This document shows positions 1-64,000 of a stretch of 64,000 nt of DNA, one piece after another. Location: assembly GCA_036170915.1 (NCBI GenBank), contig JAVHQC010000008.1:25465-89464 (forward strand), read 5' to 3'. The notes under the pieces are model-generated. The model saw only the letters and a list, made by a program, of their open reading frames with translations. It was not told the DNA's origin and ran no database searches. The position numbers and the translations under genes are program-made. Every line of letters begins with the position of its first letter. Position 1 is the first letter of the stretch. This DNA comes from Cyanobacteria bacterium auto_48_18 (GTDB lineage Bacteria; Cyanobacteriota; Vampirovibrionia; Obscuribacterales; Obscuribacteraceae).

Positions 1-1
1 T

Positions 2-1105
2 ACCGTATATCAGCGGGTAAAAGAGAAATTGCAACGCGAGGCAGTGGAAGATTTCCGCATTGATTTTGAGGATGGCTACGGAAACAGGCCTGACGCAGAA
101 GAAGATGGTCACGCCGAAGCTGCCGCTCGCGAAGTAGCAAAAGGCATGCGTGATAAGCTCTTGCCCCCATTTATCGGCATCCGCATCAAGCCTTTTAATG
201 AAGAGTTGAAACTGCGCAGCGCCCGTACGCTCGATATTTTCATCACTACTCTGGTGGAAGAAACCGGCGGCCAGTTGCCCGACAATTTTGTCGTTACCTT
301 GCCGAAAGTGACTATTCCAGAGCAAGTAACTGCTTTAGTGGAACTGTTCAAGCTTTTGGAAAGCAAGACAGCGTTGCGCCCCGGCAGCTTAAAAATGGAA
401 ATTATGATTGAGCAAACTCAAGCTTTGTTCAATAGGAAAGGTGAGTGTAACTTGCCTTTGTTGGCTGAGGCTGCCGACGGACGTTGTGTTGCCGCCCACT
501 TCGGTACATACGATTACACTGCCTCCTGCAACATAACGGCTTCCCAACAGCGCATGGACCATCCATCATGCGACTTTGCTCTGCACATGATGAAAGTCAC
601 TTTCGCCGGCACAGGTATCTGGCTTTCTGATGGTGCCACCAACGTAATGCCGGTTGGCCCTCACCGCGCCGAAAAAGGCGGTCAATTGACAGATTTGCAG
701 AAAGCGGAGAATCAAGAAGTGGTACACAGGGCCTGGAAATTGGCCTACGATCACACTCGCCATTCATTGGTTCAAGCTTATTATCAAGGTTGGGATCTTC
801 ACCCAGCTCAGCTGCCCGTGCGTTACGCCGCCTGTTATGCTTTCTTCCTCGAAGGTCTTGATGCCGCTTCTCTGCGTCTCAAATCATTCATGGAAAAGGC
901 TGCTCAGGCTACTCTTGTGGGAGACGTCTTTGATGATGCCGCCACAGGCCAGGGCTTACTTAACTATTTCTTGCGTGCCATCAACTGTGGTGCCATCACT
1001 CTCGATGAAATTGCCGCCACCGGCTTGACACTGGAAGAAATTCAGACCAGATCGTTCCTGAAAATTCTCGCTGGCCGAACGAAGCAAGTGCAAACAGCTA
1101 AGTAG
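2..1105 (+). CDS. HpcH/HpaI aldolase/citrate-lyase-like TIM-barrel protein (DUF6986-like), 5' end outside the window
   Basis: Frame is open from base 2 (TVYQRVKEKLQRE...). Motifs EDFRIDFEDGYG, VTLPKV, HFGTYDY, LSDGATN and YQGWDLHPAQL. Confidence 0.75.
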   Translation, partial: TVYQRVKEKLQREAVEDFRIDFEDGYGNRPDAEEDGHAEAAAREVAKGMRDKLLPPFIGIRIKPFNEELKLRSARTLDIFITTLVEETGGQLPDNFVVTLPKVTIPEQVTALVELFKLLESKTALRPGSLKMEIMIEQTQALFNRKGECNLPLLAEAADGRCVAAHFGTYDYTASCNITASQQRMDHPSCDFALHMMKVTFAGTGIWLSDGATNVMPVGPHRAEKGGQLTDLQKAENQEVVHRAWKLAYDHTRHSLVQAYYQGWDLHPAQLPVRYAACYAFFLEGLDAASLRLKSFMEKAAQATLVGDVFDDAATGQGLLNYFLRAINCGAITLDEIAATGLTLEEIQTRSFLKILAGRTKQVQTAK

Positions 1106-1250
1106 AGAGCGCGAAAGCTGTTAATCAAGCTTGAGATGGTGTGGCTATATAATTATGTACGGCCTTGCTGCTGGCATTGTTACGATTGTGACCACCGGTC
1201 AAAACATTTCATTTGCCCATCGTCAGTTTGTCTGTTACGGTAGGAAAACT

Positions 1251-1310
1251 ATGACAGCCAAAAACGCCTACAGCTATTACTACTATACCTACTCCCTCGG
1301 GGTCGGCTAG
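1251..1310 (+). CDS. Tyr-rich attenuator leader peptide MTAKNAYSYYYYTYSLGVG (19 aa; not in the ORF track)
   Basis: AGGA RBS at 1242-1245, ATG at 1251, TAG ending 1310. Six Tyr codons within eight positions (TAC AGC TAT TAC TAC TAT ACC TAC). An intrinsic terminator follows before the next gene. Confidence 0.85.
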   Translation: MTAKNAYSYYYYTYSLGVG

Positions 1311-1344
1311 CTGGCGTTGTCATAAAAGTCTAGAACTTATGAAC

Positions 1345-1385
1345 AAAAGCCTTCTCGTCGATCGAGAGGGCTTTTTCTTTGCTTT
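1345..1385 (+). terminator. Intrinsic terminator (attenuator) between the leader peptide and the di-iron enzyme gene
   Basis: AAAAGCCTTCTCG (1345-1357), loop TCGAT, CGAGAGGGCTTTT (1363-1375; one G-U), then TCTTTGCTTT. Ends about 25 nt before ATG 1411. Confidence 0.85.
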
Positions 1386-1410
1386 GAAAATCTAAAAAGG
1401 ATAAATAATC

Positions 1411-2307
1411 ATGCTTCAAGAAGTACAAAACACTCGACTGAATACATTTAAAAACAGAGTTGACGAGCTCATTGGCACCCATCCGATCGTCACTTCAAAC
1501 GGCTTCACCAGCTGGTTTAGTCAGGGCTGCGCAAGCCCAGAACAACTGCGTGCATTCACTGTACAGTTCTCAGTTTTCAGCCATCTGTTTATTGAAGCGC
1601 AGCTGCGCAAATGCATCAACGCCTCTGACCTGGCCAGCTACAGAGCAGGCAAAGAAATTTTGATGAACGAGCTTGGTGTCATGTTCACCAAAGATGGCTC
1701 CATCGATAACGGACGCTTTCGCTTCACCGCTGCACATTTCGAGTGGCTGGCTGATTTCGCCAGTCATTTAGGATTGACCTTTGGCCAAATAGGCAAGCGT
1801 AAACACGGCAGCCAGGCAACTTTAGCCTTCTGCGATGCGCTTATGACCTGGTACGGCTCAGATGACGAGTCTACCGCTGCTGGAGCTTCGCATGCCATAG
1901 AGCATTGGGCAGCGGCTGGATTTTGGAAAGAGCTAATTGCCGGATTGAAGATAATTAAAGCCAGTCAGATTGCCGATTTGCCGTTAGCTTTTTGGGTTTT
2001 TCATGATCAAATTGAAGATCAGCACGCTGCTCATACCGATGATGAATTAGCCAGCGCTTTTGCCAAATCTGATTTTGATGAAGAAGCATTTTTGCAAGGT
2101 GGTAAAGCAATGCTCGACGCGGTAGCGATTTTCTGGAATGGCCTCGATGCAGAGCGTCAAACGTTGGAGAATGAGTCGGTCCAGCCTGGTGCTACTAAGG
2201 CCGATGCTACTAAAACTGCTGAGCCAACGCACTGCAAATCTCACCCTCGCGACATCGGCACCGTTCAGCTAATTGAGGCGGGTCGCCCACTCAAACAAGC
2301 GGTCTAG
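1411..2307 (+). CDS. Heme-oxygenase-like (PqqC/TenA/CADD/UndA superfamily) putative di-iron oxidase
   Basis: AAGGA RBS. Helical protein with N-terminal HPI..N.F..WF and the ligand pattern NE..., AAHFEW, AIEHW, FWVFHDQIEDQHAAH. C-terminal FWNGL followed by a low-complexity tail. Confidence 0.75.
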   Translation: MLQEVQNTRLNTFKNRVDELIGTHPIVTSNGFTSWFSQGCASPEQLRAFTVQFSVFSHLFIEAQLRKCINASDLASYRAGKEILMNELGVMFTKDGSIDNGRFRFTAAHFEWLADFASHLGLTFGQIGKRKHGSQATLAFCDALMTWYGSDDESTAAGASHAIEHWAAAGFWKELIAGLKIIKASQIADLPLAFWVFHDQIEDQHAAHTDDELASAFAKSDFDEEAFLQGGKAMLDAVAIFWNGLDAERQTLENESVQPGATKADATKTAEPTHCKSHPRDIGTVQLIEAGRPLKQAV

Positions 2308-2380
2308 CTTGCTTAAGGCAGCAATTCTAATGATCCGATATACTCAGCGCCTCTATTTATATGCCGGAGAACAATCAATT

Positions 2381-2845
2381 ATGAATTATCAGGCCGAAGG
2401 CTACCATTCCTTAACTCCATACATGACCATGCGCGACGCGGCCAAAGCAATTGAGTTTTATAAGAAAGTTTTGGGCGCCACTGAGCGAATGAGACTAGAT
2501 GGTCCCGATGGCACAATTGGGCATTGTGAATTGCAGATTGGCGATTCAATAATTATGCTTGGTGACGAGTGTCCCGAAGGCAAAAGCCCCCACACTTTAG
2601 GTGGAAGCCCCGTTGGCCTTTTGCTGTACGTTCCGAATGTGGACACCACAATTAAAGCTGCAATGGACAATGGCGCTACATTGCAAAAAGCTGCTCAAGA
2701 TCAGTTCTATGGCGATCGTTCCGGCAGTGTTATAGATCCTTTCGGTCACGTCTGGCATTTTGCTACTCATATAGAAGATGTTACTCCGGAAGAAATGCAA
2801 AAACGTGCTGCCGAAATGGCCAAACAGCACGCTGTAGCTAAGTAA
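2381..2845 (+). CDS. VOC/glyoxalase family protein (PhnB-like)
   Basis: GYHSLTPY, AIEFYKKV, HCELQIGDS, DQFYGDRSG.V.DPFGHVW. Start moved to ATG 2381 after a GGAGA RBS. Confidence 0.9.
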   Translation: MNYQAEGYHSLTPYMTMRDAAKAIEFYKKVLGATERMRLDGPDGTIGHCELQIGDSIIMLGDECPEGKSPHTLGGSPVGLLLYVPNVDTTIKAAMDNGATLQKAAQDQFYGDRSGSVIDPFGHVWHFATHIEDVTPEEMQKRAAEMAKQHAVAK

Positions 2846-2874
2846 CGGGGCATTTTGAATTCGGTTAGTTAGAT

Positions 2875-2914
2875 AAATTGATCCATCAACCGTTAACGGT
2901 TGATGGATCAATTT
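2875..2914. repeat. Dispersed palindrome family copy, perfect 40-bp palindrome
   Basis: AAATTGATCCATCAACCGTT|AACGGTTGATGGATCAATTT, about 30 bp after the VOC stop codon. Confidence 0.95.
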
Positions 2915-2955
2915 GCATGCCGGCGAGTGTGACTTTTGCAGTTTAGTCAGTACAA

Positions 2956-2983
2956 GATCATCAACCGTTAACGGTTGATGATC
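2956..2983. repeat. Dispersed palindrome family copy, perfect 28-bp palindrome
   Basis: GATCATCAACCGTT|AACGGTTGATGATC. Confidence 0.95.
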
Positions 2984-3236
2984 AACACGAGCAAAGTCGA
3001 AGACATTAGAAATGCCCGAAATCGTTGCCCTGTAATAATTTGCGTAATTTCATCGCGACCTAGCCACTCTGTAGCATCGGCAAAATTGCCGCTACAAAGT
3101 AGTCGCTTGACATGCGCAGCAGCAAAGCACGAGCAAACGAGTAAAACAATGCAAAACGAAGTTAGCAAATTTTACCCGCAGGAACAGTTGCTGTTTACGC
3201 CGTCAGTTAAATTGAAATTTCTACAAAATAAATCTG

Positions 3237-3434
3237 TTATGCAGCCGAGCGTTTTCTCATGATTTTGTATGTTTCATACACTGCGCCTAATCCAACAAGT
3301 GCATAAACCACGCGGGTGGCAGTGCCGTCACCAAGCATTGTCGTGACGAAATTATAGTTGAAAGCGCCTACGAGACCCCAGTTGATGCCACCGATCAGAA
3401 CTAACAGAAATAAAATAAACTCCAAATTCTTCAT
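3237..3434 (-). CDS. DUF378 family small membrane protein
   Basis: LVLIGGINWGLVG.F..N.V and RVVYALVGL. ATG 3434 follows an AGGTG RBS. Confidence 0.9.
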   Translation of the reverse strand: MKNLEFILFLLVLIGGINWGLVGAFNYNFVTTMLGDGTATRVVYALVGLGAVYETYKIMRKRSAA

Positions 3435-3713
3435 AGTATTTTTCACCTGGCAATCACATCTTTAAAACCTGCAGACACTCTCTGCAAATTGACATGAGTG
3501 CTTACTTACCATTCTAGTACGTGGAAGGGTAGGAAGTCAAGAGGTGAGATTGCTTGAATCCCTCTGGGCAATGGCTTCTTCTTGAAGGTATAGTTTTCAA
3601 AGTAATGTAGAATGGCTTAAACAGCGAGTCTTGGCGGCGTGCTTGAGCTAGAAGATTTAGAGCTGATAGGAGCGGGCGGGCTGCGGCTTTAGGGATCCCG
3701 CGACGATTTACTA

Positions 3714-6278
3714 GTGAGTTCAACCATGAAATCTGGAGCAAAAGATCATTCGCCGCGAGCCGTCACCAATGACACCAGTCAGTTCGTCCTTGTACGTGGT
3801 GCGCGTGAGAATAATCTGAAAAATATTGATGTTGATATTCCGCGAGATGCCCTCGTAGTCTTTACTGGTGTGTCCGGTTCAGGCAAGTCGTCACTGGCTT
3901 TCGGCACACTTTATGCAGAAGCGCAGCGTCGATATCTAGAGTCTGTTTCACCTTATGCCAGGCGTCTTTTTCATCAGATGAGCGTGCCTGAAGTAGACAA
4001 AATTGATGGTCTGCCACCAGCGGTGGCGCTGCAACAACAGCGTGGCACGCCCACTACCAGGTCATCTGTCGGTAGTGTCACTACTCTTTCAAATTTGCTG
4101 CGCATGCTTTATTCACGAGCAGGAACCTATCCGGCCAACCAACCACATCTGGATGCCGAGGCATTTTCCACTAACACTCCATCTGGTGCGTGTGCTGAAT
4201 GCCATGGCCTCGGCCGCATCTATACGGTTACTGAGCAGTCCATGGTGCCTGACGACACCCTTACCATTCGCGAGCGCGCCATCGCCGCATGGCCACCAGC
4301 CTGGCACGGTCAAAATTTACGCGACATGCTTGTCACTCTCGGGTACGACATCGACAAACCCTGGAACAAAATGTCGAAAAAAGATCGCGACTGGATTTTA
4401 TTCACTGACGATCAGCCTGTAGTGCCCGTGTATGCCGGTTTTGAAGCGCACGAGGTTAAGGCGGCGCTGAAGCGCAAAGAGCCACCAAGCTATCACGGCA
4501 ATTTTTCCAGCGCTCGCAGACATGTGCTCTACAATTTCGCCAATACACAGAGTGCACTGATGAAAAAGCGCGTCTCTAAATATATGGTCAGCGCCGATTG
4601 CCCCAGCTGCCAGGGTAAAAGGTTGCGTAAAGAGTCACTATCAGTCACTTTCGCTGGCCTAGACATTGCTGACATTACTGATCTTCCCATGATTAAAATG
4701 CAAGCTTTGCTTGAGCCTTACGTTTCAGGCAAGGCACCAGCTCTGGCTAAAATCTCAAAAGACCATCCGGAAAAAGCAGTGGTGGCGCAGCGTATCGCTC
4801 AAGATTTAAGTGATCGCATTTCGGTTTTGCTTAATTTAGGTCTTGGATATTTGGCGCTTAGCCGCGGCACCCCCACTCTTTCACCTGGTGAACTGCAGCG
4901 CTTGAGACTGGCTACTCAAGTGCGTTCTAATTTATTCGGCGTGGTTTATGTATTGGATGAACCGTCAGCCGGATTGCATCCTGCCGACACAGAGGCACTA
5001 CTTGCGGCGCTGGCAGATTTAAAAAGTTCCGGAAATTCACTTTTTGTGGTTGAACATGATCTCGACGTCATCAGACATGCTGACTGGATTGTAGACGTCG
5101 GACCTGCTGCTGGAGAGCACGGCGGACAAATTTTATATAGCGGGCCATCAGCCGGACTGGCAGAAATTTCAGACTCACGCACAAGGCAATATTTGTTTGC
5201 TTCTCCCTGGGTGCCAGAACGCCAGGCGCGCAAACCAGCAGGATGGCTGAAACTAGCCGGTGTAACCCGCAATAATTTAAATCAACTTGATATTGCTTTT
5301 CCTGTCAGCGCTTTTACAACGGTCACTGGCGTATCCGGTTCGGGTAAATCCAGTCTGGTCAGCCAGGCATTAGTGGAGCTTGTTGCTGAGCGCCTGGGAC
5401 ATCAATTACCTGTGGGCGAAGATGAAGGCGAGATGCTGGAGCGTGTAGAAATGGCGCGTACCGGTGGCCATATTGACGGTACTATGGATGGTATCAAGCG
5501 CCTGGTGGTTGTCGACCAAAAAGCTATTGGCCGCACTCCTCGATCAAATCTTGCTACATATACTGGTCTATTTGATCACGTTCGCAAATTGTTTGCCAAC
5601 ACTAAAGCCGCCAAAGCCCGTCATTACGATGCCGGACGCTTCTCCTTCAATGTTTCTAAAGGCCGTTGCGAAACTTGCGAAGGCGAGGGTTTCGTCATGG
5701 TCGAATTGCTTTTTTTGCCTAGCGTCTACGCTCCATGTCCGACCTGTCATGGAGCCAGATACAATGCCAAAACTTTAGACATCAAATATCGAGATAAAAA
5801 TATTGCCGAAGTGCTGGCTATGACTGTTGATGCCGCCTGGGAATTTTTCCAGGATGAGCCAACTATAAGACGCTCATTCCATGTTTTGCGTGAAGTAGGG
5901 CTTGGCTATTTGCGCCTTGGTCAGCCTGCTACCGAATTGTCTGGTGGTGAAGCTCAGCGCATAAAATTGGCCACAGAATTGCAGCGAATGCAGAAAGGAG
6001 ACACGCTCTATGTGCTCGATGAGCCCACCACGGGCCTTCACCCATCTGATGTGGAAAAGCTGTTGAAGCAGTTAGACGGTCTGGTTGATTCTGGTAATAC
6101 TGTGGTTGTAGTCGAGCATGAAATGCGCGTGGTGGCAGGAAGTGATTGGGTGATTGATATCGGCCCTGGTGCCGGAGATCAAGGCGGCAAAGTTGTGGTT
6201 GCCGGGCCACCGAATCTGGTGGCGGCCGCAAAGAGTAGTCGCACTGCACCTTATTTAAAACGTTTTCTGGCTCAATAA
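3714..6278 (+). CDS. uvrA: UvrA-family ABC ATPase, short class II (UvrA2/DrrC-like)
   Basis: GARENNLKN, two [11 protein letters not shown]alker A motifs, signatures LSPGE and [12 protein letters not shown] Walker B motifs and CxxC zinc fingers. At 854 aa it appears to lack the UvrB-binding insert. The start may be ATG 3726. Confidence 0.9.
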
Positions 6279-6280
6279 AT

Positions 6281-6934
6281 TTATGGCATTAACGGTTCTT
6301 TTTTACCTAAATATTTAGGCTTGCGACCGTTCATAACATCAAACCAGGCCGCTTCAGCAGCCGCAATTTCGCGCAAGTCGTACCACGACTGAATAGCACC
6401 ATATGACTGAATGCCGGCGTCTACGCCTACTACGTCGAGTCCGATTTTTTCTGCCAGAAACATGGCACGGGGTAAATGGTAACGTTGCGTCACCAGCACG
6501 GCCTGATTTACGGCAAAGATTTCACGAGCTCGGTAAAGGCTATCGTACGTTCTGAATCCGGCATAGTCGCAAGTTATATCGGTAGCTGGCACTCCCAGCT
6601 TTATTGCTACTCTTTTCATTGCCTGGGGTTCATTGTAGGAGAGTTGACCGTTGTCTCCGGTCATCAATATCTTTTTCACTTTGCCCAATTTGTACAAAGT
6701 GACGGCCGTCTTTATGCGATCGTTGAATTCGCGTGAGCCGATACCGGCACCAAATACGATGGCAACTGCTGCCGGTGGGACATCTTCTGCCTTGCTATAA
6801 ATTTCATAGGGTCCATTTTCTACATCTAGATAGATAAGAAGCAACGACAGCAAAATCAGCGCCAACACAATCAGCGCTTGTCGCTGTCGAGAAATCTTGG
6901 TTATGGACCGGGCCAGGTCAGCGATTTTTGCCAT
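6281..6934 (-). CDS. SanA/YdcF (DUF218) family protein
   Basis: N-terminal TM helix. AIVFGAG, TGDNG..SYNEP..M, DYAGFRTYDSLYRA, VTQRYHLPRA and LRE. Confidence 0.9.
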   Translation of the reverse strand: MAKIADLARSITKISRQRQALIVLALILLSLLLIYLDVENGPYEIYSKAEDVPPAAVAIVFGAGIGSREFNDRIKTAVTLYKLGKVKKILMTGDNGQLSYNEPQAMKRVAIKLGVPATDITCDYAGFRTYDSLYRAREIFAVNQAVLVTQRYHLPRAMFLAEKIGLDVVGVDAGIQSYGAIQSWYDLREIAAAEAAWFDVMNGRKPKYLGKKEPLMP

Positions 6935-7360
6935 GGACGAACTTGCTACCTGTGATCTTCTTGCTACCTGTTACTGCAAGCATTTTGCCTATCTGGGGTC
7001 CACTCTGGTGTCGTGTCGGCCAGCCTGGAGGCATTGCTGATATTGACCCTGAGAGCACGATTGTACCACTAGATAAATTCTGCTTGACATCATGCCGTTT
7101 CATTGCTACATTCTGCTTTGAGGCAGTTTGCCTCCGGTATCCTTTTTACTAACCCAACTGAATAAATCTCGGTCATCTCTGGCGACTGCTTTGCATTAAT
7201 ATGCAATGGTACCGCCTGTAGTGCTCCGCCTGCTTGCCCCCCAGAGCAGGATACCTCGAGTATAGATTTACTTTGCTGTCAGGGCTGATACACCTGACCA
7301 TCAACCTTTCGGTTGGTGACTTTCTTTACTAATTAATTTTCCCACGAGGCATACCTCACC

Positions 7361-8212
7361 ATGCTAAGGATTCAAAACCCGATTTCTGACGGCTTGCGCT
7401 TAGGCGAACTTTTAATAGGCGCAGGTATTTTGACCCGTGAAGCTGTAGACGCCGCTCTCACTCTCTCTTGCGCTTCCAAGTTGCCCTTGGGTCGCGTGCT
7501 TGTCTCTACAGGCTATTTGAAAGATCTGCAAGTTGACAGATTTGTAGCCGTGCAGAGACGTGCCCGAGCCGGTGGCTTGTGTGTGGCCGACGCGCGTCGC
7601 ATAGTGCAAGAGCTGGCCTGGGGAGCAGAACATCTGCTGGTCGGCGAGCCGGAGAAAGTAGACGAGCCACATAGCATTCTCATTGCGCTTTTGGCGAAGG
7701 CCGGAGTATTGACCAAGAATGAGATTCCATATGTGGTGCGCTCAAGCATCGATGCTGACATGACTTGCGGGCGCATGTTGTTGATGCGCAGGCGCATTGC
7801 TCCGGCGTTTCATCGCCAGTGCATTGAGCTATTGGTGCGTTATCGCCAGGGACAATTATCGTTCGCCAAAGCCGCCGACGAGTGTCGCAGGCTTTACCAG
7901 GGTGGCGCCTATGTTGATGACAAAAACTCACCTGGTACTAGCGATGGCACGCGCAAGATGGGACAACTCATGGTCAACGCCGGTTTTATCGACGAAACTG
8001 AACTTTACGACGCTCTCGAAATTAGTTTGAGTATGAATAGAAAGTTGGGAGAAGTATTGGTGGAAGCCGGTTTTGTTATGCAAGAAGCGGTGGAGATTTG
8101 TGTGGCCATGGTTAAACGCATAGTTGTAGGCGAGGTAGCCGCCAACGATGCCGCTAACTATTTGCGCCAGCGCTTTGTTGCTCTGCCAAGACATTTTGGC
8201 GAAGTAGTCTAA
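7361..8212 (+). CDS. Stand-alone MshEN-repeat protein (putative c-di-GMP binder)
   Basis: Repeats RLGELLIGAGIL, PLGRVLVSTGYL, KMGQLMVNAGFI and KLGEVLVEAGFV resemble the MshEN motif RLGxxLxxxGxI. Confidence 0.7.
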   Translation: MLRIQNPISDGLRLGELLIGAGILTREAVDAALTLSCASKLPLGRVLVSTGYLKDLQVDRFVAVQRRARAGGLCVADARRIVQELAWGAEHLLVGEPEKVDEPHSILIALLAKAGVLTKNEIPYVVRSSIDADMTCGRMLLMRRRIAPAFHRQCIELLVRYRQGQLSFAKAADECRRLYQGGAYVDDKNSPGTSDGTRKMGQLMVNAGFIDETELYDALEISLSMNRKLGEVLVEAGFVMQEAVEICVAMVKRIVVGEVAANDAANYLRQRFVALPRHFGEVV

Positions 8213-8238
8213 CGAAGTAGTCTAACGAAGTAGTTTAA
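8200..8238 (+). repeat. 13-bp tandem repeat x3 covering the stop codon of the MshEN gene
   Basis: CGAAGTAGTCTAA CGAAGTAGTCTAA CGAAGTAGTTTAA, between convergent genes. Confidence 0.9.
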
Positions 8239-8241
8239 CGA

Positions 8242-8919
8242 TTAACGATGCTTCTTCTTGGCGTTGCCGCAGCAAGTTGATTTGAAAACTTTCTTTTTCA
8301 CTTTGCCGGCAGTGGCGGCGCCGGCGGTAGCTTTGATTGGTGCCACTGTCTTAGACGGCTGCCAGAGCCGGTTGGCGCGATATTTTTTTATCGTTTCGCT
8401 GGGCTCATCAAAAGGATATTCTTTCTCGAAAATAACATCGATGGCTTGCTGAATTTGCTTCATCGTTTTACCTTCGCGTTTCATTTTAAGCGCAATTAGC
8501 GCTTCTTCCTGGCAGATGTGACAGTCAACACCGTGGTCGGTAGTGAAGCAGTCAAGCAAACTGCTGTGTTCATCGGTTAAATCACAGCCGCAATAGCAAA
8601 AAAGCTGAGCGCAAATTTCAGGACAAAGTTTTGCTGCGGCATAACCGCTTTTGGCGTGACCAAAATATTTGTTCGGATCAAGTACGGGCTTCAACCCGCT
8701 AGCACTTGTTGTCGCCGGTGATTGCACTGGGGCGGTAATTCCTGAGGAATTTGGCGAATTTGGTGAATTTTCAGCTGCCATGCCTGGCACGGGCGACTGG
8801 TACATCGTTAACAGGGCGAATAATCCAAAGCTTAAAACTGCGCGCCGTCGCGGACCGAAAAAAATACCTTTAAAGGTATTTTTTCTAAAAATTATGCCAC
8901 TGCCACGGGCTGCCGACAT
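8242..8919 (-). CDS. PCYCGC-motif exported metal-binding protein
   Basis: Signal-like N-terminus. LFCYCGCD...HSSLLDCF...HG..CHIC. Confidence 0.8.
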   Translation of the reverse strand: MSAARGSGIIFRKNTFKGIFFGPRRRAVLSFGLFALLTMYQSPVPGMAAENSPNSPNSSGITAPVQSPATTSASGLKPVLDPNKYFGHAKSGYAAAKLCPEICAQLFCYCGCDLTDEHSSLLDCFTTDHGVDCHICQEEALIALKMKREGKTMKQIQQAIDVIFEKEYPFDEPSETIKKYRANRLWQPSKTVAPIKATAGAATAGKVKKKVFKSTCCGNAKKKHR

Positions 8920-9112
8920 TGTTTAACTGGGCCTCAGAAACCACTTCAAACTGAGAGGTGCGTAATAAAGTATAGATAATGCCGCCGAATATTGCTGCAA
9001 TGTTGCGTTCTTCCCTCTATCAGACGCCCTTTTGCCTGTTTTTCAAGAGGATTTGTTATGATCAGCCTTCAGCTATTCAAATGTAAGAAGAAACGCAAGA
9101 GAGTGTCAGCTT

Positions 9113-11053
9113 ATGACCATGCAATATGACGTTGTAGTAATCGGTGGCGGTCATGCCGGCTGTGAAGCGGCTAATGCCAGCGCGCGCATGGGTTTAAGCA
9201 CCCTGCTTCTGGCGGTCAATCTTGACACTATTGGCGCCATGCCTTGCAATCCGGCTGTGGGCGGCCCGGGCAAAACTCATCTGGCCCGCGAAGTGGACGC
9301 CCTGGGCGGCGTCATGGGCGTGGCCACCGATGCTACTTATTTACAAATACGCATGCTCAACTCCAGCCGCGGGCCGGCGGTGCAGTCTTTGCGGGCTCAA
9401 TCAGACAAGCGCGAATATTCCGCCTGGATGAAAGAATACATGGAATCGCTGCCCAATCTCACTTTGAGACAGGGAATGGTGCAGAATTTGCTCTTAACGG
9501 ACGGCAAGGTGTCAGGCATTGAACTTGCTTTTGGCGATCGCATTAACTGCCGTGCCGCTGTGCTTTGCGCCGGTACATTTTTGGAAGGCACAATCTGGAT
9601 TGGCAAAGAGACAATGCCTGCCGGTCGCGCCGGTGAATTTCCAGCGGTGGGGCTTTCGGGTTTTCTACGCGCTCTAGGATTCACTACAGCCAGGCTCAAG
9701 ACTGGCACTCCGCCTCGCATTGACGGCCGCACCATTGATTACAGTCAGTTACCGGTAGTGCCCGGCGACGATCAACTGCAGTTCTTTTCTTTCCTCGATA
9801 ATCGGCCCGTGCTGCCGCAGATTCCCTGCCATCAAACTCGCACTAATGAAAGAACTCACGAACTGATTCGTGCTAACTTGCACCAATCTCCCATGTATTC
9901 CGGCATGATTCACGGCGTGGGGCCTCGTTATTGCCCGTCTATCGAAGACAAAGTGGTGCGCTTTGCCGACAAAGACAGCCACTCGCTTTTTCTTGAACCT
10001 GAGGGCCGCTCTACCTACGAAGTCTACTTGCAGGGCTGTTCTACCAGCCTGCCCGTGGCTGTGCAACATGATATTGTGCACTCTTTGCCTGGTCTCGAAA
10101 ATGCTTCCATGGTGCGGCCGGCCTACGCTGTGGAATACGATTATTTGCCCGCCATTCAGTTCAATCACGCTCTCATGGCTAAAGATTTGCCCGGATTTTT
10201 CGCTGCCGGCCAGATTCTTGGTACTTCTGGCTACGAAGAAGCTGCCGCTCAGGGCATCATGGCTGGTATCAACGCCGCCCTTTATGCTCTTGATAAAGAA
10301 GCTTTCGAACTGCCGCGTTCGAGCAGTTATACGGGCACTTTAATTGATGATCTGGTAACCAAAGAAATCGGCGAACCCTATCGCATGATGACTTCGCGTT
10401 CTGAATATAGATTGCTTCTGCGCCAAGATAATGCCGACATGCGGTTGACCCCTCTAGGGCGGCAAATTGGCATGGTAGACGACCATCGCTGGCGGCTCTT
10501 TGAGCACAAGCAAGAAGCCATTGGCGCTGAGATGAAAAGGCTCAAGACTGTGCGCATTCACCCAAATGTCAGTTGGGAGGCAGCTCTTGCCCCTTATGAC
10601 GAAACCATGAAACAATCTGCCACCTTAGAAGAATTGCTGCGCAGGCCCAAGCTACCGTACAGTGTGATTGAGAAGCTGGCTCCAGCTCAAGATCCTGGCG
10701 TAAGCGAGAGCAAGCCGTTTGAATTTCCCCTCGAAGTTGAAACTGATATTAAATACGCTGGTTATATTGAACGTCAGCGGCTGCTCATTGCCCAGACTGA
10801 AAAGCTCGACGGCTTCAAGCTTTCGCCCGACTTCAACTATCTGGCGGCAGACCACCTGTCTAAAGAGGCACGCGAAAAACTCAATCGCATTCGACCCACC
10901 ACTCTTGGGCAAGCCTCGCGCATAGGTGGTGTGAGCCCAGCTGATATTTCTGTGCTTATGGTTATGCTAGAGCAAAAATGTCGCGCTGACAGTGGACGTA
11001 CTGACAACGGACGTACTGAAAACGGACGCACCAAGGCTGGCGCTTCTGTTTAA
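9113..11053 (+). CDS. mnmG: tRNA uridine-5-carboxymethylaminomethyl(34) synthesis enzyme MnmG (GidA)
   Basis: VIGGGHAGCEAA, MPCNPAVGG, RLKTGTPPR, GPRYCPSIEDK, GYEEAAAQG, EPYRMMTSRSEYRL and LGQASRI.GV.PAD. Confidence 0.98.
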   Translation: MTMQYDVVVIGGGHAGCEAANASARMGLSTLLLAVNLDTIGAMPCNPAVGGPGKTHLAREVDALGGVMGVATDATYLQIRMLNSSRGPAVQSLRAQSDKREYSAWMKEYMESLPNLTLRQGMVQNLLLTDGKVSGIELAFGDRINCRAAVLCAGTFLEGTIWIGKETMPAGRAGEFPAVGLSGFLRALGFTTARLKTGTPPRIDGRTIDYSQLPVVPGDDQLQFFSFLDNRPVLPQIPCHQTRTNERTHELIRANLHQSPMYSGMIHGVGPRYCPSIEDKVVRFADKDSHSLFLEPEGRSTYEVYLQGCSTSLPVAVQHDIVHSLPGLENASMVRPAYAVEYDYLPAIQFNHALMAKDLPGFFAAGQILGTSGYEEAAAQGIMAGINAALYALDKEAFELPRSSSYTGTLIDDLVTKEIGEPYRMMTSRSEYRLLLRQDNADMRLTPLGRQIGMVDDHRWRLFEHKQEAIGAEMKRLKTVRIHPNVSWEAALAPYDETMKQSATLEELLRRPKLPYSVIEKLAPAQDPGVSESKPFEFPLEVETDIKYAGYIERQRLLIAQTEKLDGFKLSPDFNYLAADHLSKEAREKLNRIRPTTLGQASRIGGVSPADISVLMVMLEQKCRADSGRTDNGRTENGRTKAGASV

Positions 11054-12020
11054 GAGGTCTCCGCCGAAGTATTTACACGACGCGCCGCTAGCGGCCGTAA
11101 TTTTGTTGCCACTATATCTGGTATCGCTGCTTGCTCCCGCTCAAGCGCAGCCGGCCGACATTTTTAAATTGACTGGCGGCATTACTCATAGCGAAAAACT
11201 TGAACCCATGCCTGAGCATGAGCGTATTGGCAGTTCCGCCAGTCAAAATGCTGCGGCCGCCGCTAGCTCAGTGCCGCCAGCGTCGATTAATTATCCGCCA
11301 GTTAATTCCCGAGCCAATACGCAGGCAAGTTCTCACGCCAACTCCCACGCCAATACGGGTCTTCACTCGACAGGTTCGGCAGGCTCCGTGCGCACTCCGG
11401 CGCTTCCGCAACTCAATCCAATCTACGCCACTCCCCACATCGATCCCTGGCAGGGACAGTATAAAAATCGTCTGCGCCAGCTTGCTCAGCAGAATGTACA
11501 TGCCACAAGCGGTGGCGCCAGACGCAATCAAAAAGTGCAGATTAAAGTGCCACTGTGGTTGGCCGGCCAGTGGCAGCGCACTGAAACAAATGAAATTTCG
11601 CGCAAAGATCTTCCCACTGGTAAGGCTCTTAAGCCAGTAGGCAAGCAGGTCGCCATCGTCACCGATAATTTTGGTTTGTTCAAGGATAGACGCGGCAATG
11701 TTTTCATGATCGTACCGCTCGGGGCTGTGGGAGCCATTGACCGCGGCTTTGCCGTAGATTATCACCAGGTGAAAAAATACGATCTGGTTTTATTGGGCAA
11801 GAATTCTGCTCTGGTAAAAGTGCAAGCTACTCACCGGGTAGTGGACAAGAAAGAGCAAAAAGTAATAGCCGCCTATCAGGATGAAGAGCTAACTACTTAC
11901 ACCCTGGTGCGCGATGGGCTGGTAAAGAATGAAAGTTCGGTCAAAGTTTTCGACCAAATGGGCCAGCCGAAATTACTCACACGCGCGGTTTCTGTGGAAC
12001 GCCGGGTAAAGAGAATATGA
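10992..12020 (+). CDS. Hypothetical exported protein (start uncertain, probably downstream of the mnmG stop)
   Basis: Long ORF with a hydrophobic signal-like stretch (AAVILLPLYLVSLLAPAQA), a low-complexity linker and a beta-rich C-terminal domain. Its stop overlaps the next start (ATGA). Confidence 0.65.
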   Translation: MDVLTTDVLKTDAPRLALLFKRSPPKYLHDAPLAAVILLPLYLVSLLAPAQAQPADIFKLTGGITHSEKLEPMPEHERIGSSASQNAAAAASSVPPASINYPPVNSRANTQASSHANSHANTGLHSTGSAGSVRTPALPQLNPIYATPHIDPWQGQYKNRLRQLAQQNVHATSGGARRNQKVQIKVPLWLAGQWQRTETNEISRKDLPTGKALKPVGKQVAIVTDNFGLFKDRRGNVFMIVPLGAVGAIDRGFAVDYHQVKKYDLVLLGKNSALVKVQATHRVVDKKEQKVIAAYQDEELTTYTLVRDGLVKNESSVKVFDQMGQPKLLTRAVSVERRVKRI

Positions 12021-12670
12021 CCACTGCTGCAAGCACCGCTATTTTGAGGCTGGAGAATAATTTGACAGCTGAACTGACAGGGTTAGAGGCCTTAGATTTT
12101 TGCCTTGATGGCTGGACGTTGACTCACTCTGATGAGCACCGCCGGCAGTGGATGCGCGACGCCGAAGGCGATTTGCACGCCAGCTGTTTGATGCTGATTC
12201 ATCAGGCAGAGCCGCTGGAAGGACTTGACCTTGCTGACTATGTGGCAGTACGACAGGCGGTGCTGGCTATCGCTCAGCAGGCGGATCAAACTCTGGTCAG
12301 CCTCGAAATCTTAAAGGCCGCGGGGCAGCCTGCCCTGTGGTACATACTCAAACAGAAGCAATCGGGCAGCGGCAATGTTTATTCAGGCTGCATGCTTTTA
12401 CCTTTAAGCGAAAGCTTCTACACAATGCAGATAGTTTGCCTCGAAACCGGCATCACAGGCATTCGCGAAGCGATCATCATGGATCGTTTGATCGCTAAAG
12501 GCATAGCTATTAAAGATCTCTCCGAAGGGCAAAATAGCGAGGACGGCACCGCTAAGGCGCGTTATAGTTCTGACGCTGATAGCCATGACAGCCAATTTCC
12601 TAATCACCCACTTTCACGGGTACGCCGCTATTTCGCTGAAATTATTGGCGCCATGACACTAAAGAAATAG
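12017..12670 (+). CDS. Hypothetical protein
   Basis: 217-aa ORF coupled to the upstream gene. Conserved-looking motifs ETGITGIREA and D.QFPNHPLSRVR. Confidence 0.7.
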   Translation: MTTAASTAILRLENNLTAELTGLEALDFCLDGWTLTHSDEHRRQWMRDAEGDLHASCLMLIHQAEPLEGLDLADYVAVRQAVLAIAQQADQTLVSLEILKAAGQPALWYILKQKQSGSGNVYSGCMLLPLSESFYTMQIVCLETGITGIREAIIMDRLIAKGIAIKDLSEGQNSEDGTAKARYSSDADSHDSQFPNHPLSRVRRYFAEIIGAMTLKK

Positions 12671-12699
12671 AGACTCAAGCATAAGCGTGAGTCTCTATT
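12666..12699. terminator. Hairpin between convergent genes (probable bidirectional terminator)
   Basis: AATAGAGACTCA / TGAGTCTCTATT form a perfect 12-bp stem. Confidence 0.6.
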
Positions 12700-12720
12700 A
12701 ATTGCTTCAGCTGCGACCTT

Positions 12721-13632
12721 TTAGCTGGCGCGCAGCAGGTCGCCCTGCTTTTTGCTGGCATCGCCGGCGGTGCTTACTGCTTCGATGGAATCAACCACAG
12801 CCACTGACTTTGCATTAAGCAAACTGGCTGGAGAATAGATTTGATTGATGGCAGGCAAACTTTCCGTATATTCGCGGGCAGCTTGCATCATGCGCTCGTG
12901 CGAAACCACATTCATCCGTGTGATCATTCCCACTTTGTGCATAGCCACCATTACCCACCACGACAGGTCTAGTTCGTACCAGGCCATGCCGCTTTTTGCA
13001 GAGCCGGGAGCGGCGTGATGGTTGTTATGCCAACCTTCGCCCATGGCCAGCAGTCCAACCCACCAGACATTGACGCTATCGTCTTCAGCAGCGTAGGTCT
13101 TGTAGCCATATTCGGGCAAGTGGCAAAAAACATTGAGCATCAATGGAATTTGTTGTACAGCCAAACCAGCCAGCAGACTGGCTAGAGCTGGAACCCAGCC
13201 GAAGGCGAGCAAGATCGCGCCGCGATAAACCAGATTCAAAACATATGAGAGAGTGTGCGCCCGGCGCCAGTTGCCGCCCTGTTCGAGAAATGCGTAAATG
13301 GGATCATCAATCAGATCTTTAGACTGCAATTTAGGGTCAATATGAGGAGCATATTCCATTTTTGCCAACCAACCCAGGTGAGCGTATTTAACGTCAAACC
13401 GCGGGGAGTGAGGGTCAAGCGGCGTATCTACATGATGGTGATGAGCGCGGTGCATCGTGCTCCACCAGATAGGTGATCCTTCAAAGGCCAAATATCCGGG
13501 GAAAACCCAGAGATATTCCACCCATTTGGGGCAGGTGTACGACCTGTGTGAGAGTCCTCGGTGGTAGCCGATGGTGATGCCCATGGCGTGCCAGACGTAG
13601 AAAGCGACAAATAACAAAATGAATTCGATCAA
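12721..13632 (-). CDS. Delta-9 fatty acid (acyl-CoA/acyl-lipid) desaturase
   Basis: His boxes GYHRGLSH, HRAHH and GEGWHNNHH, plus DPHSP and TM segments. Confidence 0.93.
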   Translation of the reverse strand: MIEFILLFVAFYVWHAMGITIGYHRGLSHRSYTCPKWVEYLWVFPGYLAFEGSPIWWSTMHRAHHHHVDTPLDPHSPRFDVKYAHLGWLAKMEYAPHIDPKLQSKDLIDDPIYAFLEQGGNWRRAHTLSYVLNLVYRGAILLAFGWVPALASLLAGLAVQQIPLMLNVFCHLPEYGYKTYAAEDDSVNVWWVGLLAMGEGWHNNHHAAPGSAKSGMAWYELDLSWWVMVAMHKVGMITRMNVVSHERMMQAAREYTESLPAINQIYSPASLLNAKSVAVVDSIEAVSTAGDASKKQGDLLRAS

Positions 13633-13718
13633 GATATTTCCCTCAGAGCAGACCTTTGTTTGCCACTATTGCTGGTGGCGCGTCCAGGCCTCTTAGTCAA
13701 CCGACAGGAGATCAGAGA

Positions 13719-14312
13719 TCACCTGTATAAAGCCGATTCAGGCCGTCCTCTGCGGATGTCCTGACTCTTTTCAGACTGCTCAACGAATTTGTCAACCCAC
13801 TGGTCAGTCATTAGCAGATCCATAAACTGCTCAAGTGTTTCCGGCACTTCAGCTACCTGAAGCACTCTGCGACCATCGTCGTCGGGCCCTGGATATTGGT
13901 TCCAGACCAGGCGGTCCAGTTCCATGCCCTTGCGATTATAAAAGCCCAGGAGAGCCAGCCCAACCTCTTTCGAGACGGTGGCTTTATCCTTGACCTGCCA
14001 ATCCCGGAGAATCGTCCTGCCGATTCCCAATGAATAATAAGCGCGCTCTTTTTCATATTTTGGTTCATCTATGAAAAAGGCCCACGTGGTTTCATCCACA
14101 TTGTCAATATGGGGCTCGCATCTAATTTGAAACAGGCGACCAGTGCTCGACGTCTGAGCCGTTGGACCAAAACCTGAACTCATCAAATGTATTTCTAAAA
14201 CCCGCAGTACATGGGCATTAAAGCTCAAACCCTTGTTCTCTGCTTGAAGCTGCAAACGTTTACGGTACTCTTCTGGAATACGCAGGCTTATATTGGTTGT
14301 TTTTTCAGCCAT
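13719..14312 (-). CDS. Ribbon-helix-helix (Arc-like) DNA-binding protein with an uncharacterised C-terminal domain
   Basis: N-terminus TNISLRIPEEYRKRLQLQAENKGLSFNAHVLRVLE matches the RHH strand-helix-helix pattern. Confidence 0.75.
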   Translation of the reverse strand: MAEKTTNISLRIPEEYRKRLQLQAENKGLSFNAHVLRVLEIHLMSSGFGPTAQTSSTGRLFQIRCEPHIDNVDETTWAFFIDEPKYEKERAYYSLGIGRTILRDWQVKDKATVSKEVGLALLGFYNRKGMELDRLVWNQYPGPDDDGRRVLQVAEVPETLEQFMDLLMTDQWVDKFVEQSEKSQDIRRGRPESALYR

Positions 14313-14362
14313 TTTGTAGTGCCGTGAGTACTGTTTGTAGTTGCGTGATTACAATTTGTAGT
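14313..14362. promoter_or_regulatory. Three 21-bp-periodic direct repeats abutting the RHH start codon (putative operator)
   Basis: TTTGTAGT at 14313, 14334 and 14355. Units TTTGTAGTGCCGTGAGTACTG and TTTGTAGTTGCGTGATTACAA. Confidence 0.65.
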
Positions 14363-14498
14363 TACTAAACTATCCTAACACCTTGTGAAGGCATATAAGA
14401 GGTTCGTAACGAGAGATTGCTGTTTTCAACTGCATTTAGCCCAGAAACCCTGATTTCACGGGCAATTTGCCGTGCTGAATGGGGTCCTGGGGTTTGCT

Positions 14499-14534
14499 AC
14501 TATGCCATCAACCGTTAACGGTTGAAAGCATAGT
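14499..14534. repeat. Dispersed palindrome family copy (36 bp, 2 mismatched pairs)
   Basis: ACTATGCCATCAACCGTT|AACGGTTGAAAGCATAGT. Confidence 0.9.
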
Positions 14535-14569
14535 CACACCAATGCTGAGCGGGGTCCGCCAGATTTAAT

Positions 14570-16458
14570 ATGCGCTTGCACAAATTAATAGAGAAATGGC
14601 ACTTTTCGCGCCTTAATCTGGCTGCGTTTACACTCACTTGTCTTCTTCTGCTCAACTCTTGCTCAACAGTAGTAAAGAACAATTCAGCCGACTCTCCGTT
14701 GAAAAATTCGCCCAGTTTCTATTTGCGCTCTCACGCATCTGATCTAGTGAACTGGCAACTCTGGCGACCCGAAGCTTTTGCACTGGCAAAAAAACAAGAT
14801 AAGCCAATTTTATTGTCGATCGGATTTTCAGCGTGCCACTGGTGTCATGTTATGCAAAAGCAATCGTTCAATGATGCCGAAACCGCAGAATATATGAATC
14901 AGCATTTCGTCAATATTCTGCTTGATCGTGAAGAGTATCCCGACGTCGATTTGAAATACGCTGGCCAACTTGAGGCTCTATCGGTGCGCGTGGGCTGGCC
15001 GATGTCCATTTTTTAAATCCGGATGATACCGCATTTCATGCCGGAACTTATTTCCCGCCAGGAGTTACGAAAAGCCCAGGTTCATTTCGCTCTGTAATGG
15101 CAAAAGTTGTGAAACTTTGGCAGCAAGAGCGCCCGATAGTGGACAAGGCGGCCGCTGTTGTAGCTAGTGCCACACTTAATTCGACGGGCGTTGCAAGTGG
15201 CACCGCTTTAAGTTACGCCAACCTTGATTTTGCCGTCAGTAGACTAATGGACCGTGTTGACTCAAAGTATGGTGGACTCGAGCAATCGCGAAAGTATCCG
15301 GTTCCGTGGGTTCTCGGTTTGTTCCAACGCCAATCCGAACGCCGCTCCGAGCGCCAATCCGAGCGCCAATCCCAGGGTCACTCCCAGGGTCGATCTGGCC
15401 CGGCGGTTGTAGCGCGAAATTTTGTTGCCACCACGCTTGATGCCATGGCTATGCGGCAAATTTGCGATCAGGTTGGCGGTGGCTTTTTCCGTTATGCAAC
15501 AAATGAGCAGTGGCGGAGTCCGCATTTTGAGAAAATGCTTAGTGACAATGCCTTAATTGCAGCTATCTACATGCAGGTCGGCACCTCGCAGAAGAATAGT
15601 TTTTGGTTGGCCACAGGCCGGAAGACGGTCGATTTCATTCTGGCCGAACTGTGTCTTGCCGATGGTACTTTTGCCGGTAGTATCGATGCTGATACTATAG
15701 AAGGCGAAGGGATGTTTTACACGTACAGTACGGCAGAGGCGCGCGCCGCTCTGCCTGCACAGTGCGTAGACAGGTTTATTTCTTTTAGCAACTTTACTGA
15801 CGTAGATGGCTTAGATGCTTTGGAGAAGTTTCGCACATCGCGTACTCGGCCGCACCGCGATGACCGTGTGATTGCGGCTTGGAATGGGATGGCAATCTCA
15901 GCATTGATTGAGGCGCATAAAGCTGGCTTGCAGTCAAATCAATTCGATAGTGAGCGATATTTGAATAAACGTTATTTGCCCGCTGCGCAAAAAGCCTGTC
16001 ATAGCCTTCTGCGTAAACTATATGCTCAGGACATTCTTCATCATGCAGAGGGTTCTGGCGCAGTTGCATACCTCGATGATTATGCTTTTGTCGAAAAAGC
16101 ACTGCTCGACTTGTATACAGTAGATCATGATTTGCATTGGTTGAAGCTAGCGGAGCAAATGAATGCTACTGTTTTATCTGAATATTTCCACAGTGCTACT
16201 AACTCTTTTAGCTATACGAAACTGTCTCAAAATAATTTATTGTCAGCCACCACTGACGGTACCGTGCCGTCTGGGGCAGCCGCTGCAATTGAAAACATAA
16301 TTCGCTTGGTCAGGCTAAAGCGCGATGAAGGCTCAAAGCGGCAACTGTTGCTGGCTCGGAGCGTTTTGCAAACATGCTCCGGAGCCATGCAAGCCGAGCC
16401 GCAAAGATATGCCTCCATGCTCGTTGCTCTTGAATCTTTGCTACAAGCAGAACGTTAG
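14570..16458 (+). pseudogene. YyaL/SSP411 thioredoxin-domain protein split by a 1-nt frameshift (or sequencing error)
   Basis: ORF1 has SPSFYLRSHA, LSIGFSACHWCHVM and DREEYPDVD...GWPMSIF*. One extra T in the T6 run (15009-15014) restores ...IFLNPDDTAFHAGTYFPP in frame with ORF2 (GGGFFRYA, PHFEKMLSDNA, EGMFYT, YLDDYAF). Confidence 0.85.
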
Positions 16459-18357
16459 TTATTTGCCTTTTTTTGCTGTATTTTGGTTTTCGAGTTTGCT
16501 TGCCTGATTAATGGGTTCAGTTACTGGCTCGGCTACTGGCGCTGTTACTGGCTTGGCTACTGGCTCGGGTTTTTCAGCGGTTTTGACTGCTTGTTTTTTG
16601 CTCAGCTGAAAAGCTATCGCGTGATTCTTTAACCAATCGGAAAGAGTATTGAGCAAGTTATTGCTAAACTGATCCTGCTCGAAAAGCAGATGCTGAGAGC
16701 GTCCGATTAGCGTCAGATCTTTATCCAGCGTTCCGATGCGACGGAATAGACTGATTGTGCCCTCTGGTTTGATCAGCAAATCGTGAACCCCTTGATACAT
16801 CATCACCGGAGTTTGAGTAATCTTGCTGGCACTTTCACGATTGTGTGCCAGAAATTTACTGACAGCAATGAACTCGTCAGGTGTGGCCGACATGCGGCTC
16901 TCGGGATCTTCCATAAGTTCTTGCTTCAGAGCTTCGTTTGTGGTGGCACGATTTAATACGGTAGGAGCTGCATCAATCGTATCCTTGTTGCCAAAAAGTT
17001 TGTGCAGACCTATTTCTGATACCAGCTTGAACTGGCGATAACGTCTTGATGAGGGAACGGCTGCAACCAGCCCGTCTACAAGGTCTGGATTGGCTGCAGT
17101 GAATTGCAGCGCAATTGAGCCGCCCATAGATTCACCGAGGACGAAAATTGGTAAATTAGGATTGTCTTGACGAAGTGCACCAATAGCCGCCTTTAGATCG
17201 TCCATAGTTTTTTCCAGATCAATTCGATCTCGTGCTTTCAGTGTGGTGTTGGAACCAAAACCACGTACGTCGTATGCGTAAACGCTGTAACCTTCTTGCG
17301 CCAGTTTTTGACCGAGGCCGGCAAAAGAAGTGCGGTGCAGGCCAAATCCGGGAATGCAAACAACAATGCCGCGTGTCTCTATGTCTGGATTAATCCATTG
17401 CATGCCGGCGGGCTGTTGCATCACCGTGCGTTTTCTTTGCCAGGGCAATTCGGGCGCGGCGACGCTATCTGCATTGGTGGTGGCCGGCTCTAAATGCGCT
17501 TTCTTGTGTGTATAACGGGGCTCTAAATTATCAGGTTCTGGCATTCTGGTGCGCGTGCCGATGGTGCGCTCCGTTAATTTTGTTGCTAGTGATTCGTTAT
17601 CATATTTCGATTTGCCGGCTAATTCTTTTAACAGCCTGTCTCGGTCAGCTGAGCGAAAATTCCACACTGAACGGTCAAAGCAGATTTTGGCTTTTTCTTT
17701 GACACCCAGTGCGTCATAAACATCTGCGAGTACTCGCAACGACCAACCATACTGAACAGACAGGGGCCCGTAAGTGTGGCGATCGCGCCAGGCCATTTCT
17801 TCATAGATGGGCAGCGCTTCTTCTATTTGTTTGTTGTTGAAATAGCTGGCGGCGAGACCTTCCAGGCTACGCATAAAAATATCGTATGAGCCGTCTTTTT
17901 CTTCTGCCAGAGCCAGTGACTGTTTAAAATAATTGATGCTTTGTGGATATTTTTCCTCTTCATAACAGACATCGCCGAGAGAACAGAGCAGCTCTGCTTT
18001 TAACTGTTTGTCGGTGCCTGTTTTTTCGAAAAGTTTGTAGGCCTGTTTGTAATGTTGCAGTGCTTTTGTATACCTGCTGTTCTGGTAGGCGGATGCTCCG
18101 GCGCCGGTTTCGGCCAGTATTTTTTCGGCAGCAGTCAGGACCTGATTGCTCGTAATGTTGTTAAATTCGTCGTATGCCTGGTTATAGTGCTCTTTTTGAT
18201 AATTTTCCAGGGCAGGTTTAAAAGCAGGGTCGAAGGCTCTCAATTCGTTGGCTGCAGCTTTGCCATGGCACAAAATAAGGCTAGCGGCGGCTATCAGACA
18301 ATTTCTCTTAAAATAGGTAGTAATCACTGGCGCTCGTTTGATGATGAAGAAAGGCAT
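16459..18357 (-). CDS. Exported TPR-repeat + alpha/beta hydrolase (lysophospholipase-like) fusion
   Basis: Signal peptide and TPR helices. YDVRGFG, nucleophile GESMGG, G.HDLLI and QHLL. Pro-rich 12-bp repeat tail. Confidence 0.85.
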   Translation of the reverse strand: MPFFIIKRAPVITTYFKRNCLIAAASLILCHGKAAANELRAFDPAFKPALENYQKEHYNQAYDEFNNITSNQVLTAAEKILAETGAGASAYQNSRYTKALQHYKQAYKLFEKTGTDKQLKAELLCSLGDVCYEEEKYPQSINYFKQSLALAEEKDGSYDIFMRSLEGLAASYFNNKQIEEALPIYEEMAWRDRHTYGPLSVQYGWSLRVLADVYDALGVKEKAKICFDRSVWNFRSADRDRLLKELAGKSKYDNESLATKLTERTIGTRTRMPEPDNLEPRYTHKKAHLEPATTNADSVAAPELPWQRKRTVMQQPAGMQWINPDIETRGIVVCIPGFGLHRTSFAGLGQKLAQEGYSVYAYDVRGFGSNTTLKARDRIDLEKTMDDLKAAIGALRQDNPNLPIFVLGESMGGSIALQFTAANPDLVDGLVAAVPSSRRYRQFKLVSEIGLHKLFGNKDTIDAAPTVLNRATTNEALKQELMEDPESRMSATPDEFIAVSKFLAHNRESASKITQTPVMMYQGVHDLLIKPEGTISLFRRIGTLDKDLTLIGRSQHLLFEQDQFSNNLLNTLSDWLKNHAIAFQLSKKQAVKTAEKPEPVAKPVTAPVAEPVTEPINQASKLENQNTAKKGK

Positions 18358-18443
18358 GATTTATGGTGTTGTGGTCGATGCGAAGTCGCCTTTCATAGTA
18401 GGATACTGTAGCATCATGCCGCAACATCACTGAAGGGAAGTCA

Positions 18444-19145
18444 ATGTCTTATAAAAATGCCCAGCAACGCCTGGCTAGTTTGCTTCTTGCTCCTTATTTT
18501 GTGGCCGCTGCTGCACTGAACCTGTGCCAAGCGCTACCGGCGCAAGCGGAACCTGGCCTGGCATTTGATGGCGATCACGACGTTGTGATTCTGCCTAAAT
18601 GCGACGTAGCCATTCGTTTCAACAATAAAACTTTCGTACCGGTGAAAACCAAGCTGCTTGATGCTTCGGCTCCGGCTTTTCTAAAAATTGCCCCAGACCA
18701 GTCTATAAGAATTTGGGAAGACTATGAATCTGCCAAGATGGCGGCGGCTCCTGAACAAATTTTGGTGCAGGCATATGACGTGGGCAAAGTCGGAGCATTT
18801 AGTCCCAGCCGTTTCAACAAAGATTTTGTTGCGGCAAATAGAGTGCGTGAAGTGCAGTTTACTAATGAACGTGTCGCCAAAGAAACGGGTCTTTCAGAGA
18901 GCTCCTTTTCTGGTATTACCGCCGTCAAATCCTTTGAAGTGGCGCCGAAGAGTGGTGAAACACCATACTATCTCTATGCCATACAAACCCCAGAACATCT
19001 GACCTTATTTGCCCGCAAAATGCGCGCCACCAGCCGCACCTTCGATCTCGATCCTGCTGTAATTGTCACCCAGATTAGAGTGCGCGGCACAAAAGACTGC
19101 ATTGGCAACGTCAAACTGGAAGAGCCTGCTAGCGTCACTCAATAA
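18444..19145 (+). CDS. Hypothetical exported protein
   Basis: 233-aa ORF with a signal peptide ending ALPAQA; GGGAAG RBS. Confidence 0.7.
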   Translation: MSYKNAQQRLASLLLAPYFVAAAALNLCQALPAQAEPGLAFDGDHDVVILPKCDVAIRFNNKTFVPVKTKLLDASAPAFLKIAPDQSIRIWEDYESAKMAAAPEQILVQAYDVGKVGAFSPSRFNKDFVAANRVREVQFTNERVAKETGLSESSFSGITAVKSFEVAPKSGETPYYLYAIQTPEHLTLFARKMRATSRTFDLDPAVIVTQIRVRGTKDCIGNVKLEEPASVTQ

Positions 19146-19434
19146 TTGAATTTGACTGAAGGCCAGGCCAAATGTTAAGTAACTCGGTTAAGTGATTGGC
19201 ATAGTCATAAAAATGCGCGGCAGTCATAGTCGATTGCCTACACGGCGCTGTTTAACTTGCTTCTTGGTCAGCAGGAATACTAAGTTGAAAGTCTAACTTC
19301 TCAACTTAATTTTTCGCGGACTCATTCACTTCAAAAGAAATACGCAAAAGACTCTTGCTCTATCACTTGTTTCTCAGATGAGATTTGAGTAGCAACGCTT
19401 TTGCTGATTTCATTTAACTATAAACTCAAAATGT

Positions 19435-20391
19435 ATGAAACCTCAATTTGCGCTTAGCCAGCGCGCTATTTCGCGAGCTTGCGTTCGCTCTTTGCTGGCT
19501 TGTTTTTTCATATTCGTCATGTCAGCCGTTGTTTGTTGTCAAAGCCCCATAGTTGGCGATTCTAGCGCGGTCAAGGTGCCTTTCTTTGATTCAACCGTTA
19601 ACGGTTCACGGATCAAAACAGATTCATCAACCGTTAACGGTTCCTGGATCAAAGTGCCAGGGGCCTTATTTTTGGATACTTTAAATCCGAGTATGCGCTT
19701 GACAATCGTGAACGCAGATTCTTTGCACGCCTCTTTTGCCAATTCGCATCCGGACGGTCTGAAAGGTATTGTGATTTTGTTGGACGCCGGTCACGGTGGA
19801 AGTCAGGATGGAGCGCTCTATCACAATGTGGCGGAGAAGGATGTCAATTTAGCGGTCACCTTCAAGCTCAAAGCCAGGCTCGAGCTCATGGGAGCTACTG
19901 TGCACATGACACGAACAGCTGATATTACGCTCAGTTTGCAGGCTCGCGTCAATCGAAGCCTTAAATTGCGTCCTGACATATTTGTCAGTGTGCATGCAAA
20001 TGCTAATCGCCACACGTCAATTGATGGCATCGAGACTTACTATTACGATCGTCGATCGTCCAAATTGGCTGTGACACTGCTTAAGTCTATATCTCATGGC
20101 TTAAAGGAAAACGCCAACTGGGTTAAGCAGGAGCGTTTGTTTGTTTTGCACCATAACAATGTACCAAGTACGCTGGTTGAAATCGGCTATCTCAGTAATA
20201 CCCGCACAAATTCATTGCTCAATGACAGCGCTTATCAGGAGAGTGTGGCGGAGTCTGTTGCTACTGGAATTTTCAACTACTTTCAAATCAAGAATGCGGC
20301 ACGTGGTCCCCGGCCTTTGCAGAAAGTCAAATCAAAGCAACCTGCCAAAACTAAAGCTCATGCAGTGCAATCGCAAAAGCGCTCGAAGTAG
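19435..20391 (+). CDS. N-acetylmuramoyl-L-alanine amidase (Amidase_3)
   Basis: LDAGHGG, EKDVNL, MTRT.D..LSL..R, FVSVHAN, GIETYY and LVEIGYLSN. Confidence 0.93.
   Translation: MKPQFALSQRAISRACVRSLLACFFIFVMSAVVCCQSPIVGDSSAVKVPFFDSTVNGSRIKTDSSTVNGSWIKVPGALFLDTLNPSMRLTIVNADSLHASFANSHPDGLKGIVILLDAGHGGSQDGALYHNVAEKDVNLAVTFKLKARLELMGATVHMTRTADITLSLQARVNRSLKLRPDIFVSVHANANRHTSIDGIETYYYDRRSSKLAVTLLKSISHGLKENANWVKQERLFVLHHNNVPSTLVEIGYLSNTRTNSLLNDSAYQESVAESVATGIFNYFQIKNAARGPRPLQKVKSKQPAKTKAHAVQSQKRSK
19585..19653. repeat. Two tandem palindrome-family copies in-frame inside the amidase gene
   Basis: AACCGTTAACGGTT at 19593-19606 and 19629-19642, each followed by GGATCAAA. They encode DSTVNGSRIK and DSSTVNGSWIK. 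Confidence 0.9.
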
Positions 20392-20664
20392 TCATTTCTA
20401 TGCCGATGCTGCCTTCATTTTCAATCGCTGGTTGGACGACCGCAGCTGGACTTTTTACTCATGATGGTGGTGCTCAAGCGCCATCATCATGAATATAAGT
20501 CAAAGGGGAACCTCTCTTTAGCATCACTTCGGTTTTAATCTAAACCTCAACCTTAGCTCTGCACCTACCTGGCACATCAAAAAAATTTCCCTACAGGTCT
20601 TATATCGCATAGTAAACTTAAGAGCTTGTGTAGTACAATATTGGCGCCATTTGGTCCTATTGGT

Positions 20665-21507
20665 ATGCACAAAAAAATTATTCTAGCTTCAATTTATCGG
20701 ACACCATCCTTGCAAGATCTGGAGTCTCTGCTGCAATCTGCGAAAGAGAGTACTTCGTCCACTATCGGCTTGCCTTTCAGCCCTGTTAAAGATCAGGAAT
20801 TTACCCTTAGTGCAAGTTTTGCCTTTGCCTCAGAAAGCACACCCAAGTGGTATTTGTTCGACAGCGAGAAAAATGGTTCTACTTTGTTGTGGACAACCAG
20901 CACTCAGCACCTCGACCTGGTGCGGGCGAAAGTGCAAGATTTGACCAGGACAGCGATGAGTAACAGCAAAACCGTTGTCAGAATTCCCACGATGGCGGCC
21001 AAGCCTCTTGAATTACCTGCCCCCACCGCATTTAACACCGTGGCGTACACTCAGTGTTTGATGGGCGTGACTGACCAAGAAATTGGTTTGCTAAACGAAG
21101 GTTGTTTTTTTTGGTTTCTTAGTCTGGAATTCGATCGCTTCCAGCGGTTTAAAACCCCGTTTTCACTCCTGATAATTTCATTCAACAAAACTGAGATTCG
21201 CAGTCCGCTGATGGAATTTGGCCAGAAGCTAAAATCCTCCATTCGCAGTGTAGATCTGCCGTGCCTATTTCAAAGTTCGCTAGCTTTAATTTTGCCTCAG
21301 TCTGAAACTGCTGAGGCTGCCCTTTGTGCTCAGAGGTTGGCTAAAGTTTTGGATGAGTTACTGGGAGCAGGTCGTTTTGGTATTGGTGTGGCAAATGTAC
21401 CCGCCACTTGCGAGCATCCCGGAGTGCTGGTTTCGGCAGCACTCGAAGCCGCCGATTTCGCCAGGCTAAATGACAAAGCTGTGATGGTTTTTGGCGGATA
21501 TTCATAG
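20665..21507 (+). CDS. Protein with a degenerate GGDEF-like C-terminal domain
   Basis: TD.EIGLLN, EFDRFQRF..PFSLLII, IRSVD, LALILPQS....A...AQRL and GIGVA. No GG(D/E)EF motif. Confidence 0.65.
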   Translation: MHKKIILASIYRTPSLQDLESLLQSAKESTSSTIGLPFSPVKDQEFTLSASFAFASESTPKWYLFDSEKNGSTLLWTTSTQHLDLVRAKVQDLTRTAMSNSKTVVRIPTMAAKPLELPAPTAFNTVAYTQCLMGVTDQEIGLLNEGCFFWFLSLEFDRFQRFKTPFSLLIISFNKTEIRSPLMEFGQKLKSSIRSVDLPCLFQSSLALILPQSETAEAALCAQRLAKVLDELLGAGRFGIGVANVPATCEHPGVLVSAALEAADFARLNDKAVMVFGGYS

Positions 21508-21551
21508 CCGCAAGCTGTGATGAAGATAAGAAGAGTGGTGGCACAATCGCA

Positions 21552-22313
21552 ATGATCAATTACGACATCATTGGAGATGTGCACGGCTGTCTGGATGAAC
21601 TTAACGAGCTAATGGGCTTGCTAGGCTATGATCGAAATGGACAATATAAAAATCGCAGCTCTAATCGTCAGCTGATTTTCGTCGGGGATCTTGTCGATCG
21701 AGGACCGTCCAGCGATGGCGTGCTTGAGCTTCTAATCAACCTCTATGATCAACGACTCGTCACCGTTTTACTTGGTAATCACGACGAGAAATTGCGAAAA
21801 TATTTACACCGCGGTGAGCAGTCTATGCGCGCAGGTCAAATGCTTACTGCGACTCTGGCGCAGCTAGAACCCAGAGGAGAGGCATTTCTTGGCCGGGTAA
21901 AAGATTTCCTGGAACAATTACCGTACCGTTTTGCTGACGGTGATTTACTTGTAGTCCACGGGGCCGTACTTCCAACTGACCGTGAAAATTTAGATCAACT
22001 TACCGACAAGCAATTGAAGAGCGAAAAGGCCTGGGCTCTTTATGGTCAGGTAGCCGGTATCACTGCCGATGGTTTTCCCATTCGCTTGCAAGATTGGGCG
22101 CGCACTTATTCAGGGCCTTACTCTACCATTGTGCGCGGTCACTCTGTAGTCGACGATGTTGAAACAATTGTCTCCTTGTCCGGCGCGCGCATAGTCAATG
22201 TTGACACAGGCTGCGCTTATGGTGGCATGCTTTCGGCCTTGCGCTATCCTGAGCATTCAGTGGTGCAGGTCAAGGCGCACAAAACCTACTACCAGGGCTC
22301 GGTTTGCGAGTGA
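21552..22313 (+). CDS. Metallophosphoesterase (PrpE/ApaH-like)
   Basis: IGDVHGC, VGDLVDRGP, LGNHD, VHG, GH and VDTGCAYGG.LSALRYP. Confidence 0.9.
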   Translation: MINYDIIGDVHGCLDELNELMGLLGYDRNGQYKNRSSNRQLIFVGDLVDRGPSSDGVLELLINLYDQRLVTVLLGNHDEKLRKYLHRGEQSMRAGQMLTATLAQLEPRGEAFLGRVKDFLEQLPYRFADGDLLVVHGAVLPTDRENLDQLTDKQLKSEKAWALYGQVAGITADGFPIRLQDWARTYSGPYSTIVRGHSVVDDVETIVSLSGARIVNVDTGCAYGGMLSALRYPEHSVVQVKAHKTYYQGSVCE

Positions 22314-22505
22314 GGACAACGTCGACCCATTTTTTGGGCAGGGCAATAACAGAACGATTGTGAATTGAATCATTCATAATTCCATTTTATTACCAATGTG
22401 TTGCAGCTTAATTAGCAAATTGATTAAAAGCTACTGATCGCAAGGAAACAGCTCTATGATTAACGCATTACTTTTACTTGGGCATGGCTGTTAAGAACTC
22501 TCCTT

Positions 22506-24968
22506 ATGAATATCAATCACGCGCTTAAATATTTTGATGCTCAGACCCTGCAAGAGGGCCAAGAACGTCATTCCCAGGGTCGCGTAATCAGTTGCTCTTA
22601 TGACGATGCAGGCAATTCGTTAACTGGAAAAGTACACGGCAGTCAAGCTAAGCCTTATGCAGTGAGCGTTTTTCTCGTTCAACCAGGATTTGATGTTAGT
22701 TGGTCGCTCTGCACATGTGAGCGCAGGAAAGCTTGCAAGCACGCTGCTGCGCTGGTTTATGCATTTTTTGATTTCGATGATGAACGCACCTTTTCATCTA
22801 TCAGCCAGAAGCGTGACAAGCAAGCAAGAATCGATTCTCCACTGCCAACTCTAGATTTGCCTGCGAAACAAAGCGTGCTTGCGTCTCTGGCGGAAAATCG
22901 ATCGCCAGAGTCGTATGATTTAGAGCCTGAGTCTGATTTGCGATCTGCAGAGGTGCCTGCCACCGTGCAGTTCAAGCGGCATACTAATTTGTTCGCCAGT
23001 TCTTTGCAAAAAAATGACAAGGAGGCGGTTAAGGCCGCGGCACCTGCTTTTCGTCCTGGCGTGATTGATGTCAGTGATGAGTCAGACCAAAGCGATCGTC
23101 AGGCCAGCTGGCAATTTGAAATTCACGAGAGCGGAGATTTCTGGTTCGGTTTGAGCCTGGGAATTGATGTCGACGGCGAGACTATTTCTATCTTTCCAGT
23201 TTTACAAAGAGCACTGAGCAAATTAAAATCATTCACCGCCCGTGATATCGCATCTCTCGGGCGAGATGGGAAATTTTATAGTCGTTTGCCTGACGGGCGA
23301 ATATTGATTCTGCCTTTTGAGAGAGTGAGAGCCATTCTTGCTAATCTGGTAGAGCTATGTGTCAATAACGCACCAGAGAGTGATCAAATGAGAGTCTCTC
23401 TATCGCAACTAAATGCGGTGGCACAAGATCCTGCTCTGAAAGGGTTTAAAGTCAATGGTGCTGCCGACTTTCTGGCCCGCGCCGATCAAATTATGCAGCT
23501 TGCTAATTTGCCGGCGGTTCAACCGGCCAAGAATTTCCAGGCACAATTGAGACCTTATCAACTGGACGGACTGGCTTGGCTTCAGGGTTTAGCCCGCGCT
23601 GGACTGTCAGGCATACTGGCTGACGATATGGGTCTCGGTAAAACTGTGCAAGTTCTGGCTCATCTCAATTTGGAGAAAGAACAACAGCGTCTTTCTAAAC
23701 CCGTGCTTGTGGTCTGTCCCACCAGTGTGCTCAATAACTGGCTCACTGAAACTAAGCGCTTTGCACCAGATCTCACTGCTTTCGCCTATCACGGTGCTGA
23801 GCGCTCCAGTGCCAATTTAGGCAATATGCTTAAAGCCGCCGCGCTTAAGCCCGATATAGTATTGACCACATACGCCATTTTAATCCGTGACAGTAAACAA
23901 CTGGCTGACGTCGAATGGCAAGCTGTCATTTTAGACGAAGCTCAAGCCATTAAAAATGCCGGCACTAAGGGTGCGAAAGTGGCTCGCTCATTGAAATCGC
24001 AGTACAGGCTGTGTGTGTCTGGTACTCCTGTGGAAAATCATTTAGGCGAACTCTGGTCATTGTTCGAATTTCTGATGCCCGGTATGCTCGATGACGTCAA
24101 AGTATTCAACAAACATTTCCGCACACCAATTGAGAAGCAGAAAAACGTGGCGGTGCGGCAGCTGCTGGCCAGGCGATTAAGTCCGTTTATCTTACGGCGT
24201 TTAAAGGAGCAAGTAGCCAAAGATTTACCTGACAAAACTTTGATGCTGCAAGAACTTGAGCTCACATCTATGCAACGCGACCTTTATGAAACTGTGCGTT
24301 CCGCGGGCGAACAGCGAGTTAAAGAGGAAATTAGCAAAAAAGGCATCAACCGCTCTCAGATTGTCATTCTTGATGCAATGCTTAAGCTGAGGCAAGTTTG
24401 TTGTGACCCTCGTTTGGTCAAGCTCGAATTGCCCCAGCCGGCGACTATTCTAGATTCTGCCAAGTTGGAAGCCGTGATTGATTTGCTCGAACCTCTGGTG
24501 GAGAATGGCCGCAAAATATTACTGTTTTCGCAATTCACCAGCATGCTCGACTTGATTGCGCCGGAATTAAAAGCAAGAGAAATTGCGTTTGTGCAACTGC
24601 GTGGTGATACTACCGATAGAGTCACTCCTGTCGCGGAATTTCAAGACGGTTCGGCGTCGGTCTTTCTCATAAGTCTCAAGGCCGGTGGCACGGGTCTCAA
24701 TCTCACCGCCGCTGATACGGTCATTCATTACGATCCCTGGTGGAATCCGGCAGTGGAAGACCAGGCGACAGATAGGGCCCATCGTATCGGTCAAACAAAG
24801 AAAGTCTTCATTTATAAATTTGTTGCTCGGGGCACCATTGAGGAGCGCATGTTGGAATTGCAGACACGTAAGCGCGCGCTTTGTGAGGCAATTTTCGATG
24901 CTGAGTCGGCGGCTTCAATCAGCTTTAGCGAAAGTGACTTGCAATTTTTGTTCGAGCCGCTAACTTGA
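22506..24968 (+). CDS. SWIM zinc finger + SNF2/SWI2 helicase-like ATPase
   Basis: SWIM motif CTC....CKH. LRPYQ, LADDMGLGKT, LDEAQ, GTPVENHL, LRQVCC, SLKAGGTGLNL and WWNPAVEDQATDRAHRIGQ. Confidence 0.95.
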   Translation: MNINHALKYFDAQTLQEGQERHSQGRVISCSYDDAGNSLTGKVHGSQAKPYAVSVFLVQPGFDVSWSLCTCERRKACKHAAALVYAFFDFDDERTFSSISQKRDKQARIDSPLPTLDLPAKQSVLASLAENRSPESYDLEPESDLRSAEVPATVQFKRHTNLFASSLQKNDKEAVKAAAPAFRPGVIDVSDESDQSDRQASWQFEIHESGDFWFGLSLGIDVDGETISIFPVLQRALSKLKSFTARDIASLGRDGKFYSRLPDGRILILPFERVRAILANLVELCVNNAPESDQMRVSLSQLNAVAQDPALKGFKVNGAADFLARADQIMQLANLPAVQPAKNFQAQLRPYQLDGLAWLQGLARAGLSGILADDMGLGKTVQVLAHLNLEKEQQRLSKPVLVVCPTSVLNNWLTETKRFAPDLTAFAYHGAERSSANLGNMLKAAALKPDIVLTTYAILIRDSKQLADVEWQAVILDEAQAIKNAGTKGAKVARSLKSQYRLCVSGTPVENHLGELWSLFEFLMPGMLDDVKVFNKHFRTPIEKQKNVAVRQLLARRLSPFILRRLKEQVAKDLPDKTLMLQELELTSMQRDLYETVRSAGEQRVKEEISKKGINRSQIVILDAMLKLRQVCCDPRLVKLELPQPATILDSAKLEAVIDLLEPLVENGRKILLFSQFTSMLDLIAPELKAREIAFVQLRGDTTDRVTPVAEFQDGSASVFLISLKAGGTGLNLTAADTVIHYDPWWNPAVEDQATDRAHRIGQTKKVFIYKFVARGTIEERMLELQTRKRALCEAIFDAESAASISFSESDLQFLFEPLT

Positions 24969-24983
24969 TCACGGCATGAGTCA

Positions 24984-25943
24984 TTGATGAGTGATTATTT
25001 GTTTGAAATAGACTTCGATGAGCTCGAACTTCTTGACCCGGTTCGGCATAAAAGCCTGGCAGTGAGGGTGACCTATCCACTTAAGTCTTCGGAATCAGTG
25101 GCACTAGCGTCATGGCCCGTAATTGTTTTTTCTCACGGTTTATTGGGCAGCAAAGACGGCTATCAACCGCTGGCACATTATTGGGCCCAGCACGGCTATG
25201 TTGTAATTCAACCCACCCACTATGACTCCGCGGCCCACCGTAAGCCAACTCTAACTGAATTGCGCGATTTGACTCCGTTATTTGTCGGCTGGGAGAGCCG
25301 TCCGCAAGATGTTCTGTTTATCCTTGACCAAGTTGATGCGATTGCGCAGCAGTTGAAAAATTTCAAGGGAGCTCTTGACCACGATCGAATTGGCCTGGGC
25401 GGGCATTCATTCGGTTCGCACACAGCGATGTTGATAGGTGGTGCACAGTTGGCCAGCGGCAATTTTGCCAACTGCAGTGATCGCAATCAAAATGCTATGC
25501 GCACGCCGTTCATGGACGCCAGGCCTAAAGCATTCTTGCTACTTTCACCACAGGGCAGCGGTCGCGCACTGACTGAAAGTGCTGATTTTGATCAGTCAGC
25601 CTGGGACAATTTTGAACGGCCGATGATGATTATCACCGGCACGGAAGACAATGGTCGCAGGCGTCAAGATTATCACTGGCGTTCTGAGCCCTTCAAGCTA
25701 GGCGCCGCAGGTGATAAATATTTGCTCGTTATTGCTGGAGGCTACCATGGCTTTGGTGGTATCACCGGCACCAGATTTTTTGGCTCGGGCCCGGTCAACG
25801 ACGATCATGTGCGCTGGGTGCAAATTTCGACTACGGCTTTTTTCGATTGCTATGTCAAGGGTGATAGGAAGGCAGCCGCAGTCTTAGCTCCAGAGGCGAT
25901 TGTCAAGCTGACCTCCGGCGGTATGACTAGCGAGAAGCGCTGA
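24984..25943 (+). CDS. Alpha/beta hydrolase (predicted dienelactone hydrolase/PAF-AH-like)
   Basis: VFSHGLLG, GYVVI.PTH, RPQDV, GHSFG nucleophile elbow, TGTED and H. Confidence 0.85.
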   Translation: MMSDYLFEIDFDELELLDPVRHKSLAVRVTYPLKSSESVALASWPVIVFSHGLLGSKDGYQPLAHYWAQHGYVVIQPTHYDSAAHRKPTLTELRDLTPLFVGWESRPQDVLFILDQVDAIAQQLKNFKGALDHDRIGLGGHSFGSHTAMLIGGAQLASGNFANCSDRNQNAMRTPFMDARPKAFLLLSPQGSGRALTESADFDQSAWDNFERPMMIITGTEDNGRRRQDYHWRSEPFKLGAAGDKYLLVIAGGYHGFGGITGTRFFGSGPVNDDHVRWVQISTTAFFDCYVKGDRKAAAVLAPEAIVKLTSGGMTSEKR

Positions 25944-25971
25944 CTATTGCACCGTTTCAGGCCCCAAGTAT

Positions 25972-26034
25972 TTGTATTTGATCCAGCAACCGTTAACGGT
26001 TGCTGGATCAAATACAAGAGTCAGTTAACGGTTG
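25972..26034. repeat. Dispersed palindrome family copy, perfect 46-bp palindrome plus a partial second copy
   Basis: TTGTATTTGATCCAGCAACCGTT|AACGGTTGCTGGATCAAATACAA (25972-26017), then GTTAACGGTTG (26024-26034). Confidence 0.95.
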
Positions 26035-26116
26035 CCCGCTGCACAATTCGCAGAAGGCGCTAAAATTAGGTGTTCGAGATTATGGCCAGCTATTGCCAGC
26101 CGTTTTAGGAGTCATC

Positions 26117-28297
26117 ATGCGCTTAATGCCTGGCGAGCCATATCCACTGGGAGCCACGTGGGATGGTTTAGGAGTCAACTTCGCAATCTTCGCGGAGAAT
26201 GCCACGAAAGTTGAACTCTGTCTCTTTGACTCTATCGAATCGACAACAGAATCACAGCGAATTCCCTTGCCTGAATACAATAACAATGTCTGGCACGTTT
26301 ACTTGCCTGCAATTTTACCTGGTCAGTTGTACGGGTATCGCGTACACGGACCGTACGATCCTGAAAAAGGCATGCGCTTTAATGCCAACAAATTGCTCCT
26401 TGATCCATACGCTAAGTCAGTCGTGCGTTCTGTCAAATGGGACGATAGTTTGTTTGGTTATAAAACGGGCGATCCAAGCAAAGACTTGAGTTTCGATACC
26501 CGTGATTCAGCACCATATGCTCCGCTTTGTGCCGTAGTGGATCCTGCCTTTTCCTGGGGTTCAGATCATCCACCGAAAACTCCCTGGCATAAAACTATTA
26601 TTTATGAGGCTCATGTCAAAGGTCTGACTTTCCAGAATTTAAATATTCCCGATCATTTGCGAGGGACTTATGCAGCGCTGGCTACGGAGCCTGTGATCAA
26701 GCATTTGAAGGGTCTCGGAGTAACCGCCATTGAGCTTATGCCGGTTCATGTGAAAATCAATGATCGTTTTCTTGTCGATAAGGGCCTTACCAATTATTGG
26801 GGCTACAACACGCTCGGCTATTTCGCTCCTGAGTGGCGATTAGCAAATCAGCAAGGCACTACAGATCACGTACGCGAATTCAAAATGATGGTGCGTGCCC
26901 TTCACGCAGCCGGTTTGGAAGTAATTCTCGATGTGGTTTACAACCACACTGGTGAAGGCAGTCATATGGGTCCAACCATCTGCTTCCGTGGCATTGATAA
27001 CAGTGCTTATTACCGCACTAATGTCGAGGATAGAAGGTTTTACATAGACTACACCGGCTGCGGTAACACTTTGAATGTTACTCATCCGCGTGTCATTCAG
27101 CTCATCATGGACAGCTTGCGCTATTGGATTGAGGACATGCACGTCGACGGTTTTCGTTTTGATTTGGCAAGCGCTCTGGCGCGTGAACTATATGCGGTCG
27201 ACAAGCTTTCGTCGTTTTTTGACGTTATTGCTCAAGATCCAAAAATTTCGCAAGTGAAGTTGATAGCAGAGCCGTGGGACCTGGGTGAGGGCGGCTATCA
27301 GGTAGGTAATTTTCCTGTTTTGTGGACCGAGTGGAACGGTAAATTTAGAGATACAGTGAGGCGCTTCTGGAAAGGCGATCTGGGCGTGGCTGGAGAAATG
27401 GCCACGCGATTGTCTGGCAGTAGCGATCTGTATGAGCACAGCGGACGTGCTCCGCATGCCAGCATCAATTTCGTCACTTGTCACGATGGCTTTACCTTGA
27501 ACGACCTCGTCACCTATAACGAGAAGCATAATAAAGACAATCTCGAAGGCAATAATGATGGCGAGAATCACAACAGTAGCTGGAACTGCGGAGTAGAAGG
27601 TTATTCCACAGATTCGAAGATCAAAGAGCTTCGCGCGCGTCAAAAACGCAATTTGATGGCAACACTACTGCTGTCGCTTGGAGTGCCGATGATTAGCGGT
27701 GGAGATGAACTGAGCCGCACTCAAAAGGGCAATAACAATGCTTACTGCCAGGACAGCGATATCAGCTGGTATAACTGGCAACTAACTGAAGAGGACAATA
27801 AATTCTGTAATTTTGTTCGCAAGGTAACACACATTCGTAAAACCCAACCGGTTCTTCTGCGTCGTAAATTTTTAAGTGGCCGGCTGGAGAGCCTAGAAGG
27901 AAATCGTGATGTGGCCTGGTTTAATGCCAAAGCCCATGAGCTTACTGCTAAAGAGTGGATGAATTCGAATCTGCAAAGTTTCGGTATGGTAATCGATGGA
28001 TTTGGAATTACTGAGATCGATGAAATGGGTGAGCCAATCGTCGGCAACACCTTGTTTATGCTGCTCAATGCGTCTGCAGACGACATTGTTTATGTGATGC
28101 CGGCCCATTATGACTTGTTTTGTACTCCAGCTAAAACAGCTCAAACGAAAGAATGCAAGGAAGGTCGTTGGAGCTTACTTCTCGATACATTTGACGAATC
28201 ACGCGATCTTGACCGTTTTGATTTTGGCTCAAAGTTTTCTCTCAAATCTCGCAGTCTGGTGCTTTTTGAATTGCTTGAAAGTGAGATAGAGAGCTAA
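26117..28297 (+). CDS. glgX: Glycogen debranching enzyme GlgX (GH13)
   Basis: PGEPYPLGATWDG, NYWGYNT, DVVYNHT, DGFRFDLA, IAEPWD, CHDGFTL and NNAYCQD. ATG 26117 follows AGGAG. Confidence 0.96.
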   Translation: MRLMPGEPYPLGATWDGLGVNFAIFAENATKVELCLFDSIESTTESQRIPLPEYNNNVWHVYLPAILPGQLYGYRVHGPYDPEKGMRFNANKLLLDPYAKSVVRSVKWDDSLFGYKTGDPSKDLSFDTRDSAPYAPLCAVVDPAFSWGSDHPPKTPWHKTIIYEAHVKGLTFQNLNIPDHLRGTYAALATEPVIKHLKGLGVTAIELMPVHVKINDRFLVDKGLTNYWGYNTLGYFAPEWRLANQQGTTDHVREFKMMVRALHAAGLEVILDVVYNHTGEGSHMGPTICFRGIDNSAYYRTNVEDRRFYIDYTGCGNTLNVTHPRVIQLIMDSLRYWIEDMHVDGFRFDLASALARELYAVDKLSSFFDVIAQDPKISQVKLIAEPWDLGEGGYQVGNFPVLWTEWNGKFRDTVRRFWKGDLGVAGEMATRLSGSSDLYEHSGRAPHASINFVTCHDGFTLNDLVTYNEKHNKDNLEGNNDGENHNSSWNCGVEGYSTDSKIKELRARQKRNLMATLLLSLGVPMISGGDELSRTQKGNNNAYCQDSDISWYNWQLTEEDNKFCNFVRKVTHIRKTQPVLLRRKFLSGRLESLEGNRDVAWFNAKAHELTAKEWMNSNLQSFGMVIDGFGITEIDEMGEPIVGNTLFMLLNASADDIVYVMPAHYDLFCTPAKTAQTKECKEGRWSLLLDTFDESRDLDRFDFGSKFSLKSRSLVLFELLESEIES

Positions 28298-28300
28298 GTA

Positions 28301-29185
28301 TTAAGGCACTCTGTATTTGGTCCGAATGTTATTAATTTGTTCGGCAAGTTCAGGCTTTAGAGCTTGAGCTTGTTTTAAGTCATCGCTGGCTTGTGAATTT
28401 TTGCCGAGCAATAATAGACACTCAGCCCGTTCTAATTTAAGTCTTGCGTCGTTAACACACAGACGATTTAGATGATTAAGGTCGCTGAGCGCTGCTTGAT
28501 GCTTGCCAAGTTTAACTAAGTTTCTGGACCGGCAGTGTAAGGCGTTTTGTTCATCTTTTTCTAGAGAAAGAATTTGTGTGTAAAGTTGCACTGCTTCACT
28601 GTATTTACTCTGCTTCTCCATACTGTTAGCTAAATAAATCATGTGAATGATTCTAGTTTTAAGCGGCGGTGCTTGATCTGATTTTTTCATTACTTTTCGC
28701 AGATCTAGCGCCACTACTTTGGCAAAGTCGTTTTCAGCCAAGGCGAGCTGATTGTCGCTTTGATAGATTTGAGCTCGGAGGAAATAGGATCCGGGCTGAG
28801 GGTCAGCCTTAATCACTTCAGTCAGATCTGCAATAGCGCTGGAGTATTGTTTTTTTGCATAGTTGCATTCAGCGCGAATCTTAAGAGCCGCAAAGTTATG
28901 CGGATTTTTTGCAATTATGGGATTAATTGCTTCCAACGCGCCGTCATAGTCGCCTTCTATAGCTTTCTGATAAGCGCTGTCAATATTTTGGGTTGGCGCT
29001 GAACTTTCGGAGACTGCAGCACAATCGTCGCCCACTTTTTCCAAGGTGGCGCTCTTTATTGATGGATTTCCATTCTGTTGTATTTCAGAAGTGCCGCAGG
29101 CTGATAAGTTTAAAGCAAGCACCACGATCGCAATAGATATTTCCTTAAGGCCACTAGATTGAGAGCACTCTCTTTTGAACGGCAC
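28301..29185 (-). CDS. TPR-repeat lipoprotein
   Basis: Lipobox LSAC and multiple TPR-like helical repeats. Confidence 0.8.
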   Translation of the reverse strand: MPFKRECSQSSGLKEISIAIVVLALNLSACGTSEIQQNGNPSIKSATLEKVGDDCAAVSESSAPTQNIDSAYQKAIEGDYDGALEAINPIIAKNPHNFAALKIRAECNYAKKQYSSAIADLTEVIKADPQPGSYFLRAQIYQSDNQLALAENDFAKVVALDLRKVMKKSDQAPPLKTRIIHMIYLANSMEKQSKYSEAVQLYTQILSLEKDEQNALHCRSRNLVKLGKHQAALSDLNHLNRLCVNDARLKLERAECLLLLGKNSQASDDLKQAQALKPELAEQINNIRTKYRVP

Positions 29186-29265
29186 GATTTGATAGCACTC
29201 CGTAAACAGGCTTTCAGTATATATGGTTAGTCAAAATGTGGCGGCTGCAGTGTGGCGCTTAGTTA

Positions 29266-29290
29266 TGATCACGAACCGTTAACGGTTGAT
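29266..29290. repeat. Dispersed palindrome family copy in a divergent intergenic region
   Basis: TGATCACG-AACCGTTAACGGTT-GAT, core 29274-29287. Confidence 0.85.
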
Positions 29291-29415
29291 AGCTCTTTTT
29301 CGAAATCCATATATGTGATCAGGATGGCTAAATTTGTGCGCGCCACTTTTTATCAAAACCATTGAACTTTTCCTTGAGTTTTTACGTTTACATCAATAAG
29401 CGGAGGAAACGAAAA

Positions 29416-30540
29416 ATGGTTGAAGAAAATAAAAACAACAAGCAACGTGCGCAAGAAAAACTCAAATTAACTGAGTTGTATGGCCAGTTTAAAGAGCAGT
29501 ATCCCACCATTGAACACATCTGGTATGCCCTGTTGCAGCATGCCATAGAGGCACTGCTAATCTTTTGCAGGGAATGTGGAGCGTCCGATCTTTTGAGAAG
29601 TAAAGGTAGTAGAAGAGGCAAATGTCTTCGTTGCGGACTGTGGCAGTCCTTAACCGCTGGTGGGTTTCTCAGCAACGTTAGACGGCCTGGCGCCTGGCTT
29701 TTTGCACTCAACTTATTGGCGAGCAAACAATTTTTCAGTAGCGAATTATTTCATGACGTTGTTGGTGTGTCGCAATCAACTGCTTCACATATTTTCAAAA
29801 CTATTGGTTATGCAGTTGGTCAAAAGTTAGACGAGGACACCACCTTAGTGAAGTCATCAGCTTTTAAAGAAGTATTTTTTCATCGCAGTCGTGAAACACC
29901 AAAAGGAAAACATCCTGCGGAAGAAGAGCTTTTCTTCGGATTGGATGATGCTGAGTGCCAGGTCGGTGGCACACCAACTGCAAGTGTCGATGATCAGACA
30001 ATGTGTGATAGCGCATTGTCGAATGTGGATAGTGCGGAAGCAGCAGTGGCAGCCTTAAAACATCTATTTGCGACGCTGAGTGGGGATCAACAAAAGATCG
30101 CAAGTTTGTTGTCCAGAGATCCTGTGCATTTCGATGTTCTTATGCGCGATAGCGGGCTTACAGTGCCGCAGGCTGCGTCATCGTTAACCCTTTTGGAATT
30201 AGCCGGTGTTGCCAGCCGCATGCCTGGAGACCGCTACGTGCTGGCAGAGATGGCACCACTACAGGTCGGCAGTGCGGTTGGTGAGACCGATGAGGACCAG
30301 GTAGACTTAACTAAGTCTCAAATCAAAGCCGTATCACTGTTTTTGATGTTCATACGGCGAGTATTTTCTGGATTGAGTCGAAAATGGCTTCACCACTACC
30401 TAAGTATGTTTTCTTGCTACCTTGACGAAGATAGGTGGGATTACATTGCCATATCCACGGCCTGCTTTGAGGCGGGATACATCGGCGGCAGTCGCTTGCT
30501 CGATTATGTATCACCTCGACTGGTAAAATTGCCAAATTAA
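29416..30540 (+). CDS. IS1595-transposase-like Zn-ribbon/HTH protein with an internal DprA-like winged helix and no evident DDE core
   Basis: GGAGG RBS. CRECG...CLRCG..QSLTAG, W, and GVSQSTA. Central LSGDQQKIASLL...HFDVL...SGL.......LTLLELAG.....PG.RY. C-terminal FSGLSRKWLHHYLSMF. Confidence 0.65.
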   Translation: MVEENKNNKQRAQEKLKLTELYGQFKEQYPTIEHIWYALLQHAIEALLIFCRECGASDLLRSKGSRRGKCLRCGLWQSLTAGGFLSNVRRPGAWLFALNLLASKQFFSSELFHDVVGVSQSTASHIFKTIGYAVGQKLDEDTTLVKSSAFKEVFFHRSRETPKGKHPAEEELFFGLDDAECQVGGTPTASVDDQTMCDSALSNVDSAEAAVAALKHLFATLSGDQQKIASLLSRDPVHFDVLMRDSGLTVPQAASSLTLLELAGVASRMPGDRYVLAEMAPLQVGSAVGETDEDQVDLTKSQIKAVSLFLMFIRRVFSGLSRKWLHHYLSMFSCYLDEDRWDYIAISTACFEAGYIGGSRLLDYVSPRLVKLPN

Positions 30541-30549
30541 TGGTGCTGA

Positions 30550-31833
30550 TTAAGGGACGGGCTTGTCGTTTAGGATTGCATCAAGCTCGCTCGCCAGGCG
30601 TGTCTTTAAGTCGGTGCCGAAGCCGACGTGCACCGCCTTAACTACACCGTCCTTGCCGATAACTACAGATTGCGGTATGCCTTCCACCTGATAAGATTTT
30701 GCTACCGCGCCGTCTTTATCTAGAGCAACGTTTATGGCCAGGCCTTCTGACTTCAAAAATGATTCAATTTTGCCGGGCTCTTCCCGGAGGTCTATGGCAA
30801 AGAATTTGACTCCCTTGCTTTCGTACGCCTTGGTCACCTCTGCCAGGATAGGCAGTGCCTGACGGCACGGTGGGCACCACGTAGCCCAGAAATCTAGTAC
30901 CACGATATTCTTGGATTTATATGAAGCAAGATCAAGCTTGCCACCACCTATAGTGTCTAAGGCAATTGGTGGGGCTGGCTGGTTGAGAAGAGCATGAGGT
31001 TGATCGTGGCTTGCCAGGGTGGGATTGGGCGCTGAGAAGAACGTGGTAAGGACTTTTGCGTCTTTCGGCACGTTAAATTTGAAATCATCGGAGGAAACTT
31101 TACCGTCGGAGAGGTCGGTGTAACTAAAAACGAGCGAGAGGCTTGAGTCATCCACCATTTTTCCAAGCGATGGTGAAACTCGTCGTACCCACGGTTTGCT
31201 GCCGCGATCAATCCAGATGTCCCAGTCTAATTTTGAACCAACTTGAATGTGATCCACATCGAAGCCATCAATTTTCTCAGCGCCCAAATACTTGGCGCTT
31301 GTGATATTGAAGGTGCGTTGAATGAACTGGTAGGGATCGTCTGCCAACAACGATTCGAGTAAACTCTGGCCGCCGAAATTAAATCCGGTAGTGTATGCAA
31401 ATTCGCGATCTTTGAAGCTGTCGGTGAAGTTGCTACTGGCTTCGCCCTTCATGTAGCCGGCGCGGGGGGTATAGAGATATCTAGTTTTTCCATCCATTGC
31501 AACTTCGCTGCCGTTGCTTTTGTCGTCTCCGGTGATAGATATTGCTAGCTTATTGGGCTTTTCCGCCACAATTTTGAAATTGGTGGTGCGACTTTCTTTC
31601 TTCTGTTTTTGCACGCTGATGGTGTACACCATCACTGTTTTGAATGTTTTTAGTCCACCATAAAAATCAGACATTTTTTTCAGTAGTTGCTCTGCCTTGG
31701 CATCGATCGAAACCGCGCTAGCATCGGTTTTAGCTGCGCCAGCAGTTTGATCTCCGGTGGCAGAAAAAACACTGGGCGGGCATATAATGCTAGAGATGGT
31801 GAGACTCAAAGCGAGAAGTGTTTTTGCATGCAT
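30550..31833 (-). CDS. Exported DUF2092/LolA-like domain + TlpA-family thioredoxin
   Basis: Signal peptide, AEQLLKKMSDF, KPNKL and DWDIWI. C-terminal VVLDFWATWCPPC and Y.VEGIP. Confidence 0.85.
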   Translation of the reverse strand: MHAKTLLALSLTISSIICPPSVFSATGDQTAGAAKTDASAVSIDAKAEQLLKKMSDFYGGLKTFKTVMVYTISVQKQKKESRTTNFKIVAEKPNKLAISITGDDKSNGSEVAMDGKTRYLYTPRAGYMKGEASSNFTDSFKDREFAYTTGFNFGGQSLLESLLADDPYQFIQRTFNITSAKYLGAEKIDGFDVDHIQVGSKLDWDIWIDRGSKPWVRRVSPSLGKMVDDSSLSLVFSYTDLSDGKVSSDDFKFNVPKDAKVLTTFFSAPNPTLASHDQPHALLNQPAPPIALDTIGGGKLDLASYKSKNIVVLDFWATWCPPCRQALPILAEVTKAYESKGVKFFAIDLREEPGKIESFLKSEGLAINVALDKDGAVAKSYQVEGIPQSVVIGKDGVVKAVHVGFGTDLKTRLASELDAILNDKPVP

Positions 31834-31938
31834 GGTGAAATTGAACCCGAGTAGAAGTTCGATAATTGTAGCCGACATTCAATAATCGGCCGTGGCCGAC
31901 GACTTTATGGTAGATGCCTTTGCTAAACCTTTGCAACA

Positions 31939-34263
31939 GTGAATAAGCCTGTAAATACCGCTGGGAATGCTGACTCGCCTAGGCAAACACCGAGGCCAAT
32001 ACCTGCTGGCGCTGAGTTTCAAGCTGGCGCTGTTGTAAACAATAGCTATGAGATAGTCGACTACCTTGGCCGGGGTGCAATGGGCTTCGTCTATCGAGCC
32101 AGGCACTTAATCTTGTCAAAGGAGTACGCTCTCAAGACTCTTGGCGCAGACCAGGTCAATGAAACGGCCTGGCGACGATTTCAGAATGAAGCTCAAGCCA
32201 TTGCCAAGATGAATCATCCCAATGTGGTGGGAATACACAACTTCGGTTTGCACCGCACAGCCGAAGGTTTTGATATTCCATACTACGTAATGGATTTACT
32301 CGAGGGCGGCAATCTCATGGAGCGTTTACGAGACCATGGTGCTGTACCGTTAACGGTTGCTGTGCGTATCTTTCAGCAAGCTGCAGCCGGCCTTGGTTAT
32401 GCACATAGCAAAGGGATAATTCACAGAGATGTGAAGCCTGGCAATATAGTCTTGCTTAACTCGCCAGACAGCACCGGGGCAATTCTTAAAATTGTAGATT
32501 TTGGAATTGCCAAACTTACCGATAATGAGCTCTATAGCCAGAAACTAACCAATGCGGGAGAAGTTTTCGGCAGCCCATATTACATGAGTCCAGAGCAGAG
32601 TATGGCGCTGAAAATAGATTCGAGAACCGATATTTATTCACTTGGTGTCTCATTATTCGAGACTCTAGCCGGGGTCACACCGTTTGGCGGGAAATCAGCT
32701 GTTGAGACAATGATCAATCATCAAACTGCTCCGGTCCCGGACATCAGCACTATTGCTGGTAAGAATTTTCCAGCGGATTTGCAAAGCGTACTGGAAATTA
32801 TGATGGCGAAAAAACCAGATGACCGATATCAGACGATGCAACAAGTCATTGCAGATTTGTCTGCGCTGGAACATGGTAAACGCCCCAGTTTCCAAACTTA
32901 CTTGCCGGAGGGCTCGGATGATCATTCCGATGATCACTTTGGTTTTCGTCAGGCCTTGTCTGAACCATCTCTTCTGGCAGCAACGAGGCCAGGTCCGCAT
33001 GGGGGCTCTAACTCGCTAGCCGAAACGGACGACTCCACAGAGAAGCAGCACACAAATTTGCCCAAAGTCGTTTTCCTTTCTCTTGCAGGAACGATTCTTG
33101 TTTTATTTTCCGTTTTTTCTTTAATTCGATTCAATGATGAAGCGAAGGGAGACACTCAAAAATCGACTTCTAAAATTTCATCTGTGAACGGGTCAGCACG
33201 CAGCAGCTTGTCGGTTTTAGCTTCAACCGTTAACGGTTCGAGAGATTATAAGAATTTGGTCGGTCAAGCTGCAGGCAAATGGCTTTCCAACAGTGCCAAC
33301 GAGCATGGCAGCTCATTTAAGGAAAGTTCCGATTTAATTGAGTCAGGTATGGGCGAACTCGAGCTGGTTGTAGATCGTGGGGAGAAAGCTGTAAAAGACT
33401 ATACTGGTCAACAAGTGGTCTCGCTCAATGCGCAGAAGCTGACAGCTAAATATTCGTCCCTTAAAACTATTGGCGGCATTCGTTATCGTAGTTTTAAATT
33501 TCCCCACGATGTTTTCATCGGCTCTATTTACAGCTCCGAATTAAGAATGGAAAAAAATGCGCAGGACGCCTGGGAGGTCCCTGAAAGCGCTCGTCTTTGT
33601 TACAGTCCTTCGCTCGTGGTAGCTAAGTATCCGCAATTTTTGAAGAGATTTAGAGCCGGCGATATATATTCCTTGTCTCTGCTTCCTATGGCCTGTAGCA
33701 ATCAGCTACTAGAGCAGGTTTCTCTAATTCCAGAAGTGCACGAGCTGTCAATCAAGTATTGCAAGAGATTTACTCCGTCATGTTACTCAGCTTTTGCAAA
33801 ATTCAAGACTCTTGACCTCTTGGACCTTTCAGGGAGTAATGTGGATGGCGCAACGCTGGCTAAAGCTAAAAGCCTCGGAACAGTTAAGAAGATACTCTGG
33901 TCTGATGCTGTGAAACCAGGCCCTTTCTTGAGACAAGTGGCAGGGTCGCCTAATCTCGTTGCTCTAAATTTAACAGGGTCACATCTTACCCCTGAAGATT
34001 TCCACGCAATTGCGCAGATGCCTAATTTAAAGAGTCTGGAAATTGCTCAGAATAAGCTCTCCACCGATGATCTTAGATTATTGAGCCGCTTGTCTCAGCT
34101 GACAGAGCTTAACGTTCAAGAATGCGGGCTGAAGCAGGAGGCTGTTCCAGTATTGAAACGGTTTCATTCTCTTCGCGACTTGAAGATTCTTTCCAAGGGC
34201 ACTCCTGCTCGCATGAGTGAAGCACTGTTTAAAGGCCTGCCACCGAATGTGATAATTCACTGA
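31939..34263 (+). CDS. Hanks-type Ser/Thr kinase + TM + C-terminal LRR domain
   Basis: LGRGAMG.V, ALK, HRDVKPGN, DFG, GSPYYMSPEQ and DIYSLG. One TM, then LxxLxLxxxxL repeats. Confidence 0.92.
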   Translation: MNKPVNTAGNADSPRQTPRPIPAGAEFQAGAVVNNSYEIVDYLGRGAMGFVYRARHLILSKEYALKTLGADQVNETAWRRFQNEAQAIAKMNHPNVVGIHNFGLHRTAEGFDIPYYVMDLLEGGNLMERLRDHGAVPLTVAVRIFQQAAAGLGYAHSKGIIHRDVKPGNIVLLNSPDSTGAILKIVDFGIAKLTDNELYSQKLTNAGEVFGSPYYMSPEQSMALKIDSRTDIYSLGVSLFETLAGVTPFGGKSAVETMINHQTAPVPDISTIAGKNFPADLQSVLEIMMAKKPDDRYQTMQQVIADLSALEHGKRPSFQTYLPEGSDDHSDDHFGFRQALSEPSLLAATRPGPHGGSNSLAETDDSTEKQHTNLPKVVFLSLAGTILVLFSVFSLIRFNDEAKGDTQKSTSKISSVNGSARSSLSVLASTVNGSRDYKNLVGQAAGKWLSNSANEHGSSFKESSDLIESGMGELELVVDRGEKAVKDYTGQQVVSLNAQKLTAKYSSLKTIGGIRYRSFKFPHDVFIGSIYSSELRMEKNAQDAWEVPESARLCYSPSLVVAKYPQFLKRFRAGDIYSLSLLPMACSNQLLEQVSLIPEVHELSIKYCKRFTPSCYSAFAKFKTLDLLDLSGSNVDGATLAKAKSLGTVKKILWSDAVKPGPFLRQVAGSPNLVALNLTGSHLTPEDFHAIAQMPNLKSLEIAQNKLSTDDLRLLSRLSQLTELNVQECGLKQEAVPVLKRFHSLRDLKILSKGTPARMSEALFKGLPPNVIIH
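33223..33239. repeat. Palindrome family core in-frame in kinase 1 (encodes STVNGS)
   Basis: TCAACCGTTAACGGTTC, core 33225-33238. Confidence 0.8.
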
Positions 34264-34285
34264 CAGAATCAAATAATTTAACTGT

Positions 34286-36526
34286 ATGCAATCCGATTCA
34301 CCTGACTCAAAAAATATACGCACTAATCGACATCGTCGGACAGTGGAGCGGTTAGCATTGCGTCGCCAAACAACAAGTAACCGTCTCAGTCAGCAGCTTG
34401 GCGTAGGTAGCGGGGTTGAACCATTCGAAGTATTTCGTGCAGGCACCGTTATCGGTGGAAAATTTCGCATAGTCTCCTTAATTGGCATGGGCGGCATGGG
34501 TATTGTTTACCTGGCTGAGCATGTCGCTTTGCAGAAGCGGTATGCACTAAAAATCCTGGCACCAGATTTGGTTAATGAACAGAATTGGCTGCGCTTTAAG
34601 TCGGAAGCAAAAATTCTGGCTGGATTGAATCATCCGACCCTGGTCAATGTCTACGACCTTGGTATCCATGCTGATTCGGTGCCATTTTATGCTATGGATT
34701 ATATAGAGGGCTTTACCGTTGAAGATCTGCTTTGTGATGCTCAACCGTTAACTGTTGATAGAACTATCGACATCTTTCTCGTCGTTCTCGATGGATTGGC
34801 ATACGCCCATCGCAACGGCGTCATTCACCGCGACATCAAGCCTGGAAACATTTTGCTTCAAGCCGGCGGGCCAGGCGTTAGTCAGTCGGTAAAAATTCTT
34901 GACTTCGGCATTTCAAAACTGCTTGATACAAGACATGGTGAGCAGTACCTGACGGCCATCGGTGAGATTTTTGGCAGCCCTTATTACATGAGTCCTGAGC
35001 AGTGTGCGGGAGAAATAGTTGATTCCAAATCCGACATTTATTCGGTTGGTTGTGCAATGTTCGAGACTTTAACCGGTTACGTTCCCTTTGATGGTGAAAC
35101 GCCGCTTGAGACGGCTTTGATGCATCAAGAAGATGACGTTCCGCTTCTTGGTGAGCTCTGCCAAGAAAAGCATTTTCCAGAGTCTTTGGATTTTGTCATC
35201 GGTAAATGTATGGCAAAAGCACCTGGCGATCGGTATAGATCTGCAAAGGAAGTTGCGCTTGATCTCATTCGTATTAAAGAAGGCAAAGACGTATTCGCTT
35301 ATTCAGCTGAAAGCGTAGCTAGAAGGAGCGGCAAAAGAACAGGTGGGCGCAGCGGAAGGCAAAAAAAAGCGCTCCAGCTGAGCAAGGGGATAAGTGCGCT
35401 CGGCGTGATGGGTGTCTTAGCAGTGATGGTTGGCACGCTTACTTGTCTGCTCTGGTTGAATGTAGTGAATGAGATGCGGTCGTTAAAGCAGTCGCAAGGG
35501 GCCAAAATTACAAGCCACGCTTTAAATCATTTGCCGTCTTTTCCTGAGCCGGAAGGTATAGAAATCGGTCGAACCGTCCCCCATTCAAAAGACGATTTGA
35601 ATAGCGTAGCTAAGAGTCCAGGTCGGCTTGATAGTATGCTAGGCAACAGCGGAAACATTATGGTGGCCTTCAATCACATTCCGAAAAAAGCTCCACCGTC
35701 CAGCAAAATTAAGACCCCTTATTCATCGTTAGAGACCGCCAGCGGAGAACGTTTTCGTACTTTTGATTTTCCTAAAGATGCATTCTTGGGATGCGTGTAT
35801 GGTGACAACATTGGAGAAAGTGCAAGAGCTCAAGGCCAAGTAAGACTTAGTGATTCAGATGTATTGACATATTGTCCATCGCGCACTGCTACTCGATTTC
35901 CGCAATATTTGCAGCGGTTCAGGGCAGGAGATGTACGAACAATTAAATTACTTAGTTTTGCTAACGATAACGAGATGCTGAAGGCAATAACAATGGTTCC
36001 TGGTGTACAGACTTTGCGACTTGCTTCATGTAAGCAGATCGATGCTCGAGGACTGCGTGTTCTTTCACGTATGCGGCATCTGCAAAGATTAGACGTGAGC
36101 GACACCACATTTGACGGCGCTATGCTGGCCGGCGCATGCGATTGGAGCAATCTGCAAAGCCTTATCTACGGTTCTGGCACTAATGTTGGACCAATGCTTT
36201 CTGCACTTATACCATCAACAAAATTCATGGTTCTAGATTTGAATCATGCCAGATTGAGCGATTCCGATTATCGATTACTCGCTCAAATGACTGGATTGGT
36301 TAGCCTGAATCTTTCGTACACACAAACAAACGCGAGTCACTTGAAAGCCCTGTCGCGCCTGAGTTCGCTACAAAGTCTGAATTTAGAAGGTTGCCCTTTT
36401 TCGCCACAGGTAATTTATGCCTTGCGAGATTTTAAATCTCTAAAATCGGTCACTCTTGGTTTAGCTGAACTGCCAGAATTAAGCAAGGGGCTTAAATTAG
36501 AGCTGCCAGGAGTCGAGATTCGGTAG
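34286..36526 (+). CDS. Hanks-type Ser/Thr kinase + TM + LRR domain (tandem paralogue)
   Basis: IGMGGMG.V, ALK, HRDIKPGN, DFG and GSPYYMSPEQ. TM, the shared motif FP.D.F.G...P..L.RFRAGD, and LRRs. Confidence 0.92.
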   Translation: MQSDSPDSKNIRTNRHRRTVERLALRRQTTSNRLSQQLGVGSGVEPFEVFRAGTVIGGKFRIVSLIGMGGMGIVYLAEHVALQKRYALKILAPDLVNEQNWLRFKSEAKILAGLNHPTLVNVYDLGIHADSVPFYAMDYIEGFTVEDLLCDAQPLTVDRTIDIFLVVLDGLAYAHRNGVIHRDIKPGNILLQAGGPGVSQSVKILDFGISKLLDTRHGEQYLTAIGEIFGSPYYMSPEQCAGEIVDSKSDIYSVGCAMFETLTGYVPFDGETPLETALMHQEDDVPLLGELCQEKHFPESLDFVIGKCMAKAPGDRYRSAKEVALDLIRIKEGKDVFAYSAESVARRSGKRTGGRSGRQKKALQLSKGISALGVMGVLAVMVGTLTCLLWLNVVNEMRSLKQSQGAKITSHALNHLPSFPEPEGIEIGRTVPHSKDDLNSVAKSPGRLDSMLGNSGNIMVAFNHIPKKAPPSSKIKTPYSSLETASGERFRTFDFPKDAFLGCVYGDNIGESARAQGQVRLSDSDVLTYCPSRTATRFPQYLQRFRAGDVRTIKLLSFANDNEMLKAITMVPGVQTLRLASCKQIDARGLRVLSRMRHLQRLDVSDTTFDGAMLAGACDWSNLQSLIYGSGTNVGPMLSALIPSTKFMVLDLNHARLSDSDYRLLAQMTGLVSLNLSYTQTNASHLKALSRLSSLQSLNLEGCPFSPQVIYALRDFKSLKSVTLGLAELPELSKGLKLELPGVEIR

Positions 36527-36533
36527 ATTGCGT

Positions 36534-36571
36534 GGTGGATCCATCAACCGTTAACGGTTGATGGATCCACC
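36534..36571. repeat. Dispersed palindrome family copy, perfect 38-bp palindrome
   Basis: GGTGGATCCATCAACCGTT|AACGGTTGATGGATCCACC, 8 bp after the kinase 2 stop, between convergent genes. Confidence 0.95.
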
Positions 36572-36640
36572 CAGTACCCTAACATGTTCAAAACCCCTGA
36601 AACCCCCAAAAAGAACCGCTCCCCCACACAGCCTGGCCGA

Positions 36641-38038
36641 TTACTCCGTAAGAATCCAACGTCTGGGTGAGGAGGCGAGGCTATTAGCCGGAGTACTTTG
36701 CTGCCAGTGGTGGCTCATATATTTGGCGTAAGCATTGTCCGAATCTATTTGTAGAACTTTGTTCAAATCAGCAAGTGCCAGGTCGTTTCTATTGGTGCAG
36801 CGATAACACGCTGCCCTGATCAAATAACAGTCTGCATTACCAGGCGCCAGAGCAATTGCCTGATTTAATTTTGCAATTGCTTTGTCATACTGTTGCAGTC
36901 CGTGATAGGCCATTCCGTCGTACAACAAGTTGCGGCTGGTATTATCGATAGCAATGTCCATCGATTTTTTTAGAGTAGCGCAGTGCAGAGCCAGGGGCGA
37001 ATATAGTGCCTTTTTGCCTTTTAAATTCTGCAGCCACTTGTTGCCTTTAGCTAGCGCACCACGAGGATCGTGATTAAATTCGTAGGCTACCATTTCGTCC
37101 GCGTAGTCAGCAAAGGAAGATACGCCTTGGGCTGCATATTTTTGATAAACACTTAAGGCTTGCTGATAATGTCCTTCATAGAGCAGAGATTTTGCCAGCA
37201 TCTGGTGAATCGAAAGGCTACTGGACTTAATTAGTAAATCTTCAAAAGGAAAAGGCGCAAGCTGGCTATGTTTTAGAGGTAATGTTTTTTCAAGAACAGT
37301 CTGTGCCTGGTTATAGTTGCCATTTTGAAAAAGAGCCAGACCCAGGAAGGCGTTGAAAAAGTAATCGTCTGGCGCCAGCTGGGTGGCTCGAGTAAAGTCA
37401 GGTATTGCTGCAGCTGCCGAAATGTTATTAAGAGCACCGTGAGTTTCCTGGGTTAGAAATGCACAGCCTCTACCAAAATGTGCGAGGGCCGAGCCAGGTT
37501 GCATGGCAAGGAATTGACTGCATTCCTCTTTGAGTGTTGCTTGGTCTGCTTTAAAGAATGCCAGAAATGCCTTTTGTTGATGTTTGTGCAATTCGACATC
37601 TGGATCAAACCAGGTATAAGACTGAGGAACTACAGTCCAAACTGCCGTCACTGCAATGAAAAACCAGCAAATCCAGGCCCCTGGTGCGAATGGTGGTTTG
37701 ACGCCTTGCGCCTTTGGTTTCTCCACCTGCCAATAAGGAAGATTTGGCGTATCTATATTTCCTTCGATTTTCTCGCGCAGCAATGGGTTCTTGTCTGATG
37801 CAGGTACACTTTTCGCCGCGTTCTCAATTTCCACGGGGACCAATTTCCCGGCCTTGTTCTCAGCCGGAGCCTCGTCAACAACTTTAAAAGTTGTGTTTTC
37901 GCGCTGTTCTTTAAATTCGAGTTTTTTAGCACCAGTCCCATAATTTCGCCCGCTGCCATTGTTAGACGCGCCATTATTAGCAGCGCCACCATTATTGCCG
38001 GCGCTGCCATTTTTATCATCGTCGTTATTCATGGCCAC
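36641..38038 (-). CDS. Single-pass membrane TPR-repeat protein
   Basis: Low-complexity N-terminus, TM (WICWFFIAVTAVWTVV), then TPR repeats. Overlaps the upstream kinase gene. Confidence 0.8.
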   Translation of the reverse strand: MAMNNDDDKNGSAGNNGGAANNGASNNGSGRNYGTGAKKLEFKEQRENTTFKVVDEAPAENKAGKLVPVEIENAAKSVPASDKNPLLREKIEGNIDTPNLPYWQVEKPKAQGVKPPFAPGAWICWFFIAVTAVWTVVPQSYTWFDPDVELHKHQQKAFLAFFKADQATLKEECSQFLAMQPGSALAHFGRGCAFLTQETHGALNNISAAAAIPDFTRATQLAPDDYFFNAFLGLALFQNGNYNQAQTVLEKTLPLKHSQLAPFPFEDLLIKSSSLSIHQMLAKSLLYEGHYQQALSVYQKYAAQGVSSFADYADEMVAYEFNHDPRGALAKGNKWLQNLKGKKALYSPLALHCATLKKSMDIAIDNTSRNLLYDGMAYHGLQQYDKAIAKLNQAIALAPGNADCYLIRAACYRCTNRNDLALADLNKVLQIDSDNAYAKYMSHHWQQSTPANSLASSPRRWILTE

Positions 38039-40454
38039 CTGCCTGCTTCTCGGTCAGATCTTGCAAAATTTGATTGCAGTCTTCGTACCGGTCTTTTAAG
38101 TTAATGGCTGTGGCTTTAGCAACGATATCGTCCATGGCTTGTGAGACACTGTCGGTAATTTCTTTAGGATGCGACGCGCTTATGGGCTCGGGTTCTTTGC
38201 CGGTTAAAAGGAAAGCAAGCGTAGCGCCCATGCCGTAGATATCGCTCTGAGGCACAGGTTGTCCGCGAAATTGTTCCGGCGGTAAATAAGCTGGTTTGCC
38301 CACCACGGAGCCTGTGGCATTCGATTCAACCTGTCGAGCGACGTTAAAGTCAATCAATTTAAGCAGGCCATCATGGCGTAAGATCAGATTTTCCGGAGTA
38401 AAATCGCGATGCACCACATGTGGTTCCTGGCTGTGTAGGTAGTTTAGAATCACACACATTTGCTTCGCCAGTTCACGCACTCTTGGTTCGGTAAGTGGCC
38501 CGTTTTGAGTGACGATTTCACGCAGTGACAAACCGTCTATATGTTCTAGAACTAGATAAGCGCGGTGATCCTCGACAAAGAAGTCGAGTAGCTTTACCAC
38601 TTGTTCGTGATTGAGGTGTTTGAGTATTCGCGCCTCACTTTCAAAGCTTTCCAGGACGTCTTTACGCACGCTGATGTCTACATAGATTGGCAGCAAGAAT
38701 TCTTTCAGTACCACTATCTCTCCGGTGCCTTGATCAAGTGATTGATAGGCCGCGCCCTGACCGCCTACGCCCAGTGTCTTTTTGATTTTGTAGCGTCCGT
38801 CATTGAGCACTAAATCGGCGGCCAGCGGCTTCAGGCGATCTCTCTGTGGCGGGGCCGACAGAGCTTGTAACCACAGTTCTGTATAGCTATGGTCTACGGG
38901 CGGTTGAAGCGCTTGCATCACTTCCGCCTGGCGACTGACCTGCGGAGCCCAGCGTTCAATTGCTTGCAAGATTGTCTCGCGATCCTCCACTGACTCCACT
39001 GCGCCTAAATTGAGCTTGACCGAGTCACCAGAATCAAGCAGAAACTCCAGCTCAAGCGCGGTTACCTGAGCTTTGTTTTTGCGGGTGTTCAGCTTGATAG
39101 AGTCTAGTGAACTCCAGGCCACCGCTGCGCTTTCATACTTTTTATGCCCAATCCAGCGGTAGGCCTTGAATCCGATCGGTGTGAATTCAAAGTGAGTGGG
39201 GTGCTTTAATACAAAGACCGTTGCCACCGCAGATAGTGTCGCAGTCATTAACGCTAAAAATCCCAGGTAGATTTGGTTCGAGAAGAAGTTAAATCCACCT
39301 GATGCGGCAGCGCCTGCATCCAAGGGGTTCCCTAATGGGCTGAATAAATGCAACATCTGCGCCAGCAGAGCCGGTCCGAAGATGATAAGTAGAACAATTA
39401 GAACAGCATCGGCAGTAATAGCAATCACGGCGTTGCGTAAACGTTCACCCTGGCTGGTAGACTTCTGTCTGTGCTGAAACCAGCGCTCGATAGCGATGAA
39501 AGGCCGATAGCGAATTACCATTTTGTCGCGAGTGCGAGGCAACGCTACTATTTTCTTCGATGCTTTAGCTGTCGTTTGTGTTTGTGGAGCAAGAGCAATT
39601 AAAGCCTTGCGCCAGTAATAGATATAAGGCACAGCCATAAAAGGTGCAAAAGCGAAAGCGGCGATTTTATGCGGAAAGTCCTTTTCGCCTTTTGGTGGAC
39701 ACAGAGCCTTAAGTTTTGATGCCCAGTAAAAACTCGAATAGATAAAATAACCGACTGTGAATGCCAGTACCAACGGTGCCATCTGCACTTGGGGGAAGGC
39801 GCCGAAAATGCGGCATTGCTCAAAAATAAGCACTAATGAAGTGAGCCAGGTAATCGGTAACAGTGTGCGCAACAGTGGTTGGCCACTACCTTCGGTGTTG
39901 CACTGGGGAAAATATTGGGCGGTATGTTTGAGCAGTTGCTTTTGACTGAGGTAAAACCACATTAGATGCAAGACGAAGAAAAAGACAGCAGCAATAAAGG
40001 CAACGCTGCCTAGAATATTGAAGCTGTGCAGGGTTCCGCTCGCCGCACTGAGCGCGATTTCTGAAGGAATAAGCAGAATTGCCAGCAGTGAAAGCGTGGC
40101 CGTGATCATGCCTGTACGAAGACGCGGCAGGTCGGGTAGTTCCTTCCACTCGCTGTCCAGAGATACCAGCGAAGTTGCACCACGTGCCTGCGCTTCTTTT
40201 TCCGGTGGTTCAACAGTTTCGGCTAGATTGGCCTGGCGAAAAGCCTTTTCTTTTGTGTCGTTTGGCTTGGTGGCAGCAGCCACAACCAGCTCGCTGAGAG
40301 CGGTGTAGTCGTTGATTACACTGAGCTCTGAGTTCGTTGTCGACTCCGCTTTTAAATTTATCTGTTGTTCCCCGGTTTTTAATTCCGCCAGCTTTACGGA
40401 GTCAGACTCCGCCCATTTCGCTTTGGTCGCTTCTTCAGGTCCCAATTCCGTCAT
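38025..40454 (-). CDS. Multi-pass membrane protein with a C-terminal Ser/Thr kinase domain
   Basis: Several TM helices, then LGVGGQGAAY, VLKE, HRDFTPEN, IDFN, GKPAYLPPEQ and SDIYGMG. Confidence 0.88.
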   Translation of the reverse strand: MTELGPEEATKAKWAESDSVKLAELKTGEQQINLKAESTTNSELSVINDYTALSELVVAAATKPNDTKEKAFRQANLAETVEPPEKEAQARGATSLVSLDSEWKELPDLPRLRTGMITATLSLLAILLIPSEIALSAASGTLHSFNILGSVAFIAAVFFFVLHLMWFYLSQKQLLKHTAQYFPQCNTEGSGQPLLRTLLPITWLTSLVLIFEQCRIFGAFPQVQMAPLVLAFTVGYFIYSSFYWASKLKALCPPKGEKDFPHKIAAFAFAPFMAVPYIYYWRKALIALAPQTQTTAKASKKIVALPRTRDKMVIRYRPFIAIERWFQHRQKSTSQGERLRNAVIAITADAVLIVLLIIFGPALLAQMLHLFSPLGNPLDAGAAASGGFNFFSNQIYLGFLALMTATLSAVATVFVLKHPTHFEFTPIGFKAYRWIGHKKYESAAVAWSSLDSIKLNTRKNKAQVTALELEFLLDSGDSVKLNLGAVESVEDRETILQAIERWAPQVSRQAEVMQALQPPVDHSYTELWLQALSAPPQRDRLKPLAADLVLNDGRYKIKKTLGVGGQGAAYQSLDQGTGEIVVLKEFLLPIYVDISVRKDVLESFESEARILKHLNHEQVVKLLDFFVEDHRAYLVLEHIDGLSLREIVTQNGPLTEPRVRELAKQMCVILNYLHSQEPHVVHRDFTPENLILRHDGLLKLIDFNVARQVESNATGSVVGKPAYLPPEQFRGQPVPQSDIYGMGATLAFLLTGKEPEPISASHPKEITDSVSQAMDDIVAKATAINLKDRYEDCNQILQDLTEKQAGGHE

Positions 40455-41959
40455 TTTGACTCTCCGGGTGAAATTTGATGAGACAGTGACAGGACTTGAC
40501 TATGTTCGGTTTGCATTGTCGTCATCGTCGTCAGCATTCGCGACAATTCAGCCTGCAGCTCTGCTGCGTCTTGCATACGATCTTTTTTCTCGAAAGCAGT
40601 CAGTGCTTTGATCAGATTTTCCATTTCAACTGAAATCTCAGGCATGATTGTTCTTATTTCGGTTTGCGAAAGAGGCACAGGATCTCTTCCTGTCAATAAG
40701 AAGTGCAGTGTGCCTCCCAGGGCGTAAAGGTCGCTTTGCGGCACGGTTTTGCCGCGCAGCTGCTCAGGGGAAATGTATGCTTGTTTGCCTACGAGAGTAC
40801 CAGTGGCAGTGCCGACAAATTCGTTGGAAGCGCCGAAGTCAATTAGCACTATTGTACCGTCGTTTTTTAAAACCAAATTATCTGGAGTGAGGTCGCGGTG
40901 CACCACGGGCGGTTGTTGTCCGTGTAGAAAATTCAGAATGTCAGCAATTTTTACAGCCCAGTTGAGTACCGTTCTTTCGCTGCAGGGGCCGTTTTGTTTG
41001 ACCATCTGGCGCAAATCTTGACCATGAATATATTCCATTAGCAAATAGTGACGATCGTCTTCAACAAAGTGATCCAGTACTTTCGCTATGTGCGGATGGG
41101 AAAGTGAAAAGAGCATTTTTGCTTCGCGCACCAGATGCTGCTCTGCCAATTCTTTTGCTTGCGGATCAACGCTATGCGGCACTACTGCCTCTTTTAAGAC
41201 AAAGAGGTCACCCTGGTTTTTTTGCACCAGATAAATTGCCGAAAGTCCGCCAAATGCCAGTTGCCTGACAATTTTGATTTTTCCATTTTGTACCAGTTTG
41301 TCTGGTTCGAGGGGTACGAATGTGGTGACGGTGAAGCGTCGTCCCAGCTCTTCTTGCCACATTTTACCGGTCAGTTGCCCACCGGTATTCTGACTTTCGC
41401 CCTGCATAGATCGTTGAAAGGCAATTAGTTCGGCCGACCGTTCGCAGCCTGTGCCCCAGAGTTCGATAGCTAGCAAAAATTCTTCCAAAACACCCTTAGG
41501 CATGTCACGGATGTTCAGCGGTAACAGAATATTTGGTTGAAATCCAAGCACCAACTGCTCACCATTCTCATCACCGGAGTGCAGTATGGTGGCTGTTCTT
41601 AGCTCTTCCCACTGCCAGTTGCGTTTGAGCGAAAGTTTGGGCAGCAGAAAGGGAGGGAAGCTCATACCGTTTTTGGAGATATGAATTTTGTCGTCTTCAC
41701 TCAGGGCCGACAAAATTAGACCAACAAAGATAATCGTCAGCAAAACCGCTGAGATGATCACATTATTTAGCAGGTTTGAGGAATAAGGATACTTAATCAA
41801 CCAGACCACAAATGAAGTCAATGCCATTGGTGCAAAGAGCGACCAGATAGGCAGCATCAGGCACACGCCTACCAGTTGCACCTTCGTCTGCAGCGGTTTA
41901 TAGGGAACAACCAGCTGAAATTCCGCCATGATTTGCCCCGCCATTGAAATAACAACCAA
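40451..41959 (-). CDS. Membrane Ser/Thr kinase (2 TM + linker domain + kinase)
   Basis: LAFGGLSAIY, VLKE, HRDLTPDN, DFG, GKQAYISPEQ and SDLYALG. 4-bp overlap with the next gene. Confidence 0.88.
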   Translation of the reverse strand: MVVISMAGQIMAEFQLVVPYKPLQTKVQLVGVCLMLPIWSLFAPMALTSFVVWLIKYPYSSNLLNNVIISAVLLTIIFVGLILSALSEDDKIHISKNGMSFPPFLLPKLSLKRNWQWEELRTATILHSGDENGEQLVLGFQPNILLPLNIRDMPKGVLEEFLLAIELWGTGCERSAELIAFQRSMQGESQNTGGQLTGKMWQEELGRRFTVTTFVPLEPDKLVQNGKIKIVRQLAFGGLSAIYLVQKNQGDLFVLKEAVVPHSVDPQAKELAEQHLVREAKMLFSLSHPHIAKVLDHFVEDDRHYLLMEYIHGQDLRQMVKQNGPCSERTVLNWAVKIADILNFLHGQQPPVVHRDLTPDNLVLKNDGTIVLIDFGASNEFVGTATGTLVGKQAYISPEQLRGKTVPQSDLYALGGTLHFLLTGRDPVPLSQTEIRTIMPEISVEMENLIKALTAFEKKDRMQDAAELQAELSRMLTTMTTMQTEHSQVLSLSHQISPGESK

Positions 41960-42121
41960 GCATTGGGTTATTCCCTTTGGGCTCTGTCAACTAAACCGCA
42001 GCCCGCTTTGTTTCTTAACAAATCAAAGGTGGGCACAAGCAGAGTTGAGTCTGTGGGTTCGCGTTCGCCACTGCCAGTAGTGGCGTCATTAACTTTTTCT
42101 TTAAAGACATACTTGCATATG

Positions 42122-42643
42122 TCAGAGCTTAAGTCTCATGAACACTCGTTTTTCTACGGGTAGTCCAATCTTTTGTTCCAGCATGTATATTTCATGCAAC
42201 TGGCTTTCCCAGTTTTTCTGCGGCAGCACGGTGAAGCCAAGCTTCTCGTAAAAAGGCGCATTCCAGGGAATGTGCGCAAAGGTTGAAAGCGTTAAATGGC
42301 CGAATTTTTTCTCTCGGGCCCAATCGACTACTTTTAATACCAGTGCTCTACCAATGCCCTGTCGGCCGAAGCCTGGCAACACATCTAATTCTTCCAAATA
42401 AGCGAGCGGCCCCAACACTGTAGCGATGGCAAAACCTGTGACTTTGTTTTGTTCTTGCTCGCAAACTGAAATCCATACCTGCTCTTCTTTAATTAAGGTC
42501 TTAAGTAAGGTTTGTTCGAAGTGATGATCCATCAAGTGATCGACCAGACCGAGACCCTTAAACCTTGATGCCGCTGCCAGCTCAACTTCCTTGATAGCCT
42601 TTAGGTCGCTCGTTCTAGCAAATCTGATTGTAGGGGCAGTCAT
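42122..42643 (-). CDS. GNAT family N-acetyltransferase
   Basis: LEELDVLPGFGRQGIGRAL acetyl-CoA motif; LSTF..IPWNAPFYEKLGF. Confidence 0.92.
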   Translation of the reverse strand: MTAPTIRFARTSDLKAIKEVELAAASRFKGLGLVDHLMDHHFEQTLLKTLIKEEQVWISVCEQEQNKVTGFAIATVLGPLAYLEELDVLPGFGRQGIGRALVLKVVDWAREKKFGHLTLSTFAHIPWNAPFYEKLGFTVLPQKNWESQLHEIYMLEQKIGLPVEKRVFMRLKL

Positions 42644-42778
42644 TTTGTTCGCTCAGGTCCTTATAGACATCGGCAACTGCTCAGTTGACCGTAACCGATT
42701 GTCACAGCTTGCAGATTAAGTGGCTAAGGCAAGTTGTAAACGGCATTAAATGGTAATCCATTTCAATGAGGATTATCT

Positions 42779-42985
42779 ATGCCAGGCGTTTATAAAATGA
42801 CCGAAATCGTCGGAACATCCACCGAAAGTTTCGCTGATGCTGTCAAAGAAGGCGTCAAGCGCGCTTCAAAAAGTCTTCGCCACTTGAGCTGGTTTGAAGT
42901 CGTTGACCAGAGAGGGTCAATCAAAGATGGAGCAGTAGAAGAGTTTCAGGTCACAATCAAAGTCGGGTTTAAATTAGAAGACTAA
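42779..42985 (+). CDS. Dodecin (flavin-binding protein)
   Basis: VYKMTEIVGTS, L.WFEV...RG.I.DG.V..FQVT.KVGF; GAGG RBS. Confidence 0.95.
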   Translation: MPGVYKMTEIVGTSTESFADAVKEGVKRASKSLRHLSWFEVVDQRGSIKDGAVEEFQVTIKVGFKLED

Positions 42986-43018
42986 TTGTGGGACAAAGTG
43001 GTTGTTTTCCCATCTACA

Positions 43019-43666
43019 ATGATCGATGTGAAAACGCAAACACTTCTACTCCGCAAGGTCGCCGCTAGCTCAGCAATAGCTTTTGCTCTAGTGGCGGCCT
43101 TGTCTGTTCTAATGCCGGTCAGTGGTGGCGAAACTCCAGCGGACCCGGCACTTCCAGGCGCAGTGGAGAAACCGGCGTTTTATGGTTTTACACTCAAATC
43201 ATTGAGTGGGCAAGACATCGACTTTTCGCAGTATCAAGGCAAGGTGGTACTGGTGGTCAATACTGCCAGCAAGTGCGGATTTACTTCCCAGTATGCTGGT
43301 CTTGAAGCCTTATACAAGAAATATGCGCCCAGGGGCTTGGTTGTTCTAGGCTTTCCCTGCAATCAGTTCGGCGGTCAAGAACCGGGTGATGGTGCGGAAA
43401 TAGCCACATTTTGTCAGGCAAATTATGGCGTCACATTTCCTATGTTTGAAAAAATTGACGTCAATGGCAAAGAGGCAAGCCCGCTCTATGTCTTTCTCAA
43501 GCAAGCGGCCCCCAACGATCACAGTAATATCAAATGGAATTTTACAAAATTTCTCATCGCTAGTAATGGCGGCGTGCTCAGGCGCTACGGCTCCATGGCC
43601 AGCCCTGAGAGTTTAGAAAAAGATATAGAGAAGGCGCTTGAGGCAAATCAATCGGCAGAGCCATAA
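43019..43666 (+). CDS. Glutathione peroxidase family protein (Cys type) with an N-terminal signal/anchor
   Basis: VNTASKCGFT.QY, LGFPCNQFG.QEPG and KWNFTKFL. Start uncertain. Confidence 0.92.
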   Translation: MIDVKTQTLLLRKVAASSAIAFALVAALSVLMPVSGGETPADPALPGAVEKPAFYGFTLKSLSGQDIDFSQYQGKVVLVVNTASKCGFTSQYAGLEALYKKYAPRGLVVLGFPCNQFGGQEPGDGAEIATFCQANYGVTFPMFEKIDVNGKEASPLYVFLKQAAPNDHSNIKWNFTKFLIASNGGVLRRYGSMASPESLEKDIEKALEANQSAEP

Positions 43667-43684
43667 TTTCTCTACCCTACCTAA

Positions 43685-44107
43685 TTAGTCTTCAAATGCT
43701 GGCCGGCGGCGCTGTTGTTTCTTCTTTGAGTTCTGCACTTTAGTGTCAACTCTTTTAATGGTCGAGCTCATTGTCGGTTTGGTCGCCTTGCGCAGAACCG
43801 GACGGGTGGCCACTGACATAAGCATTTCGGTAACTTTCGCCAGGCAATCGTCAATGTTGCCAGGCTGATCGCGATAGCGTTGGCTGCTTAAGACCAGCTC
43901 TCCTTCTATGGTCAGTCGACTGGCATATTTGGTGATGAAGCGGGCTTTTACAGCGTCAGGCAAACTCGGACTGGTATTGACCGGCCAGCGCAAAATTGCC
44001 TTGCTATTGACCTTATTGACGTTTTGTCCGCCGGGCCCACCACTGCGCGCAAAGGTAAACGAAAACTCGCTCAGGGGAATTTGGATGTGGTCGGCAATGT
44101 AGAGCAT
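43685..44107 (-). CDS. arfB: Alternative ribosome rescue factor B (peptidyl-tRNA hydrolase, YaeJ)
   Basis: RSGGPGGQNVNKV, R.Q..N and a basic C-terminal tail RKATKPT...KK. Confidence 0.93.
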   Translation of the reverse strand: MLYIADHIQIPLSEFSFTFARSGGPGGQNVNKVNSKAILRWPVNTSPSLPDAVKARFITKYASRLTIEGELVLSSQRYRDQPGNIDDCLAKVTEMLMSVATRPVLRKATKPTMSSTIKRVDTKVQNSKKKQQRRRPAFED

Positions 44108-44174
44108 AGTAGAGCGATTTTAGCCCATGGTTACGGGGATGGCAAAGTTAATCGAGAAAAAATGGAACAATAAC

Positions 44175-44204
44175 AAAAAGCAGGAGCCGAGCCCCTGCTT
44201 TTTT
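44175..44204 (-). terminator. Intrinsic terminator after the His-rich protein gene
   Basis: AAAAAGCAGG / CCTGCTTTTT stem with T tracts on both strands. Confidence 0.8.
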
Positions 44205-44223
44205 GGTTTCAGCTATGTGCGCT

Positions 44224-44568
44224 TCAGGCGGCTGAGAGCACGCCGTGGTCGTCGCAGTGAGTGCCGCAAGGGCTGTGCAGGTGGCCGCTGACCAGGTAGT
44301 CTAAATGGTCACCGTGAGGCACTGCATCGTGGCCGCAGTCGGTGCCATGTTTGTGGCCGGCGTCGTGACCTTCGCAGCGGTGCTCTGGTGTGCATTTGAC
44401 TGGGTTGCTTCCCGATACTGGTAACTTGCACTCATCTACATGGTCGCTGTGCACTTGGTGCAAGTGGCCGTCATGTACATAATCGACATGATCGTCGTGT
44501 TTGATTGCTACGTGACCACAATTGTTTCCGTGTTTGTGATCGTGGTTATTGTGTGTTTCGCAAGACAT
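44224..44568 (-). CDS. Small His/Cys-rich putative metal-binding protein with an internal duplication
   Basis: Two copies of H.HG..CGH.A..H.DH.DY...GHLH; AGGAG RBS. Confidence 0.85.
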   Translation of the reverse strand: MSCETHNNHDHKHGNNCGHVAIKHDDHVDYVHDGHLHQVHSDHVDECKLPVSGSNPVKCTPEHRCEGHDAGHKHGTDCGHDAVPHGDHLDYLVSGHLHSPCGTHCDDHGVLSAA

Positions 44569-44763
44569 TGTTTAAGCTCCTGGAAAATTGCGCCGGGTTA
44601 TCTTTCCACGGCTCTGTATTTCTCACGTTTTATCGCCTGCTTGCGTTGCTGTCAACGGCAGTCTGGTAATCTCACACCATTGATGGTGCCTGTGGTGCTT
44701 AAAGAATGGCTTCAGCCCTGACTTTGGAGCGTTGTAAAAATGCGACTAAGAAAATTGAAGGGT

Positions 44764-44837
44764 ATGAAAATCGTTTCCATAACCGAAGAATATTTGATAC
44801 AGATGATAATGAAAATGGTTTGCATTATCATCTGTAT
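44764..44837. promoter_or_regulatory. Two Fur/Zur-like boxes, the second nested in a 15-bp-arm inverted repeat
   Basis: ATGAAAATCGTTTCCAT (44764-44780) and ATGAAAATGGTTTGCAT (44809-44825). Arms ATACAGATGATAATG (44797-44811) / CATTATCATCTGTAT (44823-44837). Confidence 0.6.
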
Positions 44838-44873
44838 TGGGCTGTCTGCGTCTTCTTTCAGTGGTAGCTATTA

Positions 44874-44913
44874 AAAGCGGTGATGACACCATCTCTAGTA
44901 TCATCACCGTTTC
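44874..44913 (-). terminator. Probable intrinsic terminator of the N/Q/Y-rich gene
   Basis: CGGTGATGA / TCATCACCG stem, followed by CTTTT on the minus strand. Confidence 0.6.
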
Positions 44914-44944
44914 GTTGTATTGCTTAGAACTATTTGCAGCTAGC

Positions 44945-45415
44945 CTAGAATCCTAGTGTGTTGCGTAAAATCTGGCCCAGGCCGCTGCCACTGCGGTTGT
45001 TAATGTTGTTATTCATGTAATACGGATCGACAGTATTGATACTAGTGTTCAAATAGGGATTTACCGCATACGGACTAACGTAAGCATTGACATTGCCGCT
45101 ATTGACGTAACTAGGGTTGTAATAGGGCGAGTATGGATTAGAGTAATCTATCTGATTGGGGTGATAGCCGTGGTTGCGCTGGTGCCAGGGGTTGACGTAA
45201 GCGGTGCCATTAACTGGAATTTGTTGATTGTAAATGGTTTGCTGATTGAGCAGATTGGCTTGCGCTTGTTGATTGGCGACTTGGTTCATGTACATCTGCA
45301 TGGCCATAGTATTCAACTGCTTTTCTTGCTCTGTAGCTTGAGCCGGCAAGGTAGTGAATGTCATGCCAAGAACTGCTGCGGCTGCAAGAAGCCCGCTGAT
45401 ATAATTGACCTTCAT
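44945..45415 (-). CDS. Secreted low-complexity N/Q/Y/P-rich protein
   Basis: GAGGA RBS before ATG 45415. Signal peptide ending LPAQA. Recurrent NPY/SPY motifs. Confidence 0.75.
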   Translation of the reverse strand: MKVNYISGLLAAAAVLGMTFTTLPAQATEQEKQLNTMAMQMYMNQVANQQAQANLLNQQTIYNQQIPVNGTAYVNPWHQRNHGYHPNQIDYSNPYSPYYNPSYVNSGNVNAYVSPYAVNPYLNTSINTVDPYYMNNNINNRSGSGLGQILRNTLGF

Positions 45416-45745
45416 TGTATATTCCTCTTTGCTGAGACAAAGCTTGAGACGACTATGGTGCACCATTGTTCCAATTTTTTGACATCGTGCCTGGTGCTCT
45501 GCAGTAACAGTTAAAATTAGACCGGAGAGCTGCTGGGACAGCTCTCCGGCCTAACGGGATTGAGTGTTATCGTAGGTGCGAAAAGTGTTTGCGTCAGTCT
45601 CGACTCTGCGGCATCTCATGCGACTTTAGACTGCGTGAGCATACAGTTGGTTCCATCAATTTAGTAATAAAGTTCACTCGGATCAATTAGAATGTCCCTA
45701 ACAGCTGAGGCATTACGTGTTCAAGTCATTTAGCAGCAGAGGCAC

Positions 45746-46252
45746 ATGAAAAAAATATCTGTGGTTACCGCCCTGGCGCTTCTATTCAGCGTCTTGCCTG
45801 TCCAAGCTGAGCGTTACACTGCACGAGTTCTGACCGTGACCGATGGCGATAGCATGCTAATTGATCATAATGGTAAAAAAGTAAAGTTGATTATGTATGG
45901 TGTGGATTGTCCTGAAAACGGTCAAGACTTCGGCCTACAAGCCAAGCAATTTACGAATACTTGTTGCTATAAAAAAGATGTTGTTGTTGATGTGCGCAAT
46001 ACTGATAAATATGGCCGCGTAGTGGCGGAGGTATACCTAACAGATGGTGTTGACCTTAATCAAGAGTTGGTACGCCGAGGTCTGGCCTGGTGGAGCGATA
46101 AGTTTGCCCCGAATGATAGCAAATTGAAAGAGTTACAAGCAGACGCACGCGTCAAGGGTAAAGGGTTGTGGACAGCACCAAATCCGATACCGCCCTGGAT
46201 TTTTCGCAACGGCGATAAAGCCGTGCAAGCGACTATCATGCCGGGCAAATAA
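45746..46252 (+). CDS. Thermonuclease (SNase-like) family exported nuclease
   Basis: V.DGDS, GVDCPE..Q.FG, DKYGR..A, LN.ELVRRGLAW and A....KGLW. Confidence 0.93.
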   Translation: MKKISVVTALALLFSVLPVQAERYTARVLTVTDGDSMLIDHNGKKVKLIMYGVDCPENGQDFGLQAKQFTNTCCYKKDVVVDVRNTDKYGRVVAEVYLTDGVDLNQELVRRGLAWWSDKFAPNDSKLKELQADARVKGKGLWTAPNPIPPWIFRNGDKAVQATIMPGK

Positions 46253-46330
46253 TCACCTCTTTAAAAGAAGTCTAGAAATATTCTGAAGCTACTGTCAGAA
46301 TGGAGTCGGAATTCTTTGGCTCATTATTAG

Positions 46331-47830
46331 TTGTTAAGAGGTACAGATCGCGTGCAGAGCATAATCACCCGCGTCTCCGGCAAAAATAAAGACAGACAGA
46401 GCCGCCCCCTTGTCAGCCTGGTATCTTTCTTAATGGCGCTCTCGTTCGGATTTTGTTCTTCGCCTGTAGAGGCCGTTACCTTCGGCATTACACCCTTACC
46501 CAAGGGCGGCGAGAATGCCACACCGCGTGACCAGATCAATGCCATGAAAATGTGCGTAGACGCTGGTGTTACCGGAATATTTTATGGCGGCACCTGGGCA
46601 GATCTCGAACCGAGCAAGGGCGTATACAGTCTGACTCAGATGGGAAAGACACTTAAGTACGCACCGAAATTACAGCGTTTTATCGGCGTGCAAGTTTTTG
46701 ACATCACCACCAAAAACATGCCCAGCGATTTGACCAAAGCCAAACTTGATAGCCCAAAAGTGATCTCTCGCTTTGGGCAGCTTATGGTCAAAATGAAGAA
46801 AACCACTGGCGGCAACATTGCTTATATGTCAATCGGAAATGAAGCTGATGTTTACCTGTCTGCCCATCCCAAAGAAGTAGACAGCTTCATCAAATTTTTC
46901 AAGGCTGCTAAAGCGGAAGTGGTGAAGACTTTCCCCTCCTGCAAAGTAGGCATAACCTTGCGCGCCGAAAATTTGCTTGCGGGCAAGCCACCATCGGCAG
47001 TGGCGCAAAAGCTTCTGGATGAGAGTGATGTGGTGATGTTCAATTATTACCCGGTCACCAACTACAGACCAAAGCCACCGCAACAGATTGAAAAAGACAT
47101 GGAAGTGCTGGTCAAGGTCGCCAATGGCAAACAAATTGTTTTCCAGGAAATTGGCTATCCCAGCTCGCCTAAGCTCGGTTCTTCCGATAAGAATCAGGCT
47201 GACTTTATTACTCTGGCGTTTAAAGAACTGCGTAAAAATCCGCAAATCGAATTTGCTAATTTCTTCGCCTTGCACGATTTAACTCCTGCCATTTGCGATT
47301 ATTTGGCCGAACACTATTTGATCAACAGCAAAAATTATCGCCAGGCCATGCAGTCTCTTGGTATGAGAAAAAGTAGTGGAAAAGAAAGGCCAGCCTGGAC
47401 CGCTCTCAAGACCGGTTTGAGCGAAAAGCCTGCGGTCAAGACTGATGAGACCAAGCCAGAAGAAGTGCCAACTGATGTAGCGCCGGGCGAAACAGTGCCG
47501 GCCGCCACCCCTGTCTCTCCGTCGTCACCGGAGCAGCCTGAAACTCCTGCTGGCCAGCCGGCTCCTGTAAAAGTTGAACCGACGACACCAGAATCGGCTA
47601 CTCCTCCGGCTGGTTCAACTGATACGGTAGACAAAACTGAAAGCAAGACTGAGACTAAATCAGATGAAGACGCAGCAAAAGTAGAGACCAAAACAGAAAC
47701 TAAATCTGACACCAAATCTGAAACTAGTGACACAAAACCAGATGGTGTTCCGGGCGCTTCGCCTGGGTCTGAAGCTGAATCAAAAGCTGATACTAATTCA
47801 GATTCTAAAGATAAGGACCAAAGCAAATAA
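46331..47830 (+). CDS. Exported clan GH-A-like glycoside hydrolase with a long P/T/E/K/D-rich tail
   Basis: W.DLEP.KG.Y, acid/base IGNE, NYYP and nucleophile-like FQEIGYPS. About 130-aa disordered tail. Start uncertain. Confidence 0.7.
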   Translation: MLRGTDRVQSIITRVSGKNKDRQSRPLVSLVSFLMALSFGFCSSPVEAVTFGITPLPKGGENATPRDQINAMKMCVDAGVTGIFYGGTWADLEPSKGVYSLTQMGKTLKYAPKLQRFIGVQVFDITTKNMPSDLTKAKLDSPKVISRFGQLMVKMKKTTGGNIAYMSIGNEADVYLSAHPKEVDSFIKFFKAAKAEVVKTFPSCKVGITLRAENLLAGKPPSAVAQKLLDESDVVMFNYYPVTNYRPKPPQQIEKDMEVLVKVANGKQIVFQEIGYPSSPKLGSSDKNQADFITLAFKELRKNPQIEFANFFALHDLTPAICDYLAEHYLINSKNYRQAMQSLGMRKSSGKERPAWTALKTGLSEKPAVKTDETKPEEVPTDVAPGETVPAATPVSPSSPEQPETPAGQPAPVKVEPTTPESATPPAGSTDTVDKTESKTETKSDEDAAKVETKTETKSDTKSETSDTKPDGVPGASPGSEAESKADTNSDSKDKDQSK

Positions 47831-47909
47831 TCTTGTAGATAATTCTCGCAGATTAAATTTGCTGGTCGCTTTGGCCGCGCTGGACCGATTGGTAATGTTT
47901 TAGATAAGG

Positions 47910-47935
47910 GCGGGTGTAAGTTTTCTTGCACCCGC
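47910..47935 (+). terminator. GC-rich hairpin downstream of the GH gene
   Basis: GCGGGTGTAAG / CTTGCACCCGC with one G-U, followed by TTCT. Confidence 0.5.
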
Positions 47936-48034
47936 TTCTATATTAATGCGTTTGCCTCTATGGGGAACTAAGAGCGTCCTCTGCCGTCGCAGGAGGCTAT
48001 TAAACCAACATCGCTAAGCTAAGGTGAACAAATT

Positions 48035-48988
48035 ATGTCTGATACTACAATTAAGAAAATTGACTCGTCTCATTCCCCTAAGGGCGAGGCTGGTCAAAAA
48101 TATTTAGCATCGGGCAAAGCTATGTCCATGCGACTCTGGGAGTGCGAGCCTGTGAATGGCGACAAACCAGAATCAAAACGTGAATACGAAACTGTTGGTT
48201 ATGTCATTAAAGGAAAGGCCGAGCTGCATATCGAAGGGCAGATGGTGCTACTCACGCCGGGAGACTCCTGGACTGTGCCGAAAAATTCAAGCCATCGCTA
48301 CAAAATATTAGAAGCCTTTACGGCAGTGGAGTCAACATCTCCACCGGCCGAAGTTCATGGGAGAGATGAAGGAATGTCCAGCAACAACGAAAGCAACGGT
48401 AAAGACAAAAACGGCAAACACGAAAGCTCAGAGAACAATTCAGTTGCTGAATTTGCTAAAGCTACTTCCGTTGAAGAATGCGCACCAGCAAAACCCGGTC
48501 TGGCAGGTGGTAAAGGTGCCGTCGATAAAACAACCGAAGTGTCGCCCATGGATAAAGGTGCCGAAGATGAAATTGACGGAGAAAATCCACCGAAAGAGGG
48601 TGAAACTGATGCCGCCAAGGCCAAGAGCGCACCAGTAGAACCGCAAGGTAAAACTGCATCAGATGCTGATGACAAAGCTGAGGCCAAAACAGAAGACCTA
48701 AAAAAGCTTAGCGAGGCCGGCGAAAATTCAACGGAAAAATCTGCAGCCGTCGACGAAGCCAAGCAAGTAAAAGAAGATACTGCGGAGAACAAGCAGAAAG
48801 AAGCTGAAGGTGCGTCGTCTGGCAACGAAGGCGACAAGAAAGAAGACAAGAAAGAAGACCAAGATGAAGCCAAAGCTGTGCAAGAGATTGCTGGAGAAAT
48901 TCCGCGTCCGAACAGCGAGGTGACTTCAAATTCTCCAGAAAAAGAACCGACACCAGCTGAACATATTGATTTAGATAAATCAGCCTAA
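48035..48988 (+). CDS. Cupin domain protein with a long acidic disordered C-terminal extension
   Basis: MRLWE, YETVGYVI.G.AELHIEGQ..LL.PGDSW.VP....H.Y, then about 200 aa rich in E/K/D/A. Confidence 0.85.
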   Translation: MSDTTIKKIDSSHSPKGEAGQKYLASGKAMSMRLWECEPVNGDKPESKREYETVGYVIKGKAELHIEGQMVLLTPGDSWTVPKNSSHRYKILEAFTAVESTSPPAEVHGRDEGMSSNNESNGKDKNGKHESSENNSVAEFAKATSVEECAPAKPGLAGGKGAVDKTTEVSPMDKGAEDEIDGENPPKEGETDAAKAKSAPVEPQGKTASDADDKAEAKTEDLKKLSEAGENSTEKSAAVDEAKQVKEDTAENKQKEAEGASSGNEGDKKEDKKEDQDEAKAVQEIAGEIPRPNSEVTSNSPEKEPTPAEHIDLDKSA

Positions 48989-48996
48989 AGTATGAC

Positions 48997-49896
48997 CTAG
49001 AGCTCACTTTGCATGCGCATTACAAGATCTTGTATTTGCGCATGCATCGTTTTTTCGTCTAAGTTAATTCGCTCGCCGTGTCCGGTAAAGAGCCACTCAA
49101 AAGAATGTTGATTCAATTTTTCCATTGATTTTGCCTGCTCTTGCCACGAATACCAGCAATGTTCGCGAAAACCTTCCAATCTTTGCGTATCGCGATCATA
49201 AGCAAGGTGGTCACCCGTGAACAGATATTTTCCCTTGTACAGCAACACTATGTGGCCCCTGGTATGGCCAGGGGTGGGAATAATAGTAAAATCACTCAAG
49301 TCAGCAAAAGTCTGATGCAATTGTGCGTTAATCCCACGCGGCTCTTTTATATCAATTATAATTTCGCTGCCCGGGGCACTGTCGGCATCTTCCTTGTGAA
49401 TAATGCGCAATGCACCAAATTCGGTGGCATACTTTTCGCAGTCAGCCACATCGTCGCGATGAGTAAGAAAAATATATTTGATTCCACCCAGTTGATGAAA
49501 TTGCTTGACCAGGTGGGGTAAAAATTTTGGTGAGTCTACAAGCCAGTTGCCGTCAGGATCTTGAATGAAGTAACTGTTGCCGCCATAAGATTTGGGCGAA
49601 TTGAAACCGCAATAATAGATGTTGCCAGTCAGAGGCATGGGTAAGTCGGCCATTACTGCTTTAGCTTGATTGGCTCCCATGGTGCCGATTGAACCGGTGG
49701 GGCAGCAGAGTAGAGCCTGGGTGGCGGCGCGTTCTGCTGTTTCAGATGAAGGCTGGCTGTATACAATTGAATGATCGGCTCTCTCGGCGAATGTCTGCGG
49801 CGCCAGCTGCCGGCAGGTATCGCAATTAATACAGGTCTGGTCGACGAAAAACTTTCCGCCTACATTGTCTTCAAAACGTCTCTTTGGATCAGCCAT
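48997..49896 (-). CDS. Ferredoxin (Fe-S) + metallo-beta-lactamase-fold hydrolase fusion
   Basis: CINCDTC...CPTGSI; THRDD, TPGHT.GH, FTGDH and GHG. Confidence 0.9.
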   Translation of the reverse strand: MADPKRRFEDNVGGKFFVDQTCINCDTCRQLAPQTFAERADHSIVYSQPSSETAERAATQALLCCPTGSIGTMGANQAKAVMADLPMPLTGNIYYCGFNSPKSYGGNSYFIQDPDGNWLVDSPKFLPHLVKQFHQLGGIKYIFLTHRDDVADCEKYATEFGALRIIHKEDADSAPGSEIIIDIKEPRGINAQLHQTFADLSDFTIIPTPGHTRGHIVLLYKGKYLFTGDHLAYDRDTQRLEGFREHCWYSWQEQAKSMEKLNQHSFEWLFTGHGERINLDEKTMHAQIQDLVMRMQSEL

Positions 49897-49915
49897 ATAT
49901 TTATAATAATGCTTT

Positions 49916-50599
49916 TTAGCTTGACGAGTTTAGTCGATAACCAACGCGCGCAACATTCTCAATCATAGAATGTGCCGGATCTTCGGCGGCATCAATCACT
50001 TTTCTAATTCTTCGTATGGCCGATCGCAGACCTTCAGACGAAGCATCTGAATCGTAGCTCCAGACGCGAGACATAATTGACTGTACGCTAAAAACCTGAT
50101 CGGGATTGCGCATGAAAAACTCAAGCAGGGCGAAATCTTTGGGTGCTAAGTGCAGGTCGTTTCCAGCCTTTGTTAGTTTATATTTGGTCGGATCAAGTAC
50201 CAGGTCAGCTATACAAATCTGGTTTCCTGTACCCCCGCTGGCTCGCCGCAGCAAGGCTTTGATGCGCATTTTTAATTCACGAATATCGAATGGCTTGGTC
50301 AGATAGTCGTCAGCACCTGACTCGATTCCCTCTTCTTTGTGGTCAATCAAGGTTCTGCCGGTGAGCATTATTATGGGAGTTTTCTTGCCGCTGGCGCGAA
50401 ATTGTTTAGCAATTTCCACTCCAGATTTGCCTGGCAGGTCCCAGTCTAAAACAATTATGTCAAACTCTTCTAGCTGCAGAAGATCGGCGCCGTCATTACC
50501 ATTGGTGGCCAGTTCAACCACATGCCGCTCGTCTTGAAGCCCGTCGACAACCGTGGTTGCCAAATCTATGTCATCTTCAACTAAGAGTATTTTAGCCAA
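49916..50599 (-). CDS. OmpR/PhoB family response regulator
   Basis: ILLVEDD, VLDWDLP, GADDYLTKPF and a winged-helix C-terminus (R..GY). Confidence 0.95.
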   Translation of the reverse strand: MAKILLVEDDIDLATTVVDGLQDERHVVELATNGNDGADLLQLEEFDIIVLDWDLPGKSGVEIAKQFRASGKKTPIIMLTGRTLIDHKEEGIESGADDYLTKPFDIRELKMRIKALLRRASGGTGNQICIADLVLDPTKYKLTKAGNDLHLAPKDFALLEFFMRNPDQVFSVQSIMSRVWSYDSDASSEGLRSAIRRIRKVIDAAEDPAHSMIENVARVGYRLNSSS

Positions 50600-50665
50600 T
50601 GGTTAATACGTAGAATCAATGAGTGTTTATAATTATACTTTGATACCAAGCAATATTCGGTTTCT

Positions 50666-52441
50666 GTGACTAAAGTTTCGTTAGCGGCGCAAGTTTTGAT
50701 GCTAGCCATTGTGCCTCTTTCGATGCAATTGGCATTGCTGCTCTGGATGGCTGATTTACAGTCGAAGGCCGAAACTCAGCTAACGCAAGCAAAGCGTTCA
50801 AAAAAAATAGCTGACCACATGTCTAGTTTAATGGCTCTTACATATTTCGCCGCCAAGCACGCTGATGATGACAGTCAGTCGCAGAAAGCCGCTGCAGACG
50901 AATCGGCTGCTCGCATGAAGAACATTTTTTCCCAGTTGAAAACATTGGTGGAACCTAATTCAGAATTGGCCACCACAGTGGCAAGGTCTGAGGCTACCAG
51001 TCTCAAGATGTATCAGATCTTTGAAAAAATTGTGGCAACAGATGACAAGGCAGTGCGGGCGCCACTATGGCTTGAATTGCGTGCCCGTGTCAAAGAAGTG
51101 CTTTACGGCGATTTACTCAATACTCAGAAGCAATATGAACTCTATGCCAAGCAAGGCGTTGACACAGAATTTAAGCTGAGAGAACGTTTCCACGACGTTG
51201 CCCTGGTTGGTGGTGCCATTAATCTCTTGCTGTCCGGAGGCCTGGCCTTATTTTTAGCGAGTAAAATTGCACGGCGGCTCAAGCGCCTCGATGACAACAA
51301 TATTCGCTTAGCCGCGAACCTTCCACTTGGTCCTGCCATTGCTGGTGCCGATGAAATCGCTCGCGTAGACCGAACATTCCGTCAGATGGCCAAGGCTATG
51401 CAAGAGACTGCGCGAAAAGAGCACCAGGTCATAGAAGGTGCGCGTGATTGGATTTGTTCTATCGACAAGAGTGGTCGAATAATCGCTACAAATCCGGCAT
51501 GTTTAAAGATGCTGGGTTACCAAACTGACGAACTTCTAGGTGCGCGGCTGGTCAATTTTATCAGTGAAAATGATCTTCAAAGTGAACAAGTTATCAATCG
51601 GTTTTTCAGTAGTACCGACGAACAGTCCATAGACATTCAGTTGCAACATAAGTCTAGGCAAAAGGTTGATACCTCCTGGTCTATACAATGGTCAGAAGAC
51701 GAACAGACATTCTTTTGTGTCGTCCATGATGTCACTGAAAGGCGAGCCGCTGAACAACTGAGACAGGAAGTTTTGCATATGGTCAGCCATGATCTGCGCA
51801 CGCCACTCAGTACTTTGGGAAATGTATTCAGATTCCTTTCTCAGTCTGATAGCGGTTTAGTAGAGAAAACTAAAACATACATTCAGCTAGGGGAACGCAA
51901 TGTCACTCGCTTAATTGCAATGGTCAACGATCTGCTTGATATTGAAAAAATCAGGTCGGGCAAAATGATAATTGAAAAAGAAGCGGTGCATTTAGATGAA
52001 TGTTTCCAGGCCTGCATTGAAGCTTTATTACCTGCTGCAGAACAAGCTGGTGTGCGGCTGGAAGTTGAGCAAACGTCACTGATTGTCAGCGGTGATGCCG
52101 ATAAAATCGACAGGGTGATTATCAATCTTGCAGCCAATGCCATCAGGTATTCAAAAGCAGGAGATATGGTTCGCGTTTACGCTGAGTGCTCAGAGACCAA
52201 AAGCGAAATGGTGACAGTGAATGTAATTGATCAAGGCCTTGGAATTGCTGAGGATCAGCTCGCGAGTGTGTTCGAAAGGTTTCATCAGTTAAAGGATGAA
52301 AAATCAGCTGAGGGTTCTGGTCTGGGATTGACTATTTGTAAGGCCTTTGTTGAACTTCATGGTGGAGAGATTTGGGCTACTCGATTGGCTCAAGGAACCC
52401 AATTCTCATTGACTTTGCCACTGCTGGGTTCAAAGCTTTGA
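50666..52441 (+). CDS. Membrane sensor histidine kinase (HAMP-PAS-HisKA-HATPase)
   Basis: 2 TM, DEIA.V, PAS, SHDLRTPL, NL..NAIRYS, DQGLGI and GSGLGL.I. Divergent from the OmpR-type regulator. Confidence 0.95.
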   Translation: MTKVSLAAQVLMLAIVPLSMQLALLLWMADLQSKAETQLTQAKRSKKIADHMSSLMALTYFAAKHADDDSQSQKAAADESAARMKNIFSQLKTLVEPNSELATTVARSEATSLKMYQIFEKIVATDDKAVRAPLWLELRARVKEVLYGDLLNTQKQYELYAKQGVDTEFKLRERFHDVALVGGAINLLLSGGLALFLASKIARRLKRLDDNNIRLAANLPLGPAIAGADEIARVDRTFRQMAKAMQETARKEHQVIEGARDWICSIDKSGRIIATNPACLKMLGYQTDELLGARLVNFISENDLQSEQVINRFFSSTDEQSIDIQLQHKSRQKVDTSWSIQWSEDEQTFFCVVHDVTERRAAEQLRQEVLHMVSHDLRTPLSTLGNVFRFLSQSDSGLVEKTKTYIQLGERNVTRLIAMVNDLLDIEKIRSGKMIIEKEAVHLDECFQACIEALLPAAEQAGVRLEVEQTSLIVSGDADKIDRVIINLAANAIRYSKAGDMVRVYAECSETKSEMVTVNVIDQGLGIAEDQLASVFERFHQLKDEKSAEGSGLGLTICKAFVELHGGEIWATRLAQGTQFSLTLPLLGSKL

Positions 52442-52948
52442 TCAGTAAGCTTTTTTGTTGAGCTTCGAATAATCATCATCTTTAAGCTTCGATGCGATCA
52501 GATCTTTCATACTTTTATGATTGAAAGTGTCGGTGGTGTGAAAAGCCTTTATTTCCATGGCGGTAATGTTGCCGTCACGTTTTGGCTGATCGATATTTCT
52601 AAATTCTTTGCGTAGAGCAAGCATCGCACTGGTTTCTTTTTTGCCATAGTCGTCGCTGTTAATTGCGTAGTCGAGCTCTTTTTTAGATAGGCCACCGTCT
52701 TTATCAATGTCGATACTGTTGAAAAGTTTCTTTGACAGTACGGGCTGTTTGGCTGCGTCATTATCTAAGAAGGAGAGGTTGGGTAAATGTTTTTCGCCTG
52801 TGCTTAGACCTTTTTGCACATCGTGCGCTAGTATTTTCTTGGTCGCCTCAGCTTCTTCTTTAGAAAAAACATCTTTAAATGGATTTGCTCCAAGACTGCC
52901 TTTAACTGACTGTTTATCTGTACATTCTACTAATTCTTTGTTGCTCAT
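52442..52948 (-). CDS. EF-hand-containing protein
   Basis: DIDKDGGLSKKE canonical EF loop and a second D...DGNITAME loop. ATG 52948 follows AGGTG. Confidence 0.7.
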   Translation of the reverse strand: MSNKELVECTDKQSVKGSLGANPFKDVFSKEEAEATKKILAHDVQKGLSTGEKHLPNLSFLDNDAAKQPVLSKKLFNSIDIDKDGGLSKKELDYAINSDDYGKKETSAMLALRKEFRNIDQPKRDGNITAMEIKAFHTTDTFNHKSMKDLIASKLKDDDYSKLNKKAY

Positions 52949-53137
52949 AATTTTCACCTGGGGTTGGTTTGTAGTTGATTTCAAACAAAGTGGCGTTTGC
53001 GCTTGCTTGGTAACCGTTCACAATGCCAGTGTATTTTTTATGCGTGATCAAAGGGCAACGAAACTGTGATCAAACTGTGACAAGTCAGCACTTTGAAAAA
53101 TCTTTGTCGTGGCTGGCTGGCCGAGCTAGATTAGCAG

Positions 53138-54211
53138 CTAATCTTGTTTGCTCCACGCTCGAACTGGCACACCTCCATGCACCATTGATTGCATGGCTTC
53201 GGTGAAAAACAGGTAGGGATGAGCTGTTGGATCCAGACTGCTGCAATTTTCCAATTTTGCCAGTGCTTCGGCCGGAAGCTGAAAATCTATAGCAGCAATA
53301 AGATCCTCTAGTTGAGCCAATTTGGTGGCACCGATGATTGTTGAGGTGATGCCTGGACGGTTGGCCACCCAATTAAGAGCGACCTGTGCTGGAGACTTAC
53401 CGATTGCTTCGGCCACTTTCACCAGTGCATCCACAACAGCCCAATTGTGTTCGGTGAATAGTTTTTCAAAACCAGGATGGCCTGAACCCTTCAGTTGCGA
53501 AAGCCTACCTTCTTTGCCACCATTGAAATCTCGTTTGTATTTACCTGTGAGCATTCCACTTCCAAGGGGAGCCCATGGACAGATGCCCAGACCAAACTCC
53601 TGAGCGGCAGGAATGTGCTCGCGCTCTATTGTGCGCTCAATCAAAGAATATTCAAGCTGCAGGGCCGACATACGGTGCAATGAATTGGCCTCGGCCAGAG
53701 TTTGCATCTTGGACAGGTACCAGGCCGGTACATCTGATAAGCCAAAGTATCTGATTTTACCTTCCCGCACCAGGTCATTCAGAGTCAGTAGCACTTCTTC
53801 AACAGGAGTCACCTTATCCCAGGTATGCAGCCAATAAAGATCGACATAATCTGTGGATAGCCTCTTAAGCGAGCCTTCCAGGGCGCGATAAATATTTTTG
53901 CGGCCATTGCCGCCGGCATTAGGATTGCCTTTTTCTGCATTGAATGTAAATTTGGTGGCCAGTACAATTTTATCGCGTAGCCCGGCATCCTTGATAAATT
54001 TTCCCACCAGTTTTTCACTGGTGCCGTTAGTGTAACCATCGGCGGTATCAATGAAATTGCCACCCTTGTCAGCGTAAGCGTTAAAAATTTGTTGCGCCGA
54101 CTCTTCTGAAGTGCCCCAACCCCAGTCCTCGCCAAAGGTCATGGTACCCAGGCAAAGTGGGCTAACTTTCAGTCCGCTTCGGCCCAGTGTTACGTAATTA
54201 GAGAGTTTCAT
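53138..54211 (-). CDS. Aldo/keto reductase
   Basis: LGRSGLKVSPLCLGTM, NFIDTAD.Y, ATKF, SL.RL.TDY.DLY.LH and PAQVALNW. Confidence 0.95.
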   Translation of the reverse strand: MKLSNYVTLGRSGLKVSPLCLGTMTFGEDWGWGTSEESAQQIFNAYADKGGNFIDTADGYTNGTSEKLVGKFIKDAGLRDKIVLATKFTFNAEKGNPNAGGNGRKNIYRALEGSLKRLSTDYVDLYWLHTWDKVTPVEEVLLTLNDLVREGKIRYFGLSDVPAWYLSKMQTLAEANSLHRMSALQLEYSLIERTIEREHIPAAQEFGLGICPWAPLGSGMLTGKYKRDFNGGKEGRLSQLKGSGHPGFEKLFTEHNWAVVDALVKVAEAIGKSPAQVALNWVANRPGITSTIIGATKLAQLEDLIAAIDFQLPAEALAKLENCSSLDPTAHPYLFFTEAMQSMVHGGVPVRAWSKQD

Positions 54212-54264
54212 CTGGATTTTTCCTTAAAACTAGCCAGGCTATACAAAGATGCGGAACGCATTTT

Positions 54265-54987
54265 CTACATGCACGCCCAGCCGAATGCCAAAACGTCGTG
54301 GTGCTCTGGACACTGTGTGATATGGCCGCAGCCACTATCGCCCCACATATAATCGACGTTCACCGTTGAGTCGATCTGAAAAACTAGTTGCATTGGTTTT
54401 TCGCATGTGCTGCATGGTGGATACTCTACGTCTTGAATCCAGTCAGGCCAGCCACCAAGCTTGTCACCACCTGACGGGCCGTCATAACTTTCGGCGTTTT
54501 CTGCTTCGTACAGTGCATCTAATTCGTCTTCATCGATTTCCTCATAACTAGACAGCTCGCTTACGCGGGGCAGTTCTGCCTCGCCTGGCTCCCAGCGTTT
54601 GATCGCTTTCGCGGCGAACGCATCAGCGACAGGTGTTCGTTGCGGCGAGTTCGCCGCACCTTCAGGCAAAACAATTCTAACTAACATTGCTTTGTCATTT
54701 GGAAACCAGGACCCGCAATCAACTTCACAGTGAGGTTCTGAATTCGTGCAATAAAAAAATTGCATCAGCCCCAAACCTTTAACTTTGCAATCTTTAGGCA
54801 AGGTGTCTAAGTTGAGCTGCACAAACAACTGCATTGCTTTGTCGCAGTTTTTGCACTTCGGCCACTCCTCACCGTTTCCCAGCCAGGGAATTCCTGAAAA
54901 TTTCGAGTCAGTCAGAGCACCGTCAGAATTGACGCACGCTGGAAAGTACGGAACTCGTTTGTATGTTTCAAATTTGGTAACAACCAT
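54265..54987 (-). CDS. DUF1963/YwqG family protein
   Basis: SKFSG.P, WP.C..C...M....Q.N, KLGGWP.WIQ and QIDS....MWGD.G. Confidence 0.85.
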   Translation of the reverse strand: MVVTKFETYKRVPYFPACVNSDGALTDSKFSGIPWLGNGEEWPKCKNCDKAMQLFVQLNLDTLPKDCKVKGLGLMQFFYCTNSEPHCEVDCGSWFPNDKAMLVRIVLPEGAANSPQRTPVADAFAAKAIKRWEPGEAELPRVSELSSYEEIDEDELDALYEAENAESYDGPSGGDKLGGWPDWIQDVEYPPCSTCEKPMQLVFQIDSTVNVDYMWGDSGCGHITQCPEHHDVLAFGWACM

Positions 54988-54996
54988 TTCGAACTT

Positions 54997-55797
54997 TCAA
55001 ACCTTTGTGGTGGCTGGCGAATCTGACGTTGACGCCGCATTGGCTGTATCTGCTTCCTCAGCTAGATGTGTATACAGCTTGAAGATCATGCCGGCTACCA
55101 CCAACTCTATAATCACTGTAGGCACACACATAAATGCTAAGGCCACATGATTAGCTGAAGTCTGCAAGCCCAAATAGCTATCGACTACGGAAAGCAGGTT
55201 ATAGAGGATAGCAATGGGCCCCAAGTAGAGGCTGACAAACCAATATTTATCTTTAGTCAATGACCAGCTGCGCTGAATGGCTTTCAGTGGTGTTTGTTTC
55301 TCGATAATGAAAACGGGAAGGAACAAGCAAGTTCTAACAATTAGGGCCAATCCAGGTTGCACTAAGAGCATGCAGAGCAGTATTGCATAACACCGTAATC
55401 CGTCCGCCAGTGAATATGCGAAAAATCGAGCTAATGTAATTGAAAAAGCAAGCCCGGAATGTTTGGACGAGGCTAAGTTCGAAATGTAGAACATCTTGGA
55501 CAGTTCTAGGGTGAGCCATGAGGCTAATGGCAGCGCAATGGCAGGAGAAAATAGGTAAGCGAGTTCTAACTTGGCGGCAGTTTGACATTGAAAAACGCCC
55601 ATACCAATGATGCAGAACAAAACAAATGGCCATTGCACTCTTAGAAACTGCTGCGATTCGCCAAACAACTGCTTTAGAACGGTTGTTGTGCTGATTACGT
55701 TTTTCGGCCCCCAGATAAGAGCGGCAACCCAGTTGAGAACGGCAGCTGCCAATGGAAGAACAGTCGTTGTTAGAATCAGCAGGTCGTCTGAATTCAC
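54997..55797 (-). CDS. Hypothetical integral membrane protein
   Basis: Multiple TM helices; P...IE......AI.RSW.LT motif. Confidence 0.7.
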   Translation of the reverse strand: MNSDDLLILTTTVLPLAAAVLNWVAALIWGPKNVISTTTVLKQLFGESQQFLRVQWPFVLFCIIGMGVFQCQTAAKLELAYLFSPAIALPLASWLTLELSKMFYISNLASSKHSGLAFSITLARFFAYSLADGLRCYAILLCMLLVQPGLALIVRTCLFLPVFIIEKQTPLKAIQRSWSLTKDKYWFVSLYLGPIAILYNLLSVVDSYLGLQTSANHVALAFMCVPTVIIELVVAGMIFKLYTHLAEEADTANAASTSDSPATTKV

Positions 55798-55881
55798 ATT
55801 CTTGCCCGGGCGCTAGTTACTTACTCTATTGTTCCATCATCAACCAGATTAAAACTGCTGGCACTATAATAAGCTAGCTCT

Positions 55882-57168
55882 GTGAGGAAAGTTAGTTTGC
55901 GCAAGCTCATTCGCCTAATTATGGTCTTTCAGGCACTTTCTGGTTTAACCGCCGGAGCGGCCTGGGCAGACGAAGCTAAACCGTCTCAAGTCAATACTCC
56001 AGTTGCCGATAAATGGGCCGTAGTTGTGGGTGTGAGTCAGTTTGCCGACAAGAGCATTAACCTTAAATATGCCGCTAAAGACGCCGGCGACTTTCGCGAT
56101 TTTCTTGTCAACAAATGCAATTTTGCCGCTGACCATGTCAAATTGCTGACCAATGAACTGGCCACCAAAGAGAATGTGCTCGATCTGCTCGGTGACTCTT
56201 TTTTACCACGCGTGGCATTACCTGATGATCTGGTGGTGATCTATTTCAGCAGTCACGGCAGTGCCTCAGACCTCGATTTGCGTGGCGTCAATTATTTAAT
56301 TGCCCATGACACTGCTACAGACAGACTCTATAGCACCGGTATCGAACTGCAGACGCTTTCAAATATCGTCAAGAGTCGCATTCATTGCAATCGTGTTCTG
56401 ATTATTTTAGATGCCTGTCACTCAGGTGGTGCTGGTGAAGAAGTGGCGAGTAAAGGCATTCACAGGGTCTCGAATGTGGATGCCGCCAGCATAGCTCAGG
56501 GTACAGGTCGGGCGGTGATTTGCTCAAGCACAAAAGATCAATCTAGTTGGGAGTCCAAGAATTATAGTAATGGCGTTTTTACCAAGACGCTGATTGATGG
56601 CTTTAATTCGCTGGGCGATAAAACCACCCTGAACTCGGCTTTCAAATATTTGAAGACCAATGTAGAAATGCAAGTAGCCGCTGAAAGAGGTGTCTTGCAA
56701 TCGCCGGTATTGGAGGCTGGCAAATGGACAGGCGGTGATTTGCTGCTCGCGGCCAAACCTGCAGAACCGAGGCTGGTGCCTCCTCAAGTAGTGGCTGTGC
56801 TTGAAGCCAGACTGAAGCCAAAGGTACAGGTTGTGGCTTCTGCCATCGCGCCCGTGTCGAATGAAAAGAAAGACGTTGCGGCGGAGGTATCGGCACCGCA
56901 GGCAATACCAAATATAGTTGGAAGTTTCATTGGTAGTAATGGACTGACCTATACATACTGGCAGGATGGTCGCAAATGCGGTTGGGCCATGCCTTTATTT
57001 GGTGTGATAGGAAAATGCACGATTTCTGATGACGGCAGCACATTGAAGTCGTCGTGGCAGGGCACTGTCAACGGCACCAGCACAGCGAAGCTTGAGGTGG
57101 ACGCCACCGGCAAAGTGACAAAAATAGTAGCTGATGATGGTACTACTTTGAGCCGGTTGGCCAATTAG
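55882..57168 (+). CDS. Exported caspase-family (peptidase C14) protease
   Basis: Signal peptide ending AWA. KWAVVVG, YFSSHG (His), LDACHSG (Cys) and GVFT..L. Confidence 0.9.
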   Translation: MRKVSLRKLIRLIMVFQALSGLTAGAAWADEAKPSQVNTPVADKWAVVVGVSQFADKSINLKYAAKDAGDFRDFLVNKCNFAADHVKLLTNELATKENVLDLLGDSFLPRVALPDDLVVIYFSSHGSASDLDLRGVNYLIAHDTATDRLYSTGIELQTLSNIVKSRIHCNRVLIILDACHSGGAGEEVASKGIHRVSNVDAASIAQGTGRAVICSSTKDQSSWESKNYSNGVFTKTLIDGFNSLGDKTTLNSAFKYLKTNVEMQVAAERGVLQSPVLEAGKWTGGDLLLAAKPAEPRLVPPQVVAVLEARLKPKVQVVASAIAPVSNEKKDVAAEVSAPQAIPNIVGSFIGSNGLTYTYWQDGRKCGWAMPLFGVIGKCTISDDGSTLKSSWQGTVNGTSTAKLEVDATGKVTKIVADDGTTLSRLAN

Positions 57169-57180
57169 GATGAGTGGTAC

Positions 57181-57213
57181 AATATGACTATAGTATGTGA
57201 CTATAGTCATATT
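57181..57213. promoter_or_regulatory. TA operator palindrome
   Basis: AATATGACTATAGT-N5-ACTATAGTCATATT with perfect 14-bp arms, immediately upstream of the antitoxin gene. Confidence 0.8.
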
Positions 57214-57232
57214 TTTGTTGCATGGAGTGGCG

Positions 57233-57475
57233 GTGGAAAACAAACGAACTATGGGTGCCGGTGAGTTCAAAGCTAAATGTCTGAAGGTATTGGACGAAGT
57301 TTTAGAAACGCGCAAACCAATTGTCATTACTAAGCACGGAAAACCAGTGGCTACTGTGTCACCCTATGTTGCAGCCGGTGATATCCCGATTGGTTGCATG
57401 AAAGCGGGCGTCACTGTCCTAGGTGATATCGTGGCGCCATCAGGGGAAGAGTGGGATGCCGAAAGAAAAGCCTAG
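57233..57475 (+). CDS. Phd/YefM family antitoxin
   Basis: AGEFKAKCL.VLDEV......IVITKHGKPVA. GTG 57233 follows GGAG. Confidence 0.92.
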   Translation: MENKRTMGAGEFKAKCLKVLDEVLETRKPIVITKHGKPVATVSPYVAAGDIPIGCMKAGVTVLGDIVAPSGEEWDAERKA

Positions 57476-57908
57476 TCTCGAAGGAACGGCTTTAGACTTT
57501 TTTTTAATTGACACCCATGTAGCAGTATGGCTCGCTCAGGGTGATAGCAGGATTGAAAAACGCCGACGGGTTTTGCAGGTTGCTTACGAAAAGCAGAGAT
57601 TATTTGTTTCAGCAATCTCAGCATGGGAGATAGGCATGTTGGTCGCTAAAGAACGCCTTTCGCTGCCGAAATCTCCGCTTATGTGGTTTGATGAGCTCGT
57701 GTCCAAATTTGGCCTGCAAATCATTGATGTAAATTCTCAGATTGCAATGCAAAGCAATTTTTTGCCTGGTAAATTTCATGGTGATCCTGCTGACAGAATT
57801 ATCATTGCTACGGCTCAGTCGTTAAACTCAGTACTGATCACCGCAGACAAAGCAATCATCGCCTATTCAAAGTCTGGTGTAATCAAGACACTTTCACTGT
57901 CGAATTAG
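57456..57908 (+). CDS. vapC: VapC family PIN-domain toxin
   Basis: LIDTH..VW, VSAISAWEI, HGDPADRIIIATA and LITAD. Overlaps the antitoxin stop. Confidence 0.92.
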   Translation: MPKEKPSLEGTALDFFLIDTHVAVWLAQGDSRIEKRRRVLQVAYEKQRLFVSAISAWEIGMLVAKERLSLPKSPLMWFDELVSKFGLQIIDVNSQIAMQSNFLPGKFHGDPADRIIIATAQSLNSVLITADKAIIAYSKSGVIKTLSLSN

Positions 57909-57933
57909 GTTGCTGCTGCGATTCCCGCTCAAA

Positions 57934-59163
57934 TCAAATAATCGCGCGCGCCTTTTTTGCCACCGCTTCCGATTCTTCAATGCGATTCTGTTTGTAGAGC
58001 AAACGCGCATAGGTCTCTAGCAATTCTTTCAATTCTTTGTCCTGGGCTTTCAGTACGTTTTCTTTCAGTTCAATAGCTTCTTTCAGTAGCGGCTCCGCTT
58101 CCGCGGTGTGACCAAGGTTGTATTCAACTTCACCGAGGGCACAAAGGCTTTGAGCCAGTTCCTTGTCGTGGCCTGCACCGGCTTTTCTGGCGATGGCCAG
58201 CGCTTGTTTCAGTTTGCTTAGAGCTTCCAGATGTTCTTCAATAGAGCGATCGCTAACAGCATACTGCACCAGCAGCGGCACCAGTTTGATACTGTCTGGT
58301 CCGGAAGCTTTGATTTCTTTGTCCATTTGTTCGTCTAGGTCGGCCATTTTGATCAAGGCCTCTTCTTTACGCAGATGGAAAGCCTTATCTTTGTCGGTGG
58401 TGTGGTCGATATGACCTACCTTAACACCGCCGGAGGTTTCATAACTTTCACCCAATCCAACTCTTTGACCGTTCCAGATAGAGAAATCTTTGGAATGATC
58501 GTTTGCAAATCCGACTGTATAAGTCATCTGATATGGACCATCCACACCAGCTGGCAAAGGCGCAAACGGTGATGCTCTTTTGATGCCGATGATTGCAAGG
58601 CGATCGGCATTCTTGTCTCCCGATGATTTAGTCACAGCTAACTGGCTCACCGTGCCATCTTTAGCGATACTCATCTTCACAGATACCTGACAGAAGAGAA
58701 GACGTTTTGGCACCCACCAGGTCTTGTGAATCTTCTTGCTGAATTCAGCAAAATATGGATTCATATCGACACCACTGGCGGTGTGGCCGCGTTGACACGG
58801 CAAGGTGAAAGTAACATTGAGCGTGCTTCGGCCGCCAGGCAAAGGGGCAAATGGGCCGCTTTTCTTGATGCATTCCATAGCCAGGCTGTCTGCGGCAGGG
58901 TCACCTGATGGCTCCTGCACTTTCACTGCACTAACTTGGCCGTTTTTAGCGATGGTAAAAAGTACTGTTACTTTTTCGGCTGTAGTTTTTTGTGGTGGCG
59001 ACCACTGAATTTTGCTCTGCAGCTGGCTCATGTAGGCTTTTAAATCTGGTTTGGTATCAGCTTTAGATTGTGCTTGCGCCTGCTTTTCAATGCCGAGTGT
59101 GCTTAAAGCTAGTGAGAGAGCCAAGCCCAGGGTGATCACTTTTGTATTAAACATAGACTCCAT
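57934..59163 (-). CDS. Exported protein with two TonB/TolA C-terminal-like domains + TPR repeats
   Basis: Signal peptide. Two I.K.G.VS...V...SGD...D..A...I....PFAPLP units, then C-terminal TPRs (AEAEPLLKEAI). Confidence 0.85.
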   Translation of the reverse strand: MESMFNTKVITLGLALSLALSTLGIEKQAQAQSKADTKPDLKAYMSQLQSKIQWSPPQKTTAEKVTVLFTIAKNGQVSAVKVQEPSGDPAADSLAMECIKKSGPFAPLPGGRSTLNVTFTLPCQRGHTASGVDMNPYFAEFSKKIHKTWWVPKRLLFCQVSVKMSIAKDGTVSQLAVTKSSGDKNADRLAIIGIKRASPFAPLPAGVDGPYQMTYTVGFANDHSKDFSIWNGQRVGLGESYETSGGVKVGHIDHTTDKDKAFHLRKEEALIKMADLDEQMDKEIKASGPDSIKLVPLLVQYAVSDRSIEEHLEALSKLKQALAIARKAGAGHDKELAQSLCALGEVEYNLGHTAEAEPLLKEAIELKENVLKAQDKELKELLETYARLLYKQNRIEESEAVAKKARAII

Positions 59164-60486
59164 TTATTGTGGCGGAGAGATCGTCAGTGTAATTGTAGTG
59201 CCTTTGCCTGGCGAAGAATCTATGCTGAGCTGACAAGGGAAGAAGCAGCGAATCAATTCCATGCGTTCGCGCATACCTTCAAGGCCCATACTATGCGAAC
59301 CGTCTGCTTCTAAACGCACGTGGCCGGCGTCGAAGCCTGAACCATTATCGCTGATTGCAAAAACGTTTAAACCGTGTGCAGACGCTTTGACGTTGACAGT
59401 CACTTCACTGGCGCTGGCGTGTTTTTCGGTATTGTTCAAGCTTTCTTGAACTATTCGAAAAATGTGTAGACTGACCAGATCGGGATATTTGGGTAGTTCG
59501 CCTGAGAAACTAAAGTTGACCTTTAACCCGGTGCGGCGGCCAATTCGTTCAAGAAGGTCTTCAATGCCTACTTGTAGGCCCCACTCTTGCAATTGTCGCG
59601 GTGAGTATTCATTGACAATGTCGCGTAGTTGCAGAACTACTTCGTCAATTATTTCTATCGTTTCTTCCGGTGAGAGTTTTTTGTCACCGGAAAGATAACG
59701 TTTAAGCATCATCAAGTCGGCTATGACACTATCATGCAAGTCGCGTGCCAACTGGTTTTTCAGCTCTTCTTGCTGATTGAGCAGTTTGAAAAGAAGATTG
59801 TTTTTCTCCATTTCTAGTTGCTGTTCAAGGTTAGGCGGCAGTACGTCTGGAAATGGCTTCTGCGCTCGCGGTTTTTCTTTCCCGGCAGCCAGCTCGTCGA
59901 GTAAAAGCTCTACAAATCGGCAAGACTGTTCGGCGTTAAGGCGCACACCGTCTCGTTTCCAGACCAGACCTTTTTCATTTTCCGAGAATGTGAATTTGCC
60001 ACGAAAGCGCGATCCGAATTCACTCATCGAGATATGCGGCACTTCTTTATCAGGGACGATAAAAAATTCAATTACACCGCGAGATGCCCTGACGGAAAGA
60101 GTATTGCTGCCGCCGGTAACTTTCCAGCGGCTGTAAAAGGGCAATGTTTTCTGACCGCTTGCAGTCTCTCCTTTACGCGGCAACCAGTTGGTGGGCTCCG
60201 GCACGCGAATGGGATCGCTTGCGCTGAGGTGCATTTGTGGAAAAGTTTCCATGAGCATCTTTATGTATTGCTTGGCGTGGCTATTTAGAGCCAGTGACAA
60301 TTCTTCCGCCTGCTTCTGTAAATAATCTTCACGAGCGCGGCTTTTGGCAATGCGGGCATGGGTCTGGAATTGCTCTTGAATCTCTGCTTCTTGTTGCAAG
60401 TCGGCTAGACGGGCTTGCAGAAGCTTCTCATCAGGCAAATCTTTACCTGCTTGATTGCGAAAAAATTGTTTGAGAAATTCATTCAC
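59164..60486 (-). CDS. Soluble HisKA_3 (NarX-type) histidine kinase
   Basis: LARDLHDSV, FRIVQESLNNTEKHA, DNGSGFD and GL.GMRER. No TM evident. Confidence 0.9.
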   Translation of the reverse strand: MNEFLKQFFRNQAGKDLPDEKLLQARLADLQQEAEIQEQFQTHARIAKSRAREDYLQKQAEELSLALNSHAKQYIKMLMETFPQMHLSASDPIRVPEPTNWLPRKGETASGQKTLPFYSRWKVTGGSNTLSVRASRGVIEFFIVPDKEVPHISMSEFGSRFRGKFTFSENEKGLVWKRDGVRLNAEQSCRFVELLLDELAAGKEKPRAQKPFPDVLPPNLEQQLEMEKNNLLFKLLNQQEELKNQLARDLHDSVIADLMMLKRYLSGDKKLSPEETIEIIDEVVLQLRDIVNEYSPRQLQEWGLQVGIEDLLERIGRRTGLKVNFSFSGELPKYPDLVSLHIFRIVQESLNNTEKHASASEVTVNVKASAHGLNVFAISDNGSGFDAGHVRLEADGSHSMGLEGMRERMELIRCFFPCQLSIDSSPGKGTTITLTISPPQ

Positions 60487-60499
60487 TTGAGTAGCTCGG

Positions 60500-61135
60500 T
60501 CAACTTTCCATTTCTACGCTGCCAAAACCGTTTTGCACGGCCCAGGCAATTAATTGTTCGCGACTTTCAAGATTGAGCTTGAGCAGCAGGGTTTCGCATT
60601 GTTTGCGAGCAGTGGCCACAGAAGTAACCCTGTGCTCTGCTATTTCCTGATATTTCATACCGCGGCCGAGCATTGTCAGCACTTCCATCTCAGCCCGTGT
60701 GATTTTTTTATAGGTCTTGGTTACTTCGTCTGAAATCAGGCCGCTTTTGCCGGCTAGCACTGCTTGAATAGTCTCGGCAACCTTGGCTACGCGCTCGGAC
60801 TTTAGTAGATAAGCGGAAACGCCCATAGCCAGAACCGATTGAATAAATGCCATGCGACTTTCGGCCGAAAATATGATTAGTTTGGTCTGTTCCCCGGCTG
60901 CGGCCCGGAATGCCTCAATAGTCGCTTTGGGACCCATCGTGCCCGGTAAATGTAAATCGAGCACAATGATGTCTGGATGATGCTCATTGAGTTGTTTCAA
61001 ACCGTCGTCGCTGGTGGCGGCGGTGCCCACTACTTTTAGTCCTGGCACATTCGAAAGTCCAAGGAAAAGCCCATCCATTGTGGCGTGATGGTCTTCCACT
61101 ATAAGCACTTTTGCTGGTGCATCTATTTCAGGCAT
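60500..61135 (-). CDS. NarL/LuxR family response regulator
   Basis: VLIVEDH, VLDLHLP, YLLK and a LuxR-type HTH (T.AE.EVL.ML..G....EIA). Confidence 0.92.
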   Translation of the reverse strand: MPEIDAPAKVLIVEDHHATMDGLFLGLSNVPGLKVVGTAATSDDGLKQLNEHHPDIIVLDLHLPGTMGPKATIEAFRAAAGEQTKLIIFSAESRMAFIQSVLAMGVSAYLLKSERVAKVAETIQAVLAGKSGLISDEVTKTYKKITRAEMEVLTMLGRGMKYQEIAEHRVTSVATARKQCETLLLKLNLESREQLIAWAVQNGFGSVEMES

Positions 61136-61404
61136 TGCTGATAATAATTCCCGCCTTGAACCGCTTGACCACAATACTTTCTACCCTGTTGGCAATAATC
61201 ATAAAAAAGTGGCGAGATTCTATGATTTGGAGTGCAAGCGCTTTTTGCGAGTATCTGGTAGCTTTAAATTGAACTAAGCACCTGGAATGCAAAACATTGC
61301 AACAGCCGAGGCTGTGGAGGGTTAGAGAGGGGTCCTGCAGGGGAACGTATTGCTATAGTTCATATATATTCGGGTTAGGATCTAGAGGTCGACCGAGGGA
61401 AACT

Positions 61405-64000
61405 GTGCCGCCATTCGATTTTTTGAAGAAAAACAATACAACTAGAAGTTACCCCACTGACATTTTGATTGGGGAGCTTTTCGTTAAAGCTGGTGTAATC
61501 ACCCAGAAGCAGTTGGATGACACTGCTCGGTCAGCTGGAACAAAGCATTTACACATCGGTCAAATGCTGACAATGTCTGGTTTTATCAATCATCGCGATT
61601 TGCAATCAGCGGTAGACGCACAGTCGATGCTTAGAGACAAAGTAATTGATATGAGCCTAGCAGCGCGTTGTCTGAAAATATCTTGCAAAAGCGGTGCTAG
61701 TTTTCAAGATTTGGTTAGAGAAGAGCTGGCCATCGAACAGCAAGCTTCTACTCAGACTAACCGTCTGGGTGAGTTGCTGATTGATTCGGGAATTATCAAC
61801 AAAGCCGTATTCGGCGCGGCAATGCAGCGCTCGCTGGCGACCGGACTGCCCCTGGGACGTATTCTTGTTTTAAACGGCTCCATGCCCGACTCGCTTCTGC
61901 GCGTTGCTCTTGAGCTACAGGTGCGGGTGCGCGACGGCATGATGCACCGGCACGAAGCTCTTGAAGCCTTGAAGAACGAAGGCTCGAAGGCTGGCGCCAC
62001 GCTGACAGGAGATCAGGGCCTGTATGCCGATCTTAAACTTAAGCCAACCCGTCAGAAAACCGTGCGTATCGGTGAGCTTCTGGTGATGGCTAATTTTCTT
62101 AACGAAACCGACGTCATGAGCTGCCTTGAGCTTGGCCTGTTAGGCGAGCGGCCAATCGGTGAAGTGATGGTGGAACAAGGCTATGTGTCTGACGACATGT
62201 TGCAAGTTGCACTGGCTGTTCAACAGATGATCGAGGAAGGTCTCTTTGACCGGGAGAGTGCTGGCGCGGCCATGCGGAGTATGCATGAGACAGGCAACAT
62301 TTTGCCTGAAGTGCAGAGCCGCCTGGCTAATAATTATGTGTCGCCTGGTCTGGATTCGCCTGCAGCCGACCCTGAACTGGAGAGTGAATTTTCAGCGGCT
62401 TCGCGGCGGGCCGGCGGAAGCGGGGGCGATGAAGCACCATCTTTAGAATCACTCATGGCCTCAGTAGTAGGCACTGACAGCGTAGCCCAGAAGTCGGGTA
62501 GTACAGCTTCACGACTAGCCGCGCTAGAAAATCATTACTTAAAAGATGAGGACGCACAACCCGCCGCTAGCGATGACAAAGAATATGGTGGTGGTGCTCC
62601 CTCTGCTGATCACTCTTTCGAAGCCTTATTAATCGCCGCAAACGTGGTTTCTGCCGAAGATATCGACCGCGCTCTGGCTATGGCCAGGCAAAATCCACTG
62701 GCTTTAGCAGATGTGCTCAAAGTTACTGGTTTCTTCACGGAAATCGGACGCCAGGCCGCTCTTGACTGTAATTTATTGATGGAAAAGGGTGATTTCGCGC
62801 TGGATAATGCAGCACAAGTCTTGGATCATTGCATCAACAAAGGACGCCTGCGCGATCTTACATTTGAAGCGGCGTTAGTTGAACTCGGATGGACCAGAGA
62901 GAATCTGCCAGAGGCAACTGTTGCGGTTTCGGCACCTTTACCTGAGGCAGTGCCTTTCAGTTTAGATTCGAAGCTTGACGCAGTGCGGGATTCTCTGGCT
63001 GCTGACACTGCTGACACTGCTGACACTGCTGCCACTGCATCTGGTGCTAGTGCTGAGGCAAGTTCGGAGACAAGTTCAGAGACAAGTTCAGAGACAGAAG
63101 CCGATTCTGACTTGCTCAGTTTGTTTGGTTTGACTGACAAAGCTAAGAGCACTGAAGCAGAAGAGAAATCGGCTCAGGTTGCCGCTCAGGCCGAGGCTTT
63201 AATTGCGTCTCTGGCGCAAATGCCCGATGATGCGGTTGCTTCTGCTGATGCTGAAGCGGCACAAGCGCGCCCAGACGCATTTCAAACTACGGCTGTGTTC
63301 AGCACTATTGCCAGAGAAGAAGTAGATAAGGTAGCCGATAGAGTAGCGCAGGAAAGCAGCGGATCCCTTGATAGTCTGCTCAGCAAGCTCGAGAACGCTG
63401 TGAACGATGCGCCTCCTGACGTTGCTGAATTAATGGGCACCACTGGCGATGCGCCCGTAAAGGATTCTGATTCTTTCCACGCTCCCCTCGATCGTTCGTA
63501 CGATTCTAGTGTGCCTGGTCTAGATAGCTTGCTGGACGCCGCTGAGTTCAATATCGATCTTAAAAGTACGTTTGACCAGCCGCCAGTTTTTAATCTTGAC
63601 GAGAAGCCCCCTGCCACTGCTGAACTTGAATTTAGTTTGCATGATGTAAAACCCGCTGCAGATGCTGCTTTTGACGAGGCCTCCGTCCCGTCACCAATGG
63701 AAGAAGTGCAGTCGGCTGATCAGTTGATGGCTCAGTTAACCGGTGGCGAAAGTAACGGCCATGGTGCTGCTGCAGTTGAAAGCAAACCAGAGGATGAAGT
63801 TGATTTACGCTCACTGTTTTCTAATATCAAATTAGAAAGAACAGGCGAGTTTGACCTACCTAAATTGCCTGTGGAGAGTGTTCCGACACCGGTGGTGGTG
63901 CCCTCACCAGCGCCAGTAGCTGAAGTTCCAGCACCTGCGCCGGCTCCAGCGCCAGTAGCTGAAGTTCCAGCACCTGCGCCGGCTCCAGCGCCAGTAGCTG
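61405..64000 (+). CDS. Large MshEN-repeat protein with an acidic low-complexity region; runs off the window end (absent from the ORF track)
   Basis: GAGGGA RBS and GTG 61405; I found no in-frame stop up to 64000. My translation shows LIGELFVKAGVI, HIGQMLTMSGFI, RLGELLIDSGII, PLGRILVLNG, RIGELLVMANFL and PIGEVMVEQGYV. Confidence 0.85.
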   Translation, partial: MPPFDFLKKNNTTRSYPTDILIGELFVKAGVITQKQLDDTARSAGTKHLHIGQMLTMSGFINHRDLQSAVDAQSMLRDKVIDMSLAARCLKISCKSGASFQDLVREELAIEQQASTQTNRLGELLIDSGIINKAVFGAAMQRSLATGLPLGRILVLNGSMPDSLLRVALELQVRVRDGMMHRHEALEALKNEGSKAGATLTGDQGLYADLKLKPTRQKTVRIGELLVMANFLNETDVMSCLELGLLGERPIGEVMVEQGYVSDDMLQVALAVQQMIEEGLFDRESAGAAMRSMHETGNILPEVQSRLANNYVSPGLDSPAADPELESEFSAASRRAGGSGGDEAPSLESLMASVVGTDSVAQKSGSTASRLAALENHYLKDEDAQPAASDDKEYGGGAPSADHSFEALLIAANVVSAEDIDRALAMARQNPLALADVLKVTGFFTEIGRQAALDCNLLMEKGDFALDNAAQVLDHCINKGRLRDLTFEAALVELGWTRENLPEATVAVSAPLPEAVPFSLDSKLDAVRDSLAADTADTADTAATASGASAEASSETSSETSSETEADSDLLSLFGLTDKAKSTEAEEKSAQVAAQAEALIASLAQMPDDAVASADAEAAQARPDAFQTTAVFSTIAREEVDKVADRVAQESSGSLDSLLSKLENAVNDAPPDVAELMGTTGDAPVKDSDSFHAPLDRSYDSSVPGLDSLLDAAEFNIDLKSTFDQPPVFNLDEKPPATAELEFSLHDVKPAADAAFDEASVPSPMEEVQSADQLMAQLTGGESNGHGAAAVESKPEDEVDLRSLFSNIKLERTGEFDLPKLPVESVPTPVVVPSPAPVAEVPAPAPAPAPVAEVPAPAPAPAPVA
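63907..64000 (+). repeat. 39-bp coding tandem repeat (PAPVAEVPAPAPA), at least 2.4 copies
   Basis: CCAGCGCCAGTAGCTGAAGTTCCAGCACCTGCGCCGGCT at 63907 and 63946, partial copy at 63985. Confidence 0.9.

Follow-up and report, generated by a model that had tools for sequence, protein, structure and literature searches.

The window, by which we mean the whole stretch of 64,000 nucleotides analysed, contains a gene at 1411-2307 encoding a protein of 298 amino acids that is predicted to be heme-oxygenase-like (HDO), with a CADD-like fold. Its ATG is preceded by AAGGA (aAAGGAt) at 1397-1401. Upstream on the same + strand, as are all the features described here, lies a short open reading frame of 19 codons (1251-1310), with ATG at 1251-1253, TAG at 1308-1310 and the encoded peptide MTAKNAYSYYYYTYSLGVG. 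Six of its codons specify tyrosine, all between 1269 and 1292: TAC at 1269, TAT at 1275, TAC at 1278 and 1281, TAT at 1284 and TAC at 1290. An intrinsic terminator (1345-1385) begins 35 nt beyond the leader stop codon, with a stem formed by 1346-1357 and 1363-1374, a UCGAU loop and a T-rich tail; the start of the next gene follows at 1411. The terminator stem (1345-1375) comprises 12-13 bp, with six G-C among 13 pairs and a loop of five nucleotides. The Tyr-rich ORF and the strong terminator at this distance had been reported in an earlier note made from the letters alone, and both were recovered when we re-read the sequence and the list of ORFs.

That note also assigned a ribosome binding site to the leader. 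There is indeed a Shine-Dalgarno-like AGGA at 1242-1245, 5 nt 5′ of the leader ATG, but relatives do not keep it and it may therefore be incidental. A possible promoter of low confidence was placed by eye at 1213-1241, with TTGCCC at 1213-1218, a 17 nt spacer and TACGGT at 1236-1241. A promoter scan did not return this candidate, whose -10 element has three of six matches. In the Eremiobacterota loci we see by eye an analogous layout of TTGCAT or TTGACC, a spacer of 17 or 18 nt, TAnnnT, and 10 nt to the ATG.

The predicted secondary structure of the leader RNA encloses the ORF. In the minimum free energy (MFE) fold, 1308-1324 provides the 3′ strands of outer helices that close the whole reading frame, pairing 1308-1312 with 1272-1276, 1313-1317 with 1264-1268 and 1318-1324 with 1250-1256. 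This is the first of two alternative pairings suggested previously, in which the 5′ part of the leader pairs with the region 1308-1323. At the apex, region 1 (1288-1295) forms the 5′ arm of a 1:2 hairpin, with 1288-1289 paired to 1305-1306 and 1291-1295 paired to 1299-1303. Region 2 (1299-1315) contains the conserved sequence GUCGGC (1302-1307), and provides both the 3′ arm of the 1:2 hairpin and the 5′ strand of an antiterminator. The Tyr codons at 1278-1286 lie inside an unpaired internal loop (1277-1287), and that at 1269-1271 is also unpaired. Bases 1275-1276 are paired within the helix 1272-1276:1308-1312, and 1291-1292 open the 1:2 hairpin. A small spacer hairpin (1326-1338) is formed by AAGU at 1326-1329 and ACUU at 1335-1338.

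Conservation of the leader and its linkage to the gene

We scanned the DNA upstream of homologues of the 1411-2307 protein for a Tyr-run ORF followed by a terminator, the comparison that the earlier note had proposed. Among the relatives of the window, 13 of 16 loci have a Tyr-run ORF upstream of the orthologue. In the best 80 loci, scanned by script in genome contigs, 70 have both the ORF and the terminator, and in two more (L035 and L036) the ORF is present together with a match to the covariance model. We left out L074-L076, which lack upstream DNA, and L018 and L026, where there is a group II intron or the contig ends. Of the resulting 75 usable loci, 72 have the module of ATG, Tyr run and terminator immediately 5′ of the orthologue, in both Obscuribacterales and Eremiobacterota, though the compared sequences are related and such counts therefore overstate independence. 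The exceptions are L089 and L092, with degenerate Tyr content, and L080, with none.

The module is associated with the gene and not with its surroundings. The covariance model gives one match per genome, in 13 of the 151 genomes of the class, and every strong match that was checked adjoins the gene. Two weak matches (L114 and L115) lie away from it and were discarded. Upstream and downstream neighbours vary by lineage, and the upstream genes include DUF6986, PanE, a divergent DUF4010 and SerRS, among others. Within the 4.94 Mb of the window's own genome only one short ORF combines at least three Tyr codons in a row with a terminator-like hairpin after it. Leader-like ORFs containing WWW and HHHYHH were also encountered in this genome; they do not precede trp or his genes and are probably fortuitous.

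The leader ATG is invariant in all 64 aligned leaders, and a terminator is present after every leader. Across the 75 distinct leaders the number of Tyr codons is 2-7 (median 5) and the longest uninterrupted stretch is 2-6 codons; both TAT (197) and TAC (166) are used. The Tyr run has its final codon 15-28 nt 5′ of GUCGGC, with a median of 19 nt and a distance of 18-19 nt in 60 of the 75, a geometry that fits masking of region 1 by a ribosome on the Tyr codons. The position of the stop codon ranges from +5 to +26, with main classes at +6 (21 rows) and +23 (42 rows). Because it shifts relative to GUCGGC, the C-terminus of the peptide is not conserved while the RNA is. Leaders of the genus share 97.5% identity over 126-127 nt, compared with 84.8% for the adjacent gene and 64.6% for its third codon positions. 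Together with the moving stop codon, this indicates that the 3′ part of the leader is conserved as RNA and not as peptide.

Covariation in the leader RNA

Base pairing was counted in an alignment of 75 distinct rows based on the covariance model. This alignment leans towards the helices of the model, in which 84.8% of cells are paired, compared with no more than 49% when the partner strand is slid. Compensatory changes occur in 18 of the 26 model pairs. There are 155 compensatory cells, against 44.5 ± 5 in shuffles, and none of 500 shuffles reaches 155. The changes are distributed over three helices. In the terminator 96.9% of cells are paired and 8 of 12 pairs are compensatory; the corresponding values are 75.3% and 6 of 10 pairs for the apical 1:2 hairpin, and 71.9% and 4 of 4 pairs for the spacer hairpin (helix 2).

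The core of the antiterminator lies outside the model, and 90.6% of its cells are paired, compared with at most 40.5% on sliding. A-U replaces G-C or G-U in six rows, and compensatory changes here are few (nine cells in three pairs). The conservation of the terminator loop would otherwise be odd, and is accounted for by its pairing with GUCGGC in the antiterminator.

When RNAalifold was applied to a MAFFT alignment it recovered the terminator and nothing else. The outer helices score poorly in the column counts of that alignment (31-45% paired), where they are misaligned. They rest on per-sequence folds, of which seven were inspected, and the outer-helix topology of the window recurs in all seven leaders folded one by one.

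Folding with a ribosome on the leader

The second pairing suggested previously was a candidate antiterminator in which CGGGG..GGCT pairs with the 5′ arm of the terminator. An antiterminator does exist, but that register is not the best. In the register that we find, GUCGGC (1302-1307) pairs with 1357-1362, i.e. the last base of the terminator stem and the loop, and this is extended by the pairs 1309-1310:1354-1355 and 1313-1315:1349-1351. Positions 1349-1362 of the terminator thus double as the 3′ strand of the antiterminator. The antiterminator duplex is modestly better in energy than dinucleotide shuffles, with a median z of -1.84, values below -2 in 26 of 64 leaders and negative values in all 64.

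We then folded the leaders with a ribosome footprint in place, as had been recommended, taking the RNA as free from A-site +13 with an assumed footprint length. With the ribosome stalled on the last Tyr codon, all 64 leaders form a nascent antiterminator in the calculation, with energies of -17.6 to -32 kcal/mol, and this occupies 7-11 nt of the terminator 5′ arm. With the ribosome at the stop codon the nascent structure has only -0.1 to -7.3 kcal/mol, and the terminator arm stays free. The antiterminator thus appears on stalling in the Tyr run and not at the stop codon in 64 of 64 cases. For the leader in the window the antiterminator is also the MFE structure of the full-length RNA (-32.0) for A-sites 1269-1281. 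With a ribosome on the last Tyr codon, 58 of the 64 leaders still fold most stably into the terminator when taken at full length, and the attenuator model therefore needs co-transcriptional kinetics.

A proposed mechanism of attenuation

We propose that the region 1239-1385 is a Tyr-specific, ribosome-mediated leader-peptide transcription attenuator controlling the HDO gene at 1411-2307, and place the probability of this at roughly 0.8. The layout of a ribosome-stalling attenuator had been recognised in the earlier note, and the comparative and folding evidence supports it.

In the proposed mechanism the transcript would fold into a long hairpin closing the leader ORF, with the 1:2 hairpin and GUCGGC at its tip, and the terminator farther 3′. 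When Tyr-tRNA is plentiful the ribosome would translate through the six Tyr codons and reach the TAG at 1308. Region 2 would then be either covered by the ribosome or re-paired with region 1, leaving the terminator arm free, and transcription would end near 1376-1385. When charged tRNA-Tyr is scarce the ribosome would be expected to stall on the Tyr run, melting the outer helices and placing region 1 (1288-1295) under the ribosome. Region 2 (1302-1315) could then pair with 1349-1362 before the 3′ arm of the terminator is made. Since this segment comprises the top of the terminator 5′ arm and the loop, its capture would block the terminator, and RNA polymerase would continue into the 1411-2307 gene. 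The gene should thus be induced by a shortage of charged tRNA-Tyr. A look for RNA-seq runs that cover 1100-2400 returned none.

The presumed target protein and tyrosine metabolism

The model of the 1411-2307 protein is heme-oxygenase-like with a predicted dimetal site, and CADD is the nearest solved fold. The top Foldseek matches are 8vag and 1rcw, with TM scores of 0.81-0.82 (target-normalised), at a sequence identity to CADD/NePabS of 18-19%; PqqC comes below CADD in the fold search. A conserved pattern of His, Glu and Asp fits a dimetal site. The family is large, with 3127 homologues at E ≤ 0.001, and the protein retains 65-70% identity across the two phyla. It belongs to no NCBIfam family, its matches to Pfam PF14518 and DUF3865 are below the cut-off, the family profile matched no PDB sequence at E ≤ 1, and ESM Atlas returned only generic PqqC/TenA/HO-like clusters. 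We therefore rejected assignment by sequence to the CADD-family pABA synthases, the likeness being at the level of the fold only. Some sources name homologues ‘PqqC’. No paper on this enzyme family was found in the literature searched, within the scope given below for the leader.

The gene is not among the known tyrosine genes. TyrA (PF02153) was not found above cut-off in four of the genomes (G000, G006, G009 and G018). In genus g24 all four module-bearing genomes have PDT, and TyrA and PAH were found in none of the four; in the window's own genome none of TyrA, PDT, CM_2 and PAH was found, with chorismate synthase present. Of the family members that lack the HDO gene, 9 of 9 have TyrA. In Eremiobacterota there are weak trends in the same sense, with TyrA in 5 of 18 genomes with the HDO gene vs 57 of 103 without, and PDT in 3 of 18 vs 44 of 103.

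One tentative and rather doubtful reading is that the HDO protein is a non-canonical Tyr-supplying enzyme, marked as such by the attenuator and standing in for TyrA. Candidate chemistries would be the O2-dependent 4-hydroxylation of phenylalanine or the oxidative decarboxylation of prephenate or arogenate. The stand-in is proposed for those lineages in which neither prephenate/arogenate dehydrogenase nor a pterin-dependent hydroxylase was found. CADD consumes a tyrosine residue, and if the chemistry were the same, induction by Tyr scarcity would be hard to rationalise. The attenuator offers a regulatory clue to a large and strongly conserved HDO family, in that the cell appears to want more of the enzyme when Tyr-tRNA is low. 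It makes testable the hypotheses of tyrosine formation, or of CADD-like chemistry on tyrosine.

Alternative explanations

Precursor-peptide operons, too, typically have the order small gene, hairpin, enzyme gene. The ORF might encode a functional Tyr-rich peptide that is a substrate of a CADD-like enzyme, either as a sacrificial Tyr donor or as a RiPP- or PqqA-like precursor, with the hairpin acting as a partial terminator that sets a high ratio of peptide to enzyme. CADD, the closest solved fold, cleaves a protein-borne tyrosine. Position 32 of the HDO protein, the candidate counterpart of the CADD tyrosine, is Tyr in Eremiobacterota and Phe in Obscuribacterales. A chorismate-binding enzyme of the PabB/TrpE family was not found in four genomes (G000, G003, G227 and G043), and two of these (G003 and G043) have a Pterin_bind match of the size of a dihydropteroate synthase. 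Yet the Tyr run is the sole part of the peptide that is conserved; the N-terminus is variable, the distance between the stop codon and the conserved bases varies by up to some 20 nt, and synonymous sites are frozen within the genus. A substrate peptide gives no role to the complementarity between GUCGGC and the terminator loop. A scan of the neighbours, 46 downstream and 38 upstream, gave no radical-SAM, PqqB/D/E or other maturation genes, and with a peptide register that is not conserved this led us to reject a RiPP/PqqA-type precursor. In Eremiobacterota at least two chorismate-binding matches occur in 3 of the 18 genomes that carry the gene and in 14 of the 103 that do not, so that its presence is not associated with absence of a second such enzyme. 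Most Eremiobacterota, and all the Obscuribacteraceae examined, have at most one such enzyme with or without the HDO gene, and the idea of a pABA synthase complementing a missing PabB is unsupported. We consider a substrate peptide unlikely.

The same attenuator could instead respond to the quality of decoding by tRNA-Tyr, for example its queuosine or i6A-type modification, or to the general speed of translation. tRNA-Tyr bears both types of modification, and the leaders use TAT as well as TAC. Sensitivity of Tyr-codon runs to tRNA-Tyr modification has been reported (RluF, PMC13602947; PMC13326639). However, the locus gives no hint of a modification pathway, the HDO enzyme has no known tie to tRNA modification, and the classical leaders of the same build sense charging. 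A signal of this kind seems to us very unlikely, and charging of tRNA-Tyr remains the preferred signal.

Conservation of the leader is very high over its whole 126-127 nt (97.5%, compared with 64.6% for third positions of the gene), and attenuator RNAs with functions in trans are known from other bacteria. Both would fit a terminated leader of roughly 130 nt that acts chiefly as a trans-acting sRNA or dual-function RNA, with the ORF and its position secondary. Set against this, the element is single-copy and strictly tied in cis to one gene in two phyla, and the ATG and Tyr run are conserved. We regard it as highly improbable that a trans-acting function is the main one.

A chance ORF beside the ordinary terminator of an upstream gene can be given scarcely any credence, since although frequent amino acids often show such an arrangement, with 65 Ser-run and 61 Leu-run short ORFs before terminator-like hairpins in the genome, and the promoter and terminator scans are not significant alone (4 terminator-like sites vs 1.8 ± 1.5 expected), this is the sole Tyr case in the genome, the ATG is invariant, the module goes with the downstream gene while upstream genes change, and the covariance-model matches contradict it too.

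Comparison with known systems

Leader-peptide attenuation is a textbook mechanism. The earlier note had placed a purely Tyr-based leader outside the classical cases, and we agree. In Rfam (E ≤ 10) the best scores were 18 bits for Thr_leader and 18.9 bits for Phe_leader, each against a gathering threshold of 55; across the Thr, Leu, Phe, His and Trp leaders the top scores of 18-19 bits compare with thresholds of 50-55, and no T-box match was obtained. A Tyr-only leader was not found in the literature searched, most subscription journals lying beyond its reach, so that earlier work may exist. We are therefore fairly confident that this is a previously undescribed, Tyr-specific form of leader-peptide attenuation.

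The HDO protein shares its heme-oxygenase-like helical fold with CADD and NePabS, which are self-sacrificing p-aminobenzoate synthases. The arrangement of the locus recalls that of PqqA and PqqC, with a small gene for a Tyr-containing peptide and a hairpin beside a protein of PqqC fold. Unlike that system, there are no pqqB/D/E genes among the scanned neighbours of the HDO gene, and the leader peptide shows no conserved Glu-X3-Tyr context.

A known leader with Tyr among its regulatory codons is that of Corynebacterium glutamicum aroR (Phe-Tyr-Phe), which precedes aroF and controls this aromatic gene by ribosome stalling (PMC11802643). It is reported to respond to limitation of Phe and not to the availability of Tyr, and to have a single Tyr codon (PMC11802643). 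The leaders described here differ in having 2-7 Tyr codons (median 5) and no run of Phe codons.

In build the leader resembles trpL, pheL, hisL, leuL and thrL of Proteobacteria. As in these, a small reading frame carries a series of codons for a single amino acid, and the RNA can form a 1:2 hairpin, an antiterminator (2:3) and an intrinsic terminator (3:4). The leader immediately precedes the gene that it would regulate, and its regulatory codons are so placed that a ribosome stalling there would mask region 1. It differs in sensing, by our reading, tyrosine codons alone, and in its hosts, Obscuribacterales (Vampirovibrionia) and Eremiobacterota, which to our knowledge are poorly studied and lack cultured model organisms. 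The probable target is a single HDO gene and not a known biosynthetic operon. Unlike the classical leaders, the whole ORF including the start codon is enclosed in a long hairpin, and the antiterminator recruits the loop of the terminator. We thus appear to have a Tyr attenuator that has been kept in two phyla and that employs the terminator loop in an unusual way.

The tyrosine-codon leader

The leader contains an open reading frame on the forward strand running from the ATG at 1251 to the TAG at 1308-1310, with the product MTAKNAYSYYYYTYSLGVG. Six of its 19 codons specify tyrosine (at 1269, 1275, 1278, 1281, 1284 and 1290). AGGA precedes it at 1242-1245, and a terminator-like hairpin follows at 1345-1375, with 13 base pairs (six of them G-C), a loop of 5 and a T-rich tail, all on the same strand. 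The next gene, HDO, lies at 1411-2307 on the forward strand and encodes a protein of 298 amino acids. Direct inspection of the sequence over 900-2400 and the ORF list bear out the earlier note, which had described a Tyr-rich 19-codon ORF, an RBS and a terminator before the next gene. Domain matches place a DUF6986 protein gene upstream of the leader (2-1105) and a VOC/glyoxalase-family protein gene after 2307. Rfam has no family for the leader region, where the best-scoring leader families reach 18-19 bits (thresholds, 50-55) and a T-box match is absent. Within the 4.94 Mb of its own genome, no other short ORF combines three or more consecutive Tyr codons with a terminator-like hairpin after it.

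Upstream of the leader ATG the window reads TTGCCC, 17 nt, TACGGT and 9 nt. This resembles a promoter-like layout in several Eremiobacterota loci (in the range L019-L097), with TTGCAT or TTGACC, 17-18 nt, TAnnnT and 10 nt before the leader ATG; the hexamer pattern, about 45 nt 5' of the ATG, was spotted by eye in L037, L041 and L052. With this spacing, the leader ORF may be read from an almost leaderless mRNA.

Distribution and linkage to the HDO gene

The HDO protein is present in 16 of 41 related genomes, and in 13 of 14 within the genus of the window; 13 of the 16 loci have a Tyr-run ORF 5' of the gene. A scan of genome contigs gave 331 relatives, of which we analyzed the best 80 loci, from Obscuribacterales and Eremiobacterota/Vulcanimicrobiota. 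The Tyr-run ORF with terminator that had been expected upstream of homologues is indeed found there: ORF, hairpin and T-run lie directly 5' of the gene in 70 of these 80 loci (68 distinct sequences). Elsewhere among the 80, L035 and L036 keep the Tyr ORF with a weaker hairpin, L089 (SSYYG) and L092 have degenerate Tyr content, and L080 has none upstream of the gene; L074-L076 are without upstream DNA, and L018 and L026 are interrupted. Examples of the leader peptides are MLVRSSAYYYYYGYFEGSRPGTPLL and MFAQHATVSYYYGRFNRSRPGAPLP in Eremiobacterota, and MKHNNAYRYQYYYRPTRVR and MSRSVNSYYYYYYRGPAGGA in other Obscuribacterales.

The flanking genes vary widely between loci, with DUF6986, PanE, divergent DUF4010 or SerRS upstream and PLP-dependent decarboxylase-like, ornithine cyclodeaminase family, beta-lactamase or HPPD genes downstream, and the leader is therefore assigned to the HDO gene. 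In a search of 151 genomes of the class, a covariance model made from the leader alignment gave a single copy in each of 13, and the five further strong matches that we checked all adjoin an HDO gene. Two weak matches were rejected as further copies, not being beside an HDO gene. One (L114, in G215; reverse strand, ~1500-1630) has a short ORF ending MMSCFYYFSYRTGGL and then a terminator hairpin like that of the leader. The other (L115, in G258 of another Vampirovibrionia family; reverse strand, ~1500-1650) has a short Ile/Met-rich ORF, MSNHSIMMICIICLPNAAGT, with a strong hairpin and T-run between it and the next gene, and could be a different leader-peptide attenuator.

In the closest relative of the window (L002, in G006) a group II intron lies between the leader-terminator site and the HDO gene (1-1470). 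It carries a 454-amino acid ORF with RVT_1 and group II maturase domains, and ends ~35 nt 5' of the HDO ATG. L012 (in G013) has an Rfam Intron_gpII match (33-105, 42.1 bits) in the same position. The leader is not visible in these two loci because the contigs break within the intron. Some bacterial group II introns habitually insert just after intrinsic terminators. In L032-L038, from other Obscuribacterales genera, a gene of 456-468 amino acids for a PLP-dependent decarboxylase-like protein (Pyridoxal_deC match of ~100 bits) lies 10-35 nt 3' of the HDO gene, and probably shares its Tyr-controlled transcript.

Two predicted competing RNA structures

Seven leaders from both phyla share one closed fold, in which a long hairpin ties the sequence around the start codon to sequence 3' of the ORF (1250-1256:1318-1324 in the window), and a middle helix pairs the stretch before the Tyr run with one 3' of GUCGGC (1264-1268:1313-1317). 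A further helix lies at 1272-1276:1308-1312. The core of the Tyr run is held in an unpaired internal loop. In the apical hairpin (1288-1289:1305-1306 and 1291-1295:1299-1303) the codons just past the Tyr run (region 1) pair with the GGAGUCGGC-like region 2, and 3' of this hairpin stands the terminator (stem 1346-1357:1363-1374). The alternative antiterminator joins GUCGGC to the terminator's loop and the stem bases adjoining it (GCCGAC; GUCGAU in the window), at 1302-1307:1357-1362, 1309-1310:1354-1355 and 1313-1315:1349-1351. Its extensions into the 5' arm of the terminator are lineage-specific.

The earlier note had proposed folding the leader with and without a ribosome, and the outcome agrees with its reading, although the antiterminator forms in another register than the note had proposed. 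We took RNA as free from 13 nt past the first A-site base, an assumed footprint, and folded only nascent RNA transcribed as far as the terminator loop. When the A-site was set on the final Tyr codon of the run, 7-11 nt of the terminator 5' arm became paired to sequence farther 5' in each of the 64 leaders (-17.6 to -32 kcal/mol); setting it on the stop codon left a nascent structure of just -0.1 to -7.3 kcal/mol. For full-length RNA of the window, the antiterminator is the optimum (-32.0) for A-sites at 1269-1281, and the terminator for those at 1284 and 1290. With the ribosome on the last Tyr, full-length folding still favours the terminator in 58 of 64 leaders, which means that switching has to be kinetic, as it is in classical attenuators. 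The last Tyr codon starts 15-28 nt before GUCGGC (18-19 nt in 60 of 75 leaders), so that a stalled ribosome would mask region 1 but not region 2.

Covariation and conservation

The leaders compared are related to one another. In the model-based alignment of 75 distinct rows, which was fitted to the three modelled helices, these are 84.8% paired (at most 49% once the partner strand is slid). Of their 26 pairs, 18 show compensatory changes; there are 155 compensatory cells against 44.5 ± 5 in shuffles, and none of 500 shuffles reaches 155. The antiterminator core, lying outside the model, is 90.6% paired (slid, at most 40.5%), with only nine compensatory cells, a number reached by two of 500 shuffles; A-U replaces G-C or G-U in six rows. 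The duplex of upstream segment and terminator arm is only modestly more stable than dinucleotide shuffles (median z -1.84; 26 of 64 below -2 and all 64 negative). On a MAFFT alignment, pairing reaches 65.9% for the full closed structure (slid, at most 45%) and 69.5% for the extended antiterminator (at most 44%), with poor support for the outer helices (31-45%).

The ATG, the CGG within GUCGGC and several terminator positions are invariant in the 64-sequence alignment, and the terminator loop is nearly so (CCGAC, CCGAU or UCGAU). The peptide N-terminus is freely variable. The stop codon starts 5 to 26 nt past GUCGGC, without keeping register with the RNA motifs (the two commonest positions among 75 distinct leaders being +6, with 21, and +23, with 42), and both Tyr codons are used (TAT 197, TAC 166). 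Over 11 species of the genus, mean identity from ATG to T-run (126-127 nt) is 97.5%, compared with 84.8% for the HDO gene and 64.6% at its third codon positions. Judged from these alignments, conservation is at the level of RNA rather than peptide.

The HDO protein and its possible role

No Pfam match of the protein reaches threshold, the sub-threshold ones being PF14518 (iron-containing redox enzyme, 22 bits) and DUF3865; NCBIfam has no match to it, and PDB sequences searched with the family profile gave no hit at E ≤ 1. The family numbers 3127 proteins at E ≤ 0.001, the best 120 of which are each at least 64% identical. Invariant His, Glu and Asp residues include H58, E62, E164, H165, H198, D199, E202, H205 and H208. 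The top solved-structure match of the AlphaFold2 model (pLDDT 84.3) is Chlamydia trachomatis CADD (8vag, 1rcw), with TM 0.81-0.82 on the target and identity of 18-19%, followed by a CADD-like protein of Nostoc and then TenA, UndA, BesC and PqqC. Together the weak domain matches, invariant residues and CADD-like fold place the protein in a distinct family of predicted heme-oxygenase-like dimetal proteins. Our literature searches, in which subscription journals were thinly covered, found no description of this family. The window's protein is without the ~50-amino acid N-terminal extension of most genus members (compared with L004-L013), and ends in a C-terminal tail of ~45 amino acids that is modelled with low confidence (pLDDT < 50 at residues 269-298).

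The regulatory logic predicts higher demand for the enzyme at low Tyr-tRNA. CADD is described as a p-aminobenzoate synthase of the self-sacrificing type, which cleaves a tyrosine of its own (PMC13108848; PMC9522330). We probed tyrosine supply and CADD-like pABA synthesis through gene presence and absence, where the incompleteness of MAGs weakens every failure to find a gene. The window's genome (86% complete) has chorismate synthase; TyrA over cut-off, prephenate dehydratase, CM_2 chorismate mutase and pterin-dependent hydroxylase were not found in it, a weak TyrA match being identified as ProC. Neither PDT nor a chorismate-binding enzyme (TrpE/PabB family) was found in any of the 15 genomes of the genus, which may depend on external Phe and Trp; 11 members have a divergent TyrA-like protein. 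Genus g24 (four genomes, each at least 90% complete, all with the leader module) has PDT in 4/4, and TyrA and PAH in 0/4. All nine family members without the HDO gene have TyrA and PDT, several as one ~455-amino acid open frame. Prephenate dehydrogenase and dehydratase domain matches lie side by side in six Obscuribacteraceae genomes lacking the HDO gene, in one frame of ~450-470 amino acids in G015, G016, G019, G020 and G024 and in adjacent frames in G023; the single-frame cases suggest a fused TyrA-PheA protein. Among 121 Eremiobacterota genomes, TyrA occurs in 5/18 with the gene vs 57/103 without, and PDT in 3/18 vs 44/103, a suggestive trend that is not independent of phylogeny. We regard a tyrosine-supplying role as rather unlikely.

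For pABA synthesis, a PabB/TrpE-family enzyme was not found in G000 (the window's own genome), G003, G227 or G043, and G003 and G043 have a DHPS-sized Pterin_bind match. Two or more chorismate-binding matches are no rarer in Eremiobacterota with the HDO gene (3/18) than without (14/103), and Obscuribacteraceae without the gene likewise carry at most one such enzyme. Neither role is established.

Proposed mechanism and relation to known attenuators

The sequence features of the leader, their conservation, the compensatory changes and the fitting geometry are best read as a classical leader-peptide attenuator sensing charged tRNA-Tyr, to which we assign a probability of about 80% on wholly computational evidence. 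Were the leader translated with no stall, the terminator would form. Stalling on the Tyr run would let region 2 pair with the terminator's loop and upper stem, and polymerase would enter the HDO gene. If the leader went untranslated, the long hairpin would sequester region 2, and termination is expected. Translation of the leader ORF, ribosome stalling on it, the positions of transcript ends and a response to starvation are inferred.

Our literature searches, with the same thin coverage of subscription journals, found no description of a Tyr-run attenuator. A survey of Actinobacteria gives no RNA element for tyrosine genes, and mentions T-box control elsewhere (PMC1262725). The nearest tyrosine-involving case that we found is aroR of Corynebacterium glutamicum (Phe-Tyr-Phe), reported to respond to Phe and not to Tyr (PMC11802643). 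The architecture of the leader is the same as that of trpL-, pheL- and hisL-type attenuators.
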